Assembly (NCBI GenBank): GCA_963762565.1 | Contig: CAVXLD010000001.1 | Location: 198,286 to 262,285, forward strand | Direction: 5' to 3' | Source of the DNA: an uncultured Verrucomicrobiae bacterium | GTDB taxonomy: Bacteria; Verrucomicrobiota; Verrucomicrobiia; Chthoniobacterales; JAFAMB01 | DNA length: 64,000 nt | Part shown: positions 1 through 64,000 of the stretch, piece after piece | Numbering within the stretch: position 1 is the first letter of the stretch | How the letters are laid out: each line of letters begins with the position of its first letter | Notes under the pieces: generated by a model | What the model was told of the DNA's origin: nothing | What the model saw: the letters and a program-made list of their open reading frames with translations, nothing else | Databases searched by the model: none | Translations under genes and position numbers: made by a program

Positions 1-1
1 C

Positions 2-685
2 GACCTGTTGCAAGTCCGAGCAAAGCTTCGCGAACGTTTGCTCCCGGATATCGATGATTGGGTTAAAAAAAGAGCTGGCACCAGGGTGGAAGCGCTGGCG
101 AAATCGTCCGCGGTTACCGGTACCTTTACCGCATCTGCAGCACGGCCTTTGAACGCTGTATCGACTATCGGAGCCAATAACCCGACGCCGACGCCAACTC
201 CGGCGTCGCTAAGCATGATTCAAAGCACACCTCAGCCGGCTCCGACCGTGGTTCCGCAATCTAGTCCGACCGTTGAATCGATGCCTACGTCAAGCCCACT
301 ACCCGTCGCTTCTGGAAGCCCTGTTGCACCCCCGATTCCGGCAGAATCTCCAAAATCGGAAGAGAATCCGGCAAACGTGCCACCGTCACCGACGGCATCG
401 CCTGAAGCATCTCCCACCGTTGAGCAGCGAGTTGCGAAACATAGGGCTACGCCAAAGCCGCAGCCGACCCCGATGTCAACTCCTAAGCCGAAGACACTCC
501 TGGGCAAAATCTTCGACAGCTTGCGGAAGGCCAATGAAGAAGCCGGCAAGCCGACCCCGACGCCAAGCGATGGCCACTATGCGATGCCGACGCCAACTGT
601 TCGTTATTGGGCCAGTCCGACACCAAAGCCGAAACGTAGTAAGACGGAGCCGTCGCCGACCAATTCCGTCTATACTGACCACTAG
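2..685 (+). CDS. Pro/Thr-rich low-complexity protein, C-terminal part (5' end outside window)
   Basis: Frame open from nt 2 to TAG at 683-685. PTPTP and PKP tracts. No domain recognised. The track start at 8 is a TTG inside the open frame. Confidence 0.4.
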   Translation, partial: DLLQVRAKLRERLLPDIDDWVKKRAGTRVEALAKSSAVTGTFTASAARPLNAVSTIGANNPTPTPTPASLSMIQSTPQPAPTVVPQSSPTVESMPTSSPLPVASGSPVAPPIPAESPKSEENPANVPPSPTASPEASPTVEQRVAKHRATPKPQPTPMSTPKPKTLLGKIFDSLRKANEEAGKPTPTPSDGHYAMPTPTVRYWASPTPKPKRSKTEPSPTNSVYTDH

Positions 686-750
686 GGCTTGAAGCACTGC
701 AACTAAATGCCGTTAGCCCCAGCCATGTCAGGGGCACTAGAGGAGTGTGT

Positions 751-792
751 CGGCGAACGGGCGAACAAACTGGTGGGGCGAAGCTCCAGATC
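751..792. repeat. Solo left end of a family-A element (degenerate) with GGCGAAC units
   Basis: cggcgaacgggcgaacaaac followed by tggtggggcgaagctccagatc (canonical: ggtggggcgaggctcccgaa). No convincing right end before the gatB stop. Confidence 0.4.
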
Positions 793-852
793 TTCCTAAA
801 AAGGTGAACAAGGCGATTGCTATTACCGAATCTATAGTAGCCAGCACCGAAC

Positions 853-2316
853 CTACCCCGCGTTCAATAACTTCTCCAGCGTCTCCCCGACTAGATTTGG
901 ATTTGCTTTCCCTTTCGAAGCCTTCATCACTTGGCCTTTTAGGAAGTTGATCGCGGCGCCTTTTCCAGCCCGATAGTCTTCGACCGACTTCGGATTCGCT
1001 TCGATGACCTGCTGGCAAAGCAGCTTGATAGCGTCAACATCGCTCTCCTGTTTAAGGCCCTTTGCTTCCACAATCTTTCCCGGGGCTTCACCCGATGCGA
1101 ACATCTCGGCGAAAACTTCTTTCCCCTGTTTGCTGTTGATCTTCCCGTCTTCGATCAGTCCAGTCAATTCCGCGAGATGTTGCGGTTGGATAGGACACTC
1201 TCCTACTGATTTCCCAGCCGTCGCCAATGCACTCAGCAAATCGTTTAGAACGTAGTTAGCCACCGCTTTGGGTCTCTTGGCTCCTTTGGCGGCAGCTTCA
1301 AAATAACGTGAGAGCTCCAAGTCATCCGCCAGCACCCCGGCGTCGTAACTGCTAATCTCGTAATCTCGGATGAAACGCTCACGTTTTGCCCAAGGCAATT
1401 CAGGTAGGCGTAAGCGTACTTCCGGCATGAACACCTCGGTTTTAACGGGGAGCAAATCCGGGTCCGGGAAATATCGGTAGTCATGGGCCGACTCCTTAGT
1501 ACGCATTAGAAAAGTCTCGCCTTTGTCGTCGTCCCATCGGCGAGTCTCTTGAGACAATCTCTCTCCACGTTCTAAAGCAGAAATCTGGCGATCGATCTCA
1601 AACGCCAAAGCCCTTCGAACCCCGCTGATCGAATTCAGATTCTTCAACTCGATCTTGGCCCCATACTCGGTCTGATGATGGGGGCGTACCGACACGTTAC
1701 AATCACAACGCAGCTGGCCTTTCTCCATATCCGCATCGCTCACATCTCCGTAGATCAAGGCCTGCTTTAGCGACGTGAGATAAGCGAACGCTTCTTCGGG
1801 GGATTCTAGGTCCGGTTGGGAAACAATCTCCATTAGTGGCGTCCCGGCCCGGTTAAAATCGATTCCACTCGTCGTCTCGAAATGGGAATTCTTGGCGACA
1901 TCTTCCTCTAAATGAATCCGGATTAGCCGGACTCGTTTATCCGGATTTTTGATGCCCTTCTGCGCGTCTTTCGGGTAAGCGAGATCGTACAGAGGAACTT
2001 CTCCACTCTGGCAAATCGGCATATCGTACTGCGAGATTTGATAGTTCTTCGGCATGTCCGGATAGTAGTAGTTCTTACGATCGAATTTGCAGACCGGAGC
2101 GATCTCAGATTGGAAGATCAGGCCGGTCAAGGCTGTCATTTTGAGCGCTTCCAGATTCATCACAGGTAAGGCGCCGGGCAGCCCAAGGCAGGTAGGGCAC
2201 ACATTCGTATTGGGCTCCGCCCCGTACTCGACCGCGCAACCACAAAACATTTTGCTCCTGGTCTTCAGCTGGACATGCACCTCTAGTCCAATGGTCGCGA
2301 TGTAATCACTCTTCAT
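853..2316 (-). CDS. gatB: Asp-tRNA(Asn)/Glu-tRNA(Gln) amidotransferase subunit B
   Basis: 487 aa. N-terminus IGLEVHVQLKTRSKMFCGC...CPTCLGLPGALPVMN and overall length are typical GatB. Confidence 0.95.
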   Translation of the reverse strand: MKSDYIATIGLEVHVQLKTRSKMFCGCAVEYGAEPNTNVCPTCLGLPGALPVMNLEALKMTALTGLIFQSEIAPVCKFDRKNYYYPDMPKNYQISQYDMPICQSGEVPLYDLAYPKDAQKGIKNPDKRVRLIRIHLEEDVAKNSHFETTSGIDFNRAGTPLMEIVSQPDLESPEEAFAYLTSLKQALIYGDVSDADMEKGQLRCDCNVSVRPHHQTEYGAKIELKNLNSISGVRRALAFEIDRQISALERGERLSQETRRWDDDKGETFLMRTKESAHDYRYFPDPDLLPVKTEVFMPEVRLRLPELPWAKRERFIRDYEISSYDAGVLADDLELSRYFEAAAKGAKRPKAVANYVLNDLLSALATAGKSVGECPIQPQHLAELTGLIEDGKINSKQGKEVFAEMFASGEAPGKIVEAKGLKQESDVDAIKLLCQQVIEANPKSVEDYRAGKGAAINFLKGQVMKASKGKANPNLVGETLEKLLNAG

Positions 2317-2351
2317 AGATTTTTAGCCCGGCCAGGCCGGGCTAAAAATCT
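2317..2351 (-). promoter_or_regulatory. Perfect 15-bp hairpin between the cvpA-like stop and the gatB start codon
   Basis: AGATTTTTAGCCCGG-CCAGG-CCGGGCTAAAAATCT. It ends 1 nt from the gatB ATG (2316). There is no 3' U-tract on either strand, so it is not a canonical terminator. Confidence 0.5.
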
Positions 2352-2353
2352 AC

Positions 2354-3184
2354 CTAGCGTTTCGCCCCTTTCCACTGCTTACCGACCAACTCCTGCCTGA
2401 CCTCACCGTTTGTGAAGAATTGGACAAGCTTTGGGTTGGTCACAACGCCAAGTAAATCGCCCTTCTCAACGGAATTAGAAAGCTCAGGATCCTCCGCCAG
2501 GGCTTGAAAGGTTGCATTGTTACTCAACGGTCGAAACACCGGATCGGCCATCAACTGTCTAACCGCATCCGGGCGCGACAGAATTGAGCTCCAACGGTCG
2601 ATGGTATCGTAAACTGAACCAGGGACCGGATCGAGCCATCGGGTTACGTTTCCCAACCAACCCAAGTCGAGGGACGCCTTCGCTCTCGCGAACGTCGAGA
2701 CCAGGGGCGCTGGAGCTAACCCACGGCTTGCCTGTAGCGTTACTTCGTCTTCGGCGACTCGGCCGATCACGTGGATGAGAATCATGAGGAACCAGACGTT
2801 CACAAGGCCGTAGATGAATCCCAGCAAGGCGCCGCCGGCACCAGAGATCATGCGAGAGACTATCAAATCATAATCCCGGGTCCTGCGGAACAGGAACCCG
2901 CTGGCCAGCATCATTAGATAAAAACAAAGTATACCTAAGAGCACCCGCGCCAGCATAAGCCCGCCGGGCGAGATCGTCTTAGAGCTCATCCCGAGCGGAC
3001 CGAGAATCGCGTCGGAAAAGAAATAAACCACCAATACGGAGGCGGCGAACGCCAGTGGAATCAGGAGTTGAAGCAGGAGCCCGCGGAAACAGCCGCGGAT
3101 CACAGCGTAGATAACGCAGGCGGTAAAAATAATTAGTAATCCTGCCTGCCATTGTGGCGATGCCTCCACTGAGCCGCCGGTCAT
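2354..3184 (-). CDS. Multi-pass membrane protein, CvpA-like
   Basis: 276 aa. Several hydrophobic helices in the first ~170 aa followed by a soluble C-terminal part. The CvpA assignment comes from topology and composition only. Confidence 0.4.
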   Translation of the reverse strand: MTGGSVEASPQWQAGLLIIFTACVIYAVIRGCFRGLLLQLLIPLAFAASVLVVYFFSDAILGPLGMSSKTISPGGLMLARVLLGILCFYLMMLASGFLFRRTRDYDLIVSRMISGAGGALLGFIYGLVNVWFLMILIHVIGRVAEDEVTLQASRGLAPAPLVSTFARAKASLDLGWLGNVTRWLDPVPGSVYDTIDRWSSILSRPDAVRQLMADPVFRPLSNNATFQALAEDPELSNSVEKGDLLGVVTNPKLVQFFTNGEVRQELVGKQWKGAKR

Positions 3185-3190
3185 GACGCA

Positions 3191-4276
3191 TCAAAGCGAA
3201 TTCTGAGCCCGGTGCCGTAGCCAGTGATCACAGATCACCAGAATGGCCATTGCTTCGACAATCGGCACTGCCCGAGGAAGAACGCATGGATCATGGCGGC
3301 CGCGGGCAGCCAATTCTACAGGTTCGCCCGCTACGTTCACGGTGGCCTGAGGCTGCAAAATGGTGGCGGTCGGTTTGAATGCGACCCGAAAAACGATGTC
3401 TTCACCGTTGCTAATCCCGCCTTGTATTCCACCAGAATAGTTGGACTTCGTGCGTACCCGACCACCTTGGATTTCAAACGGGTCGTTGTGTTCGGCTCCC
3501 GTCATCCGTGTGCCCGCAAACCCGGATCCAAACTCGATTCCCTTCGCAGCCGGCAGACTCAATAACGCTTTCCCCAGATCTGCCTCCAGCTTGTCAAAAA
3601 CGGGTTCACCCAGTCCGGGCGGAACACCGCGGATGACGCATTCGATGACCCCGCCAACCGAATTCCCTTCTTTCCGCATTGTCTGAATGAGCTCGATCAT
3701 TTTCGCAGCCTTCTCTGGATCCGGACACCTGACGATCGAGCTTTCGACTTGCTGAAGCGTCACCGCGTGTGAGTCGATCTCGGCTTCAAGGGAGTGTATC
3801 TGGCGGACATAAGCGACTATTTCGATCCCCGGGATAGCTTGCGCTAACACTTTTCGGGCCACAGCGGCGGCCGCTACTCGCCCAATGGTTTCACGGGCGG
3901 ATGCTCGGCCACCGCCCTGCCAATTCCGGATCCCGAACTTCGCTTGATAAGTGAAGTCTGCATGAGAAGGCCGATAGGCGGTCTCCATCTCCCGATAAGC
4001 TTCCGGCCGGGCATCCTGGTTGCGGACCATGATAGAAATTGGTGTCCCTAATGTTTTGCCCTCGAATACCCCAGACAAGATCTCACATCGGTCAGCCTCT
4101 TTTCGCTGAGTCACAATCTCGCTTTGACCAGGCCGTCGCCGATCCAACTCCACTTGAATATCCTCTTCTGAGATCGCGATTCTCGGGGGGCACCCATCGA
4201 TTACAACACCGACTCCACCCCCGTGGGACTCACCCCAGGTCATCACCCGAAATAGAACGCCAAACTGAGAAGACAT
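3191..4276 (-). CDS. aroC: Chorismate synthase
   Basis: 361 aa. [35 protein letters not shown]-like and GGISNG motifs. Confidence 0.95.
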
Positions 4277-4330
4277 GTCGCTACGGAGGCCGTGAGCGTA
4301 TATTACCGCTTATCGGGATCAAGTCTATGC

Positions 4331-4532
4331 CGGAGCTGGGAGGCGTAAGTGGACGTAGTGGACGAAGTAGACGTAGTGGACAAAGTGGACCGGGAGTGGA
4401 CGATTTAACTCCTCGCCGCCGAATCTGAGGACGTCCACTCCGTCAACTCAGTCCATTCCGTCCACTCCTGTCTACTCGGCCGCCCATGCCCGGCGCACCC
4501 CTACTAGCTCCTAGATTCCAGCTCCTAGCTCC
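4331..4532. repeat. Nested palindrome of 9-nt arrays in the aroC / lysR divergent region
   Basis: Six GTAGTGGAC-type units (4345-4401) are mirrored by five GTCCACTCC-type units (4433-4477). An outer ggagctgggagg (4332-4343) is mirrored by ctagctcctagattccagctcctagctcc (4504-4532). Confidence 0.85.
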
Positions 4533-4606
4533 TCTTTTTTACTCGCGCCCGGCGCTGTTACCGGCCAGAAACAAATAGTCGCACCGAAGACCGCCCTGAT
4601 CCTGTC

Positions 4607-5509
4607 GTGAATGTTCACCACCTAGAGCTCTTTTTCTATGTTGCAAAGCATGGCGGAATCAGCTCGGCCGTCCGGCATATGCCTTACGGCATCCAGCAGC
4701 CGGCAGTAAGTGGTCAGATTCTGCAGCTCGAAGAATATCTGGGCCAGAAACTCTTCCATCGAAGACCCTTCTCCTTAACTCCTGCGGGCGAGCGCCTCTT
4801 TCGTTTTATCCAGCCATTCTTCGAGAACCTCGAACTCGTATCGGGAGAGCTCAGAGGCCATCAAAACAAAGAGCTGCGCCTGGCCGCTTCCACAGCCTTG
4901 CTGCGAGAGTACGGCCCTCGACTGCTGGACCAGGTCAAACAGCATGTCCCGGAGCTAAAACTGATCTTGCGCGAGGCAGATCAATCCATGGCCGAAGATT
5001 ACCTTTTGGCCCAGGAGGTTCACCTCGCGGTGACTGAGCTCTATACTAAGCCGCCCAGCGGCATTCAAACCGAGGTGCTGGCGGAGCTCCCCCTGGTTCT
5101 TCTTGTCGCCGTTGATGGTAAATTCAAGAAAGCGAAGGAAATCTTAGTCCAACGTCCGCTCCCCTTGATCTCAGTATCGGCTACTTCGGCACTTTATCGG
5201 ACGTTTCAAGACGGTTTGCGACAGCACGGACCACCTTGGGAAATCAATATCGAACTCTCGACCCTGGAAATGGTAGTCACCTACGCGAGTGCCGGCTACG
5301 GTGTCGGTCTATCGGTCCGCGCTCCAGGCCTCGAATTCGGGCCTAGACTTCGGGCAATCGATCTTGACGATTTCCCGAGTTTGAAGATCGCAGCTTTCTG
5401 GCAAGAACCCCTGGCGATGCTGCCGAGTCTTTTCCTTGAAGAAATCCGCAAGGAGGCTCGGAGGCAGATCGTTGTGCCACAGAAACCGAAGGGGAAGGGT
5501 TCATCCTAG
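4607..5509 (+). CDS. LysR family transcriptional regulator
   Basis: 300 aa. N-terminal wHTH (LELFFYVAKHGGISSAVRHMPYGIQQPAVSGQILQLEEYLGQKLF) plus a LysR substrate-binding-type C-terminus. GTG start. Divergent from aroC. Confidence 0.9.
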   Translation: MNVHHLELFFYVAKHGGISSAVRHMPYGIQQPAVSGQILQLEEYLGQKLFHRRPFSLTPAGERLFRFIQPFFENLELVSGELRGHQNKELRLAASTALLREYGPRLLDQVKQHVPELKLILREADQSMAEDYLLAQEVHLAVTELYTKPPSGIQTEVLAELPLVLLVAVDGKFKKAKEILVQRPLPLISVSATSALYRTFQDGLRQHGPPWEINIELSTLEMVVTYASAGYGVGLSVRAPGLEFGPRLRAIDLDDFPSLKIAAFWQEPLAMLPSLFLEEIRKEARRQIVVPQKPKGKGSS

Positions 5510-5715
5510 ACGCTGCGCAAGCGTGCGGAGAAACCCGGAATAAAACCCTCTGCTCCGGAGTCTGCTGACATAGGGCTGACACTCAACGACCTAGTGTGCC
5601 CGAGAACCGCCGCTCAGGCCTCCGGCGTTGTTTGATTCTGGATGCCGAGAATAATCTTGCGCTAAGCAGGGTTTGCAGCGTGTGTAACTTTAATAGAAAC
5701 AGAAACGCTCTCATT

Positions 5716-6879
5716 ATGTCCACCTTAACAGCAGCATCTCTCACGGTCCCGGATACGTTTCCTCCGTTCAGCTTGCCTCGCCTTCTCAAGACGGTTTTTA
5801 ATCCTAAGGCCGGCGAGAAGGTAGCCATCTTAATCGACCTTGATGATCCCCATCAGGTGGCAGATTTCGCTTTCCTCAAAAACCCTGATTTGACCATACA
5901 GCGACATGCTTACGACGTCTTCTATCAGGGATTAAAGAACGGTGTTCTCAAAGAGTTCGGGCTAATCGGTGGAGATCTTTTCGCTTATCAGATCACGGGC
6001 GGCAGCAATCTTGACCTTCCTGATCTGGCGGTCACGACCGGCGGAAAAGAAGTCAGCCTGGAACGGGACATTTATCCGAACTACAACCTCATCCTTTGCA
6101 TCTCAACTTATTCTGCGACTGCGCCTCTGACTGCCTTCGCAAAGAAATACGGCTTTCGGGGCGCCACCTTGCACGGGCTGAACCAAATCATTTTGGCGAC
6201 CGGTTTGGCTGTCGATTACGATGAGGTCAGCGCAAATGCTGAAAAACTTCGGCTGGGAATGACAAAGCCAGACTGGGTGGAAATCGACTTCGTAGTAGCT
6301 GGATCGAAGTCCACCTTACATCTGGACTTGGGGCGACAAGAGGCGCAGAAGAGCCATGGCCTTTGTCGAGGGGGGCCAGACATCGCGAATCTGCCGGCCG
6401 GAGAAATTTATTTCGTTCCCAGCGATGCTTCGGGCGAGTTTCCACTCAAGTACGAAGACGGGACTCTGGGTCTGATGACCGTTGCTCATGGGCGGATTGT
6501 GGACGCCAAATTGATCCGCGGAAACGCCAAGACAATTGAAGAACACAAACAGAAATTGAGTTCTGATCCGGTAACAGGCGAACTCGGCGAGCTAGGGTTT
6601 GGAACTCAGCTTCTCCCCACTTCAGGGCGCGATATTCAAGATGAGAAGATTCTTGGAACCCTGCACGTGGCAACCGGTCGGAGCGATCATCTGGGCGGCC
6701 ACTTAACTCCGGATAAATTCACGAATCATAAAAATGCCACCCATGACGACATTCTGTTTGCGCCGCATAAGACGCCGGAAGTGAACGTCTCGCAGGTGCG
6801 CATGCTTCGGAATGGAAAGACCGAGATCTTAATTGAGGACTTCGTTCCCGCTGCCTATATGGCAGGACTGCTGAGTTAA
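5716..6879 (+). CDS. Conserved hypothetical protein (possibly M29 aminopeptidase-like)
   Basis: Long ORF 5596-6879. I prefer the ATG at 5716 (MSTLTAAS...). The C-terminal pattern LHVATGRSDHLGGH...NATHDDILF is reminiscent of M29-type metallopeptidases, but this is unverified. Confidence 0.4.
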   Translation: MSTLTAASLTVPDTFPPFSLPRLLKTVFNPKAGEKVAILIDLDDPHQVADFAFLKNPDLTIQRHAYDVFYQGLKNGVLKEFGLIGGDLFAYQITGGSNLDLPDLAVTTGGKEVSLERDIYPNYNLILCISTYSATAPLTAFAKKYGFRGATLHGLNQIILATGLAVDYDEVSANAEKLRLGMTKPDWVEIDFVVAGSKSTLHLDLGRQEAQKSHGLCRGGPDIANLPAGEIYFVPSDASGEFPLKYEDGTLGLMTVAHGRIVDAKLIRGNAKTIEEHKQKLSSDPVTGELGELGFGTQLLPTSGRDIQDEKILGTLHVATGRSDHLGGHLTPDKFTNHKNATHDDILFAPHKTPEVNVSQVRMLRNGKTEILIEDFVPAAYMAGLLS

Positions 6880-6909
6880 GGAATTGGTCGAGGGATCATC
6901 CCATGGCGT

Positions 6910-7027
6910 GGGAGGGCGCGCGTCCCGCGCGCCGCGGCCAGTACTGCATCGCCGACATAACCGAGCGCTTTACCGGGTCTGTGCTGGCCTCCGAGAACAA
7001 AGGATCGCGGGGACGCGATCCCTCCCC
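6910..7027. repeat. Family C element, copy C1
   Basis: GGGAGGG + hairpin GGCGCGCG-TCC-CGCGCGCC at the left. Hairpin GGATCGCG-GGGA-CGCGATCC + CCTCCCC at the right. About 60 nt of unconserved spacer. Confidence 0.85.
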
Positions 7028-7051
7028 GCTTTGGGCCAATCACATATTACC

Positions 7052-7789
7052 GTGAACATTTACGAAACCGATCTGCTGCTGAACCAATACTTGTTGTTTC
7101 ATTATGGAACGGCAGAGGATCAACTGCCCTATTCTTTTGGACCCGGAGATGCGCTCTTTTATCCGTCTCGTTGTGTTACCGAGTTTTTACCACGGATTGG
7201 GCACATATCGCGCGCTCTTGACCTAGGATGTGCCGTCGGCGGATCGACTTTTGAGCTCGCGCGTTGGGCCGACGAAGTTATCGGGATCGACCTTTCTAGC
7301 CAATTCGTGGCGGCTGCTCAGGCCGTGCAAAAAACCGGCGAGATCGGAATTCGCATTGTGGAGGAAGGTCAGCGTTCCGCGGTTGTGACTCGACGGTTAG
7401 ATCCGCAGATTGATCGTTCGAAATGCCGGTTCTTCGTAGGAGACGCACTCCAGACGCCGGCGGAACTAGGCACCTTTGATCTGGTTTTGGCAGCAAATCT
7501 GATCGATCGGGTGTCTCGACCTGCGGATTTGTTGAGTGAAATCAAGCGATTGGTGAGAATCGGCGGACACGTCATCCTCGCATCGCCCTACACTTGGCTC
7601 GAAGAATTTACGCCGCGCGAAAACTGGCTTGCCGATGCCACGGCTAACACGTTGAGTCGGATTCAAAGGCTTCTGGGGCCCGAGCTGGTTCAGGTCGCGA
7701 CCAAAGATCTCCCCTTCCTGATCCGCGAGCATGCCCGAAAGTTTCAATGGAGCGTGGCGCAGGCGAGTGTGTGGAAAAAGGAGCGGTAG
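7052..7789 (+). CDS. Class I SAM-dependent methyltransferase, resembles stand-alone OvoA C-terminal (4-mercaptohistidine N1-methyltransferase-like) family
   Basis: LDLGCAVGGSTFELA SAM motif I. N-terminal YETDLLLNQYLLFHYG motif. The track ORF begins at 6884, but codons 1-56 are read through repeat C1, so I prefer the in-frame GTG at 7052. Confidence 0.6.
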   Translation: MNIYETDLLLNQYLLFHYGTAEDQLPYSFGPGDALFYPSRCVTEFLPRIGHISRALDLGCAVGGSTFELARWADEVIGIDLSSQFVAAAQAVQKTGEIGIRIVEEGQRSAVVTRRLDPQIDRSKCRFFVGDALQTPAELGTFDLVLAANLIDRVSRPADLLSEIKRLVRIGGHVILASPYTWLEEFTPRENWLADATANTLSRIQRLLGPELVQVATKDLPFLIREHARKFQWSVAQASVWKKER

Positions 7790-7792
7790 GTG

Positions 7793-7937
7793 TAGCGAAT
7801 CGGCGTGTGGGCGAAACGGCGAAAGGGCGAAATGGAAGCCGTACGGCGAAAGTTTCGGTGCGCCCATGACGTGCAACTTTCTATCGATGCCGACGCGCCG
7901 AGATTTTCGCCCTTTCGCCCATTCGCCCATTCGCCGG
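7793..7937. repeat. Array-bracketed element H1 (GGCGAAN arrays)
   Basis: Left gtgtgggcgaaacggcgaaagggcgaaatgg. Right ttttcgccctttcgcccattcgcccattcgccgg. The 67-nt core ends in gcgccgag, like a family-A left arm. Confidence 0.75.
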
Positions 7938-7953
7938 TGCGCGCTTCTAGCTC

Positions 7954-8499
7954 CTATTTCTGTGGCGTGAGGTTGATGGTAGTCGTCAGCTTAGGGTAAC
8001 CCACAATAGATACCTCCAGAACATAAGGGCGCCCAGGGACCATATCACGGGTCGAGATGGTACCCGGAAACTCTGAGCGTTCATTGGGATTTACGATCAC
8101 GTACGCCGGATTTTGCGTGACCGGTTGATCGTCGCTCCATTGAACGAGTTTCTTGCCGGCCTCATCCCGGAGGAGGAAGTCATATTCGCGGCTGTCGTTG
8201 AACTGAAGCGTTACCCCCTTCTTGGACCGGTTGATGAGGATAATCCGCGCCTCAAACGACCTTGTATCCGGGAGTTTGATAGTATCGGGCGACAACACGA
8301 CCCGCATTTCCAACCCATACGCCACGACTCCCGTGATCTTCCCGAACGGATTGATTTTCTCAGTCTTAGCGGCATTCGGAACTGCACCAGGACGCTCGGG
8401 CTTCGGACCTACAAACGGGACCCAGCGGTGAAGCTTCTGGGAAGAACAGGCAGTGAAGGCGAGTAGGAGTAGGCTTAACGTCCTAAGGCGTAAATGCAT
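7954..8499 (-). CDS. Lipoprotein, possibly BsuPI-type proteinase-inhibitor fold
   Basis: Signal peptide with lipobox LLLLAFTAC. The beta-rich pattern ILINRSKKGVTLQFNDSREYDFLLRDEAGKKLVQWS resembles BsuPI, but the assignment is weak. Confidence 0.45.
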   Translation of the reverse strand: MHLRLRTLSLLLLAFTACSSQKLHRWVPFVGPKPERPGAVPNAAKTEKINPFGKITGVVAYGLEMRVVLSPDTIKLPDTRSFEARIILINRSKKGVTLQFNDSREYDFLLRDEAGKKLVQWSDDQPVTQNPAYVIVNPNERSEFPGTISTRDMVPGRPYVLEVSIVGYPKLTTTINLTPQK

Positions 8500-8589
8500 C
8501 TGCTCCGTTTAGCGAAAGGCCTTCCCGGTTGCAAATTCTATCCTCTATAACGATGTCGCTCCTACGGAGCAGAATGCACCACACCAAAT

Positions 8590-9651
8590 ATGATTTGGAC
8601 ACCGTTTAACTTCCGAACGACGCTGCTCTACTCAGCGGTCTGGCTCCTCCTGACAGGTACAATGGCGAAGGCAGAACCTCCGAAATTGATATTGCCAACG
8701 GAGAACGACGGCCTTTTGACCGGTAAATTCGCGGAGTTCTATCAATACGTTCAGCGCGATTTCGAGGGCCAAGTCGGCCAGCCGTGGGAGGGCGGCCAGT
8801 ATGGTTTCGTCCGGAACCCAAGACGCATTGGATCGCAGGTCATTTATACGCGATTTCACGAGGGGATCGATATCCGGCCTCTACACCGGGATGCTGCCGG
8901 CGAGCCGGAAGACATCATCCATGCAATCGCCGCCGGAACCGTAGTTTACACAAATCCTGTCGCCAGAAATTCGAACTACGGCCGGTATGTGGTCATCGAA
9001 CATCACCTGGACGGTTTCCCTTATTACAGCCTTTACGCCCATCTGAACACGATCACTGTGAATATTGGCGACTCGGTAGATCAGGGTTCACCGATTGCAG
9101 TGATGGGCCATACCGGCGAGGGGCTCGACAGGGAGCGCGCCCATGTTCATCTGGAGCTAAACCTTCTTTTGAACTCCCATTTTTCAGAATGGTTCCAGGG
9201 ACATCACTCAGCAGACATCGACCGGCACGGTATCTACAATGGGATTAACTTGGCCGGCATCGACATTGGCCGGTTTTATTTGGAGCTCCAAAAGAATCCG
9301 GAGCTTACGGTGCCTACCTTCGTTCAACAGGGAGAACCCTGGTACAGAGTCCTGGTCCCGATATCGCCCCGAATGGATCTGACCGAACGATATCCTTGGC
9401 TGTTAGAAGGCGAAACGGACGCGCCCAGCTGCGAGATCAGTTTCGACCGCACTGGGCTGCCGCTTAAGGTTCGCGGTTCTAGCGAACATGTGACACAGCC
9501 AACGGTATCCTGGGTCCATTCTTCGCCTTTCCCTCAGCATCTGTTGACCAAAGGTTTCATTCGGGACCACGGATCAGGCTACGTTCTCTCAGAGGAGGGA
9601 AACCGGTACATCAGCCTGGTTTGTGACTCGCCTCAGGCTCGCCATCAATAG
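8590..9651 (+). CDS. M23 family metallopeptidase
   Basis: HEGIDIRP, YSLYAHLN, GHTGEG and HVHLELN motifs. N-terminal signal peptide. Confidence 0.85.
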   Translation: MIWTPFNFRTTLLYSAVWLLLTGTMAKAEPPKLILPTENDGLLTGKFAEFYQYVQRDFEGQVGQPWEGGQYGFVRNPRRIGSQVIYTRFHEGIDIRPLHRDAAGEPEDIIHAIAAGTVVYTNPVARNSNYGRYVVIEHHLDGFPYYSLYAHLNTITVNIGDSVDQGSPIAVMGHTGEGLDRERAHVHLELNLLLNSHFSEWFQGHHSADIDRHGIYNGINLAGIDIGRFYLELQKNPELTVPTFVQQGEPWYRVLVPISPRMDLTERYPWLLEGETDAPSCEISFDRTGLPLKVRGSSEHVTQPTVSWVHSSPFPQHLLTKGFIRDHGSGYVLSEEGNRYISLVCDSPQARHQ

Positions 9652-9776
9652 CAGATAGCACTGGAGGGGAGCCGCCTGTTTTCACGTTTTTCGATCGCAG
9701 CTCGGGATCGGCGAAAATGTTGCGCGGTCGCGACGCACGCACCAAAGCGGCTCCCCTCCAGGCTATTGGCTATTTG
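9647..9776. repeat. Family B element, short form (B1) with AATAGCM arrays
   Basis: ggaggggagccgc (9663-9675) pairs with caaagcggctcccctcc (9743-9759). Flanks aatagcagatagca / ggctattggctatttg. Lacks the inner repeat pair. Confidence 0.8.
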
Positions 9777-9841
9777 AGAGCGAGCCTCAGACGAACTCCC
9801 GCCTTGCCCTGCCCTTGAATCCCTTCTAAGAATCTCGGCGC

Positions 9842-10591
9842 GTGAAACGGCTAGCTCTGGTCTTAATTTTTCAATGCTGCTTGCACTCTGCCATGGCGGC
9901 GAATCGCCTCCCTCCTTCGGTCCGGCAACTGATTGTCGGTATCGCTCCGGACTGGAATTCGATGACTGGCGAAATCCAGCTTTTACAGAAGAATGGCGAT
10001 ACCTGGAGCCAAGCATCTGTTCCGATCAAAGTTCTCTTCGGGAAGAACGGCTTAGCTTGGGGCCGAGGTGAAATCATCGGTTCAGGAGAAGGCCCCGAAA
10101 AGGTCGAGCGGGACAATCGGGCGCCCGCCGGAGTGTTCAAGATTGGGGTCATTTATACTTATGATCATGCCTTACCGCCAGGCGCCGACTACCCGTTTCA
10201 TACCGTTACCGCCGCGGACACGTGGGTCGATGATCTGAACAGCCCTTACTATAACCAGCACGTGGTGGTCGACCCTCGAAATCCACCGCCGTGGTATAAC
10301 AAGGCTAAGATGAGATTGGGAGACTTTGCCTATCACTGGCTGATCGAAATCCGGCATAACTCTGATCCTCCGGTGCCCGGGTTTGGGAGTGCTATCTTCT
10401 TTCATATCCGGCGTGGACCGACTCGACCTTCGGCGGGCTGCACCACCATGGCGGAATCGAATCTAGTGACGCTCGTGAAGTGGCTACGCGCAGCTGACGA
10501 ACCCCATTATGCCTGCCTGCCAAGAGCCGAATATCTGGCAAACTGGCAAGCCTGGGGACTGCCGGATCCGAAGGCGACAGGGCTGTTTTGA
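9842..10591 (+). CDS. L,D-transpeptidase (YkuD) family protein
   Basis: Signal peptide. The C-terminal catalytic pattern IFFHIRRGPTRPSAGCTTM matches H...S.GC. Confidence 0.7.
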   Translation: MKRLALVLIFQCCLHSAMAANRLPPSVRQLIVGIAPDWNSMTGEIQLLQKNGDTWSQASVPIKVLFGKNGLAWGRGEIIGSGEGPEKVERDNRAPAGVFKIGVIYTYDHALPPGADYPFHTVTAADTWVDDLNSPYYNQHVVVDPRNPPPWYNKAKMRLGDFAYHWLIEIRHNSDPPVPGFGSAIFFHIRRGPTRPSAGCTTMAESNLVTLVKWLRAADEPHYACLPRAEYLANWQAWGLPDPKATGLF

Positions 10592-10625
10592 GGTGGCCGG
10601 TGGGGTAAGGCGCGGGTTGCAATTC

Positions 10626-10747
10626 GGGAGGGCGCGCGTCCCCGCACGCCGCGAGGACGTGCCACAACTGATTGTGTATTTTCGCCGCCATAATTAACAT
10701 ACGCTGGACTTCGGTAACAACGGATCGCGAGGACGCGATCCCTCCCC
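10626..10747. repeat. Family C element, copy C2
   Basis: gggagggcgcgcgtccccgcacgccgcgagg ... ggatcgcgaggacgcgatccctcccc. Same orientation as C1. Confidence 0.85.
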
Positions 10748-10827
10748 AGGTTTTCGACCTGCATTTCCGTCCCAGCCCTACCAACTTTCCGGTTGAGCCC
10801 ATGCCGTCCGCATCAGACCGTTAACCA

Positions 10828-11637
10828 GTGACTCGGCCCACTAAAGAAAACAGCGTGCTGGTTTTGGTTGGTCACGGTTCGACCGTAAACCCGGACTCGA
10901 GTTTACCGACTTTTGTTCACGCGAATGAGATCCGGTCCCGGCGCATATTTTCTGAAGTCTACTGCGCTTTTTGGAAAGAAGAGCCCAGTCTGCGGGAAGT
11001 CCTCAGAATGGTGGAAGTACGAGACGTTTACATCGTCCCCAACTTTATTAGCGAAGGTTACTTTACGGCAAAAGTTATCCCACGAGAGTTGGAATTGACC
11101 GGGCCAATCACGATCAGGAACTACCAAACCCTCAAATATTGCGACCCAGTGGGTAATGATCCTCGAATGACCGATCTGTTGCTCCATCGGGCGGCTGACG
11201 TCGCCTGCGATGCACCACCTCATGATACTAGCCTTGTCATTGTCGCTCACGGCACGGGCCTTAACGAAAATTCAGCCGTTGCCGCTAAACGCCAAGTTGC
11301 TGCGATTCGAGACCGAGGAATTTATCCGGAAGTGGTTGCTGCCTTCATGGAAGAGCCTCCCGAGATTTCACAGTGGGCCAGCTTGACCACCCGGAGATAC
11401 GTCGTCGTCGTTCCATTCTTCATTTCGGATGGCCTGCACAGCTATCAAGACATTCCGGTGTTGCTTGGGATACAAAGCGAGAATTCAGCTCCGGCAAGCC
11501 AACAAGAAATTTTTCGACATAACCCCTATGAACTCCACAACCGCAAACTTTATTACGCGAGTGCGATCGGGACAGACCCGATGATGGCAGACATTATTCT
11601 GGATACCGTCGATCGGTTTGATCAGCAGCATGATTGA
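10828..11637 (+). CDS. CbiX/SirB-type sirohydrochlorin chelatase
   Basis: Two-lobed protein with VLVGHGSTVNPDSS and VIVAHGTGLNENS motifs typical of CbiX. Confidence 0.8.
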   Translation: MTRPTKENSVLVLVGHGSTVNPDSSLPTFVHANEIRSRRIFSEVYCAFWKEEPSLREVLRMVEVRDVYIVPNFISEGYFTAKVIPRELELTGPITIRNYQTLKYCDPVGNDPRMTDLLLHRAADVACDAPPHDTSLVIVAHGTGLNENSAVAAKRQVAAIRDRGIYPEVVAAFMEEPPEISQWASLTTRRYVVVVPFFISDGLHSYQDIPVLLGIQSENSAPASQQEIFRHNPYELHNRKLYYASAIGTDPMMADIILDTVDRFDQQHD

Positions 11638-12313
11638 AAGACTGCTCCAGGAACGCTTACGTCGCGGCATGATCAACCTTGGGGAGCTGGTAGTCCGGGA
11701 GGTTGAACCCGGGCGGTATCTGATCCGGCATTGGAAAGATGACCGACAGGAGCGAAAGCTGGCGGTTGAAACCCGGGCAATCGCTGCCCTAGAAATCGTC
11801 AGGTACGACGAGCAAGGGAATTATCGGCCACTCAAAGGGGCCCCAAACTTGCCGACCGGCTGGGAACTACGCCTCGAGTCGACGGCCGAGCTCAGACGAG
11901 CGATCGATTATTTTTATCCCGGCGCGTTCTCCACTTGGATCGCATTCAGCCGCGGCGAGATCGATCCGGTCGACCTCAGACAAACCCTTACCCGACAAAC
12001 CGGCATGTACCGCGTCACACACAAGCTAACCGGCTTACAGGCCGAAGAATTAGCAGGCCGGTTTTGCCGATCTAATTCAAGCTGTATTCGGACAATCCTT
12101 TGGACCATTGACGGGAAAGCCCCGGAAAAGTATCTGCCCAGCTCTAAATTTGATCCGCAGGCAGATCAGGTCGCCCCGCGTCGAGAGGATCGCGAAGAGG
12201 ATGGACGGAGCGGACCTCATCACGATCGGTCCGCAGTTCCCTTTCTGTGCACCGAAGCCTGCAATCTGTTTGTGGCCGAGGCCCGAAAAATCGTCAAGAT
12301 TCACTCCACATGA
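11618..12313 (+). CDS. Hypothetical Cys-rich protein, DR2241-like partner of CbiX
   Basis: Overlaps the cbiX end by 20 nt and the next gene by ATGA. Four Cys in the C-terminal part (CRSNSSC ... CTEAC). Family assignment comes from gene context and memory only. Confidence 0.35.
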   Translation: MISSMIERLLQERLRRGMINLGELVVREVEPGRYLIRHWKDDRQERKLAVETRAIAALEIVRYDEQGNYRPLKGAPNLPTGWELRLESTAELRRAIDYFYPGAFSTWIAFSRGEIDPVDLRQTLTRQTGMYRVTHKLTGLQAEELAGRFCRSNSSCIRTILWTIDGKAPEKYLPSSKFDPQADQVAPRREDREEDGRSGPHHDRSAVPFLCTEACNLFVAEARKIVKIHST

Positions 12314-13530
12314 CGCGATACCGGTGCCGCTGGCTAGTGACAATGCAGGGTGAGCCGCTGGAGAACGGGGCTTTTGCTATTGAAAATAACCGGTTCGTCG
12401 AGGTTGGACCCGCGTCCCAGCTACTAGACAGAGATTCCGGTGGATTTGTCGATCTCGGGGAATGTATCGTCCTGCCGGGTTTGATCAACGCGCATTGTCA
12501 CCTGGACTACAGCTCACTTCGGGGGAGCATTTTGCCGTCTCGAAACTTCCCCCAATGGATCAGCCGGATCAATTCGTTGAAACGGTCACTCAGTGGTGAC
12601 GATTACCTCGAAGCCATGGACCTTGGGTTCGCCGAACTGCGACGCTCAGGGGTCACCTCTGTATTCGATATTGTAGCCACTCCGCAGATCCTGCCCCGTC
12701 TAACGCCGCCTCGTATCCGAACGTGGTTTTTCCTGGAACTGATCGACATAAGACCGCGTCCTTGGATCGACGATAGCGCTTTTGGTTCGTGGTTATTTTT
12801 CGAGCCGAGCGATTGGCTCGGTGGCTTCGGTCTGAGCCCGCATGCGCCGTACACCGCTTCGGCCGAACTCTATTCAGCTGCGCTAGCTGCTGCACACAAT
12901 TTCAAAATGCCGTTCACGACTCATGTCTCAGAATCGGCGTCGGAATACGAAATGTTTGCCAAGGGCAAAGGTGATCTGTTTGATTTCCTGAGCAAAATGA
13001 ACCGGCCCATGACCGATTGCGGCCGGCTCTCGCCCTTCCGAGCGTTAGCGTTGTCCGGTCTCTTACCGAAAGACGCTTTATTAGTTCATATGAACGAACT
13101 GGATGAAGCAGATCTGGAGATTCTCGGTCGTGACGAGTGGCGGTCCCTTTCCATCGTTAATTGTCCAAAGAGTAGTCGTTTTCTGCATCACCGGCAGTTC
13201 CCCATGCAGGCCTTGCGAGAACGAGGCTTCAACATCTGTCTAGGAACCGACAGTTTGGCCAGCAACGATTCTTTGAATTTATTCGCAGAAATGCGGATGG
13301 CGGCACGAAATCATGATTTCGTGAGCCCAAAGGAACTGTTAGAAATGGTAACAGTGAGGCCCGCCCGCGCGATTGGTTTGGAGGGATCACTAGGGCAGAT
13401 CGCACCCGGGTATCTGGCAGATGCTATCAGTATTCCTTTTGGCGGTGGTTATCGGAGCATTTATGAGGAAATCATTGATTACCGGGACGATGTATTATGG
13501 ATGATGGTCGATGGAAAACAGGTAGCTTAG
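12310..13530 (+). CDS. Amidohydrolase family protein (MtaD/chlorohydrolase/aminofutalosine deaminase-like)
   Basis: PGLINAHCHLDYS metal-binding motif, HVSES and GTDSLASN motifs. The ATG at 12310 overlaps the upstream stop (ATGA). Confidence 0.75.
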   Translation: MTRYRCRWLVTMQGEPLENGAFAIENNRFVEVGPASQLLDRDSGGFVDLGECIVLPGLINAHCHLDYSSLRGSILPSRNFPQWISRINSLKRSLSGDDYLEAMDLGFAELRRSGVTSVFDIVATPQILPRLTPPRIRTWFFLELIDIRPRPWIDDSAFGSWLFFEPSDWLGGFGLSPHAPYTASAELYSAALAAAHNFKMPFTTHVSESASEYEMFAKGKGDLFDFLSKMNRPMTDCGRLSPFRALALSGLLPKDALLVHMNELDEADLEILGRDEWRSLSIVNCPKSSRFLHHRQFPMQALRERGFNICLGTDSLASNDSLNLFAEMRMAARNHDFVSPKELLEMVTVRPARAIGLEGSLGQIAPGYLADAISIPFGGGYRSIYEEIIDYRDDVLWMMVDGKQVA

Positions 13531-14381
13531 CCCTGGCGGCTCTGCTGACGTTCTTAGTGCAAGGCGCGAGATCCCAGGATTTGTCTTTGGCCGCCCAAAG
13601 CGCAGCCGTGGTTGATTCTTACTCCGGCGAATTTCTTTACACGAAAAACGCCGATGCCAAAGAATACCCGGCGAGCTCCACCAAGATTTTGACGGCGCTG
13701 ATCGTGATCGAGGCTGGCAATCTTGACCAAGTGGTAACGGTGGCTCCGGAAGATACCAAGGTCGAACCTAGCAGCCTCGATCTGAAACCGGGACAACAAT
13801 TTACGCGGCGCCAACTACTCTTCGGCATGCTGCTCAAGAGCGCCAATGACGTTGCCATGTGCTTAGCCAGAGATAATGCCGGTTCCGTCCCTGCGTTCGC
13901 CGAAAAGATGAATTTGCGGGCAGCCGAACTAGGAGCAACCTCCAGTCATTTTGTTAATCCACACGGCCTCCATGATCCCAATCACTATACGACGGCTCAT
14001 GATCTGGTCCTCATCGCGCGCGCAGCGATGCAACAGCCGCTGTTCCGTCAGATTGTTTCAACTATCTACTACACTTGGCGAACTCCCAACGGCGAAGTGG
14101 ACCAGCTACGCAACCATAACCGGTTACTCCGGCATTTCGCAGGCTGTAACGGGCTGAAAACCGGTTATACCCGGGCCGCACAGCAGGTTCTGGTGAGCTC
14201 CGCTTTGCGGGGTGGTCACGAGGTGGTCGCGGTTGTGCTTCATACCGACAAACCCGGCATCTGGGTCGATAGCAAGACCCTCTTGACCTACGGACTTATT
14301 AAGGTGGGGTGTCCAGCGGAGGATATTGTGGACACCACTGACCGGGTCGACGAGCCGGGCGATGCGGACGAAGGGAAGTGA
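13497..14381 (+). CDS. D-alanyl-D-alanine carboxypeptidase (S11, PBP5/6-like)
   Basis: Signal peptide. SSTK (SxxK), SAND (SxN) and KTG motifs. Confidence 0.85.
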   Translation: MDDGRWKTGSLALAALLTFLVQGARSQDLSLAAQSAAVVDSYSGEFLYTKNADAKEYPASSTKILTALIVIEAGNLDQVVTVAPEDTKVEPSSLDLKPGQQFTRRQLLFGMLLKSANDVAMCLARDNAGSVPAFAEKMNLRAAELGATSSHFVNPHGLHDPNHYTTAHDLVLIARAAMQQPLFRQIVSTIYYTWRTPNGEVDQLRNHNRLLRHFAGCNGLKTGYTRAAQQVLVSSALRGGHEVVAVVLHTDKPGIWVDSKTLLTYGLIKVGCPAEDIVDTTDRVDEPGDADEGK

Positions 14382-14420
14382 CTTTGGCGTTTGGCGTGTC
14401 GGCGGACGGGACCGCAATTT

Positions 14421-14701
14421 GGTGGGGCGAGGCTCCCGAACGGAAGATGTACTTTCACAGCGCCCCTCGCTGAACCTCATGAGTTGTCGGCAACACCGAT
14501 GGACCGCCGAGCCGTCGGTCTGCAGCGTTTCAATACCCCGTTAGAATGAAGAACGTGCGTAGCAGATGCTTCAGATGCGCTGATTAGTTGTACGCGCTGG
14601 GACGCGGCTCGGCACGCCAATCGGCGAAACCTCGCGCGCAGTTTCGCAAAATCGAGCCTCTTTGTCGGAGATTTTAGGTCACTCGGGAGCCTCGCCCCAC
14701 C
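14421..14701. repeat. Family A element, copy A1 (281 nt)
   Basis: TIRs ggtggggcgaggctcccgaa (14421-14440) / tcgggagcctcgccccacc (14683-14701). Internal gccgagccg (14506-14514) / cggctcggc (14605-14613). GGCGTTT units on the left flank (14384-14405). Confidence 0.9.
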
Positions 14702-14847
14702 AACGTTGGGCCGCTACACGCGGATGCTCACAGATTCTTCCTCCGCATCCCATGCCGTAACCGACTCAAAATCAAGCAATTGCGTCTATTACGGCGACCC
14801 CCTTGCAGTTTCTGTGCCACTCTCCTACTATTCACTCACGACAACTT

Positions 14848-16254
14848 ATGCCCGGCCCAGGAATGCAACAGATACAAGGGATAGGACTGCAGCAAGTTCT
14901 TGCTCCGCAGCTGCAGCAAAGTTTGCAAATTCTGCAGGCCCCCACCCTGGAGCTCAAGAATATCGTCCAACAGGAGCTTCAAACGAACCCCGTCCTCGAG
15001 GAGGACCCAAGCGTTGAAGAAGCCGAGGACCGATCCTCAGACGAAGCTGATTTTCAGGAAGAATTCGAGAAGCTGGCAAAGCTGGATGAAGAATGGCGAG
15101 ATTATATGGCGCAGAACGTCTCTTACTCTGGGCGAAGCCAGGAAGACGAAGAGCGCCGCCAGTTTTTCCTCGACTCTCTCGCGAATCAGGAAACGCTCCA
15201 GCAGCATCTATTGGAGCAGCTGAACACTGCTGATATCGATGCGAAGAAACGAAAAGCCGCCGAGCTCCTGATCGGTAACATTGATGATGTTGGCTTTCTT
15301 TCGGCTCCCCTGGACGAGATCGCCAATCTTTCCGGGACCCCGATAGAAGATTTGCTGGAAGCCCTCGAACTGCTGCAAACCTTCCATCCCGTTGGGGTCG
15401 GCGCTCGAGACCTTAGAGATTGCCTCCTCATCCAGTTGCGACGGGTCGGAAAGGCCCAGAGCCTTGAATACCAGATCGTCGACCAATATCTCGATGACCT
15501 GGGCCGTAAGCGGTATCCGGACATTGCCAGACGTCTTGGGGTGACCGTCGACCAAGTGCAAAAGGGGGCCAATTTCATTGCCACTCTTGACCCAAAACCG
15601 GGTCAGATTTTTTCACCGGAACCCAACAGCTACGTACTGCCAGATGTGGTGGTCGAAAAAGTCGGTGATGAGTATGTGGTCTCTCTCACCGGCGATCAAA
15701 TCCCTCATCTGAGGATCAATAAAACGTATCGAGATTTGATGACGCAGGGTCGCAACGGAGGCGAAGTCAGAGACTACATCCGAGAGAAAATCAGGAGCGG
15801 AAAGTTCCTAATAAAGAGTATCCACCAGCGGCAACAGACCATCCTGAATATCGCGAACGAGATCGTCAAACGGCAACGCGATTTTCTTGATTATGGAACG
15901 GCCTTTCTTAAGCCAATGACGATGGTGCAAATCGCGGACACGGTGGGTGTACACGAGACCACGGTCAGCCGGGCAATCTCAGGCAAGTACATCGCGACGC
16001 CACAAGGGGTTGTGGAAATGAAGTTTTTCTTCACCCCGGGCTATCAGACCTACGACGGCGTCGCTCTAAGCAACACCAGCGTAAAGGAAACCATTGGGGA
16101 TTTGGTTCGCAATGAGGACACTCGCATGCCGCTGAGTGACAAAGAAATTGTGGAAATCCTCTCAGAACGAGGTATCCCAATAGCGCGTCGGACCGTCGCC
16201 AAGTACAGGGCCGAGCTGAACATTCTTCCCAGCAATCTGCGAAAACAATTTTAG
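14848..16254 (+). CDS. rpoN: RNA polymerase sigma-54 factor
   Basis: Gln/Leu-rich region I (LQQVLAPQLQQSLQILQ), acidic region II, and a C-terminal HTH plus RpoN box ARRTVAKYR. Alternative start at 14863. Confidence 0.95.
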   Translation: MPGPGMQQIQGIGLQQVLAPQLQQSLQILQAPTLELKNIVQQELQTNPVLEEDPSVEEAEDRSSDEADFQEEFEKLAKLDEEWRDYMAQNVSYSGRSQEDEERRQFFLDSLANQETLQQHLLEQLNTADIDAKKRKAAELLIGNIDDVGFLSAPLDEIANLSGTPIEDLLEALELLQTFHPVGVGARDLRDCLLIQLRRVGKAQSLEYQIVDQYLDDLGRKRYPDIARRLGVTVDQVQKGANFIATLDPKPGQIFSPEPNSYVLPDVVVEKVGDEYVVSLTGDQIPHLRINKTYRDLMTQGRNGGEVRDYIREKIRSGKFLIKSIHQRQQTILNIANEIVKRQRDFLDYGTAFLKPMTMVQIADTVGVHETTVSRAISGKYIATPQGVVEMKFFFTPGYQTYDGVALSNTSVKETIGDLVRNEDTRMPLSDKEIVEILSERGIPIARRTVAKYRAELNILPSNLRKQF

Positions 16255-17019
16255 GTGCGAATTCTAATCGTTCTTCTATGGATAGGGGTATTCACGTCGT
16301 CATTAGCCAAGGAAGCCCAATTTCGTTTTCCTCAAGACACGTTCTCTTTCTCGAATAACCTCTACTTCGATTATCATCCGGATCAGTCAGGGCACATCAT
16401 CATCAGCCGCCGGGCCCCGGGGAAGATCCCGGATTACTCACGTCATTGCTTCGCCCTAGTACGGTCGGTCCTGCAGTTTAGCCGGTTCGCCGAGTTCGAT
16501 CCTAAACTCCCGAAGGTTAGCGAAGAGGAATATCGGCAAAGGGTCCTCCGATTAGACCGATACGCTCCATACGGGCCTGGTCCGGCCAAGAAAATTGTGT
16601 TTCCCGGATATCCGAATCTTTACCAGTTCTCGGCCCATCACACCCTGATGCTACAAAAGAACCTCGGCCTATGGTGGCCGGGATATTGGCGGGTGGGCAA
16701 CTGGCGAATCGTGTTTCCGGCTCCTCGTTCCGGTCAAGAACAGTTTGCGCAATGGTTACGCCAACATCTTGACACAGGCCAGATCGAAGCCGTGTACATC
16801 ACACGATTTCGGCCGATCAACCATTGTTTAGTAGCCTACCGTTATACCACCGAACGAAATAGCGACCTGTTATTCTTTGTCTACGACGTCAACCAACCGG
16901 GAAAGATAGTTCATCTGCGGTATCACGTGGCCAATCGAAGCTTCTATTTTGACCCGAGCTGGTATTACGCCGGAGGGTTAGTTTCCGCCATGAAGTTGTA
17001 CGTCTCGCCGCTGATGTAA
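16255..17019 (+). CDS. Hypothetical secreted protein
   Basis: The GTG start abuts the rpoN stop. N-terminal signal peptide MRILIVLLWIGVFTSSLA. No domain recognised. Confidence 0.5.
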   Translation: MRILIVLLWIGVFTSSLAKEAQFRFPQDTFSFSNNLYFDYHPDQSGHIIISRRAPGKIPDYSRHCFALVRSVLQFSRFAEFDPKLPKVSEEEYRQRVLRLDRYAPYGPGPAKKIVFPGYPNLYQFSAHHTLMLQKNLGLWWPGYWRVGNWRIVFPAPRSGQEQFAQWLRQHLDTGQIEAVYITRFRPINHCLVAYRYTTERNSDLLFFVYDVNQPGKIVHLRYHVANRSFYFDPSWYYAGGLVSAMKLYVSPLM

Positions 17020-17034
17020 GGGGCCAGAAAAGTT

Positions 17035-17270
17035 GGTGGGGCGAGGCTCCGGAACTACGATTTTGTGTTCACAGGGGAGTTGATGCACTTAACCCAGCGC
17101 TCACAATTTCGATACGCTGCCGAGCCGCTGTTCTGTCGTGTGGCCGGCACCTTATTCCATGGGAGATCAGGGGAATCGGCTCGGCGGTCCTTCCGGCCTA
17201 ACGTTGCGTCCGGCGTCAAATCATCGAGGTCTCCGATATAGCGTCCGGTCTTTCGGGAGCCTCGCCCCAC
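17035..17270. repeat. Family A element, copy A2 (236 nt)
   Basis: TIRs 17035-17054 / 17252-17270. Internal 9-mers 17119-17127 / 17177-17185. Followed by cgtttcgcccattcg units. Confidence 0.9.
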
Positions 17271-17412
17271 TAATGCCCGCCGTTTCGCCCATTCGTTGCG
17301 TTTTGGTGGTTACAGTAATTGTTGCGTTCTTTCCGGTAGAAAAATCGGGAAAAGCAAGATAAAAATATAACGCCATCTCCCGCAGGCGTGTTATCATAAA
17401 GGCGATTGTATC

Positions 17413-19044
17413 ATGTCTTTCTTCTCCTGGTTCAGGTCGAAATCGGATAAATCAGAGCAAGATGAGTTGGAGTTGAAGGGTTCGAACGAGTCTCCAGAAA
17501 GGCAGGCTGATCCCGAACACCCTCCATTTCAATCGTCGCGCGTACCCCCGCCGCGTCTCCGGGAAACAGTCCCCGGAAGTAGGTCAAAAACGGCATCACC
17601 GGTTGAGCCAAGTACCGAGACCAAAGAAGGCTTCCGTCGCCCGGTACGAGCGACCGTGGACGTACCGTTGCAAGCGTTGCTCTTACAACTGCCACCGGAA
17701 GTAACTAAATCTAACATTGATATCGACCCAAAACGTCGGGTGCAAATTCCCCGTAAATCGGTGCAAATTGATGAAGCGCACCAGACAGCAAAGGTTACTT
17801 TCGCTACCCTTTTTGCATCCTGCCCAGAAATTTTCTCGGCGCCAATTGCTCCTCTCGATCAGCGAACCCTCGATTTTAATCTCCCTGCTTGGGAAAGATC
17901 AAGATCAGCGGACTCAGGCGAACGAACGACCAGCCCAACCGCGAAGACGAAGAGCGAATCGCCAGCTCCACCCGATCGGTTGACTCCTGTCGCTGGCGAA
18001 AGGTTGCGTGGGGAAAAACCACCGATTCCCAGCCCTGAGAAGCCCGACGAAGCGCACCTGGGAGGTGCTGCCCGAAACGGTTCTGAGGTCCCGAAAACCG
18101 TGCGCGTGGCACTCGGCCCAATCATCAAGAATCTGCCGCCAGAGCTGCAGCCTTCGGAACCAAACGCGCTCGCTAACAAACCGGGGGCCACAATCGAACT
18201 CCCGTTGGCATTGATTAACTCTCAACTCGCAAATGGCCGGGTAACAATCCCCTTTTCAGCGTTGTTGCAATCGTTGCCGGAAGACGTGAAGAGCCATTTT
18301 CCACAGGCCGATACGACTGCGGAAGTTACCATCCCGATTAAAGAAATTCTGCAAGACTATCCGCAGGATCTATTGCGTCCACGAGCGGATCAAGAACCAG
18401 AAGAGGTTCTACCAGCAATATCGACCCCTTTCACCGGTCCAGCGAAAGAGGATACCGAACGTTTTGCCCACGCTCCAGAACAGCCAGAAACCGAGAAGCT
18501 GGCTACCGACAGTCATCAACTCGAGCTTATCGAACACCCGGTAACACCAAGCGATTCACCACAGCCTGTATCTAAGGAATCATCGGTTGCCGAGGCGCCT
18601 TCGGTTGTCGAGGAAAAACCGGCCACAGAGGCAGCACCAACCGTTCAAGCCAAGCCGGCACCTAACTTCTCAGCACTGCAGTCTGTATTTTTAACGGATG
18701 AAGCATTGGACTTGAACAAGGTTGTTCAAAAAGTGGGCCAGCTTCCGGGGATAAATTCTGCCCTGTTTTTTGCAGCAGACGGCAGTCTCGAAGGTGAACC
18801 AGAAAAACTGGGCCTTACTCAATCATCGGTGCAATTGCTTTCCAGCCTTACCCACGAGATTGGACAACGCGTCGAGAATTTGGGGTTCGGTCAAATCGAA
18901 ACCGTCACGCTCGGTTGGAAGCGGGAACTGGTCAGCGTTTTCACCAGGGGCGAGTCCGGCTTTGTCGTCCGTCATGAAAAGAGGCCTTTCAGGCCGGGGG
19001 TGCGTGAGAAGATCTGTCTGGTTCTCAGCCACATCTGCAGCTGA
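17413..19044 (+). CDS. Roadblock/LC7 (MglB-like) domain protein with long disordered N-terminal extension
   Basis: The C-terminal ~115 aa (about nt 18685-19044) look like a roadblock fold: VGQLPGINSALFFAADGSLEG...ETVTLGWKRELVSVFTRGESGFVV. The N-terminal ~420 aa are P/E/S-rich with a recurring (V/I)x(I/L)P...LLxxLPxxL motif. It lies directly upstream of mglA. Confidence 0.6.
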   Translation: MSFFSWFRSKSDKSEQDELELKGSNESPERQADPEHPPFQSSRVPPPRLRETVPGSRSKTASPVEPSTETKEGFRRPVRATVDVPLQALLLQLPPEVTKSNIDIDPKRRVQIPRKSVQIDEAHQTAKVTFATLFASCPEIFSAPIAPLDQRTLDFNLPAWERSRSADSGERTTSPTAKTKSESPAPPDRLTPVAGERLRGEKPPIPSPEKPDEAHLGGAARNGSEVPKTVRVALGPIIKNLPPELQPSEPNALANKPGATIELPLALINSQLANGRVTIPFSALLQSLPEDVKSHFPQADTTAEVTIPIKEILQDYPQDLLRPRADQEPEEVLPAISTPFTGPAKEDTERFAHAPEQPETEKLATDSHQLELIEHPVTPSDSPQPVSKESSVAEAPSVVEEKPATEAAPTVQAKPAPNFSALQSVFLTDEALDLNKVVQKVGQLPGINSALFFAADGSLEGEPEKLGLTQSSVQLLSSLTHEIGQRVENLGFGQIETVTLGWKRELVSVFTRGESGFVVRHEKRPFRPGVREKICLVLSHICS

Positions 19045-19077
19045 CTGCGGTTTGCAAGAACCTAGGAAGTTTGGCGA

Positions 19078-19722
19078 ATGCCGATCATAAATTACGCGAG
19101 CAAAGAAATTCAGTTCAAGATCGTCTATTACGGGCCGGCCCTGAGCGGCAAAACGACTACCATTGCCTATATCCATTCGAGGTTGCCGGCTGCGTTTCGA
19201 GGAGATTTGGTGTCGTTGGCCACCGCGGCAGACCGCACCCTCTTTTTCGATTTCTTGCCGGTTGAGGCAGTGATCTTGCAAGGCTTCAAAACCAAATTCC
19301 AGCTCTACACCGTTCCGGGGCAGGTGGTGTACAATACAACCCGGCAGTTAGTCTTACGCAGCGTTGACGGCATCGTATTTGTGGCCGATTCGCACTGGGA
19401 CAAGATCCACGAAGATGTGGAGAGTTTCCGAAATCTCGAGGAAAACCTTCGCAAACAGCATCTCTCATTGGACGAGATCCCGTATGTTCTGCAGTACAAC
19501 AAACGTGACTTGCCCGATGCGGCTCCGGTGTCGTACTTAGAATTTTTGCTGAATAACCGGCGCCGACGCGCCCGAAGTTACGAAGCGATCGCAACGAAAG
19601 GACGGAGCGTCTTCGCTGCATTAGATGCCGTGACCCAAAGCGTTCTTAACCGGTTCATTCAAGAGAATCACCTTCTCAGGCCGATGCCGGCCAGAGAGAG
19701 CGCTGGGGCGGGGAGAGTGTGA
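19078..19722 (+). CDS. mglA: MglA-type Ras-like small GTPase
   Basis: KIVYYGPALSGKTTT P-loop, DRTLFFDFLP, LYTVPGQV switch II and YNKRDLP match my recollection of Myxococcus MglA along the whole length. Confidence 0.9.
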   Translation: MPIINYASKEIQFKIVYYGPALSGKTTTIAYIHSRLPAAFRGDLVSLATAADRTLFFDFLPVEAVILQGFKTKFQLYTVPGQVVYNTTRQLVLRSVDGIVFVADSHWDKIHEDVESFRNLEENLRKQHLSLDEIPYVLQYNKRDLPDAAPVSYLEFLLNNRRRRARSYEAIATKGRSVFAALDAVTQSVLNRFIQENHLLRPMPARESAGAGRV

Positions 19723-19947
19723 ATGGTGATTGGTGATTGGTGGGGCGAGGCTCCCGAAAGGCCTTTTAGTCTTATCAAGCGGGTCAGTTCTCACCCGGAG
19801 ATTATGTCCGCTACGCCGATAAACCCGCCGAGCCGTTGGTCCACGCGAACCATGGCTCGGCAGCGTTTCGGCATAGGTCGTATCGTGGTGAGGATCTTCC
19901 CCCTGCCTTGCGATCGTCATCAGGCCTTTCCGGAGCCTCGCCCTACC
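19718..19947. repeat. Family A element, copy A3 with GTGATTG array on the left
   Basis: The array gtgtgaatggtgattggtgattgg contains the mglA stop. TIRs 19739-19758 / 19928-19947. Minimal central hairpin gccgagccgttggt-ccacgcga-accatggctcggc. Confidence 0.9.
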
Positions 19948-19994
19948 AATTACCCGCAGTTGCGCTTCTTGCCACCCTCATATATGTGTCCGAA

Positions 19995-20660
19995 ATGATC
20001 GACTACATGCAAAAGGGTGGGCCGCTGATGTGGCTTATCCTCCTGTGTAGCGCTGTCACGGTGGCGGTCTTCGTCGAGCGGTTGCTTTATTTCCATCGTG
20101 CCAACATCAATCTTGGCGAATTTCTCCAGGGATTGGCAAATCTGGTTCGAAACCGTAATCTGACCGAGGCTCGAATCGAGTGTCAGACCACCTCCGTCCC
20201 AGTAACACGAGTGCTGCATGCTGCATTGTCTCGCCCTCATCTTTCGCGCTCAGAACTCCGCGAGATTGTCGAAGAAGCCGCTCAGATCGAAATGCCTCGT
20301 CTCGAACGCAATCTCGACCTTCTGGTTGGGATTGCTTACGTCTCCCCTTTAATCGGGCTTCTAGGTACGGTGACCGGCTTAATCCAAGCCTTCGTCCAGC
20401 TCTCTGCCAGCAACGGATATGCAACCCTGGCCGATGTCTCGAGCGGGGTTTACCAAAGCCTGCTCACAACGGCCGCCAGCTTGGCCGTCGCGATTCCGAC
20501 CATCTTGGCCTACTGCTTTCTTTCCTCCAGGCTGAACGCGTTGATGCACGAAATGGAAAGGGCCGGGATTGAAATCGTGAATATCCTGACCGACACGGAG
20601 ACGCCTGCATCCATCATCGAGTTCGACCCATCGTCCCAAGCAGCCAGTGAAAAGAGATGA
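19995..20660 (+). CDS. MotA/TolQ/ExbB proton-channel family protein
   Basis: The track ORF starts at 19836, but its first 53 codons read through repeat A3. The ATG at 19995 gives MIDYMQKGGPLMWLILLCS... with three TM helices typical of ExbB/TolQ. Confidence 0.85.
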   Translation: MIDYMQKGGPLMWLILLCSAVTVAVFVERLLYFHRANINLGEFLQGLANLVRNRNLTEARIECQTTSVPVTRVLHAALSRPHLSRSELREIVEEAAQIEMPRLERNLDLLVGIAYVSPLIGLLGTVTGLIQAFVQLSASNGYATLADVSSGVYQSLLTTAASLAVAIPTILAYCFLSSRLNALMHEMERAGIEIVNILTDTETPASIIEFDPSSQAASEKR

Positions 20661-21061
20661 AGCTCGAAAGAGCAGTCCGGCTCAATCCCTACCTTCTGTT
20701 TATCGTTCCTCTGGTAGAAGTCGTTTGTCTGCTGCTGCTATTGTTTGTGGTTAGCTCCACATTCTTAGTACACCCTGGCATCAGCGTAAACCTGCCATTC
20801 TCAAAATTCACCTTAGGTACCGTCGGAAACTCGGTGATCGTCACGGTAACCGCGGGCCCCTTCCCCCGGATCTATTATCGAGATCAAGCCGTAACCTTAG
20901 ACGAGTTACGGACAGCATTCGAAAAAGACCCGGTAACTGATAAGTCAGTCATAATAAGGGCGGATCGGGAGGCGCCTCAAGGCTCTGTGGTTCAAGTTAT
21001 GAATCTCTGTCTGGATCGGGGATACTCGGTGATTCTGGCAACGTCACCCAAATCGCCGTGA
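20657..21061 (+). CDS. ExbD/TolR family biopolymer transport protein
   Basis: 134 aa with a single N-terminal TM plus periplasmic domain. ATGA overlap with the upstream gene. Confidence 0.8.
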   Translation: MKLERAVRLNPYLLFIVPLVEVVCLLLLLFVVSSTFLVHPGISVNLPFSKFTLGTVGNSVIVTVTAGPFPRIYYRDQAVTLDELRTAFEKDPVTDKSVIIRADREAPQGSVVQVMNLCLDRGYSVILATSPKSP

Positions 21062-21783
21062 AGCCAGCGGCGCGCTCCCTGCAAAATTCCATTTTCGATT
21101 GGGATCGCCCGAGATGGAACGGACGGTTGCTGTGGCTAATTGTGTTTTCTTTAGGCCTACACTTCGCGGGACTTTACGTTTTCCATGTTGTTTACCCGTC
21201 AACCACTTCTCTGCCTCCCCCAGCGGCTCAAGTCTCGGTACTGAATCCACAAAACCCACAGGACCGCCGGCTCCTTGATTGGGTGGACCTAAACGATCCG
21301 TCTGCGATTAGCGCCCCCAAAGTAGACGACAGCCTGGTCGCAAAATTAGTCCCGGGTTATCGTCCGACGTTTAGCGACGAGACCCCTGAAATCCGGAAAA
21401 GCCAGGCCGGCGCCCCAGCCCAGGAGGCGGCTACTCCTTCGCTTTTTACTCCCGACAATCTTTTCCCTAGGCAAGTCAGGCCTGCTTCTGTTCAACGGAA
21501 GACCAGTTTCGCAAGCCACCTTGAGTTCGGGCCCGCCTTGGAAAATAGAAAACCGGCCACACCGGAGAGACTCCCGACCAGCCAGCGGCTCTCAGAACCC
21601 ACGACTTTCTTTGTGGGAATCAATAAGAAAGGCGAAGTAAAATACCTTTTTCTATTGCGAACTTCGGGAAATGATCAGCTGGATCATCTTGCCGAAGAGG
21701 CTGTTAAGCAGCTGAGATTTCAGCCCGATAACACCGAGAGCTGGGACACGGTTTCGCTGCAGTGGGGCAGCGGCGGGAAGTGA
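21058..21783 (+). CDS. TonB-like / hypothetical anchored protein
   Basis: GTGA overlap with exbD. N-terminal TM, Pro-rich linker, and a C-terminal ~70 aa (VKYLFLLRTSGNDQLDHLAEEAVKQLRFQP) compatible with a TonB C-terminal fold. Weak assignment. Confidence 0.45.
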   Translation: MKPAARSLQNSIFDWDRPRWNGRLLWLIVFSLGLHFAGLYVFHVVYPSTTSLPPPAAQVSVLNPQNPQDRRLLDWVDLNDPSAISAPKVDDSLVAKLVPGYRPTFSDETPEIRKSQAGAPAQEAATPSLFTPDNLFPRQVRPASVQRKTSFASHLEFGPALENRKPATPERLPTSQRLSEPTTFFVGINKKGEVKYLFLLRTSGNDQLDHLAEEAVKQLRFQPDNTESWDTVSLQWGSGGK

Positions 21784-21990
21784 TTAGTGATTAGTGATTA
21801 GTGATTGGTGATTGGTGGGGCGCTGGGGCGATGAAAAAACGTGTAACATGGACGCGGACTGGCACTAATACACTTATAAGTCCCGTCTTGTCATAAGCCC
21901 CATCGATATCAGCCGCGCACATCCTTGCTCTAAACGCTTTTCCATCAGCCCAGGCACCCACTAATCACCAATCACTAATCACCAATCACC
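21781..21990. repeat. TGATTAG/TGATTGG array-bracketed element (A-related variant)
   Basis: The left 5 heptamers begin with the TGA stop of the tonB-like gene and are followed by tggggcgctggggcg. Right cccactaatcaccaatcactaatcaccaatcacc. The core lacks the canonical A TIR. Confidence 0.8.
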
Positions 21991-22055
21991 TTCCCTGCCC
22001 TATTGACGCACCCGCCCCTCCGCGGGACGATGTTGGTAGCGGCCACAAACTGTCC

Positions 22056-22295
22056 ATGATTCGTATCGAACTCCCAACCCTGATCTTCATCTATCTTTTT
22101 CTTTCTGTGATTGTGATCGGCGGCCTCTGGTTGTTCGATGGTTGGCGGGTCCAAAAACGTAAAAAACAAGCCTTGCGTTACGCGGTCCGGTGCACGATTT
22201 GTGCCTCTATTTTCGAAGATAAGACCAATGAGCTGCTACCTCGTTGCCCACGATGCGGCAGCTTAAATGAGAGAAGAAACTTTGGAGGACTTTGA
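22056..22295 (+). CDS. Small membrane protein with C-terminal zinc ribbon
   Basis: 79 aa. One TM (LIFIYLFLSVIVIGGLWLF) and CxxC...CxxC (CTIC...CPRC). Confidence 0.45.
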   Translation: MIRIELPTLIFIYLFLSVIVIGGLWLFDGWRVQKRKKQALRYAVRCTICASIFEDKTNELLPRCPRCGSLNERRNFGGL

Positions 22296-22299
22296 TCAA

Positions 22300-23484
22300 A
22301 TGTCGATGTTCATCGGCCGAAATCGAAAGGCCCGCGTGACCTACGGTTTCGATGAAATTGCGCTGGTGCCGGGACAAGTCACTATCAACCCTAATGAGGT
22401 GGATATCAGTTTCGAGATCTCTACTCGAACTGGCAACGCCTTGAAGCTGGGCATTCCTATTCTGGCTAGCGCCATGGACGGAGTGGTTGACGTCCGTTTC
22501 GCGGTCGAGATGGGTAAATTAGGAGGCTTAGCGGTTCTCAACCTTGAAGGCGTACAAACCCGTTACAAGAATCCCGAAGAAGTACTCCTTAAAGTATTAG
22601 AGGCGGAAAAAGATCAAGTTACCGCTTTGCTGCAGAAGATTTACCAGGAACCGGTCCAAGAGGACTTGATCGCGGCCCGGATTAAGCAAATGAAGGATGG
22701 TGGAGTCCTGACCGCCGTCAGCTCCATCCCTCAAAAAGCCGAGCGTTACGGGCAAATCGCCCAAGAAGCTGGCGCCGATGTTTTTGTTGTCCAAAGCACA
22801 GTCTCGACAGTTCGACACATCTCTACCGAGTATCGCTCCTTAGATCTGGCTAGATTGTGCAAAGATCTGCGTTGTCCGGTGATCGTCGGCAACACCGTTG
22901 GCTTCGAAGTCACCCTTGAAATTCTGGAGTGCGGCGTGGCAGGAGTCCTGGTTGGCGTGGGACCAGGCGCAGCCTGCACGTCAAGGGGCGTCCTAGGTCT
23001 GGGCGTTCCGCAAGTGACCGCGACCGTGGATTGCGCAGCGGCGCGGGATTACTACCTCAAGAGAAGCGGTCGGTACGTGCCCATTATAACCGATGGCGGG
23101 ATGAGTAAGGGAGGCGATGTCTGCAAGGCTCTGGCTTGTGGCGCCGATGCCGTGATGATCGGAAGCGCATTCGCGAAGGCAGTCGAAGCACCCGGTAAAG
23201 GCTACCATTGGGGCATGGCGACGCCTCACGCCAACCTGCCCCGAGGCACCCGCATCCGGGTGGGAACAACCGGTCCTCTACGGCAAATCCTTTTCGGGCC
23301 GGCCGAGGTTGACGATGGCAGCCAAAACCTAGTGGGCGCTATTACGACTTGCATGGGCAACGTCGGCGCAGCCAGCCTCAGGGAGTTTCAAGAGACCGAG
23401 GTTATTATCGCGCCTTCCATCCGGACAGAGGGAAAATTGTTTCAGCAGGCGCAAATGGTCGGAATGGGATCTCGAAATTCCTAA
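22300..23484 (+). CDS. GuaB3-family IMP dehydrogenase-related protein
   Basis: FIGRNRKARVTYGFDEIALVPG N-terminus. TIM-barrel IMPDH-like without a CBS insert. The ATG at 22300 is preferred. Confidence 0.85.
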   Translation: MSMFIGRNRKARVTYGFDEIALVPGQVTINPNEVDISFEISTRTGNALKLGIPILASAMDGVVDVRFAVEMGKLGGLAVLNLEGVQTRYKNPEEVLLKVLEAEKDQVTALLQKIYQEPVQEDLIAARIKQMKDGGVLTAVSSIPQKAERYGQIAQEAGADVFVVQSTVSTVRHISTEYRSLDLARLCKDLRCPVIVGNTVGFEVTLEILECGVAGVLVGVGPGAACTSRGVLGLGVPQVTATVDCAAARDYYLKRSGRYVPIITDGGMSKGGDVCKALACGADAVMIGSAFAKAVEAPGKGYHWGMATPHANLPRGTRIRVGTTGPLRQILFGPAEVDDGSQNLVGAITTCMGNVGAASLREFQETEVIIAPSIRTEGKLFQQAQMVGMGSRNS

Positions 23485-23532
23485 GAATTCAGTTGCCTAA
23501 TTCCTTAGAGCAAAATACCCCGTTAGCAGTAA

Positions 23533-24780
23533 GTGATGAGCGATAGACGTGTTGTAGTCACCGGGTTGGGTGTTATCACACCAATCGGTAATGACCTTAA
23601 AACCTTTTGGGAGAACCTTGTAGCGGGGAAAAACGGGATCCGTAAGATCTCGCATTTCGACGCCTCCATCTTCGACTGTCACATTGCCGGCGAGGTGCCA
23701 GATTTCGATCCCATTACGTATCTGGCTAATCCTAAGGACGTTCGGCGGACCGACCGTTTTTCCCAATTTGCTCTGGCCTGCTCAAAGCGGGCCCTAGAAG
23801 ACAGTGGTCTCGATCTGGAACGCATCGACCGCACTCGGGTCGGCGTCCTGGTCGGCAGTGGGATCGGCGGCTTGAGCACACTGGAGACCCAACATGTGGT
23901 TTTCTTGAAGAAAGGCCCTTCCAGAGTGTCTCCCTTCATGGTGCCAATGATGATCGTGAACATGGCCAGCGGATTAATCGCGATGGAATACGGCTTTGAA
24001 GGCCCGAATTATTCTATCGTGACCGCTTGTGCCACCTCCGCGAACTCCATTGGCGAAGCTTGGAGGATGATTCGCGATGATGAAGCCGAGATTTTCTTGG
24101 CCGGCGGTACCGAGGCGGTCATCAATAATCTTGGCCTCGGCGGCTTCTGTGCGATGCGGGCGATGAGCACGAGAAACGATGAACCGCACCGGGCATCGCG
24201 CCCATTCGATAGGGAACGAGACGGGTTCGTGATGGGTGAAGGCGGTGGAGTCTTAATTCTCGAGGAGTACGAACACGCAAAGGCTCGAGGGGCACGCATC
24301 TACTGCGAACTCGCTGGTTATGGACTTACCTGCGATGCTTACCACATGACCGCGCCCAAACCCGATGGGACGCCGGTAGCGCGAGGGATGCAAATCGCCG
24401 CGAAGCGGGCCGGCGTTAATCCGACGGATATTGATTACATCAACGCTCACGCCACATCGACACAGGTCGGCGATGTTTGCGAAACGAATGCGATTAAACG
24501 GTTCGCCGGTGATTACGCGAAAAATGGTCTTTTGATTAGCTCAACCAAATCGATGATTGGTCATCTGCTCGGCGGCGCTGGAGCAGTAGAAAGCGCGGTC
24601 TGCATCCTTGCCATGCAACATGGTGTGGTGCCGCCCACGATCAATCTCGACAATCCTGACCCTGAGTGCGACCTCGACTACGTCCCAAATGTCGCACGCG
24701 AGAAAAAAGTACGAGTCGCACTTAATAATTCGTTTGGCTTCGGCGGCCACAACGCATCGCTTTGTTTCAAAGCATTGTAG
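23533..24780 (+). CDS. fabF: 3-oxoacyl-ACP synthase II
   Basis: RRVVVTGLGVITPIG, ACATS active-site Cys, HATST and GHLLGGAG motifs. Confidence 0.95.
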   Translation: MMSDRRVVVTGLGVITPIGNDLKTFWENLVAGKNGIRKISHFDASIFDCHIAGEVPDFDPITYLANPKDVRRTDRFSQFALACSKRALEDSGLDLERIDRTRVGVLVGSGIGGLSTLETQHVVFLKKGPSRVSPFMVPMMIVNMASGLIAMEYGFEGPNYSIVTACATSANSIGEAWRMIRDDEAEIFLAGGTEAVINNLGLGGFCAMRAMSTRNDEPHRASRPFDRERDGFVMGEGGGVLILEEYEHAKARGARIYCELAGYGLTCDAYHMTAPKPDGTPVARGMQIAAKRAGVNPTDIDYINAHATSTQVGDVCETNAIKRFAGDYAKNGLLISSTKSMIGHLLGGAGAVESAVCILAMQHGVVPPTINLDNPDPECDLDYVPNVAREKKVRVALNNSFGFGGHNASLCFKAL

Positions 24781-24939
24781 GGGGCGTTTGGCGTTCGGCG
24801 TTCGGCGTTTGGCGTTCGGCGTTCGGCGTTCCTATGATTCGAAATGATTGCAACACTGCGGATCTGTCGTGGCTCGTGAGCAAGCGACGCGCGTTATTGA
24901 AGCGCCGAACGCCAAACGGTGAACGCCGAACGCCAAACG
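24781..24939. repeat. Array-bracketed element G1 (GGCGTTY arrays)
   Basis: Seven GGCGTTY units (24781-24830) start 1 nt after the fabF stop. A 71-nt core follows. The inverted array gcgccgaacgccaaacggtgaacgccgaacgccaaacg is at 24902-24939. Confidence 0.85.
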
Positions 24940-25800
24940 AGTAAGTACGTCGTTCTTCTGCTCCTGACCGCATTGTTTTGGTCGTTGGGAGGAGTCCTCA
25001 TCAAGTCCATCGATTGGAATCCTGTCGCCATTGCGGGTTCGCGAAGCTTGATCGCCGTCTTCCTAATCGCCATCCTGCGACCGTCCGCCGTCCGTAAATT
25101 TTCCTGGACCGCATTCTTCGGCGGAATCGCCTACATGGTGACAGTTGTGTTGTTCGTGATTGCAACCAAGCTGACAACCGCTGCCAATGCCATTTTTCTC
25201 CAGTACACGGCTCCGATTTATATCGCTCTGATAAGCCCATGGCTTTTGAAGGAACGTGTTCGTCGACTGGACTGGATTCTGATCGGTCTTGCTTTCGGCG
25301 GAATTGCTCTCTTTTTCTGCGACCGGCTCTCCTTTGCCGGAATTTGGGGAGTAATGGCCGCACTTGTCAGCGGCTTCTCCTACGCGTGGCTTACGATGCT
25401 GTTGCGTCGCCAAAAATCGGCATCCCCCGAAGCCACGGTGTTCATAGGCAACTTGATGACTGTGTTAGTGGCGGCTCCGGCGATGTGGCCGCCGGTGAAC
25501 CTGGGCCATAATTGGCCTTGGCTGCTTGCCTTGGGCGTCCTCCAGCTCACGATTCCCTATTTGCTTTATACACAGGCTATCCGGCATGTGCGTGCGCTGG
25601 ATGCATCTATAATCAGCATGATCGAGCCGATCCTTAATCCGATCTGGGTCATGTTTGCCGTGGGCGAACATCCCGCCAGATGGGCAATCGTCGGAGGATG
25701 CATGGTCCTGGGAACCTCTTTGCTACGGAGTATCTTCGCCTCGCGCGAGCCCGAATCCGAATTCGCCTTAGGCTCATCCGGAATGACAAATGACAGATGA
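24919..25800 (+). CDS. DMT (EamA) family transporter
   Basis: About 10 TM helices in two EamA-like halves. The start is uncertain because the first codons lie in the GGCGTTY-type array. The stop and last ~13 codons lie in element F1. Confidence 0.75.
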   Translation: MNAERQTSKYVVLLLLTALFWSLGGVLIKSIDWNPVAIAGSRSLIAVFLIAILRPSAVRKFSWTAFFGGIAYMVTVVLFVIATKLTTAANAIFLQYTAPIYIALISPWLLKERVRRLDWILIGLAFGGIALFFCDRLSFAGIWGVMAALVSGFSYAWLTMLLRRQKSASPEATVFIGNLMTVLVAAPAMWPPVNLGHNWPWLLALGVLQLTIPYLLYTQAIRHVRALDASIISMIEPILNPIWVMFAVGEHPARWAIVGGCMVLGTSLLRSIFASREPESEFALGSSGMTNDR

Positions 25801-25902
25801 AAAATGACAGATTGGGAAATCCTTCGGTCACACGCGTTCTATTTCGGACATTTGTCATCTGTCATTTGTCATTTGTCATTCGAAACGAGCCTCAGGCGAG
25901 TT
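25760..25902. repeat. Family F element, copy F1 (143 nt)
   Basis: aattcgccttaggctcatccggaATGACAAATGACAGATGAAAAATGACAG, core attgggaaatccttcggtcacacgcgttctatttcggac, then the inverted TGTCATY array and cgaaacgagcctcaggcgagtt. Confidence 0.9.
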
Positions 25903-26329
25903 TCGCCGTGTACGTATTCGCAGTGCCAGACAGACACACGACTCCATCCTGATTGCGCACAGTGGTGGCAAGCGTGCAGATCGGTTTGTCGTCACGAACA
26001 GTTGTGACTTCAACCCTGCCGGTAATCACATCTCCGACGTAGACTGCTTTAACAAACTTCCATTCTACCCCGAGAAACACCGTGCCGGGGCCAGGGAGAT
26101 CTTCGGCCACGATCGCGTTCAAAATTCCGGAAGTGATGCCTCCCTGAACGATCAATCCGCCAAACACTGATCTCCCAGCAACTTCGCGGTCATAATGTAA
26201 CGGATTCCGGTCGCCGGTGATCTCTGTAAATAGCGCGATGTCGCGCTCGCTGACTGTTCGGGATCGCTCTGCCGAATCGCCAACTCTCGGTTTCCCACGA
26301 ATTGTTCCCGCCCAACCGTCACTCTTCAT
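25892..26329 (-). CDS. MaoC-family (R)-specific enoyl-CoA hydratase/dehydratase
   Basis: 145 aa hot-dog fold. ITGDRNPLHYD motif. Confidence 0.85.
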   Translation of the reverse strand: MKSDGWAGTIRGKPRVGDSAERSRTVSERDIALFTEITGDRNPLHYDREVAGRSVFGGLIVQGGITSGILNAIVAEDLPGPGTVFLGVEWKFVKAVYVGDVITGRVEVTTVRDDKPICTLATTVRNQDGVVCLSGTANTYTAKLA

Positions 26330-26343
26330 GATGTGACCTCCGG

Positions 26344-26486
26344 ACTCGCCTTAGGCTCGTCCGCAATGACAAATGACAAATAACAGATGACAGATTGGGA
26401 ATTCCTTCGGTCACACGCATTTCTATTTCGGAGATTTGTCATTTGTAATTTGTCATCTGCCATTCCGAACGAGCCTCAGGCGAGTT
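26344..26486. repeat. Family F element, copy F2 (143 nt)
   Basis: Same layout as F1. Core attgggaattccttcggtcacacgcatttctatttcggag. The right end ccgaacgagcctcaggcgagtt supplies the stop of the ABC ATPase gene. Confidence 0.9.
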
Positions 26487-27231
26487 CGGCTTCTGTGAGC
26501 GCTGCTAACACCCGTTCCTTCCAAGCCGTGAAGGCATGATCCTGTCGAGAACGAGGCCGAGGAAGATCGATCCGAAATTGGCGATGAATTTGTCCGGGGC
26601 GTCCCTTGATCACAACGATGCTGTCGGATAATGCGACCGCTTCTTCAATATCGTGCGTCACGAAAAACATGGTCAACGAATGCCTCGCAAAAAGCTCCAT
26701 CAAATGGTCTTGCAGCCGGCTTCGGGTGAGAGCATCGAGGGCGCTAAACGGCTCGTCCAGCAATAGAAGAGATGGTTTTCGCACTAAGGCTCTGGCTATC
26801 GCCACCCTTTGAGCCATCCCTCCCGACAATTGGCGCGGGTAATAATGGGAGAAGGATTCTAAACCAACTTGCTCCAGAATTTCCTTCGCCAACGCTCCGA
26901 TCCGGCTATGCCCGGCCGGGCCGAACCCGAATTCCACATTTTGGCGAACGGTCAGCCACGGCATGAGTCGGGGCTCTTGAAACACGACGCCTAGGTTGGG
27001 GCGTTCGGCATTTGGCGTTTGGCGTTCGGCGTTCGGCGCACGATCGCTATCCCAGCGGATTTCTCCGGAGGTCGGGCGCTCAAGTCCAGCTAGAATCCGC
27101 AACAGCGTGCTTTTGCCCGAGCCGGTCGTACCCACCATCACCGTGACTTGTTGCGGCTCGATCGAAAGCTCAAGATTAGCAATCACCAAAGCGTCACCGT
27201 AAGCCTTCGTTATCTGATCGATTCTTACCAT
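26476..27231 (-). CDS. ABC transporter ATP-binding protein, NitT/TauT (SsuB/TauB-like) family
   Basis: Walker A GTTGSGKST, signature LSGGMAQR, Walker B LLLLDEP. The true start is probably MVRIDQI at 27231, since the track start at 27330 reads through element F3. It contains an in-frame heptamer-array insertion. Confidence 0.9.
   Translation of the reverse strand: MVRIDQITKAYGDALVIANLELSIEPQQVTVMVGTTGSGKSTLLRILAGLERPTSGEIRWDSDRAPNAERQTPNAERPNLGVVFQEPRLMPWLTVRQNVEFGFGPAGHSRIGALAKEILEQVGLESFSHYYPRQLSGGMAQRVAIARALVRKPSLLLLDEPFSALDALTRSRLQDHLMELFARHSLTMFFVTHDIEEAVALSDSIVVIKGRPGQIHRQFRIDLPRPRSRQDHAFTAWKERVLAALTEAELA
26994..27042. repeat. GGCGTTY heptamer array inside the ABC ATPase coding sequence
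   Basis: ggttggggcgttcggcatttggcgtttggcgttcggcgttcggcgcacg. Translated on the minus strand it gives APNAERQTPNAERPN, between the Walker A region and the VVFQEPRLMPW Q-loop. Confidence 0.85.
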
Positions 27232-27243
27232 TGAACTCGCTGA

Positions 27244-27377
27244 GGCTCCTTCAAGATGACAATGACAGATGACAGATGACAAATGTCCGAAATAGACCGC
27301 GCGTGACCGAAGGATCTCCCAATCTGTCATCTGTCATTTGTCATTCCGAACGAGCCTCAGGCGAGTTCGGCTGATAG
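27244..27377. repeat. Family F element, copy F3 (core inverted relative to F1/F2)
   Basis: aactcgctgaggctccttcaagATGACAATGACAGATGACAGATGACAA, core atgtccgaaatagaccgcgcgtgaccgaaggatctcccaatc, then TGTCATCTGTCATTTGTCATtccgaacgagcctcaggcgagtt. Confidence 0.9.
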
Positions 27378-28216
27378 GCGTCCTGCCAGTGCAACGCACG
27401 CTCGGAAACCCAGGCCAAGCATCCGTCAGTCGATTTTCCGCACAGAGCGAATAACAAGATGCTGGTGATCAAAGTGGCGGGACGACCGGTGGTTTGTCCA
27501 TCGATCAGCAGAAACCCGAGACCATGGGTTGCTCCCATGAATTCTGCTGCGACTACAAACATCCAAGCCAGACCTAAACTCTGTCGAAGCCCTACGAAAA
27601 TGGCCGGTAAACTTGCGGGGAGAAATATTCTTCGAGCCAAGCTCCACCCCTTGAAGCCGTTCACCAACGCAACCTCAACCAGTTTCCGGTCAACGCTACG
27701 GATGCTGCTCACGAGCGCCAGGTAGAGCGGAAAGAACGCCCCCAGCGCAATCAAGAGGATCTTCGAGGTCTCAAAAATTCCGAACCACAGAATGAAAAGA
27801 GGGACCCAAGCATACGAAGGTACGCTTCGAATCGCGTGAATGGTCGGGTTGAGTAATCGATACGCGGTTGAGCTAATGCCCGTAACGGTTCCGAGCACTA
27901 TCGCAACTGCGCTGCCTAGACCGAAGCCGCTGAAGACTCGGACAAAAGTGGCCCAGAGATGGACCCAGATCTGCCCGCTCCAAAGCAAACGATTGATTTC
28001 AGCCAGGATCTCGGTTGGCGAAGAAGTAATTGTCCGGTCTAACCATCCAAGGCGAGACGCCATTTCCCAGGCGGTTAGTGCGATTGCCGGAACCACAAAA
28101 CCAAGCAAACTCCATCGCCGGCGCCATTTGACAGGAGTCCGGACTCTATCTCTCGCAGTCTTAGATTCCAAGACATCGACTGGCTCAGCGGCAGGGAGCA
28201 GCGTAGAAGTCGCCAT
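27341..28216 (-). CDS. ABC transporter permease, NitT/TauT (SsuC/TauC-like) family
   Basis: BPD-transporter-type membrane protein. Start preferred at MATSTLL (28216), because the track start at 28255 lies inside element D1. The last ~12 codons are read from element F3. Confidence 0.85.
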   Translation of the reverse strand: MATSTLLPAAEPVDVLESKTARDRVRTPVKWRRRWSLLGFVVPAIALTAWEMASRLGWLDRTITSSPTEILAEINRLLWSGQIWVHLWATFVRVFSGFGLGSAVAIVLGTVTGISSTAYRLLNPTIHAIRSVPSYAWVPLFILWFGIFETSKILLIALGAFFPLYLALVSSIRSVDRKLVEVALVNGFKGWSLARRIFLPASLPAIFVGLRQSLGLAWMFVVAAEFMGATHGLGFLLIDGQTTGRPATLITSILLFALCGKSTDGCLAWVSERALHWQDAYQPNSPEARSE

Positions 28217-28230
28217 TTCTTGGTCCCCTC

Positions 28231-28524
28231 TTGTGTCCTGTCCCATAAGTAACATGGCTTTCGCCGTCGGCCAGTTGGCTGTTTTTCAAGGCGCGAGCGA
28301 AGCGCCCATATCTGGTTCATACGGGTCGAGCGAGCAACGCGGAAAAACAGCCAACTGGCCACGGCCCGGAGGGTTGCGATGAAAATGGGCCGGCGGCTGC
28401 GTTGCTCGTCGGTTACGTATCGATCAAGATATGCGCCCTCTACCGCCAGTCCGGCTCGGACCGCCTTGCCGGCGGCCCATTTTGATCGCAACGAAAGCCA
28501 TGTTACTTATGGGACAGGACACTA
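28231..28524. mobile_element. Family D MITE-like element, copy D1 (294 nt)
   Basis: About 33-nt TIRs: tgtgtcctgtcccataagtaacatggctttcg / cgaaagccatgttacttatgggacaggacacta. It fills the gap between the SBP stop (28522-28524) and the permease start (28216). About 96% identical to D2. Confidence 0.9.
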
Positions 28525-29649
28525 GTTGGCAGTCGCGATCCGATCCGCAAACGAGGGATCGAGCAATTCATTCACGATCCTGTCCACGTCGGTGTTGGGA
28601 TCGATGATTCCGTTCGCTTTCAAGGCGTTGGCGGAATCCAGAATAACCTGGCGCTGAGTCGCTCCGAGCCGCGAATCCTTCAGGTTGGTCCTTTCCCACA
28701 CCTTCTCCGCAACGGCCGGGCTTAATTGAGCCGCTGACTGTAGGATGGTACGCGCTTCGTCCGAATGATCCAGGCACCACAGGCGGGCTTTCTCATAAGT
28801 TCGGAGAACGCGCTCAGTAATATCCGGATGCTCGAAAGCGAAAGCTTCCCGTACGTTCAATACCCCGAAACTGTTCCAATCCGCTCGGCGAAAAAACAGC
28901 TTAAATCCCTTGTCGACCTCTAGCTGTGCCATGTACGGATCCAGCCCGGCCCAAGCATCGACCTGCCCCCGTTCCAACGCGACTTTGCCGTCGGGATGCT
29001 GCAAAGGTACAACCTGGATATCCTTTTCGCTCAACCCAGCGGAGGCGAGTGACCGCAAAAGAAAAATATGAGGATCAGTTCCGCGAGTCACGGCCACGCG
29101 TTTGCCACGCAGATCTTCGATCCGCGTTATTCCGGAGCTTGGGCTTGTTACCAGCGCGGTCCATTCGGGCGCAGAATAAACGTAAATCGCTTTGATTGGG
29201 TTGCCGTTTGCTCGCCCGATAAATGCCGCCGCTCCCGCGGTTGAGCCGAAGTCGACACTTTTGCCCCTTAGATACTCCAGCGCTTTGTTACTACCCAGGC
29301 TCTGCACCCACTCCACCTTGATGCCGCTTGAGCCCAGATCCTCCTCTAGCCATTTCTTGTCCTTGAGCACCAGGCTAATCGGATTGTAGTACGCCCAATC
29401 GACTCGAACGGTGTCGACGCTTCCGGCCTTGGAAAATTCGCCAAACCAGAGCGACCCAAACAAACACATAAGGGACAAAATCGAGCTCAGGCGACCTCGC
29501 CTCGGTGATGGCTTAGTTGTGTCACCGTACGCGCGAGGGGGATTGTACCTCGGGCTGCCATGCCTGGAAGATCGAAGTCGGACGGAAAGAATACTGTGCT
29601 GATAGGGTTTCACCCTCCCCATCTCTAGATGTAATCCGCCCGAACGCAA
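28522..29649 (-). CDS. ABC transporter substrate-binding protein, NMT1/SsuA-like
   Basis: Periplasmic-binding-protein pattern (VRVDWAYYNPISLVLK..., AVTRGTDPHIFLL). The start codon is uncertain, with several in-frame ATGs between 29469 and 29649. Confidence 0.8.
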   Translation of the reverse strand: MRSGGLHLEMGRVKPYQHSILSVRLRSSRHGSPRYNPPRAYGDTTKPSPRRGRLSSILSLMCLFGSLWFGEFSKAGSVDTVRVDWAYYNPISLVLKDKKWLEEDLGSSGIKVEWVQSLGSNKALEYLRGKSVDFGSTAGAAAFIGRANGNPIKAIYVYSAPEWTALVTSPSSGITRIEDLRGKRVAVTRGTDPHIFLLRSLASAGLSEKDIQVVPLQHPDGKVALERGQVDAWAGLDPYMAQLEVDKGFKLFFRRADWNSFGVLNVREAFAFEHPDITERVLRTYEKARLWCLDHSDEARTILQSAAQLSPAVAEKVWERTNLKDSRLGATQRQVILDSANALKANGIIDPNTDVDRIVNELLDPSFADRIATAN

Positions 29650-29688
29650 GCCGTTTCGCGCCTAGCGCAGGCGAGCCGGTCACGACTT

Positions 29689-29892
29689 GGAGGGGAGCCG
29701 CTTTGGAATTTTGCGGATCCGTAAGTTGGCAGCAAGCGGCTCCCGGGAACGGTCCAGGGCTGGGCAGCTCTGTGACGGCTTCAAATCGATGCTTGCAACC
29801 GGGTTCTTCCGCCGTGCCTCACATTGGGTAATTCCCGGGAGCCGCTTGCTACCAACCTACAGATCTGCCACGCTACAAAGCGGCTCCCCTCC
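29689..29892. repeat. Family B element, copy B2 (204 nt, double nested inverted repeats)
   Basis: Outer ggaggggagccgctttg (29689-29705) / caaagcggctcccctcc (29876-29892). Inner ttggcagcaagcggctcccgggaa (29726-29749) / ttcccgggagccgcttgctaccaa (29832-29855). Confidence 0.9.
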
Positions 29893-30018
29893 AGTCCTTG
29901 GGCGTGCGACGCCACCGGGCTGATTGCGATGACGAGAACGAAGATGATCGCGCCACAGTGATCACTCACTCCTTGCAAGCCCAGCAGCTCCAGGCCACGG
30001 TTTGGCAGACCTAAAGTT

Positions 30019-31053
30019 ATGATGAACTATCGTTTACTCGGTCGGAGCGGGCTGCGAGTTTCGGAGCTCTGCTTAGGAACCATGACCTTCGGGGAAGATT
30101 GGGGTTGGGGAGCTCCCAAGGATGAAGCACGGAAAATCTACGACGCGTTTCGCGAAGCCGGCGGCAATTTTATCGATACGGCTAACGTTTATACGCAGGG
30201 TTCGAGCGAAACCTTTCTCGGCGAGTTCTTTTCGGAACACCGTGATAGCGTGGTTCTCGCCACGAAATACACCAATGCGCTAACCACCAATGACCCGAAT
30301 GCCGGGGGAAACCAGCGCAAGAATATGATGCAAGCCGTTGAAGGCAGTTTGCGTCGCCTGAAAACCGATTACATCGACCTCTATTGGCTTCATATCTGGG
30401 ATCAAATGACGCCAGTTGAAGAAGTGATGCGCGCCTTCGATGACCTGGTTCGCCAAGGTAAAGTCCTTTATGTCGGCGTTTCCGATGCACCTGCCTGGTG
30501 GATCAGTAAAGCGAATACGATCGCTGAGCTCCGTGGATGGTCGCCCTTCGTCGGTCTGCAGATTGAGTATTCACTGATCGAACGTACGGTCGAACGGGAG
30601 CTGATTCCGGCAGCGAAACATCTTGGGCTCACGGTCACCGCCTGGTCACCTTTAGCGGGTGGCGTTCTCACCGGCAAATATGCGTCAGGCGAAGCCACCG
30701 ACTCCCGTTATTCTACCGAAATGATGAAACAATGGTTACCAGAGCAAACTCGGACTGCTCGCATCGTTGAGGCTCTTCAGAATGTCAGTAAACAGACCGG
30801 ACGGAGTAAAGCCCAGATCGCATTGGCTTGGCTGCGACATCGCGCCGTCCCGGTTATCCCTATTGTGGGCGCCCGCAAACTGACTCAGCTTGAAGACAAC
30901 ATCGCCAGTCTGACACTCACTCTCACTCCGGACCAACTGGCCTTATTGGATGAGGCCAGTCAGATCGAGCTCGGTTTCCCGTACCACTTCTACGCTAACG
31001 AGATGGTCCGCACGTTCGTGTACGGCGGTGTAAGGGACCACATAATCACGTGA
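30019..31053 (+). CDS. Aldo/keto reductase
   Basis: YRLLGRSGLRVSELCLGTMTFG, IDTANVY and LYWLH motifs. Confidence 0.9.
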   Translation: MMNYRLLGRSGLRVSELCLGTMTFGEDWGWGAPKDEARKIYDAFREAGGNFIDTANVYTQGSSETFLGEFFSEHRDSVVLATKYTNALTTNDPNAGGNQRKNMMQAVEGSLRRLKTDYIDLYWLHIWDQMTPVEEVMRAFDDLVRQGKVLYVGVSDAPAWWISKANTIAELRGWSPFVGLQIEYSLIERTVERELIPAAKHLGLTVTAWSPLAGGVLTGKYASGEATDSRYSTEMMKQWLPEQTRTARIVEALQNVSKQTGRSKAQIALAWLRHRAVPVIPIVGARKLTQLEDNIASLTLTLTPDQLALLDEASQIELGFPYHFYANEMVRTFVYGGVRDHIIT

Positions 31054-31345
31054 TTAGTGATTAGTGATTGGCGATGGCGCTGGTCGGGCGAGGCTCCCGA
31101 AAGAACTAAAGTCTCTAACGAAGATCCAGACGTTTCGGCCTGAAAGAGTTTGTTAGGCCGATCGGTGTGCCGAGCCGTGGTTCCGCGCGTAACCCGGCTC
31201 GGCGCGTTGCTAGAAGTAGCATGCCTTCTTAATTCGGAATGCGAAGGGAGATGGAAAATCACAGAGTCTTTCGGGAGCCTCGCCCTACCAACGGCGTCTC
31301 ATCCACCATCACCTCTCACCAATCACCAATCACTTCTCACCTTCT
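31051..31345. repeat. Family A element, copy A5 with inverted TGATTAG-type arrays
   Basis: The array starts on the aldo/keto reductase TGA stop. TIRs 31082-31101 / 31270-31289. Central hairpin gccgagccgtggtt-ccgcgcgt-aacccggctcggc. Right array atcaccaatcaccaatcact (to ~31345). Confidence 0.9.
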
Positions 31346-31348
31346 CCG

Positions 31349-31759
31349 TCACTCCCCGGCCGCGAGATAATCTCCTTCGACGTGCACAATCTCGATCAGA
31401 TTGTTGAACGGATCCCGAGTAAAAAACCGGGGACGAAATGGTAATGCCCTCGTTTCGATGATCTGGTAACCAGCTGCCTTGAGTCTTGTCCGATAATCAT
31501 CCAAATCATTGACCTCGATGCAGAAATGCGGGGACCAATCCCCCGGCACTGATCGTGCCTCCGGAACACAATGAAGCTCGACACCTTCTTCTCCGGTATA
31601 AAACCAAATCCAACCTAACGGTTTGACGACTTTAGGAATCGGCTTTTCCCGAAAGCCCATCACCTCGACATAAAATTTCCGCAAAAAGTTCTCCTCTCCT
31701 GGAGGAAAAATAATCGTGACATGCTGGAACTTTGGTGTCGCGGCGGTCGTCGTGCTCAT
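31349..31759 (-). CDS. VOC (glyoxalase/bleomycin-resistance/dioxygenase) family protein
   Basis: 136 aa. HVTIIF...HFCIEV paired beta-alpha-beta-beta-beta pattern. Confidence 0.7.
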   Translation of the reverse strand: MSTTTAATPKFQHVTIIFPPGEENFLRKFYVEVMGFREKPIPKVVKPLGWIWFYTGEEGVELHCVPEARSVPGDWSPHFCIEVNDLDDYRTRLKAAGYQIIETRALPFRPRFFTRDPFNNLIEIVHVEGDYLAAGE

Positions 31760-31937
31760 ACGCCAACATCTAGTGCGTCCCAGCGGTCTGCAAGCCTGCT
31801 GAGCAGCTTTACTTTTTGGCTAGTACTATTACTTGTTCCAGATTCGCCTAGCTGCCGCCGCCTCAGAGATGCGCTTGCGGAACTTGTCGCGCGGCGCCAC
31901 AGGCGGCCATGACAGTTTGAGAAAGGAATCAGTATCT

Positions 31938-32318
31938 ATGTATCCAACTCGATTAATTGAATACCAGGACGCCTCCGCCGAAGTCCGCCAGGTCTACGAT
32001 GACATCATGGCTACTCGCAAGGTCGACAAAGTGAATAATTTCTGGAAGGCGCTGGCCAACCATCCCACCACTCTGCGACGAACTTGGGAGAGCATAAAAG
32101 AGGTGATGACGCCAGGTGAATTGGATCCGTTAACTAAAGAACTAATTTATATGGCGGTGAGCGTTACGAACAACTGTGAATACTGCATCCATTCGCATAC
32201 TAAGGCAGCCACTAAGTTGGGCCTTTCCCCGCAAGCGTTCGGAGAATTGTTAGCAGTGATCGGCATGGCCAATGAGACCAATCGTTTGGCGAATGGCTAT
32301 CAAGTCCCGGTCGATTAG
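31938..32318 (+). CDS. Carboxymuconolactone decarboxylase (AhpD-like) family protein
   Basis: CEYCIHSH (CxxC...H) motif. ATG at 31938 preceded by GAAAGGA. Confidence 0.8.
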   Translation: MYPTRLIEYQDASAEVRQVYDDIMATRKVDKVNNFWKALANHPTTLRRTWESIKEVMTPGELDPLTKELIYMAVSVTNNCEYCIHSHTKAATKLGLSPQAFGELLAVIGMANETNRLANGYQVPVD

Positions 32319-32527
32319 CGTCTCAGGAGCGCGCTTGAGGCCTTGACCAGAAACAGCATCAACCAGAATGGCTCTCCGCTGGTTTGTATGCGGATCGCGT
32401 GCATTGGAAGGGTCCGCTGCAGGGGCAGACTTCGTGTTAATTCGCGTCAATTCCGCGGTTAACGACGTTGTCTTTTACCATCATATCGGCTACCTTAGTG
32501 AAGGTTGGTTAGTCAGGGGAAATTGGT

Positions 32528-33517
32528 ATGGACCGGTTTTTCGTTGAGACTAGACGGGTAAGAACGTATGTTCAAACCCGAGGGACGGGCGTGCCGCTCG
32601 TCTTTATCCACGGTGCTCTGTTAAACTCCGACCTGTGGACCCACCAAATCGAGACCTTCTCGGATCTATTTCAGGTTGTTGCCTACGATTTGCGTGGACA
32701 CGGACGCACTGGTCCGTCCGATTTGAAACGCTATACAACCGGTACTTTCGCCGATGATCTGGCCGAGATTCTCGACGCCTTAGAACTTAGCCGGCCGATC
32801 GTGTGCGGCCTCTCTATGGGCGGTATGATTGCACAAAGCTTTGCCGCCAAATATCCGGAGCGAGTGCGCGCGCTCGTGCTATGCGATACCGGGGTATCAA
32901 CCTGCCATTATTTAACCGACAGAATCTTGAACCAGGCCATCGGATTGGTGACACCGACAGCAACGCTTCTAGGGGTTCCAGAGTTCCGCCGGTTCACCCA
33001 TTTGGTCAACCAATGCTTCGGCGATCATAGTTGGGTGGCTCAGACTGAAAAAAGCATCAATTTCGTGGCGAAGGCTGTCGGAATGGTTAAGCCCCAAGAA
33101 GTCGCCAAGATCGTCACTGCTCTCCGGAAGTTTGACAGTTCTCCACTCTACCGGCCTAAGATCCCGGCACTGATTCTCAATGGAGAAAGCGATTCTCCCT
33201 TTATTCTTCGGCACGCTAAGATACTGCAGGATGCTTACGTAGGATCCAATTATCGAACCATTCCGAAAGCAGGCCATTTAGCAAACCTTGATAACCCCGT
33301 GATTTTTGATTTGAGGTTGTTAGAATTTTTGACGGAACTATCCGCTAAGCCAGCTAGAGAGTTTGCAGTGATGGCTTGGCTGGCCCACACTTTGGCTCGC
33401 GGGCGCAGCCTGATTCAAACTTTTACTTCCAAGAAAAGCTCGACCGTTCAGGAGTATAACGGGCCGCTCTTAGAGACGAAGGAGAGGAGTCAGGCACCAG
33501 ACCTGCGCCCTCGTTAG
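32528..33517 (+). CDS. Alpha/beta hydrolase
   Basis: PLVFIHGA oxyanion region and GLSMGG nucleophile elbow. Confidence 0.85.
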   Translation: MDRFFVETRRVRTYVQTRGTGVPLVFIHGALLNSDLWTHQIETFSDLFQVVAYDLRGHGRTGPSDLKRYTTGTFADDLAEILDALELSRPIVCGLSMGGMIAQSFAAKYPERVRALVLCDTGVSTCHYLTDRILNQAIGLVTPTATLLGVPEFRRFTHLVNQCFGDHSWVAQTEKSINFVAKAVGMVKPQEVAKIVTALRKFDSSPLYRPKIPALILNGESDSPFILRHAKILQDAYVGSNYRTIPKAGHLANLDNPVIFDLRLLEFLTELSAKPAREFAVMAWLAHTLARGRSLIQTFTSKKSSTVQEYNGPLLETKERSQAPDLRPR

Positions 33518-33564
33518 CACACTATTTCTACTCGCTGACGGCGATTCCTGCGGCTTCAGAACGT

Positions 33565-33858
33565 TAGTGTGCTGTCCCATAAATAACATGGCTTTCGCCG
33601 TCGGTCAGTTGGCTGTTTTTCAAGGCGCGAGCGAAGCGCCCATATCTGGTTCATACGGGTCGAGCGAGCAACGCGGAAAAACAGCCAACTGGCCTCGGCC
33701 CGGAGGGTTGCGATGAAAATGGGCCGGCGGCTGCGTTGCTCGTCGGTTACGTATCGATCTAGATATGCGCCCCTTACCGCCAGTCCGGCTCGGACCGCCT
33801 TACCGGCGGCCCATTTTGATCACAACGAAAGCCATGTTATTTATGGGACAGCACACTA
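33565..33858. mobile_element. Family D MITE-like element, copy D2 (294 nt)
   Basis: TIRs tagtgtgctgtcccataaataacatggctttcg / cgaaagccatgttatttatgggacagcacacta. About a dozen substitutions versus D1 and no indels. Confidence 0.9.
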
Positions 33859-33865
33859 GGAGCGC

Positions 33866-34351
33866 TCACTTGTCCAGGTTAGTCGGTTCTGTCAACCGAG
33901 TCGCTTGCTCTTTTTGAGCTTGCACCGTCAGTCGATCCAGGGCACCGGTACCCTCTGGCTGTTTTACGTCGGCCTCGCGATCCACCGATTTAGTATCCTT
34001 CGCGTCTTGCTGGTCCGGCTGCTTTTTATCACCGCTACGACCGCTATTTGTCGTCTGGGCTACGTGATTCTCGCCATCCCGAATTGTTGACGCTTCCGGA
34101 TCACGCCGGCGATTCTGCGGAGCAATGGTCGAGTGGAATGATCGATTTGCTGGGGTAATCGAGTGAAGACCATTGGCAGATCTGACATAAATCACTCGAT
34201 CTTCCCGACCGCCTACCACTATGACCCGCTTGACGATTACACGAGTTGCCACCGTCGGGACGGTAGGAACCTGATCGTCATCAGCCTTTGCAATTGCGCA
34301 TAGGCAAAGGCCCACGCTTAGCCCAGTTATAAGAAGTCGCGCTTTCTTCAT
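33866..34351 (-). CDS. Hypothetical secreted protein
   Basis: Start preferred at MKKARLLITGLSVGLCLCAIAKA (34351). The signal peptide resembles that of 43023-43940. The C-terminal half is charged and low-complexity. Confidence 0.5.
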   Translation of the reverse strand: MKKARLLITGLSVGLCLCAIAKADDDQVPTVPTVATRVIVKRVIVVGGREDRVIYVRSANGLHSITPANRSFHSTIAPQNRRRDPEASTIRDGENHVAQTTNSGRSGDKKQPDQQDAKDTKSVDREADVKQPEGTGALDRLTVQAQKEQATRLTEPTNLDK

Positions 34352-34492
34352 TAGATCTTCTCCAAATATCTGCATGCATCTCCGCGCCAACCGCCAAAGT
34401 CCTTGCCGGAGATCACCCAATCTTATTTCGCTTCCGCGCATCACCTTGGACTTGCATTGACATCGAGCAAACCGAAACCACCCACGCTCGCT

Positions 34493-34600
34493 CCTGAACT
34501 CCCCGACTCCGCAAAGCCTACGTCGCGGCAAGCCTTGAACTCCCCGACTTCGCAGAGCCTACGTCGCGGCAGGCCTTGAACTCCTTGAACTCCTTGAGCT
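34493..34600. repeat. Tandem repeat: 2 x ~40 nt followed by 3 x 9 nt
   Basis: cctgaactccccgactccgcaaagcctacgtcgcggcaag (34493-34532), ccttgaactccccgacttcgcagagcctacgtcgcggcagg (34533-34573), then ccttgaact ccttgaact ccttgagct. Confidence 0.85.
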
Positions 34601-34616
34601 ACCGTCTGCCTTGGGA

Positions 34617-36053
34617 ATGCCAGCCAGCCACGAATATGATGCGGTTGTAGTGGGCGCAGGACCGAACGGCTTGTCTGCAGCTATCCGTATCGCTCAGCAC
34701 GGCTTTTCCACCTTGGTCTTAGAACAGAGCACAATTATTGGGGGCGCTTGCCGCACGGAAGAACTCACTCTTCCGGGATTCCGGCACGACGTCGGGTCTG
34801 CGGTTCATCCTCTTGCCCTAGGTTCGCCTTTCTTTTCCTCTCTGCCACTCGAAGAGCACGGTCTGAGTTGGTTGCAACCGACAATTCCACTCGCACATCC
34901 GATCGATAAAAACCGAATCGCCGTTCTTTATCAGTCCCTCGAAAAGACTGCGCTTCTCTTCGGACGCGATGCCGACCACTATACCAGGCTGTTTAGACCA
35001 CTGGTCGCGAACTGGCGAAGCCTTCTGCACGAGTTTCTCCAACCAATAATCCATCGCCCGCAGCACCTGTTGCAGATGGCTCAATTTGGCTGCATGGCTC
35101 TCCTTTCAGTCGAGCAACTGGTCCGGAGACGCTTTTCGGAAGAAAAAACCAGAGCTTTATTGGCAGGCTTGGGAGCACATTCTTTTTTATCATTGAGTAG
35201 CCCAGGCTCAGCCTCCTTCGTTTTGGTTCTCGGATTGCTGGCTCACGCAGTCGGTTGGCCGATCCCCAAGGGTGGTGCCGGCTCGATCACTCAAGCTCTG
35301 TCGCAATATTTGTCATCGCTCGGAGGAAGGATCGAGACCGGTAGGCCGATAAAGAGCTTTCGGGAACTGCCGAAAGCCCGAGCGGTGCTCTATGACCTTA
35401 CTCCCCGGCAGCTCATCCAAATCGAGTCACTGCCGAGCGGTTATCAACGGAAACTCGAACGATTCAAGTATGGACCAGCGGTTTTTAAGATCGACTACGC
35501 TCTGGATGGAAACATCCCTTGGGTCCATGAGGCGTGCCATAGCGCCGGCACCGTTCATCTGGGAGGCACGTTCGAGGAAGTAGCCTTGGCGGAATCAAAA
35601 GTTGCTTCTAGAGGCTACACCGACCAGCCTTTCCTATTGCTCAGCCAACCGACCTTATTGGATCCAACCAGGGCGCCAGCCGGCAAGCACGTGCTTTGGG
35701 CTTACGCTCATGTTCCCTTTGGCTCAGACCGTGATCTCACCGAGATCATCGAACGACAAATCGACCGCTTTGCACCGGGATTTTCCAAGCACGTCATGGC
35801 GCGACACGTTAGTTCACCGGCACAGCTGCAGACCATGAACCCGAATTTGGTCGGTGGAACCATAACCGGCGGGGCTAACCATTTGTGGCAATTGATCGCT
35901 AGACCGACGCTTAGCGCCGTCCCCTATCGGACGCCAAAAAAAGGGGTGTATCTTTGCTCTTCATCAACACCGCCTGGTGGCGGCGTTCACGGGATGTGCG
36001 GATTCCACGCGGCCAATGCGGTTTTACGAGATTTTCATCGGAGTTCGAAGTAA
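34617..36053 (+). CDS. NAD(P)/FAD-dependent oxidoreductase, phytoene-desaturase (CrtI)-related
   Basis: YDAVVVGAGPNGLSAA dinucleotide-binding motif. About 480 aa, amine-oxidase-like. Confidence 0.8.
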   Translation: MPASHEYDAVVVGAGPNGLSAAIRIAQHGFSTLVLEQSTIIGGACRTEELTLPGFRHDVGSAVHPLALGSPFFSSLPLEEHGLSWLQPTIPLAHPIDKNRIAVLYQSLEKTALLFGRDADHYTRLFRPLVANWRSLLHEFLQPIIHRPQHLLQMAQFGCMALLSVEQLVRRRFSEEKTRALLAGLGAHSFLSLSSPGSASFVLVLGLLAHAVGWPIPKGGAGSITQALSQYLSSLGGRIETGRPIKSFRELPKARAVLYDLTPRQLIQIESLPSGYQRKLERFKYGPAVFKIDYALDGNIPWVHEACHSAGTVHLGGTFEEVALAESKVASRGYTDQPFLLLSQPTLLDPTRAPAGKHVLWAYAHVPFGSDRDLTEIIERQIDRFAPGFSKHVMARHVSSPAQLQTMNPNLVGGTITGGANHLWQLIARPTLSAVPYRTPKKGVYLCSSSTPPGGGVHGMCGFHAANAVLRDFHRSSK

Positions 36054-36055
36054 AT

Positions 36056-36182
36056 GTGGAGCGCTGCCTCGCTTGCGAGGCCGTGGTGAGCAGGGCAAGA
36101 TGCTGTGTCATACGCCATTTTTTCGATGCTAGGTGACGTCGCCCTGCTTACCAACGGCCTCGCAAGCGAGGCAGCGCTCCAC
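36056..36182. repeat. Family E element, copy E1 (127 nt)
   Basis: About 40-nt TIRs: gtggagcgctgcctcgcttgcgaggccgtggtgagcagggc / gccctgcttaccaacggcctcgcaagcgaggcagcgctccac. Each TIR holds the self-complementary CCTCGCTTGCGAGG. Confidence 0.9.
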
Positions 36183-36266
36183 ACGGCGTTCTGGCGCGTT
36201 TACTTGACGCAGAAACGTTCAGGCAGATACTTACGCCGCTAGTCTCCCTATTTATCCCCCAAAACC

Positions 36267-37532
36267 ATGAAACACGGAACTGTTTCTGTATTACTTCTGT
36301 CTGCCTGTCTCGCTTCGCCTGGCTTTAGCGATACAGTGATTAAAGTCCTGCACATCCAAAAGCTCCCCGCAGTTCGTGCCATCTGGCAAGAAGCAGCGGA
36401 CCAATATCAGAAGGCAAATCCCGGAGTTAAAGTGCAATTCGACTACCTTGAAAATGAAGCGTTCAAGGCAAAGTTACCCACTCTATTGCAATCTAAAGAC
36501 CGGCCCAGTGTCTTTCATAGCTGGGGCGGTGGAGTGATGGACGAACAAGTCGCCTCCGGCGTCTGCAAAGATATTACTCAAGCGGTCGGGAGCGGCGGAT
36601 TTAAAGACACATTTTATTCGGCCGGTGTCCAGAACTTCACCGTAAACGGAAAGATCTACGGCTTACCAAACGATATTGGACCAGTCGTCTTTTGGTACAA
36701 CAAAGACCTCTGCCAGAAAGCCGGCGTTGATCCGACCCAAATTCATTACTGGGATGATTTTATTGCGGCGGTCAAAAAAATCCAGGCGGCCGGAATTACG
36801 CCAATCGCTGCCGGTGGCAAAGACAAATGGCCACTACATTTCTATCCGGCGATTCTGTTAATGCGCATCCTGGGCAAGGAAGGATTGACCGATGTGGCCG
36901 CCGGCAAGGATGGCGGGTTTACTAATCCCGATGCCGTCAAGGCGTTCCAGCTTTATAAGGAACTCGCGGACTTGCAGCCGTTCCAGAAAGGTTTTCAAGC
37001 GGCGACTTATCCTGATTCGGCCGGTACGTTCCATGATGGGAAAACAGCGTTCCATTTGATGGGCATCTGGGACATCACCGAGGGCCGTTCCGATGCCGCG
37101 GACGGTAAAGGGTTACCGGATGAAAAACTCGGCTGGTTCAACTTCCCGGAAGTGAAGGGCGGAAAAGGTCACGCCAACGATATCTTTGCCAGCGTCGACG
37201 GCTGGCTGGTTACCAGCGATGCCCCCAAAGAGACTGTTGATTTTATGAAGGTCTGGCTCGGAAAAGATATTCAGACCAAGCTAGCGGCCGCTGGTCTGTT
37301 CATTCCGATGGTAAAAGGAACGGCCGAGGCCATCCAGAACCCTTTCTTCAAAGGGATCGCCACGGAGGTCGCCGAATCCGACTGGATCGAAATCGCGATG
37401 GACCAGTTGCTCGGACCTGACACCGGGTTGGTCTTCAATGATGAGAGCGCCGCGGTAGCCGCTGGAAGTGCTTCCCCAGCGGACGCTGCCAAAGCGATCG
37501 AAAGCGCTTTGGAACGGAATAAGCAGCAATAA
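36267..37532 (+). CDS. Sugar ABC transporter substrate-binding protein (family 1 SBP)
   Basis: Signal peptide. 421 aa with the family-1 solute-binding pattern. Followed by two sugar-type permeases. Confidence 0.8.
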   Translation: MKHGTVSVLLLSACLASPGFSDTVIKVLHIQKLPAVRAIWQEAADQYQKANPGVKVQFDYLENEAFKAKLPTLLQSKDRPSVFHSWGGGVMDEQVASGVCKDITQAVGSGGFKDTFYSAGVQNFTVNGKIYGLPNDIGPVVFWYNKDLCQKAGVDPTQIHYWDDFIAAVKKIQAAGITPIAAGGKDKWPLHFYPAILLMRILGKEGLTDVAAGKDGGFTNPDAVKAFQLYKELADLQPFQKGFQAATYPDSAGTFHDGKTAFHLMGIWDITEGRSDAADGKGLPDEKLGWFNFPEVKGGKGHANDIFASVDGWLVTSDAPKETVDFMKVWLGKDIQTKLAAAGLFIPMVKGTAEAIQNPFFKGIATEVAESDWIEIAMDQLLGPDTGLVFNDESAAVAAGSASPADAAKAIESALERNKQQ

Positions 37533-37534
37533 TC

Positions 37535-37681
37535 TGAGCTCTCGGTTCTAGGTTCAAAGTTTTAGGTTTTAAGTTCTAAGTTCAGAGTGCTCGAAGGCAG
37601 AAATGGGCCTCCGAGCCTCTGGCTTGCAACTCCCGAAGTAGGACCTAAACCCTACAACCGGTAACTTTAAACCCTGAACTC
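37535..37681. repeat. Array-bracketed element I (AAGTTYW/AGGTTYW arrays)
   Basis: Left ggttctaggttcaaagttttaggttttaagttctaagttcagag. Right gtaggacctaaaccctacaaccggtaactttaaaccctgaact. It fills the whole SBP-to-Gfo/Idh/MocA gap. Confidence 0.75.
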
Positions 37682-38767
37682 ATGCTGAATATCGGAGTCG
37701 TTGGATCCGGATTCATTAGTCGAGCTTACCTGAAAGCAGCTCGGGACTTTCCGAATGTGCGAATCATCGCATGCTCGGATGTCAACTTTGCTGCTGCAGA
37801 AGAAAAGGCTCGCGAATTCCAGATCCAAGCACAATCGGTCGGGGAACTGTTAGGAAACTCAGAAATCGATTTGGTTCTGAACCTGACGGTCCCTCAAAGT
37901 CATGGGGCTGTTTCCCTTCAGGCAATTGAGGCAGGGAAACATGTCTATTCGGAAAAACCCTTGGCTCTTTCGATAAAAGAAGCCACTCAACTGCTCTCCG
38001 CTGCCGGGGTTCGCGGCAAGCGGGTCGGTGTTGCGCCGGATACCTTTCTTGGTGGCGGCCAACAAACCGTCCGCGGATTGATTGACGGCGGCGCCATAGG
38101 AAAACCGATCGGCGGGGCTGCGTTCATCCTGCTCCCCGGCCACGAAATTTGGCATCCTAACCCGGACTTTTTCTATCAGGCGGGCGGCGGCCCGGTCCTC
38201 GATATGGGACCGTACTATTTGACCGCCCTAGTGCATTTGCTCGGCCCAATCAAACGAGTGACATCGATTGGCAGCCGAACATTTGATGAGCGAGAAATTC
38301 AATCTGGACCACGAAAAGGAGAACGGATCCCAGTCACGATTTTGACCCATTTTAACGCCCTTCTGGAATTCCAGGAAGGACCGGTGGTCAGCTTTCACGC
38401 GAGTTTCGATGTGAAAGAGCATACACATTGGCCAATCGAGATCTATGGCACCGAGGGCACGCTCCAAGTACCCGATCCCAATACTTTCGGCGGACCTGTC
38501 CGACTATTGAAGGTTCGAAAGTCCGTCACTGAAGTCCCGCTCACACACGGTTTCTCTGATCGCAATTATCGAATTCTTGGTGTAGCCGAGATGGGGAACG
38601 CCATTGAAAAGGGTAGGCCTCATCGAGCCTCTGCTGAGCTTGGGTATCACGTCCTCGAGGTCATGGAGGCAATCGTTCAAGACGGTGGAAAAGGAACGCA
38701 GATCGCTTCACATTGCGACAGGCCGGCGCCTTTGCCATCACAGCCACGTTTAGGAATATTGGAATGA
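37682..38767 (+). CDS. Gfo/Idh/MocA family oxidoreductase
   Basis: IGVVGSGFISRAY Rossmann N-terminus and EKPLA motif. Confidence 0.85.
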   Translation: MLNIGVVGSGFISRAYLKAARDFPNVRIIACSDVNFAAAEEKAREFQIQAQSVGELLGNSEIDLVLNLTVPQSHGAVSLQAIEAGKHVYSEKPLALSIKEATQLLSAAGVRGKRVGVAPDTFLGGGQQTVRGLIDGGAIGKPIGGAAFILLPGHEIWHPNPDFFYQAGGGPVLDMGPYYLTALVHLLGPIKRVTSIGSRTFDEREIQSGPRKGERIPVTILTHFNALLEFQEGPVVSFHASFDVKEHTHWPIEIYGTEGTLQVPDPNTFGGPVRLLKVRKSVTEVPLTHGFSDRNYRILGVAEMGNAIEKGRPHRASAELGYHVLEVMEAIVQDGGKGTQIASHCDRPAPLPSQPRLGILE

Positions 38768-38817
38768 CCATGGAAGACATCCCCCAACCTGCCTTTGGCC
38801 GACGCAATTCGGACCCG

Positions 38818-39022
38818 GAGGGGAGCCGCTTTATCGTTAGGCAGCTCTGTAATTCGGCAGCAAGCGGCTCCCGAGAACGGCCCCGGATGATGCAGGTCTA
38901 TTGGGCAGCCATATCGACCAGCTTGGAACAGAGCCGCTGGGCAAATATTTACGCTGGGTTATTCCCGGGAGCCGCCTGCTGCCAACTGATAGGACTGCCA
39001 CACTACAAAGCGGCTCCCCTCC
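38818..39022. repeat. Family B element, copy B3 (205 nt)
   Basis: Outer repeats 38818-38834 / 39006-39022. Inner repeats 38853-38877 / 38962-38985. The right flank ctgggcatgcgacgcc resembles the B2 flank. Confidence 0.9.
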
Positions 39023-39068
39023 AGGCGCTGGGCATGCGACGCCGTGTTCTTAGAAGCACGAAGCGCAC

Positions 39069-39710
39069 ATGAGATCAGCACTCATTCTCTGGGGCGGTTG
39101 GGACGGTCACGAGCCGGAGCGGTGCGCGGAAATCGTTCAAGGGATGCTGACCGATGACGGGTTTCAGGTGAGCAAGGAGGCCGACCTGCAAGTCTTGGTT
39201 GAGGCAAACCCAGGCAGGTTCAACTTGATCGTACCGATCATTTCGATGGGATCGATCACAGATGCTCAGTGTAAAGCTCTGACCTCAGCCGTGGAAGCAG
39301 GAACGGGCCTGGCTGGCTTTCACGGCGGTATGGGCGATAGCTTCCGTAACCATACCCACTATCAATTCATGACTGGCGGTCAGTTTGTTGCGCATCCCGG
39401 CAACATCATCAATTACCGGGTGAATATTGTGGATCATTCCGATCCAATCACAGCCGGCCTGGATGATTTCGATTACCGTTCAGAGCAATATTACATGCAT
39501 GTGGATCCGAATAATCACGTGCTCGCTACCACTACTTTTTCTGGCGAACACGCTTTCTGGGTTGCAGGGGCGACAATACCAGTGGTCTGGAAACGACAGC
39601 ACGGGCATGGAAAAGTGTTTTTCAGTTCATTAGGCCACGCAGCGTCTGAGTTTGCCGTGAAAGAGATGAGAACAATCTTGCAACGCGGGATGGTTTGGGC
39701 AGCCAGGTGA
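39069..39710 (+). CDS. ThuA domain-containing protein
   Basis: 213 aa. ALILWGGWDGHEP, GFHGGMGDSF and GQFVAHPG patterns are typical of the ThuA (trehalose-utilisation) family. Confidence 0.75.
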   Translation: MRSALILWGGWDGHEPERCAEIVQGMLTDDGFQVSKEADLQVLVEANPGRFNLIVPIISMGSITDAQCKALTSAVEAGTGLAGFHGGMGDSFRNHTHYQFMTGGQFVAHPGNIINYRVNIVDHSDPITAGLDDFDYRSEQYYMHVDPNNHVLATTTFSGEHAFWVAGATIPVVWKRQHGHGKVFFSSLGHAASEFAVKEMRTILQRGMVWAAR

Positions 39711-39774
39711 AGCCTATGGACTTGTCCATCGAAGGCGGTCGAACAGCTCCTAGGCACTCGCTGAACTCAACGCC

Positions 39775-39897
39775 GGGAGGGATTCGCGTCCTCGCGATCC
39801 GACGCGATCGAAGCCCTGCGCGGCTGGCGGACGAGGGGTTGAATGTATCTTTAGTTCTTGGAACGTCTTTACGGCGCGCGGGGACGCGCGCCCTCCC
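39775..39897. repeat. Family C element, copy C3 (inverted orientation)
   Basis: gggagggattcgcgtcctcgcgatcc ... cggcgcgcggggacgcgcgccctccc is the reverse complement of the C1/C2 layout. Confidence 0.85.
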
Positions 39898-39966
39898 GGG
39901 CGGCGGAGCCCTTCTCTCGCCGCGAGATGTATACGCAAGCGAGCGAGTGCGAGATCCCGGTTCACA

Positions 39967-40944
39967 TTGCTCAAAGATCCTATGCCGCCCAACCAAACGT
40001 TGATAGCGGAAGCTCCGGCGAAAAAAACGCCTGTCCCGAAAAGCTCTTTGCCTTCCGGGCTGCGCGCCGCCTATCGCAGCGGTATTCTGACGACGCTGCT
40101 TTTGTTTTTGCCTCCGGCGCTCGTGCTCTTCAGCATGTTCGTTATCCTGCCGGTCGGCGAAGCCAGCTATTTCAGCTTTTTTAACTGGAACGGGTACGGC
40201 CATCCCAATAAGTGGATCGATTTCGTAAATTATTTTCGCGTCCTGCGCGACCCGGTTTTTCTGCAGTCACTGGGAAATAATGGTCTGGTCATCCTAGTCT
40301 CAGCTTTTATTCAGGTGCCGCTGGCGCTCTGGGTAGCCCTTCTGATCTCCGATCGAAGCCGGTCCAGCATCGTGTTTCGGGCGATCTTTTTCGTTCCTTA
40401 CATACTGGCTGACGTCGTGGCCGGTCTGATTTGGCGTTATCTCTACGACGGTGATTATGGAATTGTCGGCACGATCTTTCGTTGGTTTGGGCGTGATGCC
40501 CCCGATGTCCTGGCAGAGACCGGGTGGGCGACAGCGGCGCTATTATTAGTCGTGGTCTGGAAATATTTCGGATTTCACATGGCGCTGTTCATTGCTGGAC
40601 GCCAAAACGTCCCCAACGACGTACTCGAGTCGGCGCGAATCGACGGCGCCAGCCGTTGGAACATTACCCGTTTCATAGTTCTTCCGCTGATGCGGCCAGT
40701 CATTGTTCTTTCTCTGTTTTTTAGCTTGCTCGGGTCTCTACAACTCTTTGACCTCATTATCGCGCTGACTGGTGGAGGTCCGCTCAATTCAACCCACTCG
40801 GCGGTCTCTTACCTCTACACGTTTGGAATCAGGCGGATGCAAGTCGGTTTTGGCAGTGCGGTCGGAGTTATCCTTTTTATTATCTGCGTTCTGGTCATGA
40901 TTTTCTATAAGCGCATCTTTATGCGGGAGTCTGCCTCCAAATGA
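39967..40944 (+). CDS. Carbohydrate ABC transporter permease
   Basis: 6-TM MalF-type permease with the EAA-like loop ESARIDGASRWNITRFIVLP. Start uncertain (39967 or 39982). Confidence 0.85.
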   Translation: MLKDPMPPNQTLIAEAPAKKTPVPKSSLPSGLRAAYRSGILTTLLLFLPPALVLFSMFVILPVGEASYFSFFNWNGYGHPNKWIDFVNYFRVLRDPVFLQSLGNNGLVILVSAFIQVPLALWVALLISDRSRSSIVFRAIFFVPYILADVVAGLIWRYLYDGDYGIVGTIFRWFGRDAPDVLAETGWATAALLLVVVWKYFGFHMALFIAGRQNVPNDVLESARIDGASRWNITRFIVLPLMRPVIVLSLFFSLLGSLQLFDLIIALTGGGPLNSTHSAVSYLYTFGIRRMQVGFGSAVGVILFIICVLVMIFYKRIFMRESASK

Positions 40945-41762
40945 AATCCCTCTTCAGTTACTATCGATGGTTGGTCTTGCTTCTGGTAGCGAGTTTTTGC
41001 CTGGTTCCATTGTGGGCAACCGTCGTGGGTGGGTTTAAGTCGACGGGTGACCTCCGTACGAATGCTCTCGGCTTGCCCCGGCAGTGGCTGGTAGACAATT
41101 ATATTTCCATCGTCTCGACTCCGCGGTTTTGGCAGATGCTTTGGAATTCGGCTGTGATCGCCTTTTTCACGGTCGTACTAACATTGATAGTCAGTTCACT
41201 AGCTGCATATACTCTAGCTCATTTGCGCTTCGCTGGGCGCAAATGGATCGCCAACTACCTGACCCTGGGACTGACTTTCCCGTTCGCCACTGCAGTCTTG
41301 CCAGTATTTATTCGGGTTCGCGATCTCGGCCTGCTCGACACCTACTGGGGCGTCATCCTCCCCCAAGTCGCCTTTAACTTAAGCTTTAGCATCGTGTTGC
41401 TGCGCGGTTTCTTCTCAGAGTTACCAAAGGAATTGTTTGAAGCTGCGATCATGGATGGTTGCAGTTATCCACGAATCTTTTTGCGCATTACCCTGCCGCT
41501 CTCTCGCCCGATCCTGGCCACTGTCGGCGTTCTGGCTCTGGTCGGAAGCTGGAACAACTTCCTTTTGCCATTGGTTACCATCAATGACGACTCCGTTTAT
41601 CCATGGCCTTTAGGAATCATGCAGTTTCAAGGTCAATACAGCACCGACTGGGGGAAGGTGCTGGCTTTCGTAACCCTCACCATGCTTCCCGCTATCACGC
41701 TGTATCTGATGGCCCAGAAACAGGTCATTGCCGGCCTTACTTCGGGAGCCGTTAAGGGTTAG
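40941..41762 (+). CDS. Carbohydrate ABC transporter permease
   Basis: MalG-type permease with the loop EAAIMDGCSYPRIFLRITLPLSRP. ATGA overlap with the upstream permease. Confidence 0.85.
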   Translation: MKSLFSYYRWLVLLLVASFCLVPLWATVVGGFKSTGDLRTNALGLPRQWLVDNYISIVSTPRFWQMLWNSAVIAFFTVVLTLIVSSLAAYTLAHLRFAGRKWIANYLTLGLTFPFATAVLPVFIRVRDLGLLDTYWGVILPQVAFNLSFSIVLLRGFFSELPKELFEAAIMDGCSYPRIFLRITLPLSRPILATVGVLALVGSWNNFLLPLVTINDDSVYPWPLGIMQFQGQYSTDWGKVLAFVTLTMLPAITLYLMAQKQVIAGLTSGAVKG

Positions 41763-41897
41763 CGTTTGGCGTTTGGCGTTCGGCGTTGGCAGTTGGTAGC
41801 GCTCGAGCTCAGTAAGCGGTTTTCTTCTACATAGCGCTCATTATTTTGGGACGACCACGGCCGCCTTTCACCTTTCACTTCTCACTGATCACTAACC
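41763..41897. repeat. Hybrid array element G2 (GGCGTTY array left, CCTTTCA/CTNATCA array right)
   Basis: cgtttggcgtttggcgttcggcgttggc starts 1 nt after the permease stop. Right side cctttcacctttcacttctcactgatcactaacc. The two arrays are not complementary. Confidence 0.7.
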
Positions 41898-42296
41898 TTG
41901 AGCATTGGACACAAACCATTCACACTCCTACCCATGGCCGAGCTCACAACCTATCTCTTCCCTGCTGTCCAAGGATTGTTTTGCCTGATCGTAGCCGTGG
42001 TATGGCTGATCGGGTTTATTCGTCAGCGAAACATCGGTTTTTTGCTATTGACCCTGGCGACGCTTGCCGAAGGTGTAACCAGTCCAATCCGGCAGGTGCT
42101 AATCAATTACGTGATCTTTCATGAGTCTCATCTCTCCGCTGCAGAACGGTCGACCGCCCTTGCAACGATTTCCTACACGATTCTTGGTTTTTACATCGTG
42201 TTTTGGCTGGTTACCGCCCTCGGCGCGACGTTGGTGGTGTTCCATCGATCAAAACATCAGATAGCTCCCGGACCAATTCCTCCCGTGTCTGGTTAG
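41898..42296 (+). CDS. Hypothetical membrane protein
   Basis: 132 aa with about four hydrophobic helices. TTG start, so the start is uncertain. Confidence 0.4.
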   Translation: MSIGHKPFTLLPMAELTTYLFPAVQGLFCLIVAVVWLIGFIRQRNIGFLLLTLATLAEGVTSPIRQVLINYVIFHESHLSAAERSTALATISYTILGFYIVFWLVTALGATLVVFHRSKHQIAPGPIPPVSG

Positions 42297-42317
42297 ATCG
42301 ATCGCACATAAATAGCG

Positions 42318-42349
42318 TTGGCGGTTTCGCACCGCTGCGAAACCGCCAA
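42318..42349. terminator. Hairpin between convergent genes (candidate bidirectional terminator)
   Basis: ttggcggtttcgca-ccgc-tgcgaaaccgccaa is a 14-bp perfect stem. It lies between the 41898-42296 (+) stop and the 42391-42897 (-) stop. The flanking U-tract is weak. Confidence 0.5.
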
Positions 42350-42390
42350 GTCGGCTACTCCTGAAAAACTGGAGTCAGGTTAAAGGGTTC

Positions 42391-42897
42391 TTATTTGCGC
42401 TCAACCTTGACCTTGCGGCCGGTTTGATGGTCGAGATAGATCTCCTTGTTTCCCTTTTTCTCGATCAGTTCATACCGGCTTGGGGCCTGTTGAACTTCCT
42501 GCGTGGTAACCACCGCATCGTCGCCAGTTGATTCTACCACCGTGCCTGGCCGCTCAGTGACCACCGTGTTAGGCCGCTCGGTGGTGGTTGTCGTGGTAGT
42601 CTCCCGCACGCCGCCCGCTGGGGCTTGCAGAATGGAGCCAGTCGGTGACACGTAAATCACTTGCTGACCCGAGTCACCCATGTACGTCACGGCATACTCT
42701 CCTCCGGTGTCCTGGACCACGCGTACTACTTTCGTCGGAGACGCAATTCTTGTTTCTCTAATCACCGACGATTGGACAACTTGGGGCAGGGTTGTGAATT
42801 GAAGCACCTCGTCAGCTTTCGCGATCCCAACGAGTGATACACCTACTCCGGCAACGGCGATAAGACGTGTTACGTTTGTCATTAATTGATCTTTCAT
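42391..42897 (-). CDS. Secreted protein, PepSY-like, paralogue of 43023-43940
   Basis: Signal peptide. QFTTLPQVVQSSVIRE...VVRVVQDTGGEYAVTYMGDSGQQVIYVSPTGSI aligns with the neighbouring gene. The C-terminal YELIEKKGNKEIYLDHQTGRKV motif is shared. Confidence 0.5.
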   Translation of the reverse strand: MKDQLMTNVTRLIAVAGVGVSLVGIAKADEVLQFTTLPQVVQSSVIRETRIASPTKVVRVVQDTGGEYAVTYMGDSGQQVIYVSPTGSILQAPAGGVRETTTTTTTERPNTVVTERPGTVVESTGDDAVVTTQEVQQAPSRYELIEKKGNKEIYLDHQTGRKVKVERK

Positions 42898-42910
42898 TTT
42901 TGCAGTTGGC

Positions 42911-42938
42911 GTCTCGCGCCAATCTGGTGACGCGAGAC
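42911..42938 (-). terminator. Short GC hairpin between the two tandem paralogues
   Basis: gtctcgcg-ccaatctggtga-cgcgagac is an 8-bp stem, downstream of the 43023-43940 stop. Confidence 0.3.
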
Positions 42939-43022
42939 TAGCCTTTACTCTTTCTATTTCGCAGACGGGACAGTTCTTGGATCTATCTCCAGGCCATCAC
43001 TGCTGCTGGTTTTTAGATTCGA

Positions 43023-43940
43023 CTAAGAACCCGGCGAGGGTTTCGCTTTGCTCTTGGATTTGTCCTGAGACTGGGATTTCTCCTGAGACTGTTGTTGTTC
43101 GCCAGGAGTCCGGCTTGTTTGATGCTGCTCCTTGTCGCCCTGGTTCTCCTTCATGTTGCGCTGATCCGCATTCTTTTCATCGGTCCGCGGATTTCCTGAG
43201 GTGTCACGAGTTTTCTGCTCTTGACCATTGCCAACGCGCTCTTGGTTCCCTTGATCCTTTTGTTCTCCCCGACTCACATTATGCTGAGTCTTCTGCTCCT
43301 CCCTCATATTCTTGTTGGCTTCCTTGGCATTGCCTTCGTCGGTTTTTTCGCGCATAGCGCCCGACTGCTGATCTTTGTCTTCAGTACGAACGCTACCCTT
43401 GTTCTCTTGGTCCGTTCGGACATTGGTTTTATCCGTCTCGTTCGTTCGGATATTCGTTTTGTTTTCTTCCGTAGTCCGACCGCCGCCCCGCGAAACTTCA
43501 CTAGCGCCACCTTTGACGATCACTCTCTTGTTGGTCTGATGATCGATATAGATCGCGTCTGGTCCCTGGTCTTGCACGAACTCGTAACGTTCACCCCCGC
43601 TCCGGATCTCATCCATTGTGATCGTCACTTCCGACGATCCCTGTCCGCCTTGTTCGATCACCGTGCTCGGCCGCTCGACGATGGTTCCATCCGCGTTGAC
43701 GTAGACGATCTGGTCTCCGCTATCCGTCAAAACCGTGATTTCGTAGATATTGTCCGGCTCTTCCACAACGCGGACAACCTTCTCCGGGCTTACGATATTG
43801 TAATGATGAAAAACAGTTGTCCGAACTACCTGTGGCAAGGTGGTGAATTGGATCTCTTTTTTAACCTCTTTTGCTTCCGTGGCCGCACACAGACAGAGAC
43901 CGAGTGCACAGGCCGCGATAATATACTTTGTTCTATTCAT
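43023..43940 (-). CDS. Secreted protein, PepSY-like N-terminal half plus ~150-aa charged disordered tail
   Basis: Signal peptide ACALGLCLCAATEA. QFTTLPQVVRTTVFHHYN...EITVLTDSGDQIVYVNADGTIV. The tail is rich in K/E/Q/N/R/T with short repeats (TNIRTNETDKTNVRTDQENKGSVRTEDKD). Confidence 0.5.
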   Translation of the reverse strand: MNRTKYIIAACALGLCLCAATEAKEVKKEIQFTTLPQVVRTTVFHHYNIVSPEKVVRVVEEPDNIYEITVLTDSGDQIVYVNADGTIVERPSTVIEQGGQGSSEVTITMDEIRSGGERYEFVQDQGPDAIYIDHQTNKRVIVKGGASEVSRGGGRTTEENKTNIRTNETDKTNVRTDQENKGSVRTEDKDQQSGAMREKTDEGNAKEANKNMREEQKTQHNVSRGEQKDQGNQERVGNGQEQKTRDTSGNPRTDEKNADQRNMKENQGDKEQHQTSRTPGEQQQSQEKSQSQDKSKSKAKPSPGS

Positions 43941-44211
43941 TGGCTTTCTCTTTGATTTACTTCTCTCCCGCCGTACCGGACTCCGAGCCGGGACAGTGAC
44001 TCCCCTGTAGTAGGTATCGCGGTCCCGTCGCCGGGCGGATCTGTAAGATTGCTTTTACGAGAAGCGAAAAGATTCGCTGATCGAGGTAGAACGCGATGCG
44101 GATGCTTGTTTACTCGCGTGGCAACGACTAGACCGCCGGGTCAACTCGCTGCAATTTACTGACAAGAGAATTAACTACAGGATGCTTCCCGACTACCTCG
44201 AGAATCAATGC

Positions 44212-45315
44212 TCATACGCTTACCAGCGTTAGGTTCGGGTCCGCATCTAGCGCCAGGTCTGTCGTGGCATTTCCTCTGAAGCGATGAACAGCTACGTATC
44301 CGATCATAGCGGCATTGTCAGTGGTTAGTGCCGGCTGCGCCAGGAGTAAGCGTCTCCCAGTCTTCTCCGCGGCTTCCTTCATCCTATGCCGAAGCCGGGA
44401 ATTGCAACTGACACCACCACTAACCGTTATTAAGTCGACTCCAAGCTCGGCTGCTGCCGCCATCGTTTTCCGCACGAGGATATCCACTACCGCCTCTTGA
44501 AACGATGCGGCGACATCGGCTGCATAGTCGCCTTTCAGCTTCGGCAAAAGGTATCGGACAGCAGTCTTGATCCCGCTAAAGCTGAAGTTGAAATCGTGGC
44601 TACCTACCATCGGTCGAGGCAAATCGTATCGCCTCGAATCGCCTCTGGGCGCGAGCACGTCAATCTGGGGACCTCCTGGGTAAGGCAATCCCAACAACTT
44701 GGCGACCTTATCAAACGCTTCTCCGGCCGCATCGTCTACGGTTCCCCCCAGCACTTGGTATCGACCAACGCCATCCACCAAAACCAACAAAGTGTGGCCT
44801 CCGCTTACGACTAATCCGACAGACCGCTCGGGACCGGATTCAGTCGCAAAGAACGGCGACAGAAGATGCGCCTCGAGATGATTTACACCGACAAAAGGTC
44901 TGTTCAAACCGATCGCCAGCCCCTTTCCAAACGAGTATCCAACGAGTAACGACGTCAGCAATCCCGGCCCCCGAGTCGCGGCCACACAATCAATCTGCTG
45001 CACCTGCACATTGGCCGTGGTCAATGCTTGGTTAACCAAGGGAGCGACCTTAGACAGGTGATTACGGGATGCGACTTCCGGCACAACTCCACCGAACTCG
45101 CGATGAATCAACGTTTGACTGGAAATGCAAGAGCTTAGAAGTCTGGCGCCCGCAAGCACGGCAGCCGCGGTCTCATCGCAGGAGGTCTCTATGGAGAGCA
45201 CGACGGGACCGGCCACTCCGTCTTCACCAAGCGGCTCGACTGAGCTCGCTGAAGTCCTTCCGCCTTCCTCGATAGTTTCTGAACTATTGCGGACAAGATG
45301 GCGCGACGAGCTCAC
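44212..45315 (-). CDS. tsaD: tRNA N6-adenosine threonylcarbamoyltransferase
   Basis: LSIETSCDETAAAV, GVNHLEAHL and VSGGHT motifs. The GTG start overlaps the upstream stop (GTGA). Confidence 0.9.
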   Translation of the reverse strand: MSSSRHLVRNSSETIEEGGRTSASSVEPLGEDGVAGPVVLSIETSCDETAAAVLAGARLLSSCISSQTLIHREFGGVVPEVASRNHLSKVAPLVNQALTTANVQVQQIDCVAATRGPGLLTSLLVGYSFGKGLAIGLNRPFVGVNHLEAHLLSPFFATESGPERSVGLVVSGGHTLLVLVDGVGRYQVLGGTVDDAAGEAFDKVAKLLGLPYPGGPQIDVLAPRGDSRRYDLPRPMVGSHDFNFSFSGIKTAVRYLLPKLKGDYAADVAASFQEAVVDILVRKTMAAAAELGVDLITVSGGVSCNSRLRHRMKEAAEKTGRRLLLAQPALTTDNAAMIGYVAVHRFRGNATTDLALDADPNLTLVSV

Positions 45316-46607
45316 TTCTCTGACGGTTGGGGCTGAGCGCCGCCCTGCGTGTAGATCATGACGCTCTTCACCGCGTCGACTGCACGATCCAGTTGTGAGT
45401 CCCGTTGGCTGTTGACAAATTTTTGATCTTCCGGTGACACAGGGCCGTCTCTCCGTCGCAGAAGAAGCGCCCTCTCCTGATCCAAGGTTAACGATGCTTT
45501 GATGTTGGGCGTTACCCCATTTTGATGAATCACCTGGCGGCTAGGCGTATAATACCTAGCGGTGGTTAGACGGAGCGCGGAACCATCCGGCAATTGAATA
45601 ACGCTTTGTACCGATCCTTTCCCGAATGTGGTTTCTCCGACGAGAATAGCTCGATTGAGATCCTTTAATGCGCCGGCCACAATCTCAGCTCCACTTGCGC
45701 TCTGTCCATTCACCAGCACCGCCATTGGCATAGTCAGTCTAGGCTTCGCTTTTTGGTCAGTATAGTATTCGTGGCGTTGCGAGGCCTCGCGCCCCTGGGT
45801 ATAAACCACCATGGTTTTGGGCGCCACGAATTGCCCGCAAACATCAACGGCACTGGTTAACAACCCGCCTGGATTAAAACGCAGATCCAAAATCAATGCC
45901 TGCATCCCTTGCCGCTGTAGATCATCCAGTTTCTGACTCAACTCTTGTGCCGTCGGCTCGTTGAATTGGGTGATTCTCAAATAACCGATCTTGAATTTGG
46001 TGCCCTCTGATTGATCCAGGATCTTGGCATCCTTAACGCTCGTCACCTTGATGATCTCGCGTTGTAGGGTGAACTCTTTTGTTTCCTTAGTAGATGGCCG
46101 ATAAATTGTAAGGGTTACTTTTTGTCCGGGGTCGCCTTTGAGCTGATTCAAAGCGTCCTGCAAGCTCATTCGGTCCGTAACACTTCCGTTGATACGAAGG
46201 ATCTCGTCTCCAGGCATGATACCGGCGCGCATGCTTGGGGTATCCTCCATCGGAGTAACCACCGTGATGACCCCGTCCTTAGTGGAAACCACGATACCCA
46301 AGCCGCCAAACTCGCTCTTGGTGTCATCCTCCATGTCCCTGTAATCGGCCGGTTCCATGAACTGGCTGTGGGGATCCAGGCTATTGAGCATGCCGTGCAA
46401 CGCCGAGTAGGTCAGGCCACGGTAAGACGTCTTACTCTCGTCCACGTAATCCTGCCGCACCAATTGCAGGGCTCGGGTAAAGACCGTGAGATTAAAGTAG
46501 TCCGTGTTAGAATCGGCGGCTGCATTCCCGGTAAGGACCTTGAAGCCCACAGCCAGGTTGAACCCCACGAGCAGCGCGACCAATACCACGACCAATTTGC
46601 GCTTCAT
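45312..46607 (-). CDS. S41 carboxyl-terminal processing protease
   Basis: PDZ region, then SASGAEIVAGALKD...TFGKGSVQ catalytic Ser/Lys motifs. Confidence 0.9.
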   Translation of the reverse strand: MKRKLVVVLVALLVGFNLAVGFKVLTGNAAADSNTDYFNLTVFTRALQLVRQDYVDESKTSYRGLTYSALHGMLNSLDPHSQFMEPADYRDMEDDTKSEFGGLGIVVSTKDGVITVVTPMEDTPSMRAGIMPGDEILRINGSVTDRMSLQDALNQLKGDPGQKVTLTIYRPSTKETKEFTLQREIIKVTSVKDAKILDQSEGTKFKIGYLRITQFNEPTAQELSQKLDDLQRQGMQALILDLRFNPGGLLTSAVDVCGQFVAPKTMVVYTQGREASQRHEYYTDQKAKPRLTMPMAVLVNGQSASGAEIVAGALKDLNRAILVGETTFGKGSVQSVIQLPDGSALRLTTARYYTPSRQVIHQNGVTPNIKASLTLDQERALLLRRRDGPVSPEDQKFVNSQRDSQLDRAVDAVKSVMIYTQGGAQPQPSEK

Positions 46608-46648
46608 GTAAGAGCGGAACGTAACACAGCATTACAAATAACCAAGCT

Positions 46649-46894
46649 GGTGGGGCGAGGCTCCGGAATAACCTGAAATGGCAAACGGAGAACTCGATTT
46701 AGTCTAAACCGAGATCGCGCTTCGCCAATGGGCGCGCCGAGCCGATCCCAGCGTGTGGCAGCCGACGATCGGTCAGGGGGGGTGGAACATGCTGGGACCG
46801 GCTCGGCGCGTTTAGCGGCATCGCCCACGATAGATTGGCAAACATTGACGTCCTCCGCTCGAGCAAAGCGGCCGTTCGGGAGCCTCGCCCCACC
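46649..46894. repeat. Family A element, copy A6 (246 nt)
   Basis: TIRs 46649-46668 / 46875-46894. Internal 9-mers 46736-46744 / 46799-46807. Confidence 0.9.
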
Positions 46895-46902
46895 AACGCC
46901 TC

Positions 46903-47328
46903 TCAGAACCGCTTCCGGTGCCGGACCAGCCTATTGCCCTTTTCGTTGACCAGCACTAGTTCGTCTTCGGTGAGACTTTCAATACGCTCTTCAACCTGAT
47001 ACTGCTGCACGGAACCGGAATCGCTCCGATAAACCTCGCCCGAGGCGACCAGTTTCCCATCCTTGACATCCCACATCCCGGAAAAGCTCCAACGCGTCGT
47101 GCCTCCATCAGCGTGCATGATCTCATCCGCGGAATGCATCCCATCCCGATGGAAGCTGTTCTCGCCGTAGAATCGGTAGTTCCCCCCGGCTTCGTCAGTG
47201 ACCCAAGTCCCAACCAACTTTTGGGTTAGTTCTTGATCGGTCGGAGCGGACTTGTGGCAGGCAACACCGCCGGCGACGAGCAGGCTGCTCGCCAAGACAC
47301 CTCCTAGAATACGCCGTCGCCATCTCAT
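46903..47328 (-). CDS. Hypothetical lipoprotein
   Basis: MRWRRRILGGVLASSLLVAGGVAC lipobox. The track GTG start at 47346 lies in the hairpin arm, so the ATG at 47328 is preferred. Confidence 0.45.
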   Translation of the reverse strand: MRWRRRILGGVLASSLLVAGGVACHKSAPTDQELTQKLVGTWVTDEAGGNYRFYGENSFHRDGMHSADEIMHADGGTTRWSFSGMWDVKDGKLVASGEVYRSDSGSVQQYQVEERIESLTEDELVLVNEKGNRLVRHRKRF

Positions 47329-47340
47329 TCCATTTAATTT

Positions 47341-47422
47341 CACCACAGAGAGACAGAGGACACAAAAGCCAAAATTCGGTTTCCCTTAGGATGACCTTTG
47401 TGTCCCCTGTCTCTCTGTGGTG
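47341..47422. repeat. 26-bp-stem hairpin downstream of clpX
   Basis: caccacagagagacagaggacacaaa (47341-47366) pairs with tttgtgtcccctgtctctctgtggtg (47397-47422), with one mismatch and a 30-nt loop. Confidence 0.85.
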
Positions 47423-47425
47423 AAA

Positions 47426-48694
47426 TTAAGCGGCGTCCTTGTCCTGCTTCCTGCGAATTAGAGGAGCTCGTTTGCCCTCAACCACGGCCCGATTGATCAC
47501 CACGTCAGCGATGTCTTCCCGGCTCGGAACGTCGTACATAACGTCGAGCATGATTTTTTCGAACATGGAACGAAGCGCACGCGCCCCAGTTCCTTTGGTG
47601 GCCGCCTGTTGGGCCAACGCCCGGAGAGCGTCCTTAGTAACCACCAAGTTCACTCCCTCCATCGCCAATAGTTTGGTGTACTGCTTCACCATCGCGTTCC
47701 GCGTGTCGGTCAATATCAGGATTAACTCTTCCTCGGTTAAGGTATCCAGCGCCGTCACAATCGGTAACCGGCCGATGAACTCCGGTATCATCCCGAAGGA
47801 GAGCAGATCTTCGGGTTCGGTATGCCGCAAGGTATCACGCAACTGGAGGTCTGAGGAACTGATTTGAGGCGAATGAAAACCGAGTACTCGGTTCCCTAAC
47901 CGTCGATTAATCAGCCGGTCTAACCCCACAAAGGCTCCGCCGCAGATAAACAAAATCTTTTCCGTGTTAACCTGGATATACTCCTGGTGAGGATGCTTTC
48001 GTCCACCTTGAGGCGGGACATTGCAGCTGCTTCCTTCCAAAATCTTCAGAAGCGCCTGCTGGACGCCCTCACCGGAAACATCGCGGGTAATACTGACGTT
48101 ATCGGTTTTACGGCCGATCTTATCTATTTCATCGATATAAACGATTCCAATCTCGGCTCGTTTAACGTCGTAGTCAGCATTCTGCAGGAGCCGCAAGATG
48201 ATATTCTCGACGTCTTCCCCAACGTAACCGGCCTCGGTCAACGTCGTAGCATCAGCGATACAAAACGGCACATCCAGAATTCGGGCTAGTGTCCTGGCCA
48301 GGAGCGTCTTTCCGCACCCAGTTGGCCCGATCATCAAAATATTGCTCTTTTCAATCTCGACGTCAGCGTATGGATCGAGGGATAGATCCTTGGTCGGGTT
48401 GGCGTTCAGAATCCGCTTGTAATGGTTGTGGACGGCCACGGAAAGGACCTTCTTGGCCGAATCCTGCCCAATCACATGCTGATCGAGTTCGCGCCTGATC
48501 TCGACTGGCTTCGGCACACGCAGCGTTGTGGTCTGCCGTCGGGCGTCCTCGTTTAGCTCTTTATCGAGGATGCCTTTACAAACGTTGATACAATTATCGC
48601 AGATGTAGACACCCGGCCCGGCGATCAATTTGCGAACCTCTGCGTGGCTCTTTCCGCAGAAAGAACACATCGTCAGATTAGAGGCCCGGGCCAT
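47426..48694 (-). CDS. clpX: ATP-dependent Clp protease ATP-binding subunit ClpX
   Basis: N-terminal zinc ribbon CSFCGK...CDNC, Walker A GPTGCGKT, and the IGFG-like loop region. Confidence 0.97.
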
Positions 48695-48734
48695 ACGACT
48701 TACTAAACCGCTCTACAAGATACCAAGAAACCTT

Positions 48735-49400
48735 TCACGAAGCCAGTACCCTATCACCATTTTGAGGGAGCGCCTCTGCCTTTACATCCTTACGCGACTT
48801 CACCACTTCGTCGACCACGCCATAGATCCGCGCTTCTTCCGCCGACATCCAGTAGTCACGGTCGGAATCGATCCCGATCTGTTCCTCCGTTTTGCCGGTG
48901 TGCTGCGCAAGGATATGGATCAGCCGTTTCTTGATCTTGAACATCCATTCCACGGTGCGTTCGACGTCACTTGCGGTACCCTGAGCGCCGCCGGAAACCT
49001 GGTGGATCATAATATCCGAATTTGGCAACGCGTACCGCTTTCCGCGGGTCCCAGCAGCCAGCAACACTGCTCCCATACTCGCCGCTATGCCCACACAATA
49101 GGTCGCTACCTCGCAAGTGACGAACTGCATGGTATCATAAATCGCCATCCCCGCCGTGACCGAACCGCCGGGCGAATTGATGTACAGATTGATGTCCTTC
49201 TTCGGATCCGTCATCTGCAGAAAAAGCATTTGCGCCACGACCAAGTTGGCCACGTGATCATCGATCGCCGTCCCGATGAATACGATCCGATCGTTCAGCA
49301 GCCGGCTATAAATATCGAGGCTTCGCTCTCCTCTTCCCGTCTGCTCGATCACCATCGGAACCAGGTATGAGCTTGGCTTTGAATAGTTTGATTTCGACAT
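48735..49400 (-). CDS. clpP: ATP-dependent Clp protease proteolytic subunit
   Basis: [13 protein letters not shown] and GIAASMGA (Ser) motifs plus the His region. Confidence 0.95.
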
Positions 49401-49417
49401 GAATAAATCGGCCCGGA

Positions 49418-50746
49418 TTATCGGTTTAGTTGAGGCTCCGAACTCGTTTCGACGTTAGCATTCGAGGTTAGGAAATCAAGGACCTTGCCGACCTGGATCT
49501 CGTCGATCAGCTGGGGAATTGCTCCTCTTTTATCCAACTCCGACATGGCTTTCTCGTAAGACATCCCATGTTGCGCCGCCAGCGATTCCACCCGGCGCTT
49601 CAATTCCGGCCCGCTCACCTCGATTTTCTCGGCTTCACCAATCCGGGTGAGGATAAAGCTGGCCTTCAGCCGGTCTTTTGCACTGCGAGACGCCACGTTC
49701 ATGATCTCCTTCCCGCTCTCTCTCAAGGCATCTTCGCTGACGCCTCTCAATTGGTTTTGCTCCACAATCTCGGACATGATTCGCCGGGTCTCATCTTTGA
49801 CGTAGCTCTGGGGTAGCTCGCATTCGACCCGTTGAGTCAGAAAATCCACAATCTGGTTGCGCTTGGCTCTCTCAATTTCTTCTGTCTTTTGCTCGGTAAG
49901 CCTGTCCCGGAGTTGAGCACGCAGCTGGTCTAAAGCCAGCCCAGGGGCAACCTGCGCAGCAAACTCGTCATTCAATTCCGGCAACTCCATCCGCTTCAAC
50001 GCCTTCAATTCCACCTGGAAGTGGATCACGCGGCCCTGCAGGGGCTTGACCGGAAAATCATCCGGCGGACTGAGATCAAATTCGCGCCGTTCTCCGATTT
50101 GCATCCCCAGAACCGCGGCGCCAAAACCAGGTAATAAGCTGTCTTCCTGGAGTTTAATCCAGAAATCTTTCCCGTTGGCCAGCCGTTTAGGAGCATCCGG
50201 AATCGCTTCCAAGAGCGGTTGGCCATCGACCGTAGTTTCGAAATCGATTACCCCAAAACCGCCCATTTCCAATGCACCATCGGATTGCTCGGTAAACGTA
50301 GCGTGCCGCTCCCGGAGCCGCTCTAGAGCGGTTTCAACTTCCGGATCTGACACTTGGAGCGGTGGTACCTTCACCGGAATCCCTTTGTATGCAGGAAGCT
50401 CAAACTCTGGCGAGGTAACTACGGTCGCCGTGAAACGCATGCTGCGTTCCGGGGTAAATTCAACATCTTCAACGTTCGATACGGATAAAACTCGTAGGCC
50501 TTTTTCCCGAATCGCTTCTTTGGTCGATTCGTTGACCAGTTTTCGCGTTAACTCTTCTTGGATTTCTTTGCGAAACTTTGATTCAACCACGTGCTGAGGC
50601 GCTTTCCCGGGGCGGAAGCCGCGTATCCGAGCGACCTGTTGGAACCCTTTTACCACGTCGTTCCATTCTTTGGTTACGCGTTCTGGGGGCAATTCGACCC
50701 TCAATGACGCCAAACAATTCGGTAAATTCTCAACTTCTACGTTCAT
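49418..50746 (-). CDS. tig: Trigger factor
   Basis: GFRPGKAP ribosome-binding signature. 442 aa. tig-clpP-clpX order. Confidence 0.9.
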
Positions 50747-50796
50747 GGAAACTTAGCGAACGCCAAGCCTAGACCTGATCCCGTATCGGGGCAAGA

Positions 50797-50992
50797 GGGC
50801 GAATAGGCGAAACGGCGAGTGGGTCAATGGGCGAAAAGGCGACAACGCGTCAGAATCATCTCTGAACGCTATGGCAGAAAACTCGACGGTCTCGCGACAC
50901 GAGTTGCTGTTTCAGACAAACGCAGCGGTTTTGAGCCGTTCCGCGGGCACCCTCGCCGTATCGCCCTTTTCGCCCACTCGCCGTTTCGCTCC
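50797..50992. repeat. Array-bracketed element H2 (GGCGAAN arrays)
   Basis: Left gggcgaataggcgaaacggcgagtgggtcaatgggcgaaaaggcgac. Right cctcgccgtatcgcccttttcgcccactcgccgtttcgctcc. 107-nt core. Confidence 0.8.
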
Positions 50993-51007
50993 CGCGTCCG
51001 GAAACGT

Positions 51008-52279
51008 TCACAATCCACTTTCCGCAACCCAGCGGTGCATCTCACCCTCTGCGACTGGACCAACCACTGCCAGACCCATACGGGTGGGATCAAAACAAAG
51101 ACGCGCAACCGATTGGATCGCTTCCGGAGTGACTTCTTTGACTTTCGCCTGGACCTCTTCCGGATGAATCACGTGCTCGTAAGCGATGATCGATTCCCCC
51201 ATCCACATGATCTGATTAGTGGTGCTCTCCAAGCTAAGTTCGTTTTGGCCGATCGTGTATTCCTGCGCCTGGTGAAGCTCTTTCTCGGTCGGCGGCTCCT
51301 CACAGACTCTCTCCAATTCGTGCCGGATCGCTCGCAAGGCGCTCTTTAATTTGCCCGGTTCCAATCCGACGCAAATGCTCATCAATCCTGAATCTTCGAG
51401 CACCAACGTTCCACTATGGACAGAGTAACAGTAAGCGTAACGCTCCCTGAGCTGTTGGAACAGGCGGGAACTCATATTTTCGCCCAGGATGACGCTGAGG
51501 ATCTTCAGAGCGTGGCGCCGGTCATCGTTGCGATCGATGGCATGATAACCCAACGCTAAATGGGTCTGTTCTGTTCCTTCCTTGGCTACCGCCATCCGGT
51601 CCTTAACTTTGGTTCCTTTCCAGCGATCAAATTCGGGCGGAGTCCCAGCTGGCAGGTCCGCCATCGTTGATTCGAATTTGCTGACGACCTCGTTATGGCG
51701 GCAACATCCCCCAACCGTGATGACCGTGGTACAGCCGTTATAATTCCGCTCCATATATTGAACCAGATCGGGCCGCCGGATGCGGCCGATTGATTCCAGC
51801 GAACCGGTCAACGGCCGGCCCAGAGCGTGACGCGGCCACATCACTCCGCTTAACAACTCTTGCGAGAGCTGGGAGGGTTGATCCCGATACATCAAAATCT
51901 CTTCGCGAATAACGTCGCGTTCTCGCTCGATCTCGACGTCCGCCAGCAACGAGTTGCGAAACATGTCGGTCAGCACATCCGCCAGGATATTGAAGTAATG
52001 AGCTGCCGCTTTTGCATAAAAGCAGGTGTGATCTTCGGTCGTGAAGGCGTTGATAAATCCGCCCACTCCTTCTACCTCCTCAGTCAACCGTTGAGCATTC
52101 CTCGTTTTGGTCCCCTTAAATAGAAGATGCTCAAGAAAGTGGGAGATGCCGCAGTGTTCCTCAGGCTCGTGACGACCGCCCACTGCAACCCAGATACCTA
52201 CGCTGACGCTCTTCATGTGAGGCATCTCGCAGGTCGCTACCCTAATTCCATTCCTGAGCTTTGTTGTCTGATATATCAT
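51008..52279 (-). CDS. M16 family (pitrilysin-like) zinc peptidase
   Basis: HFLEHLLFKGT inverted zinc-binding motif (HxxEH). Confidence 0.85.
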   Translation of the reverse strand: MIYQTTKLRNGIRVATCEMPHMKSVSVGIWVAVGGRHEPEEHCGISHFLEHLLFKGTKTRNAQRLTEEVEGVGGFINAFTTEDHTCFYAKAAAHYFNILADVLTDMFRNSLLADVEIERERDVIREEILMYRDQPSQLSQELLSGVMWPRHALGRPLTGSLESIGRIRRPDLVQYMERNYNGCTTVITVGGCCRHNEVVSKFESTMADLPAGTPPEFDRWKGTKVKDRMAVAKEGTEQTHLALGYHAIDRNDDRRHALKILSVILGENMSSRLFQQLRERYAYCYSVHSGTLVLEDSGLMSICVGLEPGKLKSALRAIRHELERVCEEPPTEKELHQAQEYTIGQNELSLESTTNQIMWMGESIIAYEHVIHPEEVQAKVKEVTPEAIQSVARLCFDPTRMGLAVVGPVAEGEMHRWVAESGL

Positions 52280-52322
52280 TGCTTAGATCTTCAGATAGTC
52301 AGACGTAAAAATCTGCGGCGCA

Positions 52323-53021
52323 TCATGTTCCAGTCGCTACTTTGTCTGTCTCCAGCTTGAATAAGCTGCGAGCTAATTCCAAATCACTCGGATAGGTCAC
52401 CTTTAAATTCCAATCTCCGCTCTGCATCAGGCGCACCGGAAATCCGGCCATTTCTGCCGCCGACGTCTCGTCCGTAACCGTCATCCCGCGAGCAAGCACC
52501 AACTCGTACGCGGCAAATAACCAATCCCGTCTGAAGATTTGTGGCGTTTGCATCGTCCACAGACCCGAGCGGTCAATACTACCGACTACCAAACCATCAC
52601 TATCAACTTTTTTCAACGTCTCGACGACAGGAGCCGCCAATGCAACAGCTCCACATTTAGTTGCGAGCAGCATCGCGTTCGAGATTGTCGAACTCGAAAC
52701 CAAGGGCCTGGCGCCATCGTGCACAGCGACAAGTTCAACATCCTCGCTCAGCGCCCCTAAACCTTGCCAGACCGATAAATGCCGGTTCGCACCGCCGGTC
52801 ACAACAGCCGCTACTTTCTTCAGCGCATATTCCCCGACCAGGTTGCCAAACTGCTTGATGCGTTCTTCGTTCGCAACCAAGACGATCTCATCCACTTCCG
52901 GGCAGTTTTCAAAGCGCTCCAGGGTCCTGATAAATAAAGGTCTACCATCCAAGTCCGCAGTAAGCTTGTCGAACCCCATTCGTTGACTATTGCCCGCGGC
53001 CACTACAATCGCTGCTCTCAT
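52323..53021 (-). CDS. ispD: 2-C-methyl-D-erythritol 4-phosphate cytidylyltransferase
   Basis: AIVVAAGNSQRMG N-terminus. VHDGARP and TPQIF motifs. The track start at 53042 is also possible. Confidence 0.85.
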   Translation of the reverse strand: MRAAIVVAAGNSQRMGFDKLTADLDGRPLFIRTLERFENCPEVDEIVLVANEERIKQFGNLVGEYALKKVAAVVTGGANRHLSVWQGLGALSEDVELVAVHDGARPLVSSSTISNAMLLATKCGAVALAAPVVETLKKVDSDGLVVGSIDRSGLWTMQTPQIFRRDWLFAAYELVLARGMTVTDETSAAEMAGFPVRLMQSGDWNLKVTYPSDLELARSLFKLETDKVATGT

Positions 53022-53098
53022 TAAAAAAGGCCAGAGTCGCATTTAACCGAGGCCAATCGGCTATAGAAGCCGATCCGCTACGAAATAACAAGTGAAAA

Positions 53099-53257
53099 GG
53101 CGGGGCGAGTTTGCGGTTCAATATCAGCGGCTCCGATCACGGCGCAGAGAAAGTCATGGCTTAGCGGTATCCCACTGAATGGAACCTATGGGACTCATGA
53201 GCGGCGCCTCAGCGCAAGCCCGAAACCGCCAACGGCTAACGGCAAACCGTGAACCCG
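53099..53257. repeat. Degenerate array-bracketed element J
   Basis: Left ggcggggcgagtttgcggttc. Right cgaaaccgccaacggctaacggcaaaccgtgaacccg, abutting the yqeY stop. The core contains agcggctcc. Weak. Confidence 0.3.
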
Positions 53258-53710
53258 TCAGGGGAGAGCTTCCCGAACAGATTGGCTCAGCGTCTTACCG
53301 TCGACTCGACCGGCGGCCTTCTCCGTCGCAATTTTCATCACTTGACCCAGCTGAGCCTTTGAGGTGGCGTTGGCTTCGGTTATCGCTTCGCGAACCAGCG
53401 CCTTTATTTCCTCCTCTGACAAGGGCTTAGGAAGATATTGGTTGAGGATCTGCATCTCGCGCCTCTCTTTCTCAGCCAGCTCAGGCCGGCCACCCTTTTC
53501 AAAACCAGCAATAGAGTCCTCCCTCTGCTTGACCTGTTTACGGATAACGATCAGGGTTTCCGGGTCCGCCAGCTTTCCGCCGGCTCCGTATTTCTCAATG
53601 GTGGCATTCATCAATGCCGATTTCGCCATCCGCAAAACAGAGAGACGTTCCGCCTCTCTAGCCCGCATCGCTTCTTTAAGATCAGCCTCGATCTGGTCTT
53701 GGATCGTCAT
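53258..53710 (-). CDS. GatB/YqeY domain-containing protein
   Basis: 150 aa. MTIQDQIEADLKEAMRAREAERLSVLR... is a typical YqeY N-terminus. Confidence 0.85.
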   Translation of the reverse strand: MTIQDQIEADLKEAMRAREAERLSVLRMAKSALMNATIEKYGAGGKLADPETLIVIRKQVKQREDSIAGFEKGGRPELAEKERREMQILNQYLPKPLSEEEIKALVREAITEANATSKAQLGQVMKIATEKAAGRVDGKTLSQSVREALP

Positions 53711-53727
53711 GGGAAAACCTAGAATAA

Positions 53728-53886
53728 GAAACGAGCGAGAACGAGCGGAAACGAACGAGAAAGTTCGGAAGCGAGGATTGGCGGGGCGAGGCTCCCGCAG
53801 GACCCTGCGCGACGCCAGGGTTTAAGGCAATTCGATTCCGGATGTAATGTTAGGCCGAAACAAGCGCCGAGCCGCTCGTTTCTCCT
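53728..53886. repeat. Family A half element A7 (left half only) with GAACGAG arrays
   Basis: gaaacgagcgagaacgagcggaaacgaacgagaaag array, TIR ggcggggcgaggctcccgca (53780-53799), a 66-nt arm, gccgagccg (53866-53874), then immediately ctcgtttctc. Confidence 0.75.
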
Positions 53887-53919
53887 GGCTGAAAGCCGAA
53901 ATTCGGGCAATATAGGCGA

Positions 53920-54834
53920 ATGCGTTTGCGCGTGGCCGTAGCTGTACTGGGTTTCTGTTTTATTCAGGCTTTCTCGGCAACTGCATCGCTTCCTTTCAGC
54001 ACCGTTTTCAAAGGCGAACCAATTTTTGATTTATTGGTGCGCAGAGCCGAGCAAGAAGGCTGGCGTTCGCGACCATTGGGTGAGCGAATGGTTTTGGTCG
54101 GGAAAGCTTTACTGGGCACGCCATACCGCAGCTTTACCTTGGAAATTGACGATCACATCGAAGCACCTTCGGTCGATTTCCTCGGCATGGATTGTTGGAC
54201 CTTTTACGAGATCGCTCTCGCATTCTCCAGAATGCTCGAATTGAAATCGAGTGCGTACAGTCCCCAGGATCTCTTGTCCATCATCGAGCTGGATCGTTAC
54301 CGAGGTGGACACTGCAATGGTCTCTACACCTCGCGTTTGCACTTTCTTGAGGACTGGATTTACGACAATCAGAGGCGCGGTTTGGTCCAGAATATGACCG
54401 TCAGTCTAGGCGGGGTTCCGATGCGCGGCCGCTATCTCAACGAGATGAGCAAGTATTGGCGTAGCTCGCGGTATTTGCGGAACAATCCCAATCTGATTCC
54501 GGTGATCCGCAACATGGAAGAAACCGTAGCCTCTCGCCCGATTTACCATATCCCGAGAGACCGGGTCGCCGCCATCGAGCCTAAGATTCGAAGCGGTGAC
54601 ATCATCTGCATCACCGGCCGGGGACCCGAAGGATTTACCGAGCACGTCGGGATTGCTTATCGAGACGGCGTCGGCGTTCTGCATTTCATGCATGCGTCCA
54701 AGGACGAACACCAGGTCATGATTGATGTCGCTCTGCATCAATACGTCTACCGGTATCGTAAATTCGCCGGCATCATGGTAGTGCGGCCCGTTGATTTATC
54801 GCCGGGCGAGGAGTCGCATGTCGCAGCCAACTAG
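53920..54834 (+). CDS. DUF1460-like (amidase-like) secreted protein
   Basis: Signal peptide. The LLGTPYRSFTLE...DCWTFYEIALAFSRM pattern is as I recall for DUF1460. Not verified. Confidence 0.55.
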   Translation: MRLRVAVAVLGFCFIQAFSATASLPFSTVFKGEPIFDLLVRRAEQEGWRSRPLGERMVLVGKALLGTPYRSFTLEIDDHIEAPSVDFLGMDCWTFYEIALAFSRMLELKSSAYSPQDLLSIIELDRYRGGHCNGLYTSRLHFLEDWIYDNQRRGLVQNMTVSLGGVPMRGRYLNEMSKYWRSSRYLRNNPNLIPVIRNMEETVASRPIYHIPRDRVAAIEPKIRSGDIICITGRGPEGFTEHVGIAYRDGVGVLHFMHASKDEHQVMIDVALHQYVYRYRKFAGIMVVRPVDLSPGEESHVAAN

Positions 54835-54883
54835 TCTGGTGGTTATCCATTCGTGGTTCGTAAACGGCCAGAGGTGGTCCGGC

Positions 54884-55200
54884 AGTAAGCGGTAAGCAGT
54901 AAGCAGTGGTCAGTACTACGAGCTAAAATCCAGGAGCTAGGAGGGCCGACGGCTGTGGAGCGTGCCTCGCTTGCGAGTCCGTGGTGAGCAAGGCTCATTA
55001 CGTGACATCCCCATCGTCGGCGTACGCTCTTTTGTCTGAAGAGGCAAACCTTGCGATACAGAGCGCTGACCGACATAGGGCATGTGTCGTGGTTCACCCT
55101 TGCTCTCCAACGGCCTCGCAAGCGAGGCACGCTCCACGGCCGTCGCCCCTCCTAGCTCCTAAATTCTAGCTCCTAGCTCCTAAACTGCTTACTGCTTACT
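54884..55200. repeat. Family E element, copy E2, with two nested layers of inverted arrays
   Basis: AGTAAGC units then AGCTAGGAG units on the left. TIRs 54955-54993 / 55098-55137. CTCCTAGCT units then GCTTACT units on the right. Confidence 0.9.
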
Positions 55201-55238
55201 TTCGCGCCATCACCCAAACGCTCGCTAACGCTCGATTT

Positions 55239-55832
55239 ATGGGCCATACTCCCCCCATGGCAGCGACACCTTCTATGATGGTAGAGCTAGGGCGCAAAGC
55301 TCCTGATTTTCACCTGCCGGATGTTGCAGATGGCAGGATGGTTAGCCTCTCCGATTTCGGTCCGGATCAGGCATTACTGGTGATGTTCATCTGCCGGCAC
55401 TGTCCTTACGTTCTGCACGTGAAGCCGGAACTGGCCCGGCTCGCAACGGATTACCAGGAAAAAAGCGTCGGGATTGTCGGAATTAGCTCCAACGACGCTC
55501 AACATTATCCGGATGACGCACCGGATAAGCTGGCTGAGCTGAGCCGGGATCTGGGCATTCCGGTTCTCTACGACGAAAGCCAATCCGTTGCCAAAGCGTA
55601 CCAGGCCACTTGCACACCCGATTTTTTCGTGTTCGACGGAAATCGGACGCTGGTTTACCGGGGCCAGCTTGATGACAGCCGGCCCGGGAACAGCCGGCCG
55701 TTGAACGGCCGCGATTTGCGGGCCGCTCTAGATGCAGTCTTAGCCGGACGCGTAGTCGACTCTACTCAGCGCGCCAGCATCGGTTGCAACATCAAATGGA
55801 AACCGGGGAACGCTCCCGATTATTTCCGTTGA
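55239..55832 (+). CDS. Thioredoxin-fold (AhpC/TSA-like) protein
   Basis: CRHCPYV redox-type motif within a thioredoxin-fold pattern. Confidence 0.7.
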   Translation: MGHTPPMAATPSMMVELGRKAPDFHLPDVADGRMVSLSDFGPDQALLVMFICRHCPYVLHVKPELARLATDYQEKSVGIVGISSNDAQHYPDDAPDKLAELSRDLGIPVLYDESQSVAKAYQATCTPDFFVFDGNRTLVYRGQLDDSRPGNSRPLNGRDLRAALDAVLAGRVVDSTQRASIGCNIKWKPGNAPDYFR

Positions 55833-55999
55833 CCCGCGCGGCCTTCGTTTAGGGGAGCCGGGTCAAATTCTTGGCCACGACCATTTGCGGGGAACGATTT
55901 GCTCCCAATAATGTTCACTTGAACATATTTTACAGCCGTGCATGTTAACCCATGCACTCGTCGCCACCGCCAAATCTTTCAGGCTGGGGTGAAAAGATC

Positions 56000-57037
56000 A
56001 TGGGCCGCGGTTCAAGCATCAATCCAGTTAACCGCTTTGAACCATTGCATTATGATTTGGATGAATGGTGCGATCCGCCATCCCAGCCGCACATCCGCAC
56101 TCAGCTTTTTCGCGACGACACTCAGAGTATCATCGCGCGCAACCAAAGTCCGGATGTCGGTTTTGAAACCAGCATCAATCCGTATCGAGGATGTGAACAC
56201 GGCTGTGCTTATTGCTACGCCAGGCCGACCCATGAATATTTAGGGTTCTCCGCCGGCATCGATTTCGAATCGAAAATACTGGTTAAGTTAAATGCCGCGA
56301 CGCTGCTCGCGGCCGAATTAAATCGGCCTGGTTGGCAGCCGCAAACGGTGACCATGAGCGGCGTAACGGATTGTTATCAGCCAATCGAACGCAAACTGAA
56401 GATCACGCGTTCCTGTCTGCAGGTGCTGGCCGATTTCCGCAATCCAACCTTCATCGTCACCAAAAACCATCTGGTCACCCGGGACATTGATTTGCTCGCA
56501 AGCCTGGCTGCACACAGAGCGGCCGGAGTCACGGTCTCAGTAACCACGCTGGACGCCGGTTTGGCTCAAAAGCTCGAACCACGAGCATCGAATCCGCGGT
56601 CACGCCTGGCCGCGATCCGGGAGCTAGCGAGCGCTAACATCCCGGTTGGCGTTAACGTCGCTCCGATTATCCCGGGTTTAACCGACCATGAAATACCGAG
56701 CATTCTGACCGCCGCGGGTGAGGCCGGCGCCCAATTCGCCTATTACACGATTGTGCGTCTACCCATGGCGGTATCGACGATCTTCATTAACTGGCTGGAA
56801 ACCCACTTCCCGGATCGCAAAAATACGGTTCTTCGCCGGATTCAGTCGATGCGCGGCGGGAAACTAAACGAATCGGTATTCGGCAAACGGATGCGCGGGG
56901 AAGGGATCCTGGCCGACCAGATCCGCCGGATTTTCGAAGTTGGCTGCCGCCGGGCCGGCATAAAACAGGATCATGTGGAGCTCAGTACAGAGGCGTTTCG
57001 AAGGATAGAACCGAACCAGCTAGGATTGGATCTGTAA
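56000..57037 (+). CDS. PA0069-family radical SAM protein
   Basis: MGRGSSINPVNRF N-terminus and the CEHGCAYCYA CxxxCxxC cluster motif. The ATG at 56000 is preferred over the track start at 55952. Confidence 0.8.
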   Translation: MGRGSSINPVNRFEPLHYDLDEWCDPPSQPHIRTQLFRDDTQSIIARNQSPDVGFETSINPYRGCEHGCAYCYARPTHEYLGFSAGIDFESKILVKLNAATLLAAELNRPGWQPQTVTMSGVTDCYQPIERKLKITRSCLQVLADFRNPTFIVTKNHLVTRDIDLLASLAAHRAAGVTVSVTTLDAGLAQKLEPRASNPRSRLAAIRELASANIPVGVNVAPIIPGLTDHEIPSILTAAGEAGAQFAYYTIVRLPMAVSTIFINWLETHFPDRKNTVLRRIQSMRGGKLNESVFGKRMRGEGILADQIRRIFEVGCRRAGIKQDHVELSTEAFRRIEPNQLGLDL

Positions 57038-57046
57038 CCTCGGATT

Positions 57047-57194
57047 GGTGAGCGAGGCTCCGGCACGACAAAATGCATTGCCAAACCCAGCGATAGGCCC
57101 GGCTCGGCGAGCTGTGCAGCGTTGCACCGGTCAAGTAGGGGCAGCATAGCGGCTTTGCGAAAATCGATCGGTCGTTCGGGAGCCTCGCCCTACC
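57047..57194. repeat. Family A half element A8 (left TIR joined to right half)
   Basis: ggtgagcgaggctccggca (57047-57065), only cggctcggc (57100-57108), a 66-nt right arm, and TIR ttcgggagcctcgccctacc (57175-57194). Confidence 0.75.
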
Positions 57195-57243
57195 ACGCTC
57201 GTTGACGGCGTCGTGTTGCCATGCATACCTGACCCTTCGTCCT

Positions 57244-58233
57244 ATGCATCAAAAGCTGCGGCCATCCCATCATGTTTCGGCGACAGCAGGGTTAACGCTC
57301 GCGTGCCTTTTTTGGGGGCTCAGTTTTCCGGCCAGCAAAGCATTGACGTTCCTCTATCTGAAAGCGATCCCGGCAGAATCGAGTTGGTTCGTAGTCGGCT
57401 TACAAGGAGCCCTGCGTTTCGGTATCGCCGGCCTGATCATGGTTCTGCTCAGTTGGCGAGAACTGTCGTCGTTGAACAGGCGCGAGCTAGGTCAAGGACT
57501 CTGGCTCGGGCTATTTGGAGGAACCGGCTTGATCTTTCAAATCGATGGCTTGGCATATACTCCTGCCTCAACTTCGTCTTTCCTCACCCAGACTTATTGT
57601 ATTTTGGTCCCGCTTTACCATGCCGTCGCCGCTCGACGTCTCCCGCGACCAGTGCAACTGCTGGCCACGGCCGGCGTGGTCGCTGGCATCGTCGTCCTGA
57701 GCAAGATCGACTGGGGCCATTTCCGGATGGGCCGCGGCGAGCTTGAAACCTTAATTAGTACGTTATTTTTCACCGGCCAGATTCTGGTGTTAGACTCCGC
57801 CCAGTACTTCCAGAACCGGACGAAGGTGGTTTCCTCGATAATGTTCCTGACCACCGGACTGGTTTTTACTCTGGTCCTTATTCTATCAAACCATTCTTTC
57901 AGCAGTTACCAAGCAGCCGCTCGCGTAGAAGGACAATTCTACCTCCTGGCGATTTTGATCTTCTTTTGCACTCTATTGGCTTTCAACCTGATGAATCGCT
58001 GCCAAAAATATATCCCGGCGAGTGAGGCGGCTTTGATTTACACCATGGAACCGGTTTCCACTTCTGTGTTCGCGACCTTCCTACCCGCCTGGCTATCCCA
58101 TCTGGTTGGTATTCGGTATGAGAACGAACAAGTCTCAGTAAGCCTGCTGATTGGGGGTGGCCTGATTCTAGCCGCTAATTTAGTGATGCAAATCTGGGGG
58201 CATACTCGCATCGCCCACGCTGGAGAAACTTGA
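57244..58233 (+). CDS. DMT (EamA-like) family transporter
   Basis: About 10 TM helices. ATG at 57244 preferred. Confidence 0.7.
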   Translation: MHQKLRPSHHVSATAGLTLACLFWGLSFPASKALTFLYLKAIPAESSWFVVGLQGALRFGIAGLIMVLLSWRELSSLNRRELGQGLWLGLFGGTGLIFQIDGLAYTPASTSSFLTQTYCILVPLYHAVAARRLPRPVQLLATAGVVAGIVVLSKIDWGHFRMGRGELETLISTLFFTGQILVLDSAQYFQNRTKVVSSIMFLTTGLVFTLVLILSNHSFSSYQAAARVEGQFYLLAILIFFCTLLAFNLMNRCQKYIPASEAALIYTMEPVSTSVFATFLPAWLSHLVGIRYENEQVSVSLLIGGGLILAANLVMQIWGHTRIAHAGET

Positions 58234-58264
58234 CAGCCCGGTCCAGCCGAATCCAAACTGCACT

Positions 58265-59305
58265 ATGCGCCGCTGTTACCTTCTGCTCGCCTTAACCGGG
58301 TTCGCCATCAACTGCCTTGGCCAAGACAGTTCCGATTGGTCGAAAGTGATGGAAGCCGAAAAACAACGCGAGGAAAAACCGGCGGTCGGGCAAAATGCTG
58401 TAGAATTTTACGCAGGACGCGAGAAGGCACTTCACGATGCGGCGGCAGATTTTCTGGCGAAGCATCCAGACGATCCCAACGCAGCTAAGGCTCTGCTGTG
58501 GAAAATTGATAACACCGCTTTTTCCGGGCCCGCTGAGGAAAGAACGACTCTTCTAGCAAATCTCTCTAGCGAGACTGATGCTTTCTTTAAGGCTCATCCC
58601 CAACCGGCAGCTACCGAAACGCAGATTCGAGAAACGTTGCTCTACTGTTATTTGGACAACGACGATCTGATTCACACCCCGCAACAGGCTGGGGATCTGG
58701 CAGCCAAGATCGCCCAGTTCCTGGCAACCTATCCTGAAGCCGAGAAGCGGGTAAAACTGCAAATTGTTGAGTCAAGCATGCTGCTAAAGGCAGATCAGGC
58801 CAAAGGGATAGAATTTCTGGAGCAATTGAGTAAAGACTCGAACCCTGAGCTGGCTGAGGCAGCGAACGCCGCTCTGGTGAAAGCTCGCCTAGTCGGGAGC
58901 AAGCTCGACCTTTCATTTGTTGATACCAAGGGGCAAAATGTTGATTTGAGCCAGCTCTCCGGAAAGGTCGTACTCATCGATTTCTGGGCATCATGGTGCC
59001 CGGATTGCGCAAGGGAGATGCCCCAGGTACAACAGGTCTATCGGGATTTTGAGTCGAAAGGGTTTGCGATCCTGGGTGTTTCTTTGGACAAAGATCGGCG
59101 CGCGATGGACAACTACATTGCTAAACATTTGATTCCCTGGCCTCAATATTTTGACGGAAAAGGTTGGAAGAACGATCTGGTGACGAAGTACTCCGTTCAC
59201 GAGATTCCGGAGATGTGGATCATCAATAAAAAGGGTGTCGTGGAGACCACGGCCGCGGATGTCACCCAATTGGCCTCCACCGTGCAACGCCTGGTAGCGG
59301 AATAG
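58265..59305 (+). CDS. TlpA-family thiol:disulfide oxidoreductase with N-terminal helical domain
   Basis: Signal peptide. C-terminal thioredoxin domain with VLIDFWASWCPDC. Confidence 0.75.
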   Translation: MRRCYLLLALTGFAINCLGQDSSDWSKVMEAEKQREEKPAVGQNAVEFYAGREKALHDAAADFLAKHPDDPNAAKALLWKIDNTAFSGPAEERTTLLANLSSETDAFFKAHPQPAATETQIRETLLYCYLDNDDLIHTPQQAGDLAAKIAQFLATYPEAEKRVKLQIVESSMLLKADQAKGIEFLEQLSKDSNPELAEAANAALVKARLVGSKLDLSFVDTKGQNVDLSQLSGKVVLIDFWASWCPDCAREMPQVQQVYRDFESKGFAILGVSLDKDRRAMDNYIAKHLIPWPQYFDGKGWKNDLVTKYSVHEIPEMWIINKKGVVETTAADVTQLASTVQRLVAE

Positions 59306-59311
59306 TACGGC

Positions 59312-60187
59312 GTGAACATGAGCGAGCGGCCTGCTGCCATCGGTGTCATTGGAGGAAGCGGTCTTTATCAGATGGGAGGCTTGGACTCGCCCACAGAGAT
59401 AGAGGTCGATACTCCCTTTGGAAAACCCTCCGACTCGATCGTGGGCGGGATCTTAGGAGGCCGTCCGATCTATTTTTTACCCCGGCACGGAAGAGGCCAT
59501 CGGATCTTGCCGAGCGAGTTGAATCATCGAGCAAACGTATTTGCGCTGCGGTCTCTGAACGTTCGGTGGCTCATCAGTTTCGGCGCCGTAGGCAGCCTTC
59601 AAGAGAACTACCATCCTCGTGACATTTTACTGCCGTCTCAATTCTTTGATCGAACCAGTCAAAGAGCCTCGTGGACCTTTTTCGGGGAAGGCATCGTTGC
59701 CCACGTTTCCTTCGCGGATCCAGTGAGCTCAAAGCTGAGGGCAATTACCGCAGAGGCAGCCCGGGCGGTGGGTTGCCGTGTTCATGATGGCGGCACCTAC
59801 GTCAACATGGATGGCCCCGCTTTTTCAACTCGAGCCGAGTCTGAATTCCATCGAAAAATGGGATTCGATGTGATCGGTATGACGAACCTGCCCGAGGCAA
59901 AACTTGCCCGTGAAGCAGAAATGGCCTTTGTAGCAATCAGTCTAGTGACAGACTACGATTGCTGGAAAGTTGACGTTGAGCCGGTAACGGCGGAAACGAT
60001 AATCGGCCATCTGCTGGCGAATGCTGATGCCGCTCGACAGATTACTTCGAAAGTGGTTGCACAGATTCCGGAAGAGCCAAATTGGCCGGAGCATCGGGCA
60101 TTGGATTCCGCTCTAGTTACTGATCGGAAACTTTGGCCGCCCGCCACGGTTAGAAAGTTAGAAGTTATCTTGAAACGATTTTTGTGA
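59312..60187 (+). CDS. mtnP: S-methyl-5'-thioadenosine phosphorylase
   Basis: IGVIGGSGLY, FLPRHGRGH and the MTNLPEAKLAREAE motif region. Confidence 0.9.
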   Translation: MNMSERPAAIGVIGGSGLYQMGGLDSPTEIEVDTPFGKPSDSIVGGILGGRPIYFLPRHGRGHRILPSELNHRANVFALRSLNVRWLISFGAVGSLQENYHPRDILLPSQFFDRTSQRASWTFFGEGIVAHVSFADPVSSKLRAITAEAARAVGCRVHDGGTYVNMDGPAFSTRAESEFHRKMGFDVIGMTNLPEAKLAREAEMAFVAISLVTDYDCWKVDVEPVTAETIIGHLLANADAARQITSKVVAQIPEEPNWPEHRALDSALVTDRKLWPPATVRKLEVILKRFL

Positions 60188-61026
60188 AAATGCGTTATCT
60201 CTTGGGTTGGTTTTTCGTGCTTTTTAGCATGGTCTCTTGGGCTGCGGCTGAAGACACGACGGTGGCGAGTCCAAGTCCGTCCCCGTCACCAGTATCAACA
60301 CCTGAAGCTCCAGCCGCCGAGGTAAAACCGGCGACCTGGTTCAGCGTGCACGTCGACGGTCCTTACATCGCGATGACTTTCGATGATGGACCCAGTGCGG
60401 AAACCACTCCTCGACTGCTGGACATTCTTAAACAACGAAATCTCAAAGTCACTTTCTTCGAGATCGGTCAAAACGCCGAACGCAATCCGGCGATCGTTAA
60501 ACGAATTCTGGCGGAAGGGCATGAGATCGGGAATCACTCGTGGACGCACCCCCAGCTGTCGAAGTTGTCCGACGAGCGCGTCACTGAAGAGATCACCAAG
60601 ACCCAAGACGCGATCAAAAACGCATCCGGTTCCGGCTATACCCCAACTCTGTTACGCCCGCCGTATGGCGCCATCACTGCCCGGCAGAAGGAGTGGATCG
60701 AAAAACAGTTTGGCTTGAGCATCATCATGTGGTCCGTGGATCCCTTCGACTGGAAACGGCCCGGAGAATCAGTGATCGAGCAACGGATTTTGGCCGGCGC
60801 ACGACCCGGTGCGATCATACTTTCCCACGATATCCACAAACAGACCGTTGATGCGATGCCAGCTACATTAGATGCGCTGATAGCCAAGGGATTCAAGTTC
60901 GTGACCGTCAGTCAATTGATTGCGATGAACACACCCAAGAGCAGCGTCACCCCAAGTCCGCGGCCGTCAGCCAGTCCTCACGCAAGTCCGGTGAAAAAAA
61001 AGGCTAGACTGGCGGCGGGGAACTAG
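60184..61026 (+). CDS. Polysaccharide deacetylase (NodB homology) family protein
   Basis: MTFDDGP, GNHSWTHP and LLRPPYG motifs. Signal peptide plus Pro/Ser linker. Confidence 0.85.
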   Translation: MKMRYLLGWFFVLFSMVSWAAAEDTTVASPSPSPSPVSTPEAPAAEVKPATWFSVHVDGPYIAMTFDDGPSAETTPRLLDILKQRNLKVTFFEIGQNAERNPAIVKRILAEGHEIGNHSWTHPQLSKLSDERVTEEITKTQDAIKNASGSGYTPTLLRPPYGAITARQKEWIEKQFGLSIIMWSVDPFDWKRPGESVIEQRILAGARPGAIILSHDIHKQTVDAMPATLDALIAKGFKFVTVSQLIAMNTPKSSVTPSPRPSASPHASPVKKKARLAAGN

Positions 61027-61035
61027 AGGGTTTTT

Positions 61036-61317
61036 GGTAGGGCGAGGCTCCCGAACATCCCGACATCTTCGCAACGCCGGGGATGATCTTCTACCAGTGT
61101 ATTAACGTGGCCGATCAGCGCGCCGAGCCGTTGGTCCCAGCGAGTTCCATGACCCACAAGAACGGATCGAAGGTTTTTAAAAGTTCTCGCACGTCGAAGC
61201 GGTTAAATCAGCGCTGGGTAAATCGGCTCGGCGGGCAGACCGGGGCTGGACGCGTTTAATCCAAAAAATCACGGGCCCTGCGAAAGTGCATTCGTAATTC
61301 GGGAGCCTCGCCCTACC
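61036..61317. repeat. Family A element, copy A9 (282 nt)
   Basis: TIRs ggtagggcgaggctcccgaa (61036-61055) / ttcgggagcctcgccctacc (61298-61317). Internal 9-mers 61122-61130 / 61224-61232. Confidence 0.9.
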
Positions 61318-61370
61318 CCCCTCGCAGAGTCCTAGCTAACCAGGACGATTCTGCTACCATAGCCGCATCA

Positions 61371-63092
61371 ATGGTAGTGGAGACATATCTCGAGGCTCGT
61401 GCTCGGCTCGCTGGTGTCGTAGGGAACTTGGTTTCTCTCGCCAGAGAGACCGATGAAAGCCAGGAGACGATCGAAACGCTCCAGACTCTCTCGCGCAGTC
61501 TGGCGGATCCGCTTCTTTTTGTTGTGGTAGGCGAAGTGAAGGCAGGCAAATCGTCTTTGCTGAACGCGGTTTTTGGACAGGAATTTTGCAAAGTCGACGT
61601 GCTGCCTGCCACCGATAAGATCTACGTCTTCAAGTACGGAGAGAAAGACCATGATGTGCCGGTATCGGATCATCTGACCGAGCGTTACCGCCCAATCCCG
61701 TTTTTGAAGAATTTCAACATCGTCGACACGCCGGGCACGAATACCATCGTGGCCAGCCACCATGAAATCACGACCAGCTATGTTCCACTGGCGGACTTGA
61801 TCGTGTTCGTTTTCTCCGTGGTGAATCCGTGGGCTGCCTCAGCTTGGGAATTTCTTCGGCTGCTTGGGAATCGATGGAAGAAAAACATCGTGTTTGTATT
61901 ACAACAGGCGGATCTACGTTCGCCGGAAGAAGTCCAGGTCATTATCAAACACCTTGACCAGACCGTTCTTCAGATATTGGGCTCGAGCCGGCCGATTTTC
62001 GCGGTTGCTGCAAAGAAGGCCCTTAAGGCTAAGCTCATCTCGAATCCGCCCGAAGAGCCACTTTGGCAGGAAAGCAACTTTGCTGTCCTGGAGAATTGGA
62101 TTTCTGAGACGGTAACTCAAAGCGAGGAACGAGGCGGCAAGCTGCGGTCGACAGCTCAAACCGCCCAGGTTGTCGCCAATTCGATCCAGGTCCGTCTGCA
62201 AAGCTCTTTGGACCTCCTGAAATCAGATCAGGAAAAGTTGGGGACGATTCGTCGATCACTGGAGGCGCGAAAAGGGCAAACCCTTCGCCAAGTGGGCGGT
62301 TTTATCCGGGAAATGGAAATGGCTTACGATAACTGCCGTGAGCGGGGTGAGAAGCTGCTCGAGGAACGCCTCAGCCTGACCCAAACGTTCAAAATGATTT
62401 TTTCCGGCGGCCGTTGGGAAAAGGACTTTCAGGACCAAGTGGAACGCGATGTCAGGACCAAGGTACAAGAACAGATCGAACACGCGCTCGGGCTGCTCGA
62501 GTCGGATCTGCGCGGTATTTGGCAGGACTTACAGGAACGAGTTCAAGTTCAATTCGATAGCGACAGCAAACGACAGGTACGTCCAGCGTTGCCCGGGTTC
62601 CTAAGCCAGCGGGGAATCATATTGCAAAAACTCCAACTAACCCTCCTCGAGCAAACCTCGGACGCGAAGATCAAAGAGCAGCTGCAGAGCTGGTTTGGCG
62701 AGACCGCTCGTTGGCTCCGGGTTCCAGCCGGGGTCGCTGCTGCTGGCGGAGTCTTTACCGTCATTGCTGCCCTGGCGCACGCCGCGATTCTAGACGTAAC
62801 CGGGACGGTCGCCGGCGTCGCAGCAGCAGCCGGAACATTGTATGCCGTCCTGAGGCGTCGCCATATTTTGAGGGAATACCGCTTACGGATGAATGAGAAA
62901 CGAACCCAACTTTCGGAGGCCGTTGAGACACAACTGCGTAACGCCATCACGGCCTTCTACCATGAGATCGGTACTACGTTCGATCCGTTAGAGAGTTTCT
63001 GTATCGCCGAAGCGCACCGCATTTTGCCGTTACGAGAACGGGTGGATGAGATTGAGCGCTCATTGGTGGAGCTCAAGCAAATGACCGGGTGA
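61371..63092 (+). CDS. Bacterial dynamin-like GTPase
   Basis: P-loop GEVKAGKSSLLNA, G3 IVDTPGTN, long coiled-coil stalk, and a hydrophobic Ala/Gly-rich paddle VPAGVAAAGGVFTVIAALAHAAILDVTGTVAGVAAAAGTLYAVL. Confidence 0.75.
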   Translation: MVVETYLEARARLAGVVGNLVSLARETDESQETIETLQTLSRSLADPLLFVVVGEVKAGKSSLLNAVFGQEFCKVDVLPATDKIYVFKYGEKDHDVPVSDHLTERYRPIPFLKNFNIVDTPGTNTIVASHHEITTSYVPLADLIVFVFSVVNPWAASAWEFLRLLGNRWKKNIVFVLQQADLRSPEEVQVIIKHLDQTVLQILGSSRPIFAVAAKKALKAKLISNPPEEPLWQESNFAVLENWISETVTQSEERGGKLRSTAQTAQVVANSIQVRLQSSLDLLKSDQEKLGTIRRSLEARKGQTLRQVGGFIREMEMAYDNCRERGEKLLEERLSLTQTFKMIFSGGRWEKDFQDQVERDVRTKVQEQIEHALGLLESDLRGIWQDLQERVQVQFDSDSKRQVRPALPGFLSQRGIILQKLQLTLLEQTSDAKIKEQLQSWFGETARWLRVPAGVAAAGGVFTVIAALAHAAILDVTGTVAGVAAAAGTLYAVLRRRHILREYRLRMNEKRTQLSEAVETQLRNAITAFYHEIGTTFDPLESFCIAEAHRILPLRERVDEIERSLVELKQMTG

Positions 63093-63125
63093 TGTAGACA
63101 TGGACCCGGAAGGGGGAGACACCCG

Positions 63126-63335
63126 GAGGGGAGCCGCTTTGTCAGACGCTAGCTGTGTTCGGTCGGCAGCAGGCGGCTCCCGGGAATAGCCCAGCGCGTT
63201 CTATTTATCCAGCGCCTACTTCGTTGAAGCACCGACACGGACAGAGCCTATAGAGCTGGATTACCTGGCAGACGTTACCGGGAGCCGCCTGCAAGCAACC
63301 GATAGACCTGCCAACTTACAAAGCGGCTCCCCTCC
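63126..63335. repeat. Family B element, copy B4 (210 nt)
   Basis: Outer repeats 63126-63142 / 63319-63335. Inner tcggcagcaggcggctcccgggaa (63163-63186) / ttaccgggagccgcctgcaagcaa (63275-63298). Confidence 0.85.
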
Positions 63336-63342
63336 GGCGCCG

Positions 63343-63413
63343 CGTCGCCGATACGCCCATTCGCCCTTTCGCCCGTTCGCCGATACGCCCACACGCCGAC
63401 ACGCCCATACCCC
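63343..63413. repeat. One-sided NTTCGCC-type array upstream of cdsA
   Basis: cgtcgccgatacgcccattcgccctttcgcccgttcgccgatacgcccacacgccgacacgcccatacccc. No mirrored partner on the left of B4. Confidence 0.7.
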
Positions 63414-63471
63414 CCAGCTACCTCTGGACGCCACGTGCCCATTATGGCAGGCTCCGCCGCAACATTCCTTC

Positions 63472-64000
63472 ATGAGTCGCTTTTTGCGTAGACTGGTCAG
63501 CGCCGTCGCTATGTGGGCGATCGCCTTGGCAGTTGTTTCCACCGGAAACGAAGTCGTTTTCTTTCTCCTGATCGCCGGGCTGGGGCTGGCCGGGCTTTGG
63601 GAATACTTCGTAATGATCGAGAAATCCGGGATGCGCTGCTTCAAAGCATTCGGCATCTGCTGCGGAGCAGCTTATTTCATCGGAAGTTTCCTATTCTTCC
63701 GATCGAATGGAGCTGACGCTGACTATAACTTCGAGACCCTGGTGCTCTTGGTATTCTTGTTCGGCGTTTTTGCCCGGCAGATGTTTCGGCCGAGCACGAA
63801 GCAAGCACCGCTGGAAACGATGGCATACACCTTGTTCGGGTTGCTTTACGTCTCCTGGTTATTCAATTTTTTGACGAAGATCATTTACGTAGTTCCGCGA
63901 GACCCGAACGGCCATACGGTTGGCCAATTCTACGTCATTTATCTTGTAATCGTAACGAAGTTCAGTGATATGGGCGCGTATCTCGTCGGCAGCAAGATCG
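63472..64000 (+). CDS. cdsA: Phosphatidate cytidylyltransferase, N-terminal part (3' end outside window)
   Basis: Not in the ORF track because there is no stop in the window. My translation from the ATG at 63472 gives MSRFLRRLVSAVAMWAIALAVV...VIVTKFSDMGAYLVGSKI. It is multi-TM with the TK.SD.GAY..G CdsA pattern. Confidence 0.8.
   Translation, partial: MSRFLRRLVSAVAMWAIALAVVSTGNEVVFFLLIAGLGLAGLWEYFVMIEKSGMRCFKAFGICCGAAYFIGSFLFFRSNGADADYNFETLVLLVFLFGVFARQMFRPSTKQAPLETMAYTLFGLLYVSWLFNFLTKIIYVVPRDPNGHTVGQFYVIYLVIVTKFSDMGAYLVGSKI

Follow-up and report, generated by a model that had tools for sequence, protein, structure and literature searches.

The over-representation of heptameric simple sequence repeats (SSRs) in bacteria has been on record since 2007, and to our knowledge they have no accepted origin or role. 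Cyanobacterial heptanucleotide repeats, the STRRs, were reportedly described by Mazel and colleagues in 1990, and Kelchner and Wendel are said to have reported in 1996 on hairpin-associated minute inversions in chloroplast non-coding DNA. The closest described system is found in Xanthomonas, where GGGAATC heptamer SSRs are intergenic, lie near stop codons, vary in length between species and are transcribed (Rehm et al. 2015, PMC4692102). Each Xanthomonas genome has 70-75 convergent array pairs that form an inverted repeat with the G-rich array 5' on each strand, and their function remains unknown; convergent heptameric SSR pairs with the unit GGGGAYT also occur in Nostoc (PMC4692102). The TAACTGA repeats of Beggiatoaceae and cyanobacteria include 1 inverted case among 170 sets, and repeats of this type often hold stop codons in all frames (MacGregor 2015, PMC4679880).

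The DNA analysed here, a 64-kb stretch referred to below as the window, comes from a soil Chthoniobacterales (Verrucomicrobiota) lineage; homologues of its proteins are named as Verrucomicrobia or Chthoniobacterales. A census of arrays with a period of 7-9 nt and at least 2.8 copies, made with TRF, found 26 of them, with 2.9-8.6 copies each; 30 Markov shuffles averaged 0.03. Non-coding DNA makes up 14.4% of the window and contains 89% of the array bases. About 20 of the 26 arrays are paired convergently around a core (some 10 pairs), and this core may be unique, the 39-nt core of the AATGACA family, or a whole palindromic repeat family (family A, family C). At least 8-10 unrelated units are present, among them GGCGTTY, GGCGAAAN, AGTGATT/GTGATTR, AATGACA/AGATGAC, GCAGTAA, CTAGGAG, AAGTGGACG and GTTCTAGG, and adjacent arrays of differing types are common. 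Arrays abut or overlap stop codons: they mostly start 0-20 nt past the stop, and three GTGATTR arrays themselves provide the TGA. The marks by which long SSRs have been recognized (Mrazek 2007; Rehm 2015), namely tandem units of 5-11 nt in at least 2-4 copies, enrichment in non-coding DNA, copy variation and convergent pairs, are all found. The whole window gave no Rfam match at the gathering score, and no tRNA genes were found in it. We propose, with moderate confidence, that the elements are long SSR palindromes filling gene gaps, and that slippage, arm-to-arm copying and spacer flipping build and reshape them at the DNA level.

Coordinates of the array elements in the window (positions are those of the whole stretch; arms and cores are given separately where delimited).
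Feature	Position	Strand	Composition and remarks	Basis
Hairpin between divergent genes	4347-4477		AAGTGGACG x6 / CGTCCACTC x5, 28-nt core	
7793 element, left arm	7806-7832		GGCGAAAN 8-mers	TRF
7793 element, core	7833-7905		73 nt; has the 10-mer ACGCGCCGAG in common with the family A inner motif	
7793 element, right arm	7906-7937		TTCGCCCA x3.8	TRF
Hairpin	21779-21992		AGTGATT x5.6 / YAATCAC x4.6, 141-nt core	
Focal element, left (5') arm	24783-24831		(GGCGTTY)x7, unit pattern T-C-C-T-C-C-C	TRF, sequence, stop codon position
Focal element, core (spacer)	24832-24902		71 nt, non-repetitive, single-copy in the window and 2.1 Mb of loci, reverse-complemented in the sister species	
Focal element, right (3') arm	24903-24939		(RAACGCC)x5.3, mirror copy of the left arm	TRF
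AATGACA-family copy 1	25760-25915		TIR GAAYTCGCCTKAGGCTCG, heptamer arrays, conserved 39-nt core; absent from the sister species	
AATGACA-family copy 2	26342-26475		clean insertion of ~146 nt relative to the sister species	
AATGACA/AGATGAC-family copy 3	27232-27370		present in the sister species	
Arrays around the family A copy at 31082-31289	31050-31342		left GTGATTA, right TCACC-type	
Hybrid, left array	41763-41796	+	GGCGTTY-type units, directly after stop codon TAG (41760-41762)	
Hybrid, core	41797-41863	+	67 nt	
Hybrid, right array	41864-41897	+	CCTTTCA/TCACNNN units; right-arm type of 21959 and 31304; not complementary to the left array	
50797 element, left arm	50798-50842		degenerate GGCGAANN x5.6	TRF
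50797 element, core	50843-50952		110 nt; whole element present in a conspecific strain (L215)	
50797 element, right arm	50953-50989			TRF
Nested element	54882-55200		outer GCAGTAA/ACTGCTT (54882/55184); inner AGGAGCTAGGAG/CTCCTAGCTCC (54930-54944, 55148-55182); family C palindrome 54957-55135	
One-sided array	63346-63414		CGCCCATA x8.6, right of a family B palindrome	

The focal element fills the gap between a fabF-like gene, whose TAG stop codon occupies 24778-24780, and a gene for an EamA-family transporter, its left array beginning 2 nt past that stop at 24783. A preliminary description from the sequence had read 24781-24939 as seven GGCGTTY units, a 71-nt core and the inverted array, and TRF bears this out: the left arm is called as GGCGTTC x7.0 with 92% matches and a 21-nt higher-order period at 100%, the right arm as CGCCGAA x5.3. 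The arms mirror one another down to the order of their variants. When the right arm is reverse-complemented and set in register with the left one, outermost units first, 36 of 39 positions match and both have the order T-C-C-T-C, and the arms of the 50798 element have the order AAAC-AGTG-AAAA in common apart from one extra unit. Independent slippage would not yield the same variant order, so one arm would have been copied from the other, or both would derive from one inverted duplication. The element folds into one long hairpin on either strand (RNA, -93.6 and -84.7 kcal/mol, z -7.7 and -8.9; DNA, -61.7 kcal/mol, z -9.0), and as RNA or DNA none of 200 shuffles was as stable. Inside the right arm lie the eamA start codon, a GTG at 24919, and codons 1-7 (VNAERQT); EamA orthologues begin MN or VN, with a membrane helix directly after. 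Across the window and 215 fetched loci (2.1 Mb), the only copies of the core found were orthologous ones.

Similar layouts elsewhere in the window came out somewhat differently from the way they were first drawn. Arms do bracket cores at 7793-7937 and 50797-50992, as had been said, but the supposed GGCGAAN heptamer has a period of 8 nt (GGCGAAAN), and the 7793 core, put at 67 nt like a family A arm, is 73 nt by the TRF limits, the 50797 core being 110 nt. The 50797 arrays are degenerate, with 66-67% matches. The earlier reading of 41763-41897 as a hybrid of two non-complementary arrays was confirmed by TRF, which calls the left array as GCGTTTG x3.7-4.7, and by a fold of merely -29.6 kcal/mol for 136 nt, with no long stem. 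Most simply, such a hybrid would result from a deletion between two adjacent hairpins, or consist of two one-sided arrays; one-sided arrays are present in the window at 63346-63414 and 4504-4533. The same combination of GGCGTTY on the left and TCAC on the right recurs independently in an unrelated metagenome contig (L117). In the hairpin at 21779-21992 the first array unit provides the TGA stop of the upstream gene, and the core opens with an 11-nt remnant of a family A terminus. The AATGACA family has a 39-nt core common to three neighbouring copies, which also carry TIRs.

Close relatives reveal how the focal element changes. An exact-protein look-up of the same fabF gave nine contigs (MAGs and ENA assemblies), and further relatives were gathered through protein homologues and contig look-ups, two non-syntenic loci (L214, L219) being left out; in a one-genome-per-species collection the nearest FabF is 65% identical, and such contigs formed the negative-control set. 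A strain 99.6% identical over 21 kb has, within the 159 nt of the focal element, a unit number that differs by one as well as three C>T changes. The left arm has 7 units in the window and 6 in four conspecific assemblies, with a graded replacement of TTC by TTT units. In strain L003 a 40-nt core segment is replaced and holds extra units; a template-switch copy of the left core was considered as its source, but the matching stretch is too short for a decision.

At the fabF-eamA site of the sister species, whose FabF is 92% identical and which is represented by an NCBI MAG, a JGI contig and an ENA contig, the GGCGTTY and RAACGCC arms are degenerate and colinear with the arms and flanks of the window. 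The 74-nt core between them aligns solely as the reverse complement, with a score of 43 against 12 in the forward direction and a mean of 13.8 (maximum 25) in 1000 shuffles. Core orientation is uniform within each species, being one way in six of six assemblies of the window species and the opposite in three of three of the sister species. An assembly artefact was considered and rejected: the arms (37-49 nt) are shorter than assembler k-mers, the three and the six independent assemblies agree, and the cores have diverged by substitutions. With a z of -1.2, the sister-species hairpin is no more stable than shuffles. Relatives at 84% and 79% FabF identity lack the element and have spacers of 39 and 100 nt without arrays.

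Other intergenic sites change occupants altogether. Between the same conserved flanks, the 50797 site in the sister species (L213) holds a family D palindrome instead, resembling those at 28256 and 33518. The 21779 site, which follows an ExbD-adjacent gene, contains AGTGATT arrays and a unique core in the window; in the sister species its arrays are of the CGTGCTC type and enclose an intact family A copy. Within 54882-55200 the sister species keeps the outer GCAGTAA arrays but has neither the inner CTAGGAG arrays nor the family C palindrome. The 7793 site is empty in an outgroup (L220), where two convergent stop codons lie 1 nt apart, and in another species (L216) it is occupied by a complete 287-nt family A copy; relative to the outgroup the window has gained 164 nt, including the unique 73-nt core. 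The AATGACA copy at 26342-26475 stands as a clean insertion where the genes of the sister species overlap by 4 nt. Elements were also seen to extend or replace gene termini (the eamA N- and C-termini, an ABC ATPase loop), and to mediate deletions, MaoC having been lost in one strain.

A model built on these comparisons would have two convergent arrays of 7-9-nt units pair into a stem of 30-50 bp that encloses a non-repetitive spacer. Replication slippage would expand, contract and homogenise the units, a step visible in the strain differences. Copying of one arm from the other, which we infer from the mirrored variant order to proceed through intramolecular template switching or recombination, would keep the arms mirror images, and arm-to-arm interaction would now and then flip the spacer, as seen in the inverted core between fixed orthologous arms of the sister species. 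Without renewal the arms would decay, as in the sister hairpin that is not significantly stable. Since a stem of tandem repeats pairs in any register, such palindromes would tolerate unequal unit numbers. The intergenic sites are hot spots of turnover, being empty or holding an array hairpin or a family A or family D palindrome, and palindromic repeat families lie nested inside older array hairpins. Slippage alone cannot make the 164 nt at 7793, so some insertion or inverted-duplication event is needed, and the unique cores probably originated by insertion or duplication, at least at that site. Effects on expression, through a stable hairpin right after the upstream stop or the covered eamA start, are likely to be side effects of the elements and not their cause.

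A purely neutral DNA model does not predict the strong topology bias of the pairs, which have the G-rich, C-poor arm on the 5' side in 42 of 54 cases, on either strand. Because the duplex is identical in either topology, the bias needs a kinetic or mechanistic cause. One suggestion is that the 5'-G-rich topology could avoid an exposed C-rich Rho-loading stretch in transcripts from either direction.

Arrays number 60 per 100 kb in the conspecific and sister loci, where 117 kb contain 25 adjacent inverted pairs. Their density is 13 per 100 kb in three relatives at a greater distance and 3.6 around fabF in 80 diverse other bacteria. The clear cases among these 80 neighbourhoods come from elsewhere in the PVC (Planctomycetes-Verrucomicrobia-Chlamydiae) superphylum. 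Immediately upstream of fabF, a Phycisphaerales contig carries (GTTAGTK)x4 and (ACTAACR)x5 around a 27-nt core; in a Pontiellaceae contig, (GTTATTS)x6 and (AATAWCM)x8 enclose a core. Scanning JGI metagenomes for four GGCGTTY units gave at least 120 contigs with a GC content of 46-71%, and 78 arrays with full flanks. Among the matches listed, an inverted partner lies downstream in 11 of the 78 and upstream in 1, and 18 have only arrays of other types downstream. Many of the metagenome matches sit at contig ends.

Could the array-only elements be mobile? They would then be MITE-like, possibly decayed family A copies, with arrays that have replaced the TIRs and act as exchangeable modules, a reading that we consider unlikely, if far from negligible. 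The history of the 7793 site, empty in the outgroup and filled by family A in a related species, is in keeping with it, as are the family A terminus at the start of the 21779 core and the intact family A copy at the same site in the sister species. The AATGACA family, with TIR, arrays and core, made a clean insertion of 146 nt, and since it inserts as a unit, mobility of array-armed elements is possible in principle. The preliminary description had seen fragments resembling family A arms in the focal cores and proposed an alignment against controls. The short strings are indeed there, but in Smith-Waterman alignment to all seven family A copies, compared with shuffles and random genomic segments, the scores are at chance level for the cores at 24832 (p 0.71 for shuffles and 0.83 for random segments), 50843 (0.31 and 0.46) and 41797 (0.64 and 0.80). 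The 7833 core is marginal (0.037 and 0.048, not significant after four tests), and its score rests on the 10-mer that it has in common with the family A inner motif, ACGCGCCGAG, the 9-mer core of which (CGCGCCGAG) occurs three times in the window outside family A, where 1.44 occurrences are expected. Compared with the orthologous family A copy (L216), the 7793 spacer scores 20, with shuffles at 18.1 +/- 2.3, and does not align beyond one 10-mer. Family A is defined by the termini TTGGTGGGGCGAGGCTCCCGAA / TTCGGGAGCCTCGCCCYACCAA and the inner hairpin GCCGAGCCG...CGGCTCGGC, and the earlier statement that array-only elements lack its terminus holds, none being present within 2 mismatches in the three focal elements. 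As far as sequence comparison goes, the focal array-only elements are thus not supported as demonstrable derivatives of family A. The loss of homology does not settle the matter, since only the ~22-nt termini and the 10-bp inner hairpin are conserved between family A copies and the interiors cannot be aligned; descent from family A may also apply to some array hairpins, since the 21779 core opens with that 11-nt terminus.

Nothing shows transposition of the focal elements either. None of the cores at 24781, 7793, 50797 and 41763 has a second, non-orthologous copy in the window or in 2.1 Mb of loci. At the one focal site with an alignable empty allele, 7793, comparison with the outgroup brings out no direct repeat at the junctions. 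The proposal that arrays stand in for the TIRs of a mobile element finds no backing in these results. At fabF-eamA, moreover, the arms are orthologous and fixed and the core alone has flipped. The idea of arrays as combinable modules fares better, because arrays, cores and palindromic families vary independently across species; what stands of it is that arrays are separable from the content they bracket, and what falls is their derivation from family A and their substitution for TIRs. Arrays without a core had been held to count against modules, and here the data are divided: 49 of the 78 metagenome GGCGTTY arrays, a majority, have no partner array among the matches listed, yet about 20 of the 26 in the window are paired.

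Selection might instead act on the transcripts, with the hairpins acting as factor-independent terminators or protecting 3' ends, occluding the downstream start codon, or doing both. The position of most arrays just past stop codons or, for three GTGATTR arrays, over them, the extreme stability of the RNA fold, the right arm lying over the eamA start and the transcription of the comparable Xanthomonas repeats would all suit such a role, and G-rich 5' and C-rich 3' arms would hide a Rho-loading C-rich stretch. As cause of the elements it is nonetheless quite improbable. The stem is followed by AGTAAGTACG and has no U-tract after it, nothing terminator-like was matched at the element, and an intrinsic terminator was rejected on that absence and on a loop of 71 nt instead of 3-8 nt. 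Seven elements of known transcription direction display no consistent sense-strand stability or G-U bias, the antisense strand folding better by 15-18 kcal/mol at 21779 and 54880, a test that neither supports an RNA role nor fully excludes one. The pairing is not conserved in the sister species, other relatives lack the element, similar elements lie between divergent genes (4347-4477), and no Rfam family matches. A 3' hairpin after the stop, or sequestration of the eamA start, is a possible role in RNA, though one that conservation does not support. With its core inverted between fixed arms and its position next to the eamA start codon, the element also recalls an invertible DNA switch (inverton). 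The arrays would then serve as inverted repeats for a reversible inversion that alters expression of the adjacent gene. But a single orientation per species implies fixation rather than switching, the core has no convincing promoter (one weak 9/12 match, mostly in the left arm), no recombinase was seen among the neighbouring genes, and cores differ at every locus, all of which makes a switch extremely improbable.

Two further classes were considered and rejected. G-quadruplex repeats do not fit, there being no GGG run in GGCGTTY, GGCGAAAN, AGTGATT, AATGACA or GCAGTAA, and neither do REP/REPIN sequences, which are conserved high-copy palindromes of 20-40 nt with a GTAG/CGTC head, as the arms here consist of internal repeats and each locus has its own arm sequence. 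A bolder proposal, which we regard as very doubtful, is a PVC-wide system in which array arms would be register-tolerant substrates for recombination or template switching, actively flipping spacers, keeping themselves palindromic and offering landing pads to palindromic mobile families; a specific enzyme or selection against Rho loading would set the topology, and flips or unit number would switch expression at loci such as the eamA start.

Long SSR palindromes remodelled at the DNA level, the reading preferred here, provide three handles beyond the Xanthomonas description: arms that mirror each other down to variant order, a spacer that flips between fixed arms, and gaps whose occupants alternate. 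Jointly, mirror arms, spacer flip and occupant turnover point to palindrome-internal copying as the process that pairs arrays, which thereby becomes testable with read-level data and complete Chthoniobacterales genomes. There is a practical side as well, since the frequency of metagenome matches at contig ends indicates that the elements break short-read assemblies. An earlier description of such elements in Verrucomicrobia was not found in the searchable literature.

Each of the known systems resembles these elements in part. REP, BIME and REPIN sequences and MITEs such as Correia and ERIC are likewise short intergenic palindromes that fill gaps, form DNA or RNA hairpins, turn over by presence and absence and nest; they have, however, a conserved multi-copy sequence with a RAYT transposase or target-site duplications, whereas the focal elements have only their architecture in common, with unique cores and internally repetitive arms. 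STRR and TAACTGA repeats are also intergenic tandem heptamers beside start or stop codons, with several unit types per genome, but unlike the pairs in the window their arrays are almost exclusively direct and one-sided. In the minute inversions of chloroplasts, as here, spacers flip between close lineages and the arms stay, which has been attributed to recombination or template switching in the hairpin; there, however, the stem consists of ordinary inverted repeats of an organelle and not of tandem arrays in a bacterial chromosome. The likeness is closest to the SSR pairs of Xanthomonas and Nostoc, with which the window elements share tandem 7-nt units of about 4-6 copies on average, an intergenic position no more than tens of nt from stop codons, variation among related genomes in both the number and the sequence of units, convergent pairs and the same topology bias. 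They differ from those of Xanthomonas in using at least 8-10 unrelated units of 7, 8 and 9 nt and not one, most of which lack G-tracts, so that the G-quadruplex rationale does not apply, and in enclosing either long cores of unique sequence or complete palindromic families, in some cases with two levels of nesting. Mirrored variant order and spacer inversion, features not reported in Xanthomonas, together with a host in the Verrucomicrobiota, further set the elements described here apart.

The arms of the array hairpins, in which two convergent tandem arrays of 7-9-nt units surround a core, show a strong topology bias, and duplex thermodynamics does not account for it. Across 54 inverted array pairs from the window and the fetched loci, the arm that is 5' on either strand holds more G than C in 42 pairs and less G than C in 9. 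Among the matches listed for metagenome contigs with GGCGTTY arrays (L088-L207), the inverted partner of GGCGTTY lies downstream in 11 and upstream in 1. Most 5'-arm units (AGTGATT, AATGACA, GCAGTAA, CTAGGAG, TAGTGGACG) supply stop codons in all three frames, reading inward from either flank, and in all three GTGATTR arrays of the window the first unit provides the TGA stop of the upstream gene.

Arrays and elements also enter coding sequence. A (GGCGTTY)x5.6 array lies in frame within a minus-strand ABC ATPase gene, where it encodes about 12 added residues between Walker A and the Q-loop (APNAERQTPNAE in the protein of conspecific strains), the protein being 251 aa long in these strains versus 239 aa in the sister species, the relative whose FabF is 92% identical to that of the window. 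The peptide NAERQT is common to the product of this array and to that of the array at the eamA start. At the other end of the EamA gene, the final 14 codons (SEFALGSSGMTNDR) and the stop codon lie within an AATGACA-family element (TIR, heptamer arrays and a 39-nt core), in its TIR and the first of its heptamer units, and the EamA C-terminus of the sister species differs from that of the window.

A conspecific strain is missing 708 nt that include the MaoC dehydratase gene (L004 5226-5229 versus L001 5226-5935; window ~25761-26470). The lost segment starts at the left TIR of AATGACA-family copy 1 and ends at the right TIR of copy 2; a short palindromic scar, GAATTCGCCTAGCAGGCGAGTT, marks the junction in L004. 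The window and the 99.6%-identical strain L087 differ by 65 substitutions, of which approximately 24 are concentrated in a single 200-nt stretch of a family B palindrome, a cluster that suggests either recombination import or hypermutation of the interior of the element. Elsewhere in the window, at 34495-34597, divergent genes flank 2.2 copies of a 41-nt tandem repeat (93% matches) with a CCTTGAACT x2.7 array after it.

Coordinates of arrays and palindromic elements (L012, L014 and L024 are fabF neighbourhoods from the diverse-bacteria comparison set)
Feature	Sequence	Position	Setting
GTGATTR units giving TGA stops	window	19719-19722, 21779-21783, 31050-31053	end of upstream gene
(GGCGTTY)x5.6 array	window	27000-27038	ABC ATPase gene 26476-27231
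AATGACA-family TIR and first units	window	25760-25800	end of EamA gene
Family A copies	window	14421-14701, 17035-17271, 19739-19947, 31082-31289, 46649-46894, 61036-61317	
Family B palindrome	window	38788-38994	spacer 38768-39068
Heptamer arrays	L024	3498-3585	adjoining fabF
Heptamer arrays	L014	111-227	adjoining fabF
Heptamer arrays	L012	3540-3570, 13744-13783, 16982-17020	adjoining fabF

Contigs of Phycisphaerales, Pontiellaceae and Omnitrophota also have heptamer-array hairpins or solitary heptamer arrays adjoining fabF, so the phenomenon may extend through the PVC superphylum and into allied phyla.

The presence or absence of family A differs between species, which shows that this palindromic family is mobile. 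A short copy in the window (57044-57194) is a deletion derivative: conspecific strain L215 (reverse complement 16040-16260) has additional sequence at this site, including a second family A terminus, and the direct repeat CACGAC bounds the ~175-nt deletion. What the copies conserve is limited to about 22 nt at each terminus and an inner hairpin of 10 bp (GCCGAGCCG/CGGCTCGGC), the intervening segments of 60-90 nt being unalignable from copy to copy, and such interiors are unusual for a mobile repeat family.

Follow-up and report, generated by a model that had tools for sequence, protein, structure and literature searches.

The Correia elements of Neisseria (also called CREE or NEMIS), which are about 100-155 bp long, are bounded by terminal inverted repeats and lie at gene junctions, are co-transcribed with their neighbours to give long mRNA hairpins that are cut by RNase III (PMC2649163, PMC10969869). 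In Coxiella burnetii all functional genes affected by QMITEs carry the insertion at the 3' end (PMC5896051), and QMITE1 and QMITE2, the ERIC/RU elements of enterobacteria and the Rickettsia palindromic elements give C-terminal residues and stop codons to the genes they overlap, with little change in protein length (PMC5896051, PMC2759123, PMC10969869). Stop codons in three frames are also provided by arrays of 7-nt units, the STRR of cyanobacteria and the TAACTGA repeats of Beggiatoaceae and cyanobacteria; arrays of the TAACTGA type are intergenic, contain 2-7 copies, present their stops in one orientation and frequently overlap the stop of the gene upstream (PMC4679880).

The locus described here lies in a 64-kb stretch of DNA (the window) from an uncultured soil verrucomicrobium of the Chthoniobacterales and has the gene order SBP-permease-ATPase-maoC, followed by a convergent eamA gene. 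The minus strand encodes an NMT1/SsuA-like substrate-binding protein (SBP, 28522..29622, start inferred via orthologues), an ABC transporter permease of the sulfonate/nitrate/taurine type (27341..28216), an ABC transporter ATPase of 251 aa (26476..27231) and a MaoC-like dehydratase (25892..26329), and the plus strand encodes an EamA-family transporter (24919..25800). Each junction is occupied, three of them by copies of one family, which we call F (F1-F3, about 135-150 nt), and the other by a 290-nt element, D1. The stop codons of maoC and of the ATPase, permease and eamA genes all lie inside elements. As the same arrangement was found in independent ENA, NCBI and JGI assemblies, it is not an assembly artefact. 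We consider it probable that F1-F3 belong to an undescribed MITE-like family in soil Chthoniobacterales, that D1 is a second, TA-duplicating MITE and that the protein tails read from the elements are by-products. This is a known kind of event that is well documented here, and F behaves like the Correia, QMITE and ERIC elements. An earlier sequence-only reading had emphasized that every junction of the gene string carries an element, which is true at this locus but is not peculiar to the operon, given that the window holds roughly 25 such hairpin elements. Gene callers were misled by the elements: the ATPase was given an N-terminal extension to 284 aa and 45-aa ORFs were called within elements. 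The ATPase gene also has an in-frame 24-nt insertion of CGCCRAA heptamers at about 27000-27038.

The F family has a common layout of terminal inverted repeats (TIRs), inverted arrays of the heptamer ATGACAR and a variable core. F1 (25757..25905), between the convergent maoC and eamA genes, carries the stop codons of both, with its heptamer arrays at 25782-25812 and 25849-25880 and its core near 25810-25850. F2 (26340..26489) lies between the ATPase gene and maoC, and the maoC Shine-Dalgarno sequence GGAGG (26337-26341, minus strand) adjoins its distal end. F3, between the permease and ATPase genes, extends over 27231..27370 (27234-27367 without the outermost bases; the 27244-27377 of the sequence-only reading is off by +10 nt), and its distal TIR contains AAGGAG (27246-27251, minus strand), 14 nt upstream of the ATPase ATG (27229-27231). 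Across 17 copies the ends are CCGAACTCGCCT(G/T)AGGCTCG... and ...CGAGCCT(C/A)AGGCGAGTTCGG, as expected for the terminal inverted repeats of a MITE. Each end (CCGAAC-TCGCCTGAGGCTC-GTTCGG) is an imperfect palindrome, the two ends being inverted to form a hairpin, and the CCTNAGG centre differs consistently between them, being T in one and G in the other. The arms of F1 and F2 are 53-56 nt long and 81-84% complementary, and those of F3 could be aligned only as shorter pieces of 23-24 nt (83-92%). The TIR pattern CGAGCCTNAGGCGAGTT gave 7 matches versus 0.63 expected, the core pattern 3 versus 0 expected and ATGACAR dimers 16 versus 0.06 expected. In F3 the core lies on the other strand, inverted relative to those of F1 and F2, as the sequence-only reading had stated; the similar appearance of the ends is expected from terminal inverted repeats. 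The palindromic F features and strong hairpins of that reading were likewise borne out, the predicted RNA folds being -68 to -76 kcal/mol for F1-F3 (z -8.9 to -10.4, either strand) and -180.6 kcal/mol for D1 (z -14.8). As in other MITEs, F copies are small (105-150 nt) and have no coding capacity, the only ORFs being spurious ones that run through the heptamers.

The permease ends in NSPEARSE, its last 8 codons and stop (27341-27343) being within F3 (about 8-9 codons plus the stop, rather than the roughly 12 codons first proposed). The ATPase ends in AELA, of which all four codons and the stop (26476-26478) lie within F2. The last 13 codons and stop of eamA, encoding the tail EFALGSSGMTNDR, are read from F1, and MaoC ends in KLA, with the stop and last 2-4 codons within the F1 right end. 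These are the gene ends that had been claimed. Relatives that lack the elements differ: without F3 the permease/ATPase junction is an ATGA stop/start overlap (L034, L035), without F2 the ATPase/maoC junction is also an ATGA overlap (L031, L008), and F1 is missing from L031 and L008, orthologous copies being found in L014, L011, L019, L017 and L020. The element-free C-termini are WQDxY(K/R)x for the permease (about 70 of the 120 homologues listed), ...ALTE for the ATPase (L031, L008) and, for EamA, ...ALISPAPEAVREE in L031, with ...APEAVREE given for element-free homologues. The ATGA overlaps and different C-termini of these relatives show that the permease, ATPase and EamA tails are element-coded. 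The sequence-only reading had proposed that the elements supply gene termini and that orthologues lacking them be compared; upon comparison the same tails were not found. For MaoC this proposal stands in part: the stop and the final A come from the element but K and L are also present in an orthologue without F1, which ends in AKLR, so that in net terms a single residue differs (KLR to KLA).

Three lineages have three different tails at the F2 site, AELA, ANSP and AHSPEARLE. Independent F2 insertions in the window and in L011 were considered and are unlikely, as the flanking GCC and GAGTCCGGAGG junctions are common to both. The F2 insertion is not clean, since the element is separated from the ATG by about 10-13 additional nt, among them the maoC Shine-Dalgarno sequence. 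At F1 about 13 eamA codons have been replaced, which simple insertion cannot do. Owing to the 7-nt period of ATGACAR, TGA occurs in all three frames and any frame is closed within 11 codons of the canonical F end or 13 codons of the CCTTAGG-type end; the element-supplied tails are thus by-products of tolerated insertions. The natural tails cover all three frames of TIR plus heptamers (AELA or KLA, NSPEARSE, PTRLRLVGDDK, ANSP and AHSPEARLE).

D1 (28232..28521) is inserted within the SBP TAG stop codon, the G of which is the first base of the element. It has TIRs of about 31 bp (GTGTSCTGTCCCATAARTAACATGGCTTTCG) and a TA target duplication. A second D1 copy (33567-33859) has TA on both flanks; the copy at the SBP gene is flanked by TA on only one side, and we interpret the TT on its other side as a duplicate that has mutated. 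Unoccupied, the target reads CTC-TA-ATTGGC; with D1 in place it reads TT(GTGTCC...GGACAC)TA. D1 is present in L004 and L005 and missing from L002, L003 and L014. The TIRs, TA duplication and polymorphic presence are those of a TA-targeting MITE of the IS630 or Tc1-mariner type, which is the candidate transposase family. Given that strains lacking D1 are about 99% identical over the locus and that the target TA is duplicated, D1 is a recent MITE insertion.

The F elements are dispersed and vary in presence or absence, as expected of a MITE: the window has three copies plus one hybrid, and copies that differ in core and in length (105-141+ nt) occur in unrelated contexts at 12 metagenome loci (the scan of the metagenome collection gave only 12 exact TIR plus heptamer matches). 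Some dispersed copies are located in 5' regions and contain no upstream stop codon. Movement was presumably mediated in trans by a transposase. No autonomous element with F ends was found in the window or the fetched loci. F departs from the usual MITE in target-site duplication, as none of the 17 copies is bordered by direct repeats and comparison of filled with empty F2 and F3 sites gave no clean duplication. A search of 185,579 species genomes with a 22-nt core pattern gave one match, a chance occurrence in a coding region of a Bacillota MAG. Hence, the species representatives do not include the source species or its elements. At gathering thresholds no Rfam family matched the elements; at E<=1 there were only weak matches to microRNA precursors (29.6 bits versus a threshold of 72), attributable to generic hairpin structure. 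A search of the plasmid database with F1 recovered no element, only a (TTGTCAT)7 array of direct repeats in Nostoc. Integron attC sites have the core-site consensus RYYYAAC and GTTRRRY, and integrons show cassette-type variation in gene content with an integrase nearby. This identity was rejected for F because the ends GCCGAAC and GTTCGGC misfit these core sites and the operon gene order is conserved across relatives.

REP elements have classically been proposed to stabilise upstream mRNA segments, and REP/BIME and REPIN elements, which lack target duplications and are inverted doublets that fold as hairpins, resemble F in being extragenic palindromes found within operons. The F elements might therefore be REPIN-type REP doublets moved by a RAYT (IS200-like) transposase rather than MITEs derived from insertion sequences, since they too lack target duplications, have imperfectly palindromic ends inverted into a hairpin and are extragenic in location. 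We consider this improbable. The F ends carry neither the GTAG nor the CGTC tag that define two large REP superfamilies (PMC3733652), they are 60-100 nt apart, with heptamer arrays and core between them, unlike the ends of REP doublets, and no RAYT gene adjoins any copy in the loci examined. Moreover, F is 135-150 nt long versus the 20-40 nt of REP units and reaches into coding sequence. That the F hairpins are ordinary terminators or promoter carriers, each gene being its own transcription unit, seems more improbable still. F1 does lie between convergent genes, where a bidirectional terminator is expected, and promoters are known to arise from Correia elements (PMC2649163), but the F hairpins are not followed by T-runs, none of the seven terminator-like sites (no excess over shuffles, which gave 5.4) and neither of the two promoter-like sites falls within an F element, and the genes of relatives overlap at these junctions. 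The ancestral ATGA overlaps and the lack of promoter-like and terminator-like sites in the F elements make co-transcription of the operon plausible on sequence grounds, and the mRNA would carry the hairpins. The interpretation given by the sequence-only reading is partly supported: the elements do supply gene termini and a co-transcribed string with a hairpin at each cistron boundary is plausible, and a REP-like effect on mRNA stability is a proposal.

A less remote alternative, although one we hold only tentatively, is that the host has domesticated the F hairpins as intercistronic RNA modules that act as RNase III sites or REP-like stability barriers and so set how much SBP, permease, ATPase and MaoC are made relative to one another, or that substitute for ATGA coupling if a terminating ribosome were to melt the stem and free a ribosome-binding site in or beside the distal arm. 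At orthologous sites the F arms are 0.83-0.89 identical, far more conserved than four-fold degenerate sites (0.33-0.57) or the cores (about 0.56), which are swapped between copies. Site-specific arm variants are retained (GAATTC in F1, GGAC...TCCGC in F2 and AAGGAG in F3), which argues against simple homogenisation, and AAGGAG is invariant in seven F3-site orthologues, whereas other copies have AACGAG. Such conservation and retention are unexpected for a purely selfish, decaying insertion. At all three elements the upstream stop falls within the proximal arm, and when F3 was folded with a ribosome footprint at the permease stop, the predicted pairing of the ATPase SD..AUG region fell from 0.84 to 0.50. 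However, the same fold test at F2 showed no effect (0.59 versus 0.58), the 14 nt between AAGGAG and ATG is long for a Shine-Dalgarno sequence, and the copies in 5' regions have no upstream stop inside. The T versus G at the CCTNAGG centre fits distinct left and right transposon ends, and core swapping indicates active recombination between copies, which could also maintain the arms. In L008 GCCTGAGGC has become GCTTGATGC on one arm and the other arm has the matching complementary change, a pairing that would suit a selected hairpin, but quasi-palindrome correction can mimic compensatory change. Paired arm changes are expected alike from inverted-repeat ends, hairpin selection and palindrome correction and hence do not discriminate. 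A narrower proposal, that the F elements are retained modules that re-create the lost ATGA coupling, perhaps with an RNase III site that sets subunit stoichiometry, we regard as doubtful; host-level purifying selection would keep the arms and leave the cores free to swap, and the proximal arm would hold the upstream stop while the arm paired with it would hold the ribosome-binding site, which at F3 is AAGGAG. Judged from sequence, arm conservation, core swapping and AAGGAG before the ATPase start are hints of a secondary host use of the hairpins.

If, as we favour, F and D1 are MITE insertions that left tails as by-products, the ancestral SBP-permease-ATPase-maoC operon would have been compact with ATGA stop/start overlaps. 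F3 would have inserted first at the permease/ATPase overlap, followed by F1 and F2, with D1 arriving very recently. Insertion at or near a stop codon would remove the stop, and the survivors would be those insertions that quickly restored a stop and left the next start intact. The architecture of F would ensure a stop, in that a ribosome entering from either side would meet a TIR and then an (ATGACAR)n array. Secondary co-option may have followed at least at F3, where the stem could hide the ATPase ribosome-binding site until opened by the ribosome finishing the permease.

Compared with the described systems, F is like the Correia elements in size, terminal inverted repeats and location at gene junctions, and RNase III cleavage and promoter creation are attributable to F only by analogy. 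D1 shares the TA target duplication of Correia elements, whereas F does not. F and Correia elements have no sequence similarity, and the Correia core is conserved with an IHF site, whereas the F core is variable and accompanied by inverted heptamer arrays. F overlaps the 3' ends of functional genes as do the QMITE, ERIC/RU and Rickettsia elements, which have other sequences and belong to another phylum. Unlike those cases, every junction of one operon is taken up here, by a second MITE and three copies of a single family, which have replaced ATGA overlaps, and each event is documented by orthologous empty sites. The 7-nt unit arrays with stops in three frames are shared with STRR and TAACTGA repeats, and the Nostoc plasmid array has the same heptamer unit as F; the STRR and TAACTGA arrays are direct and stand alone, whereas F has two inverted, TIR-enclosed arrays that move as one unit.

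The locus provides an unusually complete natural time series, in which each of four insertions, differing in age, is represented by both empty and filled orthologous sites, and it shows small mobile hairpins dismantling a translationally coupled operon without killing it. By having arms with stops in all three frames, the element limits its own damage. If the arms are truly under host selection, these elements would offer a tractable example of MITEs co-opted to exert intercistronic control, in a soil phylum about which little is known.

A row of minus-strand genes encoding an NMT1/SsuA-like substrate-binding protein (SBP, 28522-29622), a BPD_transp_1 permease (27341-28216), an ABC ATPase (26476-27231) and a MaoC-like dehydratase (25892-26329) meets a plus-strand EamA transporter gene (24919-25800) head-on. 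The sequence-only reading placed an element at every junction of this row, and this was borne out: the 290-nt element D1 lies between the SBP and permease genes (28232-28521), and three copies of the palindromic family F lie at the permease/ATPase (F3, 27234-27367), ATPase/maoC (F2, 26340-26489) and maoC/eamA (F1, 25757-25905) junctions. The earlier F3 coordinates were off by +10 nt; the remainder of the description stands. The exact MaoC protein and the same arrangement were found on contigs of several ENA, NCBI and JGI assemblies, hence the structure is not an assembly artefact. Contigs bearing the locus include those of ENA ERZ25039470, ERZ25039474 and ERZ25039506 and of GCA_049285175.1. 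The named homologues are from Chthoniobacterales or Verrucomicrobia MAGs. Public gene calls push the ATPase start into F3 via an ATG of the heptamer array (284 or 282 aa, not 251) and place 44-45-aa ORFs inside F2; these miscalled ORFs (related loci L002 2000-2854 and 2867-3004, L007 642-1490 and L011 3870-4004) are artefacts that the elements introduce into the annotation.

F1-F3 have the ends CCGAACTCGCCT(G/T)AGGCTCG... and ...CGAGCCT(C/A)AGGCGAGTTCGG, arms of three to five ATGACAR heptamers that are inverted on the opposite arm, and a common core of about 40 nt, which in F3 lies on the opposite strand, as had been noticed from the sequence. The end pattern gave 7 matches versus 0.63 expected by chance, the heptamer (dimer) pattern 16 versus 0.06 and the core pattern 3 versus 0. 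Each copy is predicted to fold as a single long hairpin (-68 to -76 kcal/mol, z about -9 to -10), and either strand folds as well as the other. Across the F copies, those in other contexts included, the heptamers number 3 to 6 and the cores are wholly different; the architecture is modular. No Rfam family matched, and among 185,579 species-representative genomes the core turned up just once, as a chance hit. In some copies (L014 2983-2998, and inside F arms in L016, L018 and L026) the heptamer arms enclose a 16-nt mini-palindrome, TCCGGCGGCTGCCGGA, which could be a mobile unit of even smaller size. A near variant, TCCGGCAGCTGCCGGA, occurs in an unrelated hairpin element (L008 4500-4515). At 9625-9797 F-type ends (GACTCGCCTCAGGCTCG ... 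CGAGCCTCAGACGAACT) surround different short repeats (CAATAGC/AGATAGC) and an inner inverted repeat, GGAGGGGAGCCGC, belonging to another family of the window; this hybrid suggests that modules are exchanged between element families.

Empty sites show what the insertions did to the genes. In the outgroup loci L034, on a 5-Mb contig, and L035 the F3 site is a permease/ATPase ATGA overlap and the permease ends in WQDAYQV* or WQDSYRP*. Among the 120 matches listed, permease homologues with less than about 75% identity stop two to four residues past WQDxY, and nearly all closer homologues end in (N/D)SPEARSE* or, in another frame, PTRLRLVGDDK*. Hence, the last eight codons and the stop of the window permease are read from F3. 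As the distal junction, GCGAGTTCA-ATGG, is identical in seven lineages, F3 is indicated to be one old insertion. The F2 site is likewise an ATGA overlap in the related loci L031 and L008, where the ATPase ends ...ALTE*, versus ...ALTE-AELA* in the window, ...ALTD-ANSP* in L011 and ...ALTA-AHSPEARLE* in L019. EamA ends ...SRESESALISPAPEAVREE* in L031 versus ...SREPESEFALGSSGMTNDR* in the window, and MaoC ends AKLR* versus AKLA*, a net change of one residue. The claim that the elements supply gene termini is therefore supported: we looked for the same tails in element-less orthologues, and these have other ends. Given that the tails at one site vary among lineages, the tail peptides themselves are not conserved. 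Where F1 is missing, the maoC/eamA spacer holds hairpins of other families (L031 4346-4506 and L008 4442-4550), one with ATAGGAC-type heptamers and the other with GGGAGGG...CCCTCCCC ends; this convergent junction is thus held by different families in different lineages.

D1 (predicted fold -180.6 kcal/mol, z -14.8) is present in the window, L004 and L005 and missing in L002 and L003 (about 99% identical to the window) and L014 (about 97%), in which the site reads ...GCCAAT-TAG-AGGGGACC. On the plus strand the site reads CTC-TA-ATTGGC when empty and CTC-TT[GTGTCC...GGACAC]TA-GTTGGC when filled. A second copy (33567-33859, 96% identical) has TA on both flanks. D1 is therefore a recent, TA-duplicating MITE. 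It inserted into the SBP gene's TAG stop, which is re-formed with the first G of D1.

The build of the F arms accounts for the closing of reading frames. From either side the first arm met consists of the terminal inverted repeat (TIR) followed by (ATGACAR)n, and a 7-nt unit containing TGA is necessarily hit in all three frames. The canonical (CCTGAGG) end reads GAA CTC GCC TGA in frame 0, AAC TCG CCT GAG GCT CGT TCG GAA TGA in frame 1 and ...AAT GAC AAA TGA in frame 2, and gives a stop within 11 codons in every frame; for the CCTTAGG-type end, the tails observed reach 13 codons at most, in EamA. All three frames are represented by real protein tails. Stop codons are missing from the inverted arm, (YTGTCAT)n, but this arm is never the first to be read. 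This closure agrees with the three-frame stop property described for TAACTGA heptamer arrays (PMC4679880), and stops at gene ends are consistent with QMITEs, which overlap functional genes solely at their 3' ends (PMC5896051). An insertion into an ATGA overlap necessarily destroys the upstream stop, and tolerance is limited to elements that quickly give one back. About five of nine further F copies in other contexts contain the 3' end of a neighbouring gene, the others being located in 5' or divergent regions; stop codons are therefore not strictly targeted.

The ancestral ATGA overlaps imply one transcript and, as neither promoter-like nor terminator-like sites occur in the F elements, the operon mRNA most probably carries the hairpins, which might affect segment stability in the REP-like way that the sequence-only reading suggested. 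Between lineages the F3 TIRs are well conserved (mean identity 0.89 proximal, 0.83 distal), the heptamer arms less so (about 0.78) and the core least (0.56); the corresponding value for four-fold degenerate sites in the flanking genes is 0.33-0.57. Cores at orthologous sites are unrelated between lineages, and the three cores of the window lineage are 88-93% alike, a pattern we read as core swapping plus homogenisation on a local scale, driven by recombination through the arms. Particular arm variants are retained in the L019 orthologues of F1 (GAATTC...CATCCGG) and F2 (GGAC...GTCCGC). AAGGAG, a putative ribosome-binding sequence in the distal TIR of F3 that precedes the ATPase ATG by 14 nt, is kept in 7/7 F3-site orthologues, and other copies have AACGAG there. 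When the 5' part was kept open as far as 12 nt beyond the stop of the permease, the predicted pairing of the F3 SD..AUG region, 0.84 otherwise, fell to 0.50; F2, tested in this way, showed no effect. These data would fit a host-level constraint on the hairpins, such as structural coupling or RNase III processing like that of Correia elements (PMC2649163, PMC10969869). Concerted evolution plus quasi-palindrome correction could account for them as well, and we consider secondary co-option of the F hairpins rather unlikely.

About 25 long hairpin elements of several families occur in the window, including the fabF/eamA spacer and the SBP upstream region, so an element at every junction is not specific to this operon, and the genome appears saturated with them. 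Many are inverted arrays of 7-9-nt units beside G+C-rich inverted repeats such as TGGTGGGGCGAGGCTCCCGAA. Among the roughly 25 elements are 4347-4477, 7795-7942, 19732-19954, 21775-21994, 31073-31298, 36055-36183, 38814-39025, 46647-46901, 47334-47429, 50798-50989, 54916-55176, 61035-61324 and 63121-63412. Between the SBP gene and a divergent aldo/keto reductase gene, likely in the promoter region of the operon, lies a 206-nt inverted-repeat element (29688-29893; 62-nt arms, 85% complementary) with related copies at 38814-39025 and 63121-63302. The ATPase gene carries an in-frame 24-nt insertion of CGCCRAA heptamers (27000-27038) that adds 8 aa in ...RAPNAERQTPNAERPN..., between the Walker A and Q-loop regions, and is absent in L011, L031, L008 and L028. 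A 1-nt deletion within this array splits the L014 gene into two ORFs; this is a genuine frameshift or else an error of the assembly. The same unit, as GGCGTTY, forms the inverted-array hairpin filling the fabF/eamA spacer (24783-24939) and recurs at 41754-41806; this heptamer family is thus found in intergenic DNA as well as within a gene. On plasmid pn1 of the cyanobacterium Nostoc sp. UHCC 0926 (591299-591330) the 7-nt unit of the F arms forms a lone direct array, (TTGTCAT)7, without an inverted partner, which is probably an STRR-type repeat.

As to identity, F does not qualify as a REP/REPIN element, as it has no GTAG/CGTC tag (PMC3733652); it also lacks the defining features of attC sites and of terminators or promoters. 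No target duplication was detectable around 17 copies, and no autonomous partner with the same ends was found in the window and retrieved loci. In having TIRs and in its small size, non-coding nature, dispersal and polymorphism F behaves like a MITE. MITE-like hairpin elements are a known kind, of which F is a new family with a distinctive build of TIR, inverted heptamers and swappable core, and its insertion history at the SBP-permease-ATPase-maoC/eamA locus is well documented.

Follow-up and report, generated by a model that had tools for sequence, protein, structure and literature searches.

An array of heptanucleotide repeats, reading RAACGCC on the coding strand and GGCGTTY on the opposite one, lies in frame within the ATPase gene of an ABC transporter in the stretch of DNA analysed here (64,000 nucleotides at its full length, hereafter the window). 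At this site, 36 nt of repeat (five units, 12 codons) replaces 12 nt (4 codons), which lengthens the gene on balance by 24 nt, or 8 codons. We consider it probable that the array is a heptanucleotide simple-sequence repeat (SSR) of slippage origin tolerated in a variable loop, where it makes a near-neutral extension of the protein while selection filters its length variants for reading frame.

The array and its host gene

The sequence ggcgttcggcatttggcgtttggcgttcggcgttcggc, singled out in the initial annotation, was found at window positions 27000-27037, and Tandem Repeats Finder assigned to the array positions 27000-27038, with a period of 7, 5.6 copies, 87% matches and the consensus GGCGTTC. 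When the three-unit pattern GGCGTTYGGCGTTYGGCGTTY was searched with at most two mismatches, 14 matches were obtained in the window compared to 0.00 expected from 100 dinucleotide-preserving shuffles. These matches clustered at three places, the genic site (4 of the 14), 24783-24941 and 41761-41788. No Rfam family reached the gathering threshold anywhere in the window. The features of the gene cluster and of the genic array are the following:

26476..27231, minus strand: ATP-binding subunit of an ABC transporter, 251 aa, of the NitT/TauT (SsuB/TauB/NrtD-like) type
26995..27003, minus strand: ancestral Arg-Pro-Asn codons CGC CCC AAC, forming a degenerate sixth unit, GCCCCAAC; RPN is conserved in orthologues
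27004..27039, minus strand: twelve repeat-encoded codons, A65-E76, APNAERQTPNAE; four variable codons in orthologues, derived with respect to all outgroups
27341..28255, minus strand: permease (BPD_transp_1) of the transporter, from the ORF and the Pfam annotation of orthologous genes
28522..29649, minus strand: NMT1-type substrate-binding protein of the transporter, from the ORF and the Pfam annotation of orthologous genes

The coding strand reads ...GEIRWDSDR-APNAERQTPNAE-RPNLGVVFQEPRLMPW, and its translation agrees with the earlier placement of the array inside the coding region of the ABC ATPase, between GEIRWDSDR and RPNLGVVFQEPRLMPW. The units on this strand are GC + GCCGAAC GCCGAAC GCCAAAC GCCAAAT GCCGAAC, of which the fifth ends one base past 27004, and in codons the window has GCG CCG AAC GCC GAA CGC CAA ACG CCA AAT GCC GAA, followed by CGC CCC AAC. 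The array is short and imperfect (five units, three unit variants). It consists of a tandem 7-nt unit repeated head to tail in at least three copies, far beyond chance, as defines a heptanucleotide long simple-sequence repeat (LSSR).

The ORF, as called, spans 26476..27330 on the minus strand. Its start was set at 27231 because all homologues begin with MV(R/T)ID, and the 33 codons upstream of it come from reading through a palindromic element in the intergenic DNA. The gene lies downstream of the binding-protein and permease genes, and it was found adjoining NMT1-type binding protein and BPD_transp_1 permease genes in the neighbourhoods of loci L001, L002 and L039-L046. The protein contains an ABC_tran NBD (Pfam PF00005, E=7.9e-37) in which the Walker A, Q-loop, signature, Walker B and H-loop motifs are all intact; the sequences GTTGSGKST, FQE, LSGGMAQR, LLLLDEP and THD were invariant across an alignment of 31 proteins with identities from 98% to 43% (alignment A1). 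The top NCBIfam models were of the SsuB, PhnT2, TauB and NrtC/D types, every one of them below its equivalog cut-off (202.8 bits against 395 for SsuB, 193.1 against 357 for TauB). Therefore, the ATPase was named without a substrate, 'sulfonate' being only a JGI label.

The dN/dS ratio of the ATPase gene was 0.10-0.14 with respect to outgroups and 0.16-0.32 within the clade that carries the array. With the catalytic motifs intact and dN/dS at 0.10-0.32, the gene therefore stayed functional after gaining the array. At the other end of the gene, strains are set apart by an indel of 1 nt (gene position 745), from which two C-termini result, …TEAELA and …TDANSP (window 26476-26490); the downstream palindromic element starts there.

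A structural model was run as proposed in the initial annotation, and in it the insert is predicted to be an unstructured loop of an otherwise confident NBD. The AlphaFold2 model, built from alignment A1, had a mean pLDDT of 88.6 and a pTM of 0.85, and its only internal segment with pLDDT below 50 was residues 64-75, the insert. This segment was modelled as coil, flanked by strands 55-60 and 80-83, the second of which leads to the Q-loop glutamine Q85. Foldseek matched the model to the NBDs of NrtC/NrtD and CmpC/CmpD with TM scores of 0.81-0.86. We take the hairpin of strands 55-60 and 80-83 to belong to the peripheral antiparallel-beta subdomain of the established ABC NBD architecture. Judged by general NBD architecture and by its low pLDDT, the loop would be surface-exposed, away from the coupling-helix groove and from the Walker A/signature dimer interface.

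Ancestral state and length alleles

In alignment A1, the extra segment was present only in the window protein and in P0001, which is 99% identical to it. The other 29 proteins had four variable residues between DSDR and RPNLG (RNSA, GSGV, RSMG, GGNG and others), and the homologue columns at the insert site were themselves variable. The shorter linker that had been suggested for the homologues is thus what was found in all of those outside one species-level clade, none of which carries a linker of equivalent length. In the alignment with the solved NrtC (8wm7_C), the gaps across the insert total 8 residues.

At the DNA level, 24 of 24 orthologous loci, taken from genomes and metagenomes at 79-88% protein identity, had 12 nt at the site, for example CGG AAT AGT GCG, and then CGA CCG AAC; one of them, L026, had RPD instead of RPN. 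In L044, the closest outgroup, the codons CGC CCC AAC were identical to those of the window and were preceded by GGC GTA, making up a weak proto-repeat. The sixth unit, GCCCCAAC, was not inserted, because it corresponds to the pre-existing Arg-Pro-Asn codons that are identical in L044, and it is possible that these codons were the proto-unit or seed of the array. Therefore, the initial proposal of an in-frame insertion held, but not its size of about six units (42 nt), a figure that describes the extent of the repeat-like sequence and not the net gain. Comparison of these sequences shows the array to be a derived feature, restricted to a single species-level clade.

P0001 belongs to a 90% cluster of 16 members, and the DNA of the genic allele was compared in the window and in seven other strains, sampled separately in ENA and JGI data. 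Over 2.4 kb of DNA, the strains are 97-99.5% identical to each other and ~82% identical to the outgroups. An assembly artefact is excluded for the array, since it appears in the eight independently assembled contigs and also in proteins of NCBI MAGs. Seven of the eight strains (the window, L001, L040, L041, L042, L045 and L046) carry the five-unit allele. The remaining one, L039 (protein P0126, 244 aa), has two units, GCG TCG AAC GCC GAA CGC CCC AAC, and its allele is exactly 21 nt shorter, that is, three units or seven codons. The expectation that unit number would vary among strains in multiples of three was thus borne out by the sole length variant, a rule that rests on this one event (n=1). 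No allele differing by ±1 or ±2 units was detected among the eight DNA alleles and four further proteins of the cluster.

Nine derived sites join L039 with the window, L040 and L042 to the exclusion of L001 and L041, which have the long allele, and one site opposes this grouping. As L039 is nested in this way among long-allele strains, its short allele is most simply explained as a secondary contraction by three units. The opposite order, with the short allele first, was considered given the resemblance of L039 to the outgroup L044, but was rejected on account of the same derived sites. Within the insert, proline 66 is replaced by arginine in L040 (P66R, CCG>CGG) and by serine in L039 (P66S), and a synonymous change, AAC>AAT, is found in the window alone. 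The insert is under low constraint.

GGCGTTY arrays elsewhere and the origin of the genic array

Arrays of the same family recur at unrelated sites, at 24783-24939 and 41761-41796 of the window and elsewhere in L002, L005 and L017. Those of the window are the following:

24783..24831, plus strand: intergenic (GGCGTTY)7, left arm of an inverted pair, directly after the stop codon of a ketoacyl-synthase gene
24903..24939, plus strand: right inverted arm of RAACGCC units (~5), which provides the GTG start codon and the seven initial codons (MNAERQT) of an EamA-family ORF
41761..41796, plus strand: solo intergenic array of the GGCGTTY family, ~4-5 units

The two arms of the inverted pair are separated by a spacer of 71 nt, and the right one accounts for the repeat that had been noticed at the 5' end of the EamA-like gene. 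L001 lacks the spacer, the right arm and the 5' end of the EamA gene, and L002 has an unrelated palindrome at this site. The left arm varied among strains, with 7, 9, 6, 5 and 6 units and a different order of unit variants. Such single-unit changes show that slippage by single units occurs where nothing constrains it. Both the genic and the intergenic GGCGTTY arrays are thus polymorphic in copy number between close strains, which is a further defining feature of LSSRs.

The window contains ~29 arrays of period 7-9, mostly intergenic inverted pairs forming palindromes, and the genic array is the only one of them deep in a conserved gene. The same exclusivity was observed among 146 arrays of period 7-9 in 275 kb of related loci, which are orthologous and so not independent. 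Other arrays that seemed intragenic, in the window and in the related loci, were dismissed as over-extensions of ORFs or as spurious ORFs, for instance 50819-51349.

Other repeated elements were observed around the transporter genes. A palindromic element of ~140 bp is present in three copies (window 25759-25902, 26340-26493 and 27233-27371), with arms made of AATGACA/TGTCATY heptamer arrays and a centre of ~40 nt that is inverted in the third copy. Every gap on either side of the ATPase and MaoC genes contains one copy. The elements occur as well in the lineage of 82% identity represented by L002, and they produce over-extended ORFs such as MTDWEILRS.... The gene for a MaoC-like dehydratase (25892-26329), which has a palindromic copy on each side, is absent from three of the eight strains of the clade (L001, L042 and L046), and recombination between the flanking elements would explain its deletion. 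A MITE-like element of 296 bp occurs twice (28230-28525 and 33565-33858), with 96% identity between the copies and terminal inverted repeats of 33-34 nt; of the strains compared, only the window and L001 have the one that separates the binding-protein gene from the permease gene. Many more inverted pairs, made of tandem 7-, 8- or 9-nt units that differ in sequence, lie at 4347-4477, 7810-7935, 21779-21990, 31050-31342, 50798-50989, 54882-55182 and 63346-63414. The genome seems to generate palindromes from short tandem repeats, of which no description was found for Verrucomicrobiota.

As for coding potential, the claim that GGCGTTY/RAACGCC arrays are free of stop codons in all six frames was confirmed, and GGCGTTY alone among the heptamer families of the window stays open whichever strand is read. 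As 7 and 3 are coprime, a stop in one register is enough to close every frame over a run of three units. That the stop-free unit explains why this family occurs inside a gene fits the data, an explanation that rests on one genic event. RAACGCC is on the coding strand in both coding uses, the ATPase loop and the MNAERQT start of the EamA gene; in this orientation the repeat encodes N-A-E/K-R-Q/R-T-P, which is hydrophilic and contains proline, and on the opposite strand G-V-R/W-R-S/L-A-F. The orientation accords with the stop-free idea in these two cases only.

A protein query of (NAERQTP)n gave 86 matches, all shorter than 100 aa and nearly all hypothetical ORFs without domains or N-terminal over-extensions. 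None was a full-length domain protein carrying a long array in its interior, with a query that is blind to inserts as short as 12 aa. The matches include ORFs of Burkholderia, so that the unit is widespread. Among small 'hypothetical proteins' of B. pseudomallei and B. multivorans, P0140, P0143, P0156 and P0217 are translated (GAACGCC)n, or (ERRTPNA)n; therefore, a unit of the GGCGTTY type also forms an LSSR in an unrelated phylum.

RAACGCC belongs to a family of units scattered through this Chthoniobacterales genome. On the preferred reading, an array of this family would have arisen in, or been copied into, the four variable codons of the loop that immediately precede the Q-loop strand. Replication slippage, for which the ancestral ...CGC CCC AAC proto-unit may have been the seed, would then make length variants, from which selection would purge those that break the frame. 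The N-A-E/K-R-Q/R-T-P peptide would be a neutral or nearly neutral extension of a surface loop, with no dedicated function; we infer this neutrality from its being hydrophilic, proline-containing and stop-free. A caveat of the preferred reading is that no intermediate was seen between the ancestral state of four codons and the array of five units. In addition, the genic array already holds both unit variants found across the family, GAACGCC and AAACGCC, and such a mixture could reflect copying from another array and not growth from one proto-unit.

The G/A mixture, shared with the dispersed family, also bears on an alternative that differs from the preferred reading only in the route by which the array arrived. 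According to it, the array would have been left behind by an insertion of mobile or templated origin, as either an arm of a palindromic MITE/REP-like element or a patch of gene conversion from another GGCGTTY array. A two-armed inverted GGCGTTY element (24783-24939) does lie ~2.1 kb away, palindromic elements with heptamer arms sit between every gene of the cluster and are tied to presence/absence polymorphisms, and ~12 nt of ancestral sequence were replaced, not merely added to. However, the second arm, the spacer and the target-site duplication of a MITE are all absent near 27000-27038, the 3'-most unit is ancestral coding sequence, so that a local proto-repeat existed, and the G/A variation falls at a CpG-type position spanning the units, where parallel transitions could recur. 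We regard this alternative as unlikely.

A broader proposal is that Chthoniobacterales have an active, undescribed heptamer-array process that, besides scattering palindromic arrays through intergenic DNA, would repeatedly write new coding sequence such as loop insertions, start codons and N-termini, among them the MNAERQT of the EamA gene. The genic array would be one case of this general de novo route to peptide segments, or else a frame switch or the antisense target of complementary (GGCGUUY)n arrays in 3'-UTRs. If such a process operated, stop-free units that encode hydrophilic peptides, such as RAACGCC, would be preferentially recruited. We hold this proposal to be quite improbable.

The chances are slimmer still that the array is a contingency locus for phase variation, in which slippage by ±1 or ±2 units would switch the ATPase off and on. 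Heptanucleotide SSRs inside ORFs have been proposed as mediators of phase variation in Haemophilus influenzae (PMC2651432), and the intergenic GGCGTTY array does slip by single units. In L045, moreover, the ATPase gene is split at the array; however, the lesion, a 1-nt deletion with no change in units, occurs on a contig where several more genes are broken and is probably a long-read consensus or assembly error, for which reason it was discarded as evidence of phase variation. No out-of-frame unit allele was found in the alleles and cluster proteins listed above, the array is short and imperfect, and the gene encodes a cytoplasmic subunit of housekeeping type, under purifying selection in a free-living soil lineage.

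Least credible of all is an adaptive loop whose eight extra residues give the NBD a new interaction or regulatory surface: all sampled strains of the clade but one keep five units in a gene under purifying selection, and NBDs of the family can be regulated by partners (NrtC was solved with PII, according to the title of the structure entry), but a deletion of seven residues and the non-conservative P>R and P>S changes are tolerated within the insert, the peptide is the plain translation of the repeat with no further sequence features, and it is predicted to be disordered.

Significance and comparison with known repeat systems

The genic array offers a natural experiment in which a repeat with a unit length indivisible by three lies inside an essential-type enzyme gene, with ancestral, derived and revertant-like three-unit alleles available and with the intergenic GGCGTTY array of the same strains as an internal control. 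It would present the frame filter at work (7 x 3 = 21 nt), and it marks out a loop in which the ABC NBD can accommodate between 1 and 8 additional residues. More generally, soil Verrucomicrobiota carry dense families of heptamer and palindromic repeats, which mislead gene callers into N-terminal over-extensions and spurious small ORFs and are associated with differences in gene presence or absence between strains.

The heptamer arrays at first pointed to a cyanobacterial host, but this origin, and with it an assignment to cyanobacterial STRR in the strict sense, was rejected, as the related loci and proteins are of Verrucomicrobiota/Chthoniobacterales and the related contig L001 encodes sigma-54; GGCGTTY is also not known to be among the STRR unit consensus sequences. 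The STRR of Calothrix and Nostoc and the GGGNATC repeats of Xanthomonas and Nostoc resemble the present arrays in being families of heptamers with variable copy number, enriched in non-coding DNA near the ends of ORFs (PMC4692102). The phylum and the units differ, and the arrays described here are typically inverted pairs that form long palindromes. As they have no G-tracts, no G-quadruplex role is expected for GGCGTTY arrays.

The heptanucleotide SSRs of H. influenzae (PMC2651432) share with the present array a tract inside an ORF in which the change of a single unit would shift the frame. They comprise those of the hmw promoters and the intragenic AATTTTG and AACAACC tracts, with 8-38 perfect units and out-of-frame alleles, and lie in or upstream of a pathogen's genes for surface proteins and iron-uptake receptors, whereas here five imperfect units lie in the gene of a cytoplasmic ATPase and the only variant is in frame.

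Another parallel is the TAACTGA repeat of marine Beggiatoaceae (MacGregor 2015, PMC4679880), which also forms abundant heptamer arrays at gene boundaries. In that work, it is argued that the stop codon content of each orientation decides where the arrays can sit, and arrays in reverse orientation inside ORFs are reported to encode a repeating heptapeptide. Whereas either strand of GGCGTTY is open, TAACTGA is closed when read forward. The Beggiatoaceae ORFs that contain the repeat have no apparent similarity to each other outside it, in contrast to the well-conserved ABC ATPase described here, with its known ancestral state and an allele that differs by three units.

The class to which the genic array conforms is that of the LSSRs. 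Heptanucleotide repeats are the commonest class of long SSR in many bacteria, polymerase slippage is proposed as their mechanism, and LSSRs in coding regions usually have units of multiples of three (Mrazek et al. 2007, via PMC4679880; PMC4692102). As in those accounts (PMC4679880, PMC4692102), the arrays of this genome are made of tandem 7-nt units and are dispersed, mostly intergenic and variable in copy number among strains, and Burkholderia, listed there as an LSSR-rich genus, also has translated RAACGCC arrays. The differences are that the array reported here sits deep in a conserved enzyme gene although 7 is not a multiple of three, and that the host belongs to Verrucomicrobiota; a literature search for heptamer repeats in Verrucomicrobia or Chthoniobacter found no description of them. 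The genic array works like an LSSR and has the defining features of one, by an ordinary mechanism and not as a new biological system.

Follow-up and report, generated by a model that had tools for sequence, protein, structure and literature searches.

A recently active, TA-duplicating MITE family with concertedly evolving ends in soil Verrucomicrobiota

IS630 and ISY100 duplicate TA, IS630 prefers CTAG, and the short terminal inverted repeats (TIRs) of these elements are their sole cis requirement (PMC2170065). The family of elements described here shares the TA duplication and the CTAG preference of IS630; IS630 and ISY100, however, encode a transposase and move by a mechanism that needs no end-to-end pairing, and the end of ISY100 (TAGTAGTTTCAAATAAAG...) has no convincing similarity to the TIR of our element. 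RUP from Streptococcus pneumoniae is similarly non-coding, has TIRs, inserts at TA and is presumed to be moved in trans by an IS630-family transposase (PMC2229807). RUP is, however, a 107-bp simple hairpin with TIRs matching those of a known IS (IS630-Spn1), whereas the present element is 290 nt long, Y-shaped and occurs with at least seven TIR types. Correia/NEMIS and ERIC/YPAL elements duplicate TA and have internal insertion variants. Like the present element, they are MITEs that form stable hairpins, and transcripts of adjacent genes run through them (PMC3733652). They differ in being single hairpins of 100-170 bp and in belonging to Proteobacteria. We are aware of no report of a similar array of TIR types that share a single core. 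In the malE-malF intergenic region of Escherichia coli, a REP, which is a stable palindrome between a binding-protein and a permease gene, protects the upstream mRNA. One of our copies has the equivalent position in an ABC transporter operon, the function being comparable by analogy only, but REPs are 35-40 nt long and unrelated in sequence. REPINs resemble our element in their conserved ends, in a variable spacer paired via compensatory changes and in being hairpin-forming mobile DNA (PMC3116915), but they have a GTAG head, no target duplication, a length of ~60-110 nt and a linked single-copy RAYT gene. The bcr1 element of the Bacillus cereus group is also non-autonomous, with a cruciform-like multi-arm fold, compensatory changes and a strain-polymorphic distribution (PMC3184786); it differs in its size (~155 bp), its 5-bp direct repeats and the phylum of its hosts.

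The window analysed here, a 64,000-nt stretch of DNA from an uncultured Verrucomicrobiae bacterium, contains two copies of the element, D1 and D2 (Table 1), which are the only ones returned by a terminal-motif scan of the window. A repeat search identified a 293-nt direct repeat with 96% identity (28233-28525 and 33567-33859), inside which the pairwise alignment is ungapped. Over the 290-nt element proper, 11 substitutions and no indels separate the copies, in agreement with the original prediction of two copies of the same length differing by about a dozen substitutions. The 294-nt span proposed at that time comprises the 290-nt element together with the dinucleotide on either side of it. Both D1 and D2 have perfect TIRs of 31 bp, GTGT[C/G]CTGTCCCATAA[G/A]TAACATGGCTTTCG, and four of the 11 substitutions make up two mirrored TIR differences, at element positions 5/286 (C:G to G:C) and 17/274 (G:C to A:T), confirming the earlier claim that paired differences preserve complementarity; the same pattern is found family-wide. 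Two or more mirrored complementary pairs arise by chance with a frequency of 0.0013 (200,000 simulations, 11 random substitutions, D1 fold), and five further D1/D2 substitutions lie at paired positions and are uncompensated. The element is small and non-coding, the ORFs that touch it all running past its ends as read-through artefacts. Its proposed identity as a MITE-like mobile element was upheld by the TIRs, the TA target duplication, the many dispersed copies and the empty sites in near-identical strains. An origin of D1 and D2 by segmental duplication was ruled out by their unrelated flanks and by the empty sites.

Table 1 Coordinates of D1, D2, their internal parts and the neighbouring genes in the window.
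Feature	Position	Strand	Remark
D1, MITE proper, 290 nt, GTGTCC...GGACAC	28233-28522		Absent from strains with 98.6-99.8% identical flanks
D1 left terminal inverted repeat, 31 nt	28233-28263		Outer ~12-14 nt family-conserved; inner ~17 nt hypervariable
D1 right terminal inverted repeat	28492-28522		Perfect complement of left TIR
Arm A, internal hairpin, perfect 19-bp stem	28269-28360		Stem 28269-28287 / 28342-28360
Arm B, internal hairpin, 25-bp stem	28373-28492		Stem 28373-28397 / 28468-28492
19-nt small hairpin module, near arm B tip	28442-28460		Present or absent among copies; missing from another strain's orthologous D2 copy
TA target-site copy, binding-protein side of D1	28523-28524		Forms the minus-strand TAG stop together with terminal base 28522 of the element
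Second D1 target dinucleotide, degenerate	28231-28232		TT on plus / AA on minus strand instead of TA
D2, second copy, 290 nt	33567-33856		Flanked by convergent hydrolase and 161-aa genes; empty site in L150
TA target-site duplication left of D2	33565-33566		L150 empty allele
TA target-site duplication right of D2	33857-33858		L150 empty allele
Sulfonate-type ABC substrate-binding protein gene (NMT1/SsuA-like)	28522-29649	-	Stop codon rebuilt by D1 insertion
ABC permease gene (BPD_transp_1)	27341-28216	-	True start ATG 28216-28214; GAGGGG at 28230-25, eight nt upstream
ABC ATPase gene	26476-27330	-	
MaoC dehydratase gene	25892-26329	-	

As a single strand, D1 is predicted to fold into a Y composed of a 31-36-bp outer stem (both TIRs) and two long internal hairpins, arms A and B, with a predicted folding energy of -178/-179 kcal/mol against ~-105 kcal/mol for shuffled sequences (z = -14 for either strand). 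In part, the interiors of arms A and B are inverted copies of one another. Rfam gave no match in the whole window at gathering thresholds and chance-level matches only to the element at E up to 10; a known RNA family as the identity of the element was rejected, no Rfam score having reached the gathering threshold. The orthologous D2 copy of another strain (L149 ~1986-2313, corresponding to 33567-33856 of the window) is without the 19-nt arm-B module, implying that the module was gained or lost in place and not by a separate insertion, with the caveat of sequencing error, as single-base deletions also occur in the L149 assembly.

The D1 site was compared among contigs encoding the identical permease protein, which does not differ between filled and empty strains. 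D1 is present in the window and in L144 (99.8% identical) and absent from L142, L143, L145, L146 and L147 (flanks 98.6-99.8% identical). Read on the minus strand, the empty junction is GACTGCCAAT TAG AGGGGACCAAGAA ATG and the filled one GACTGCCAAC TA[GTGTCC...GGACAC]AA GAGGGGACCAAGAA ATG; the distal target copy is AA, not TA, and in front of the proximal TA the filled allele has C and the empty one T. More distant relatives with the same gene order (87-88% protein identity) also have an empty D1 site, with a 10-11-nt junction. D2 is present in the window, L148 and L149, and absent from L150 (flanks 99.5% and 96.3% identical), where the empty allele is GAGCGCTCC TA GCGTTCTG against GAGCGCTCC TA[...]TA ACGTTCTG in the filled state (on the minus strand, GCTCC TA GCGTT and GCTCC TA[D2]TA ACGTT). 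In these alleles, D2 is bracketed by a cleanly duplicated TA, and the target was CTAG. Contig_18170 of ERZ25039470 is without D1 and with D2, which implies that the two insertions were independent events. The element is mobile and has been recently active in a soil Verrucomicrobiota lineage.

The insertion of D1 hit the TA within the TAG that ends the binding-protein gene; the ribosome-binding site of the permease gene was kept, and it and the permease start follow directly beyond the other end of the element. Because the element begins with a G, the stop codon was rebuilt from the flanking TA (28524-28523) and the terminal base of the element (28522). The original prediction had placed D1 precisely between the binding-protein stop and the permease start in a gap of 305 nt, and this was borne out; the close spacing of the genes without D1 was also foreseen, but the empty-site strains have 13 nt in place of the ~11 nt expected. 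The longer permease reading frame that starts at 28255 (MLLMGQDTRGDQE-MATSTLL; MLLMGQD) had rightly been ascribed to the element terminus, since it is translated TIR sequence. The binding protein has its closest named homologues in Verrucomicrobia and Chthoniobacterales MAGs. A sigma-70-like promoter was not found, and the terminator-like motifs in the element are weak 5-bp ones that compete with the much stronger arm A stem, which makes it likely that D1 is co-transcribed with the binding-protein and permease genes. We propose that D1 would be a co-transcribed passenger, which interrupts the 13-nt coupling between the binding-protein and permease genes and which, by analogy, may act as a REP-type mRNA stabiliser for the upstream gene. 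With 305 nt of very stable structure replacing a 13-nt junction, both an uncoupling of the two genes and a protection of the upstream message are plausible on the same analogy.

Other repeats surround the transporter genes. The ~110-nt permease-ATPase junction is filled by a second, unrelated palindromic repeat (27230-27375; also at 25757-25902 and 26340-26486), which has the ends GAACTCGCCTGAGGCTC and arrays of the heptamer TGTCATC/AATGACA, and contains the TGA stop codon of the permease gene (27341-27343). Large imperfect palindromes with arms of ~62 nt (GGAGGGGAGCCGCTTTG...) are found at 29684-29913, 38812-39043 and 63121-63356, one of them in the divergent intergenic region that immediately precedes the binding-protein gene.

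A genome scan with a 19-base TIR probe gave 15 loci, mostly in soil Verrucomicrobiota MAGs, and a metagenome scan with a 21-base arm-B core probe gave at least 120 loci; in these scans the relatives of D1 and D2 number more than 100 and come mostly from soil Verrucomicrobiota. The 57 full-length copies among the matches listed were assembled in an alignment (A2). The outer stem is represented by at least seven TIR types around one Y-shaped core, and the TIR-probe scan of genomes showed the converse of the core-probe scan, that is, one TIR type with varied interiors. The family terminus is TAGTGYMYYGTCYC; the terminal 12-14 nt fall into two conserved classes, GTGTCCTGTCCC and GTG[TC]A[CT]CGTCTC, while the inner ~17 nt differ at most positions between types, yet the arms match in 55 of the 57 copies among the matches listed. 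The family is mosaic, since the copies combine TIR types, arm-A variants and the 19-nt arm-B module in shuffled fashion, and since the core of D1 resembles type II cores (93%) more than most type I cores (~90%). One copy, L047_1 (L047 676-980), has a type IV TIR on the left and a type II TIR on the right, and is a recombinant of natural origin or else a chimera that metagenome assembly produced over the common core; a few metagenome contigs may be chimeric in this manner.

The genome loci include full-length copies, truncated copies, one-arm forms (L004) and a 78-nt mini-element (L009 6096-6173), in which two type I TIRs surround a 16-nt GC hairpin (TCCGGCAGCTGCCGGA). The same 16-nt hairpin is also inserted at the junctions of larger copies in L003, L008, L012, L015 and L067. 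A solo left TIR at L001 6877-6905 has an internal ATG (..TAACATGGC) that is the apparent start of a CoA-transferase-like ORF (translation read by eye); this element may be truncated and may have donated a start codon. A further short repeat of the window, TGGTGGGGCGAGGCTCCCGAA, occurs at 14 sites (e.g. 14417-14445, 19735-19763, 31078-31106 and 46645-46673), often beside tandem heptamers (GTGATTA, GGCGTTC), and these motifs recur in some related loci. L009 carries these repeat motifs as well, which makes its Actinomycetota label doubtful, and it is probably verrucomicrobial. L010 (Bacillota, 40% GC) was rejected as a member of the family, its 22-nt match being due to chance. Two contigs binned as Acidobacteriota contain copies, one of 144 kb with a copy 96.6% identical to D1 (L013 3226-3517) and one with a copy at L015 60-240; by these bin labels the family may extend outside Verrucomicrobiota. 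A gene neighbouring the L013 copy has its nearest named relatives in Acidobacteriaceae, at ~60% identity, which does not decide the host. We regard the family as a previously undescribed, recently active, TA-duplicating bacterial MITE that is marked by concerted evolution of its ends and by a mosaic, multi-hairpin body.

Of the 57 full-length copies among the matches listed, 46 have TA at the left end and 51 at the right; C precedes the TA in 35 of these 57 copies and G follows it in 44. As read from the flanks, insertion occurs at TA with a preference for CTAG and duplicates TA, which by sequence alone is indistinguishable from the insertion of an element-borne TA beside a TA. A 4-bp (IS5-like CTAG) duplication was rejected, the outer C and G varying independently and the inner G...C always pairing as part of the TIR. 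At 17 of 114 junctions the TAG terminates an open frame of 80 or more codons, against 11 and 4 in two control frames; landing on a TAG stop codon is recurrent in the family and not unique to D1. There are 12 such stop-codon insertions at the right end against 4 at the left, which is a weak trend. By a crude ORF-based classification, the neighbours of the copies are co-directional in 21 cases, convergent in 6 and divergent in 2.

Covariation of the two ends was scored on alignment A2 with the D1 fold as the structure. Over all stems, 95.1% of the cells are standard pairs against 88.2% in the shuffled control, with none of 500 shuffles reaching the observed value, and slid controls give 36-44%. 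In the 30-bp outer stem, 23 of 30 pairs were changed on both sides and 95.5% of the cells are paired (57 copies among the matches listed), against 35-44% in slid controls. RNAalifold independently predicted this outer stem as well as arm B. Sequence varies little in the stems of arms A and B, although the apparent conservation of the core is partly by construction, as the metagenome copies were picked by the core 21-mer. Within TIR types 27 mirrored complementary changes were counted against 88 one-sided ones, and within type I alone there are 15 mirrored cells against ~0.4 expected (a rough estimate from the rate of one-sided deviations). The compensatory nature of the TIR changes, as initially claimed, holds for the pairing kept throughout the family, but many copies have uncompensated TIR changes. 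The view that such substitutions would speak against compensation was too strict, the one-sided changes being the decay expected after insertion. The occurrence of mirrored changes within one type argues against pure sequence recognition by one protein per type, and favours either a requirement for arm-to-arm complementarity or templated copying. We propose that the arms of transposing source copies would be kept complementary at the DNA level, leading to the mirrored TIR differences, that this matching could come about via a fold-back or hairpin-dependent step or via arm-to-arm templated repair, and that after insertion the copies would decay through one-sided mutations. The fact that inserted copies decay by one-sided changes implies that any repair of the arms in place works poorly; most economically, efficient transposition would be confined to source copies with well-matched arms.

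The same covariation could originate by mutation, through template switching in a quasi-palindrome or through recombination between subfamilies that replaces both ends, a proposal which concerns the cause of the covariation only and is compatible with the identity of the element as a MITE. Template switching is a well-established way in which mutation corrects quasi-palindromes, and the shuffling of TIR types, arm-A variants and 19-nt modules, the site that differs between strains by the 19-nt hairpin module, and L047_1 with different TIR types at its two ends are all in line with it. We consider it a rather unlikely cause, given the many one-sided changes left uncorrected in inserted copies and the five uncompensated stem changes between D1 and D2, which indicate that correction in place is not efficient. 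Another possible cause would be a function of the RNA, in which the stem-loops, as part of the operon mRNA, would serve to stabilise the message or to process it, with the compensatory changes as the trace of selection for pairing in the RNA. A classic parallel is the malE-malF REP, and D1, inside an operon, with no promoter-like site and with weak terminator-like motifs, is probably transcribed and has a very stable RNA fold. Moreover, co-transcribed MITEs (ERIC, Correia, bcr1) were reported to affect mRNA fate (PMC3733652; PMC3184786), and bcr1 shows compensatory changes (PMC3184786). On the transcribed strand, however, transition mismatches amount to 25 G.U against 29 A.C in copies with an inferred direction of transcription (59 against 41 overall), and this lack of a wobble bias points to a constraint on DNA rather than RNA; RNA-level selection as the cause of the compensation found no support in the same test. 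An RNA function is made highly improbable also by the occurrence of copies in both orientations in co-directional contexts (12 versus 9) as well as between convergent genes, by the near-identical strains that do without the insertion, and by the outer stem being the most variable part while the inner arms conserve sequence rather than pairing.

With regard to how the element moves, a REPIN-like hairpin could be transferred as single-stranded DNA by a tyrosine HUH transposase of the RAYT/TIRYT type, which would recognise the folded stem together with a short conserved terminal motif, the flanking TA being target plus element end and not a duplication. The layout of conserved ends and a variable inner stem paired by compensatory changes matches reported REPINs (PMC3116915), and TIR-flanked tyrosine transposases with their own repeat families are found among Acidobacteria and members of the PVC group (PMC3733652). 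Pairing as such would seem important here, judged from the excess of mirrored changes within one TIR type, and the filled/empty comparisons give the same picture for a 2-bp duplication and for an element-borne TA. The symmetric context of the TA, with C before and G after at similar frequencies, fits instead the duplication of a palindromic target in double-stranded DNA, which is what IS630 does. The GTAG (or CGTC) head by which REPINs are defined is absent, the ends reading (C)TA followed by GTGYMYYGTCYC, with GTAG only when the flanking base is G (9 of 57 copies); no RAYT-like gene was seen beside any copy in the loci examined, and the element, with its 290 nt and three-way junction, far exceeds the known REPINs in size. 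A REPIN-like element is unlikely for these reasons.

The best explanation overall, which we hold to be fairly probable, is that both D1 and D2 represent a MITE, a DNA transposon that is non-autonomous, with mobilisation of the IS630/Tc1-mariner type, DNA-level matching of the arms and a passenger role in the operon. The TA duplication and the CTAG preference suggest a transposase of this type, and we propose that the element would be moved in trans by a cut-and-paste DDE transposase encoded elsewhere. This assignment is drawn from the target-site signature. The search for an autonomous element or transposase with these ends covered the window, ~750 kb of related loci, a plasmid collection and viral contigs, and gave none; BLAST against the plasmids and the scan of the viral contigs returned no partner. 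Pairing of conserved termini across 139 loci and the window gave only MITE-sized pairs, the ORFs neighbouring solo termini belonged to ordinary genes or truncated elements, and clustering of multi-copy ORFs of at least 180 aa across the loci produced no transposase candidate, the clusters resembling dehydrogenase, ABC ATPase, kinase, channel and efflux families (sequences read by eye). The textbook Tc1/IS630 mechanism requires no pairing of the two ends and, for this reason, leaves the strong arm-to-arm covariation unexplained. A more unusual proposal, which we regard as decidedly unlikely, is a mobile DNA defined by its structure, which combines TA-duplicating insertion with an arm-pairing step (a fold-back or single-strand hairpin intermediate), in which the conserved Y core would be a functional module swapped among at least seven end lineages, and in which the family would have crossed between phyla recently, as read from the 96.6% identical copy on the 144-kb contig binned as Acidobacteriota. 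We know of no description of TA-duplicating insertion combined with an arm-pairing step for IS630-type or HUH-type elements.

Soil Verrucomicrobiota are among the most abundant and least studied soil groups, and the copies described here document a live transposon family in their uncultivated members. The insertion polymorphisms between near-identical strains are possible strain markers and natural experiments on operon expression. The insertion in a stop codon, with the stop restored by the element, illustrates that a parasite targeting TA/CTAG can settle in operons at little cost. Mirrored evolution of the ends around a common core bears on why long inverted repeats of transposons stay matched, a question made testable by the filled and empty alleles together with the wealth of natural end variants. 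Gene annotation is affected through false N-terminal extensions such as MLLMGQD, which the element creates, and, since many copies lie at contig ends, it probably breaks metagenome assemblies. Elsewhere in the window, at 40001-44000, the AT skew is strongly negative (-0.27, -0.28), unlike in the remaining window.
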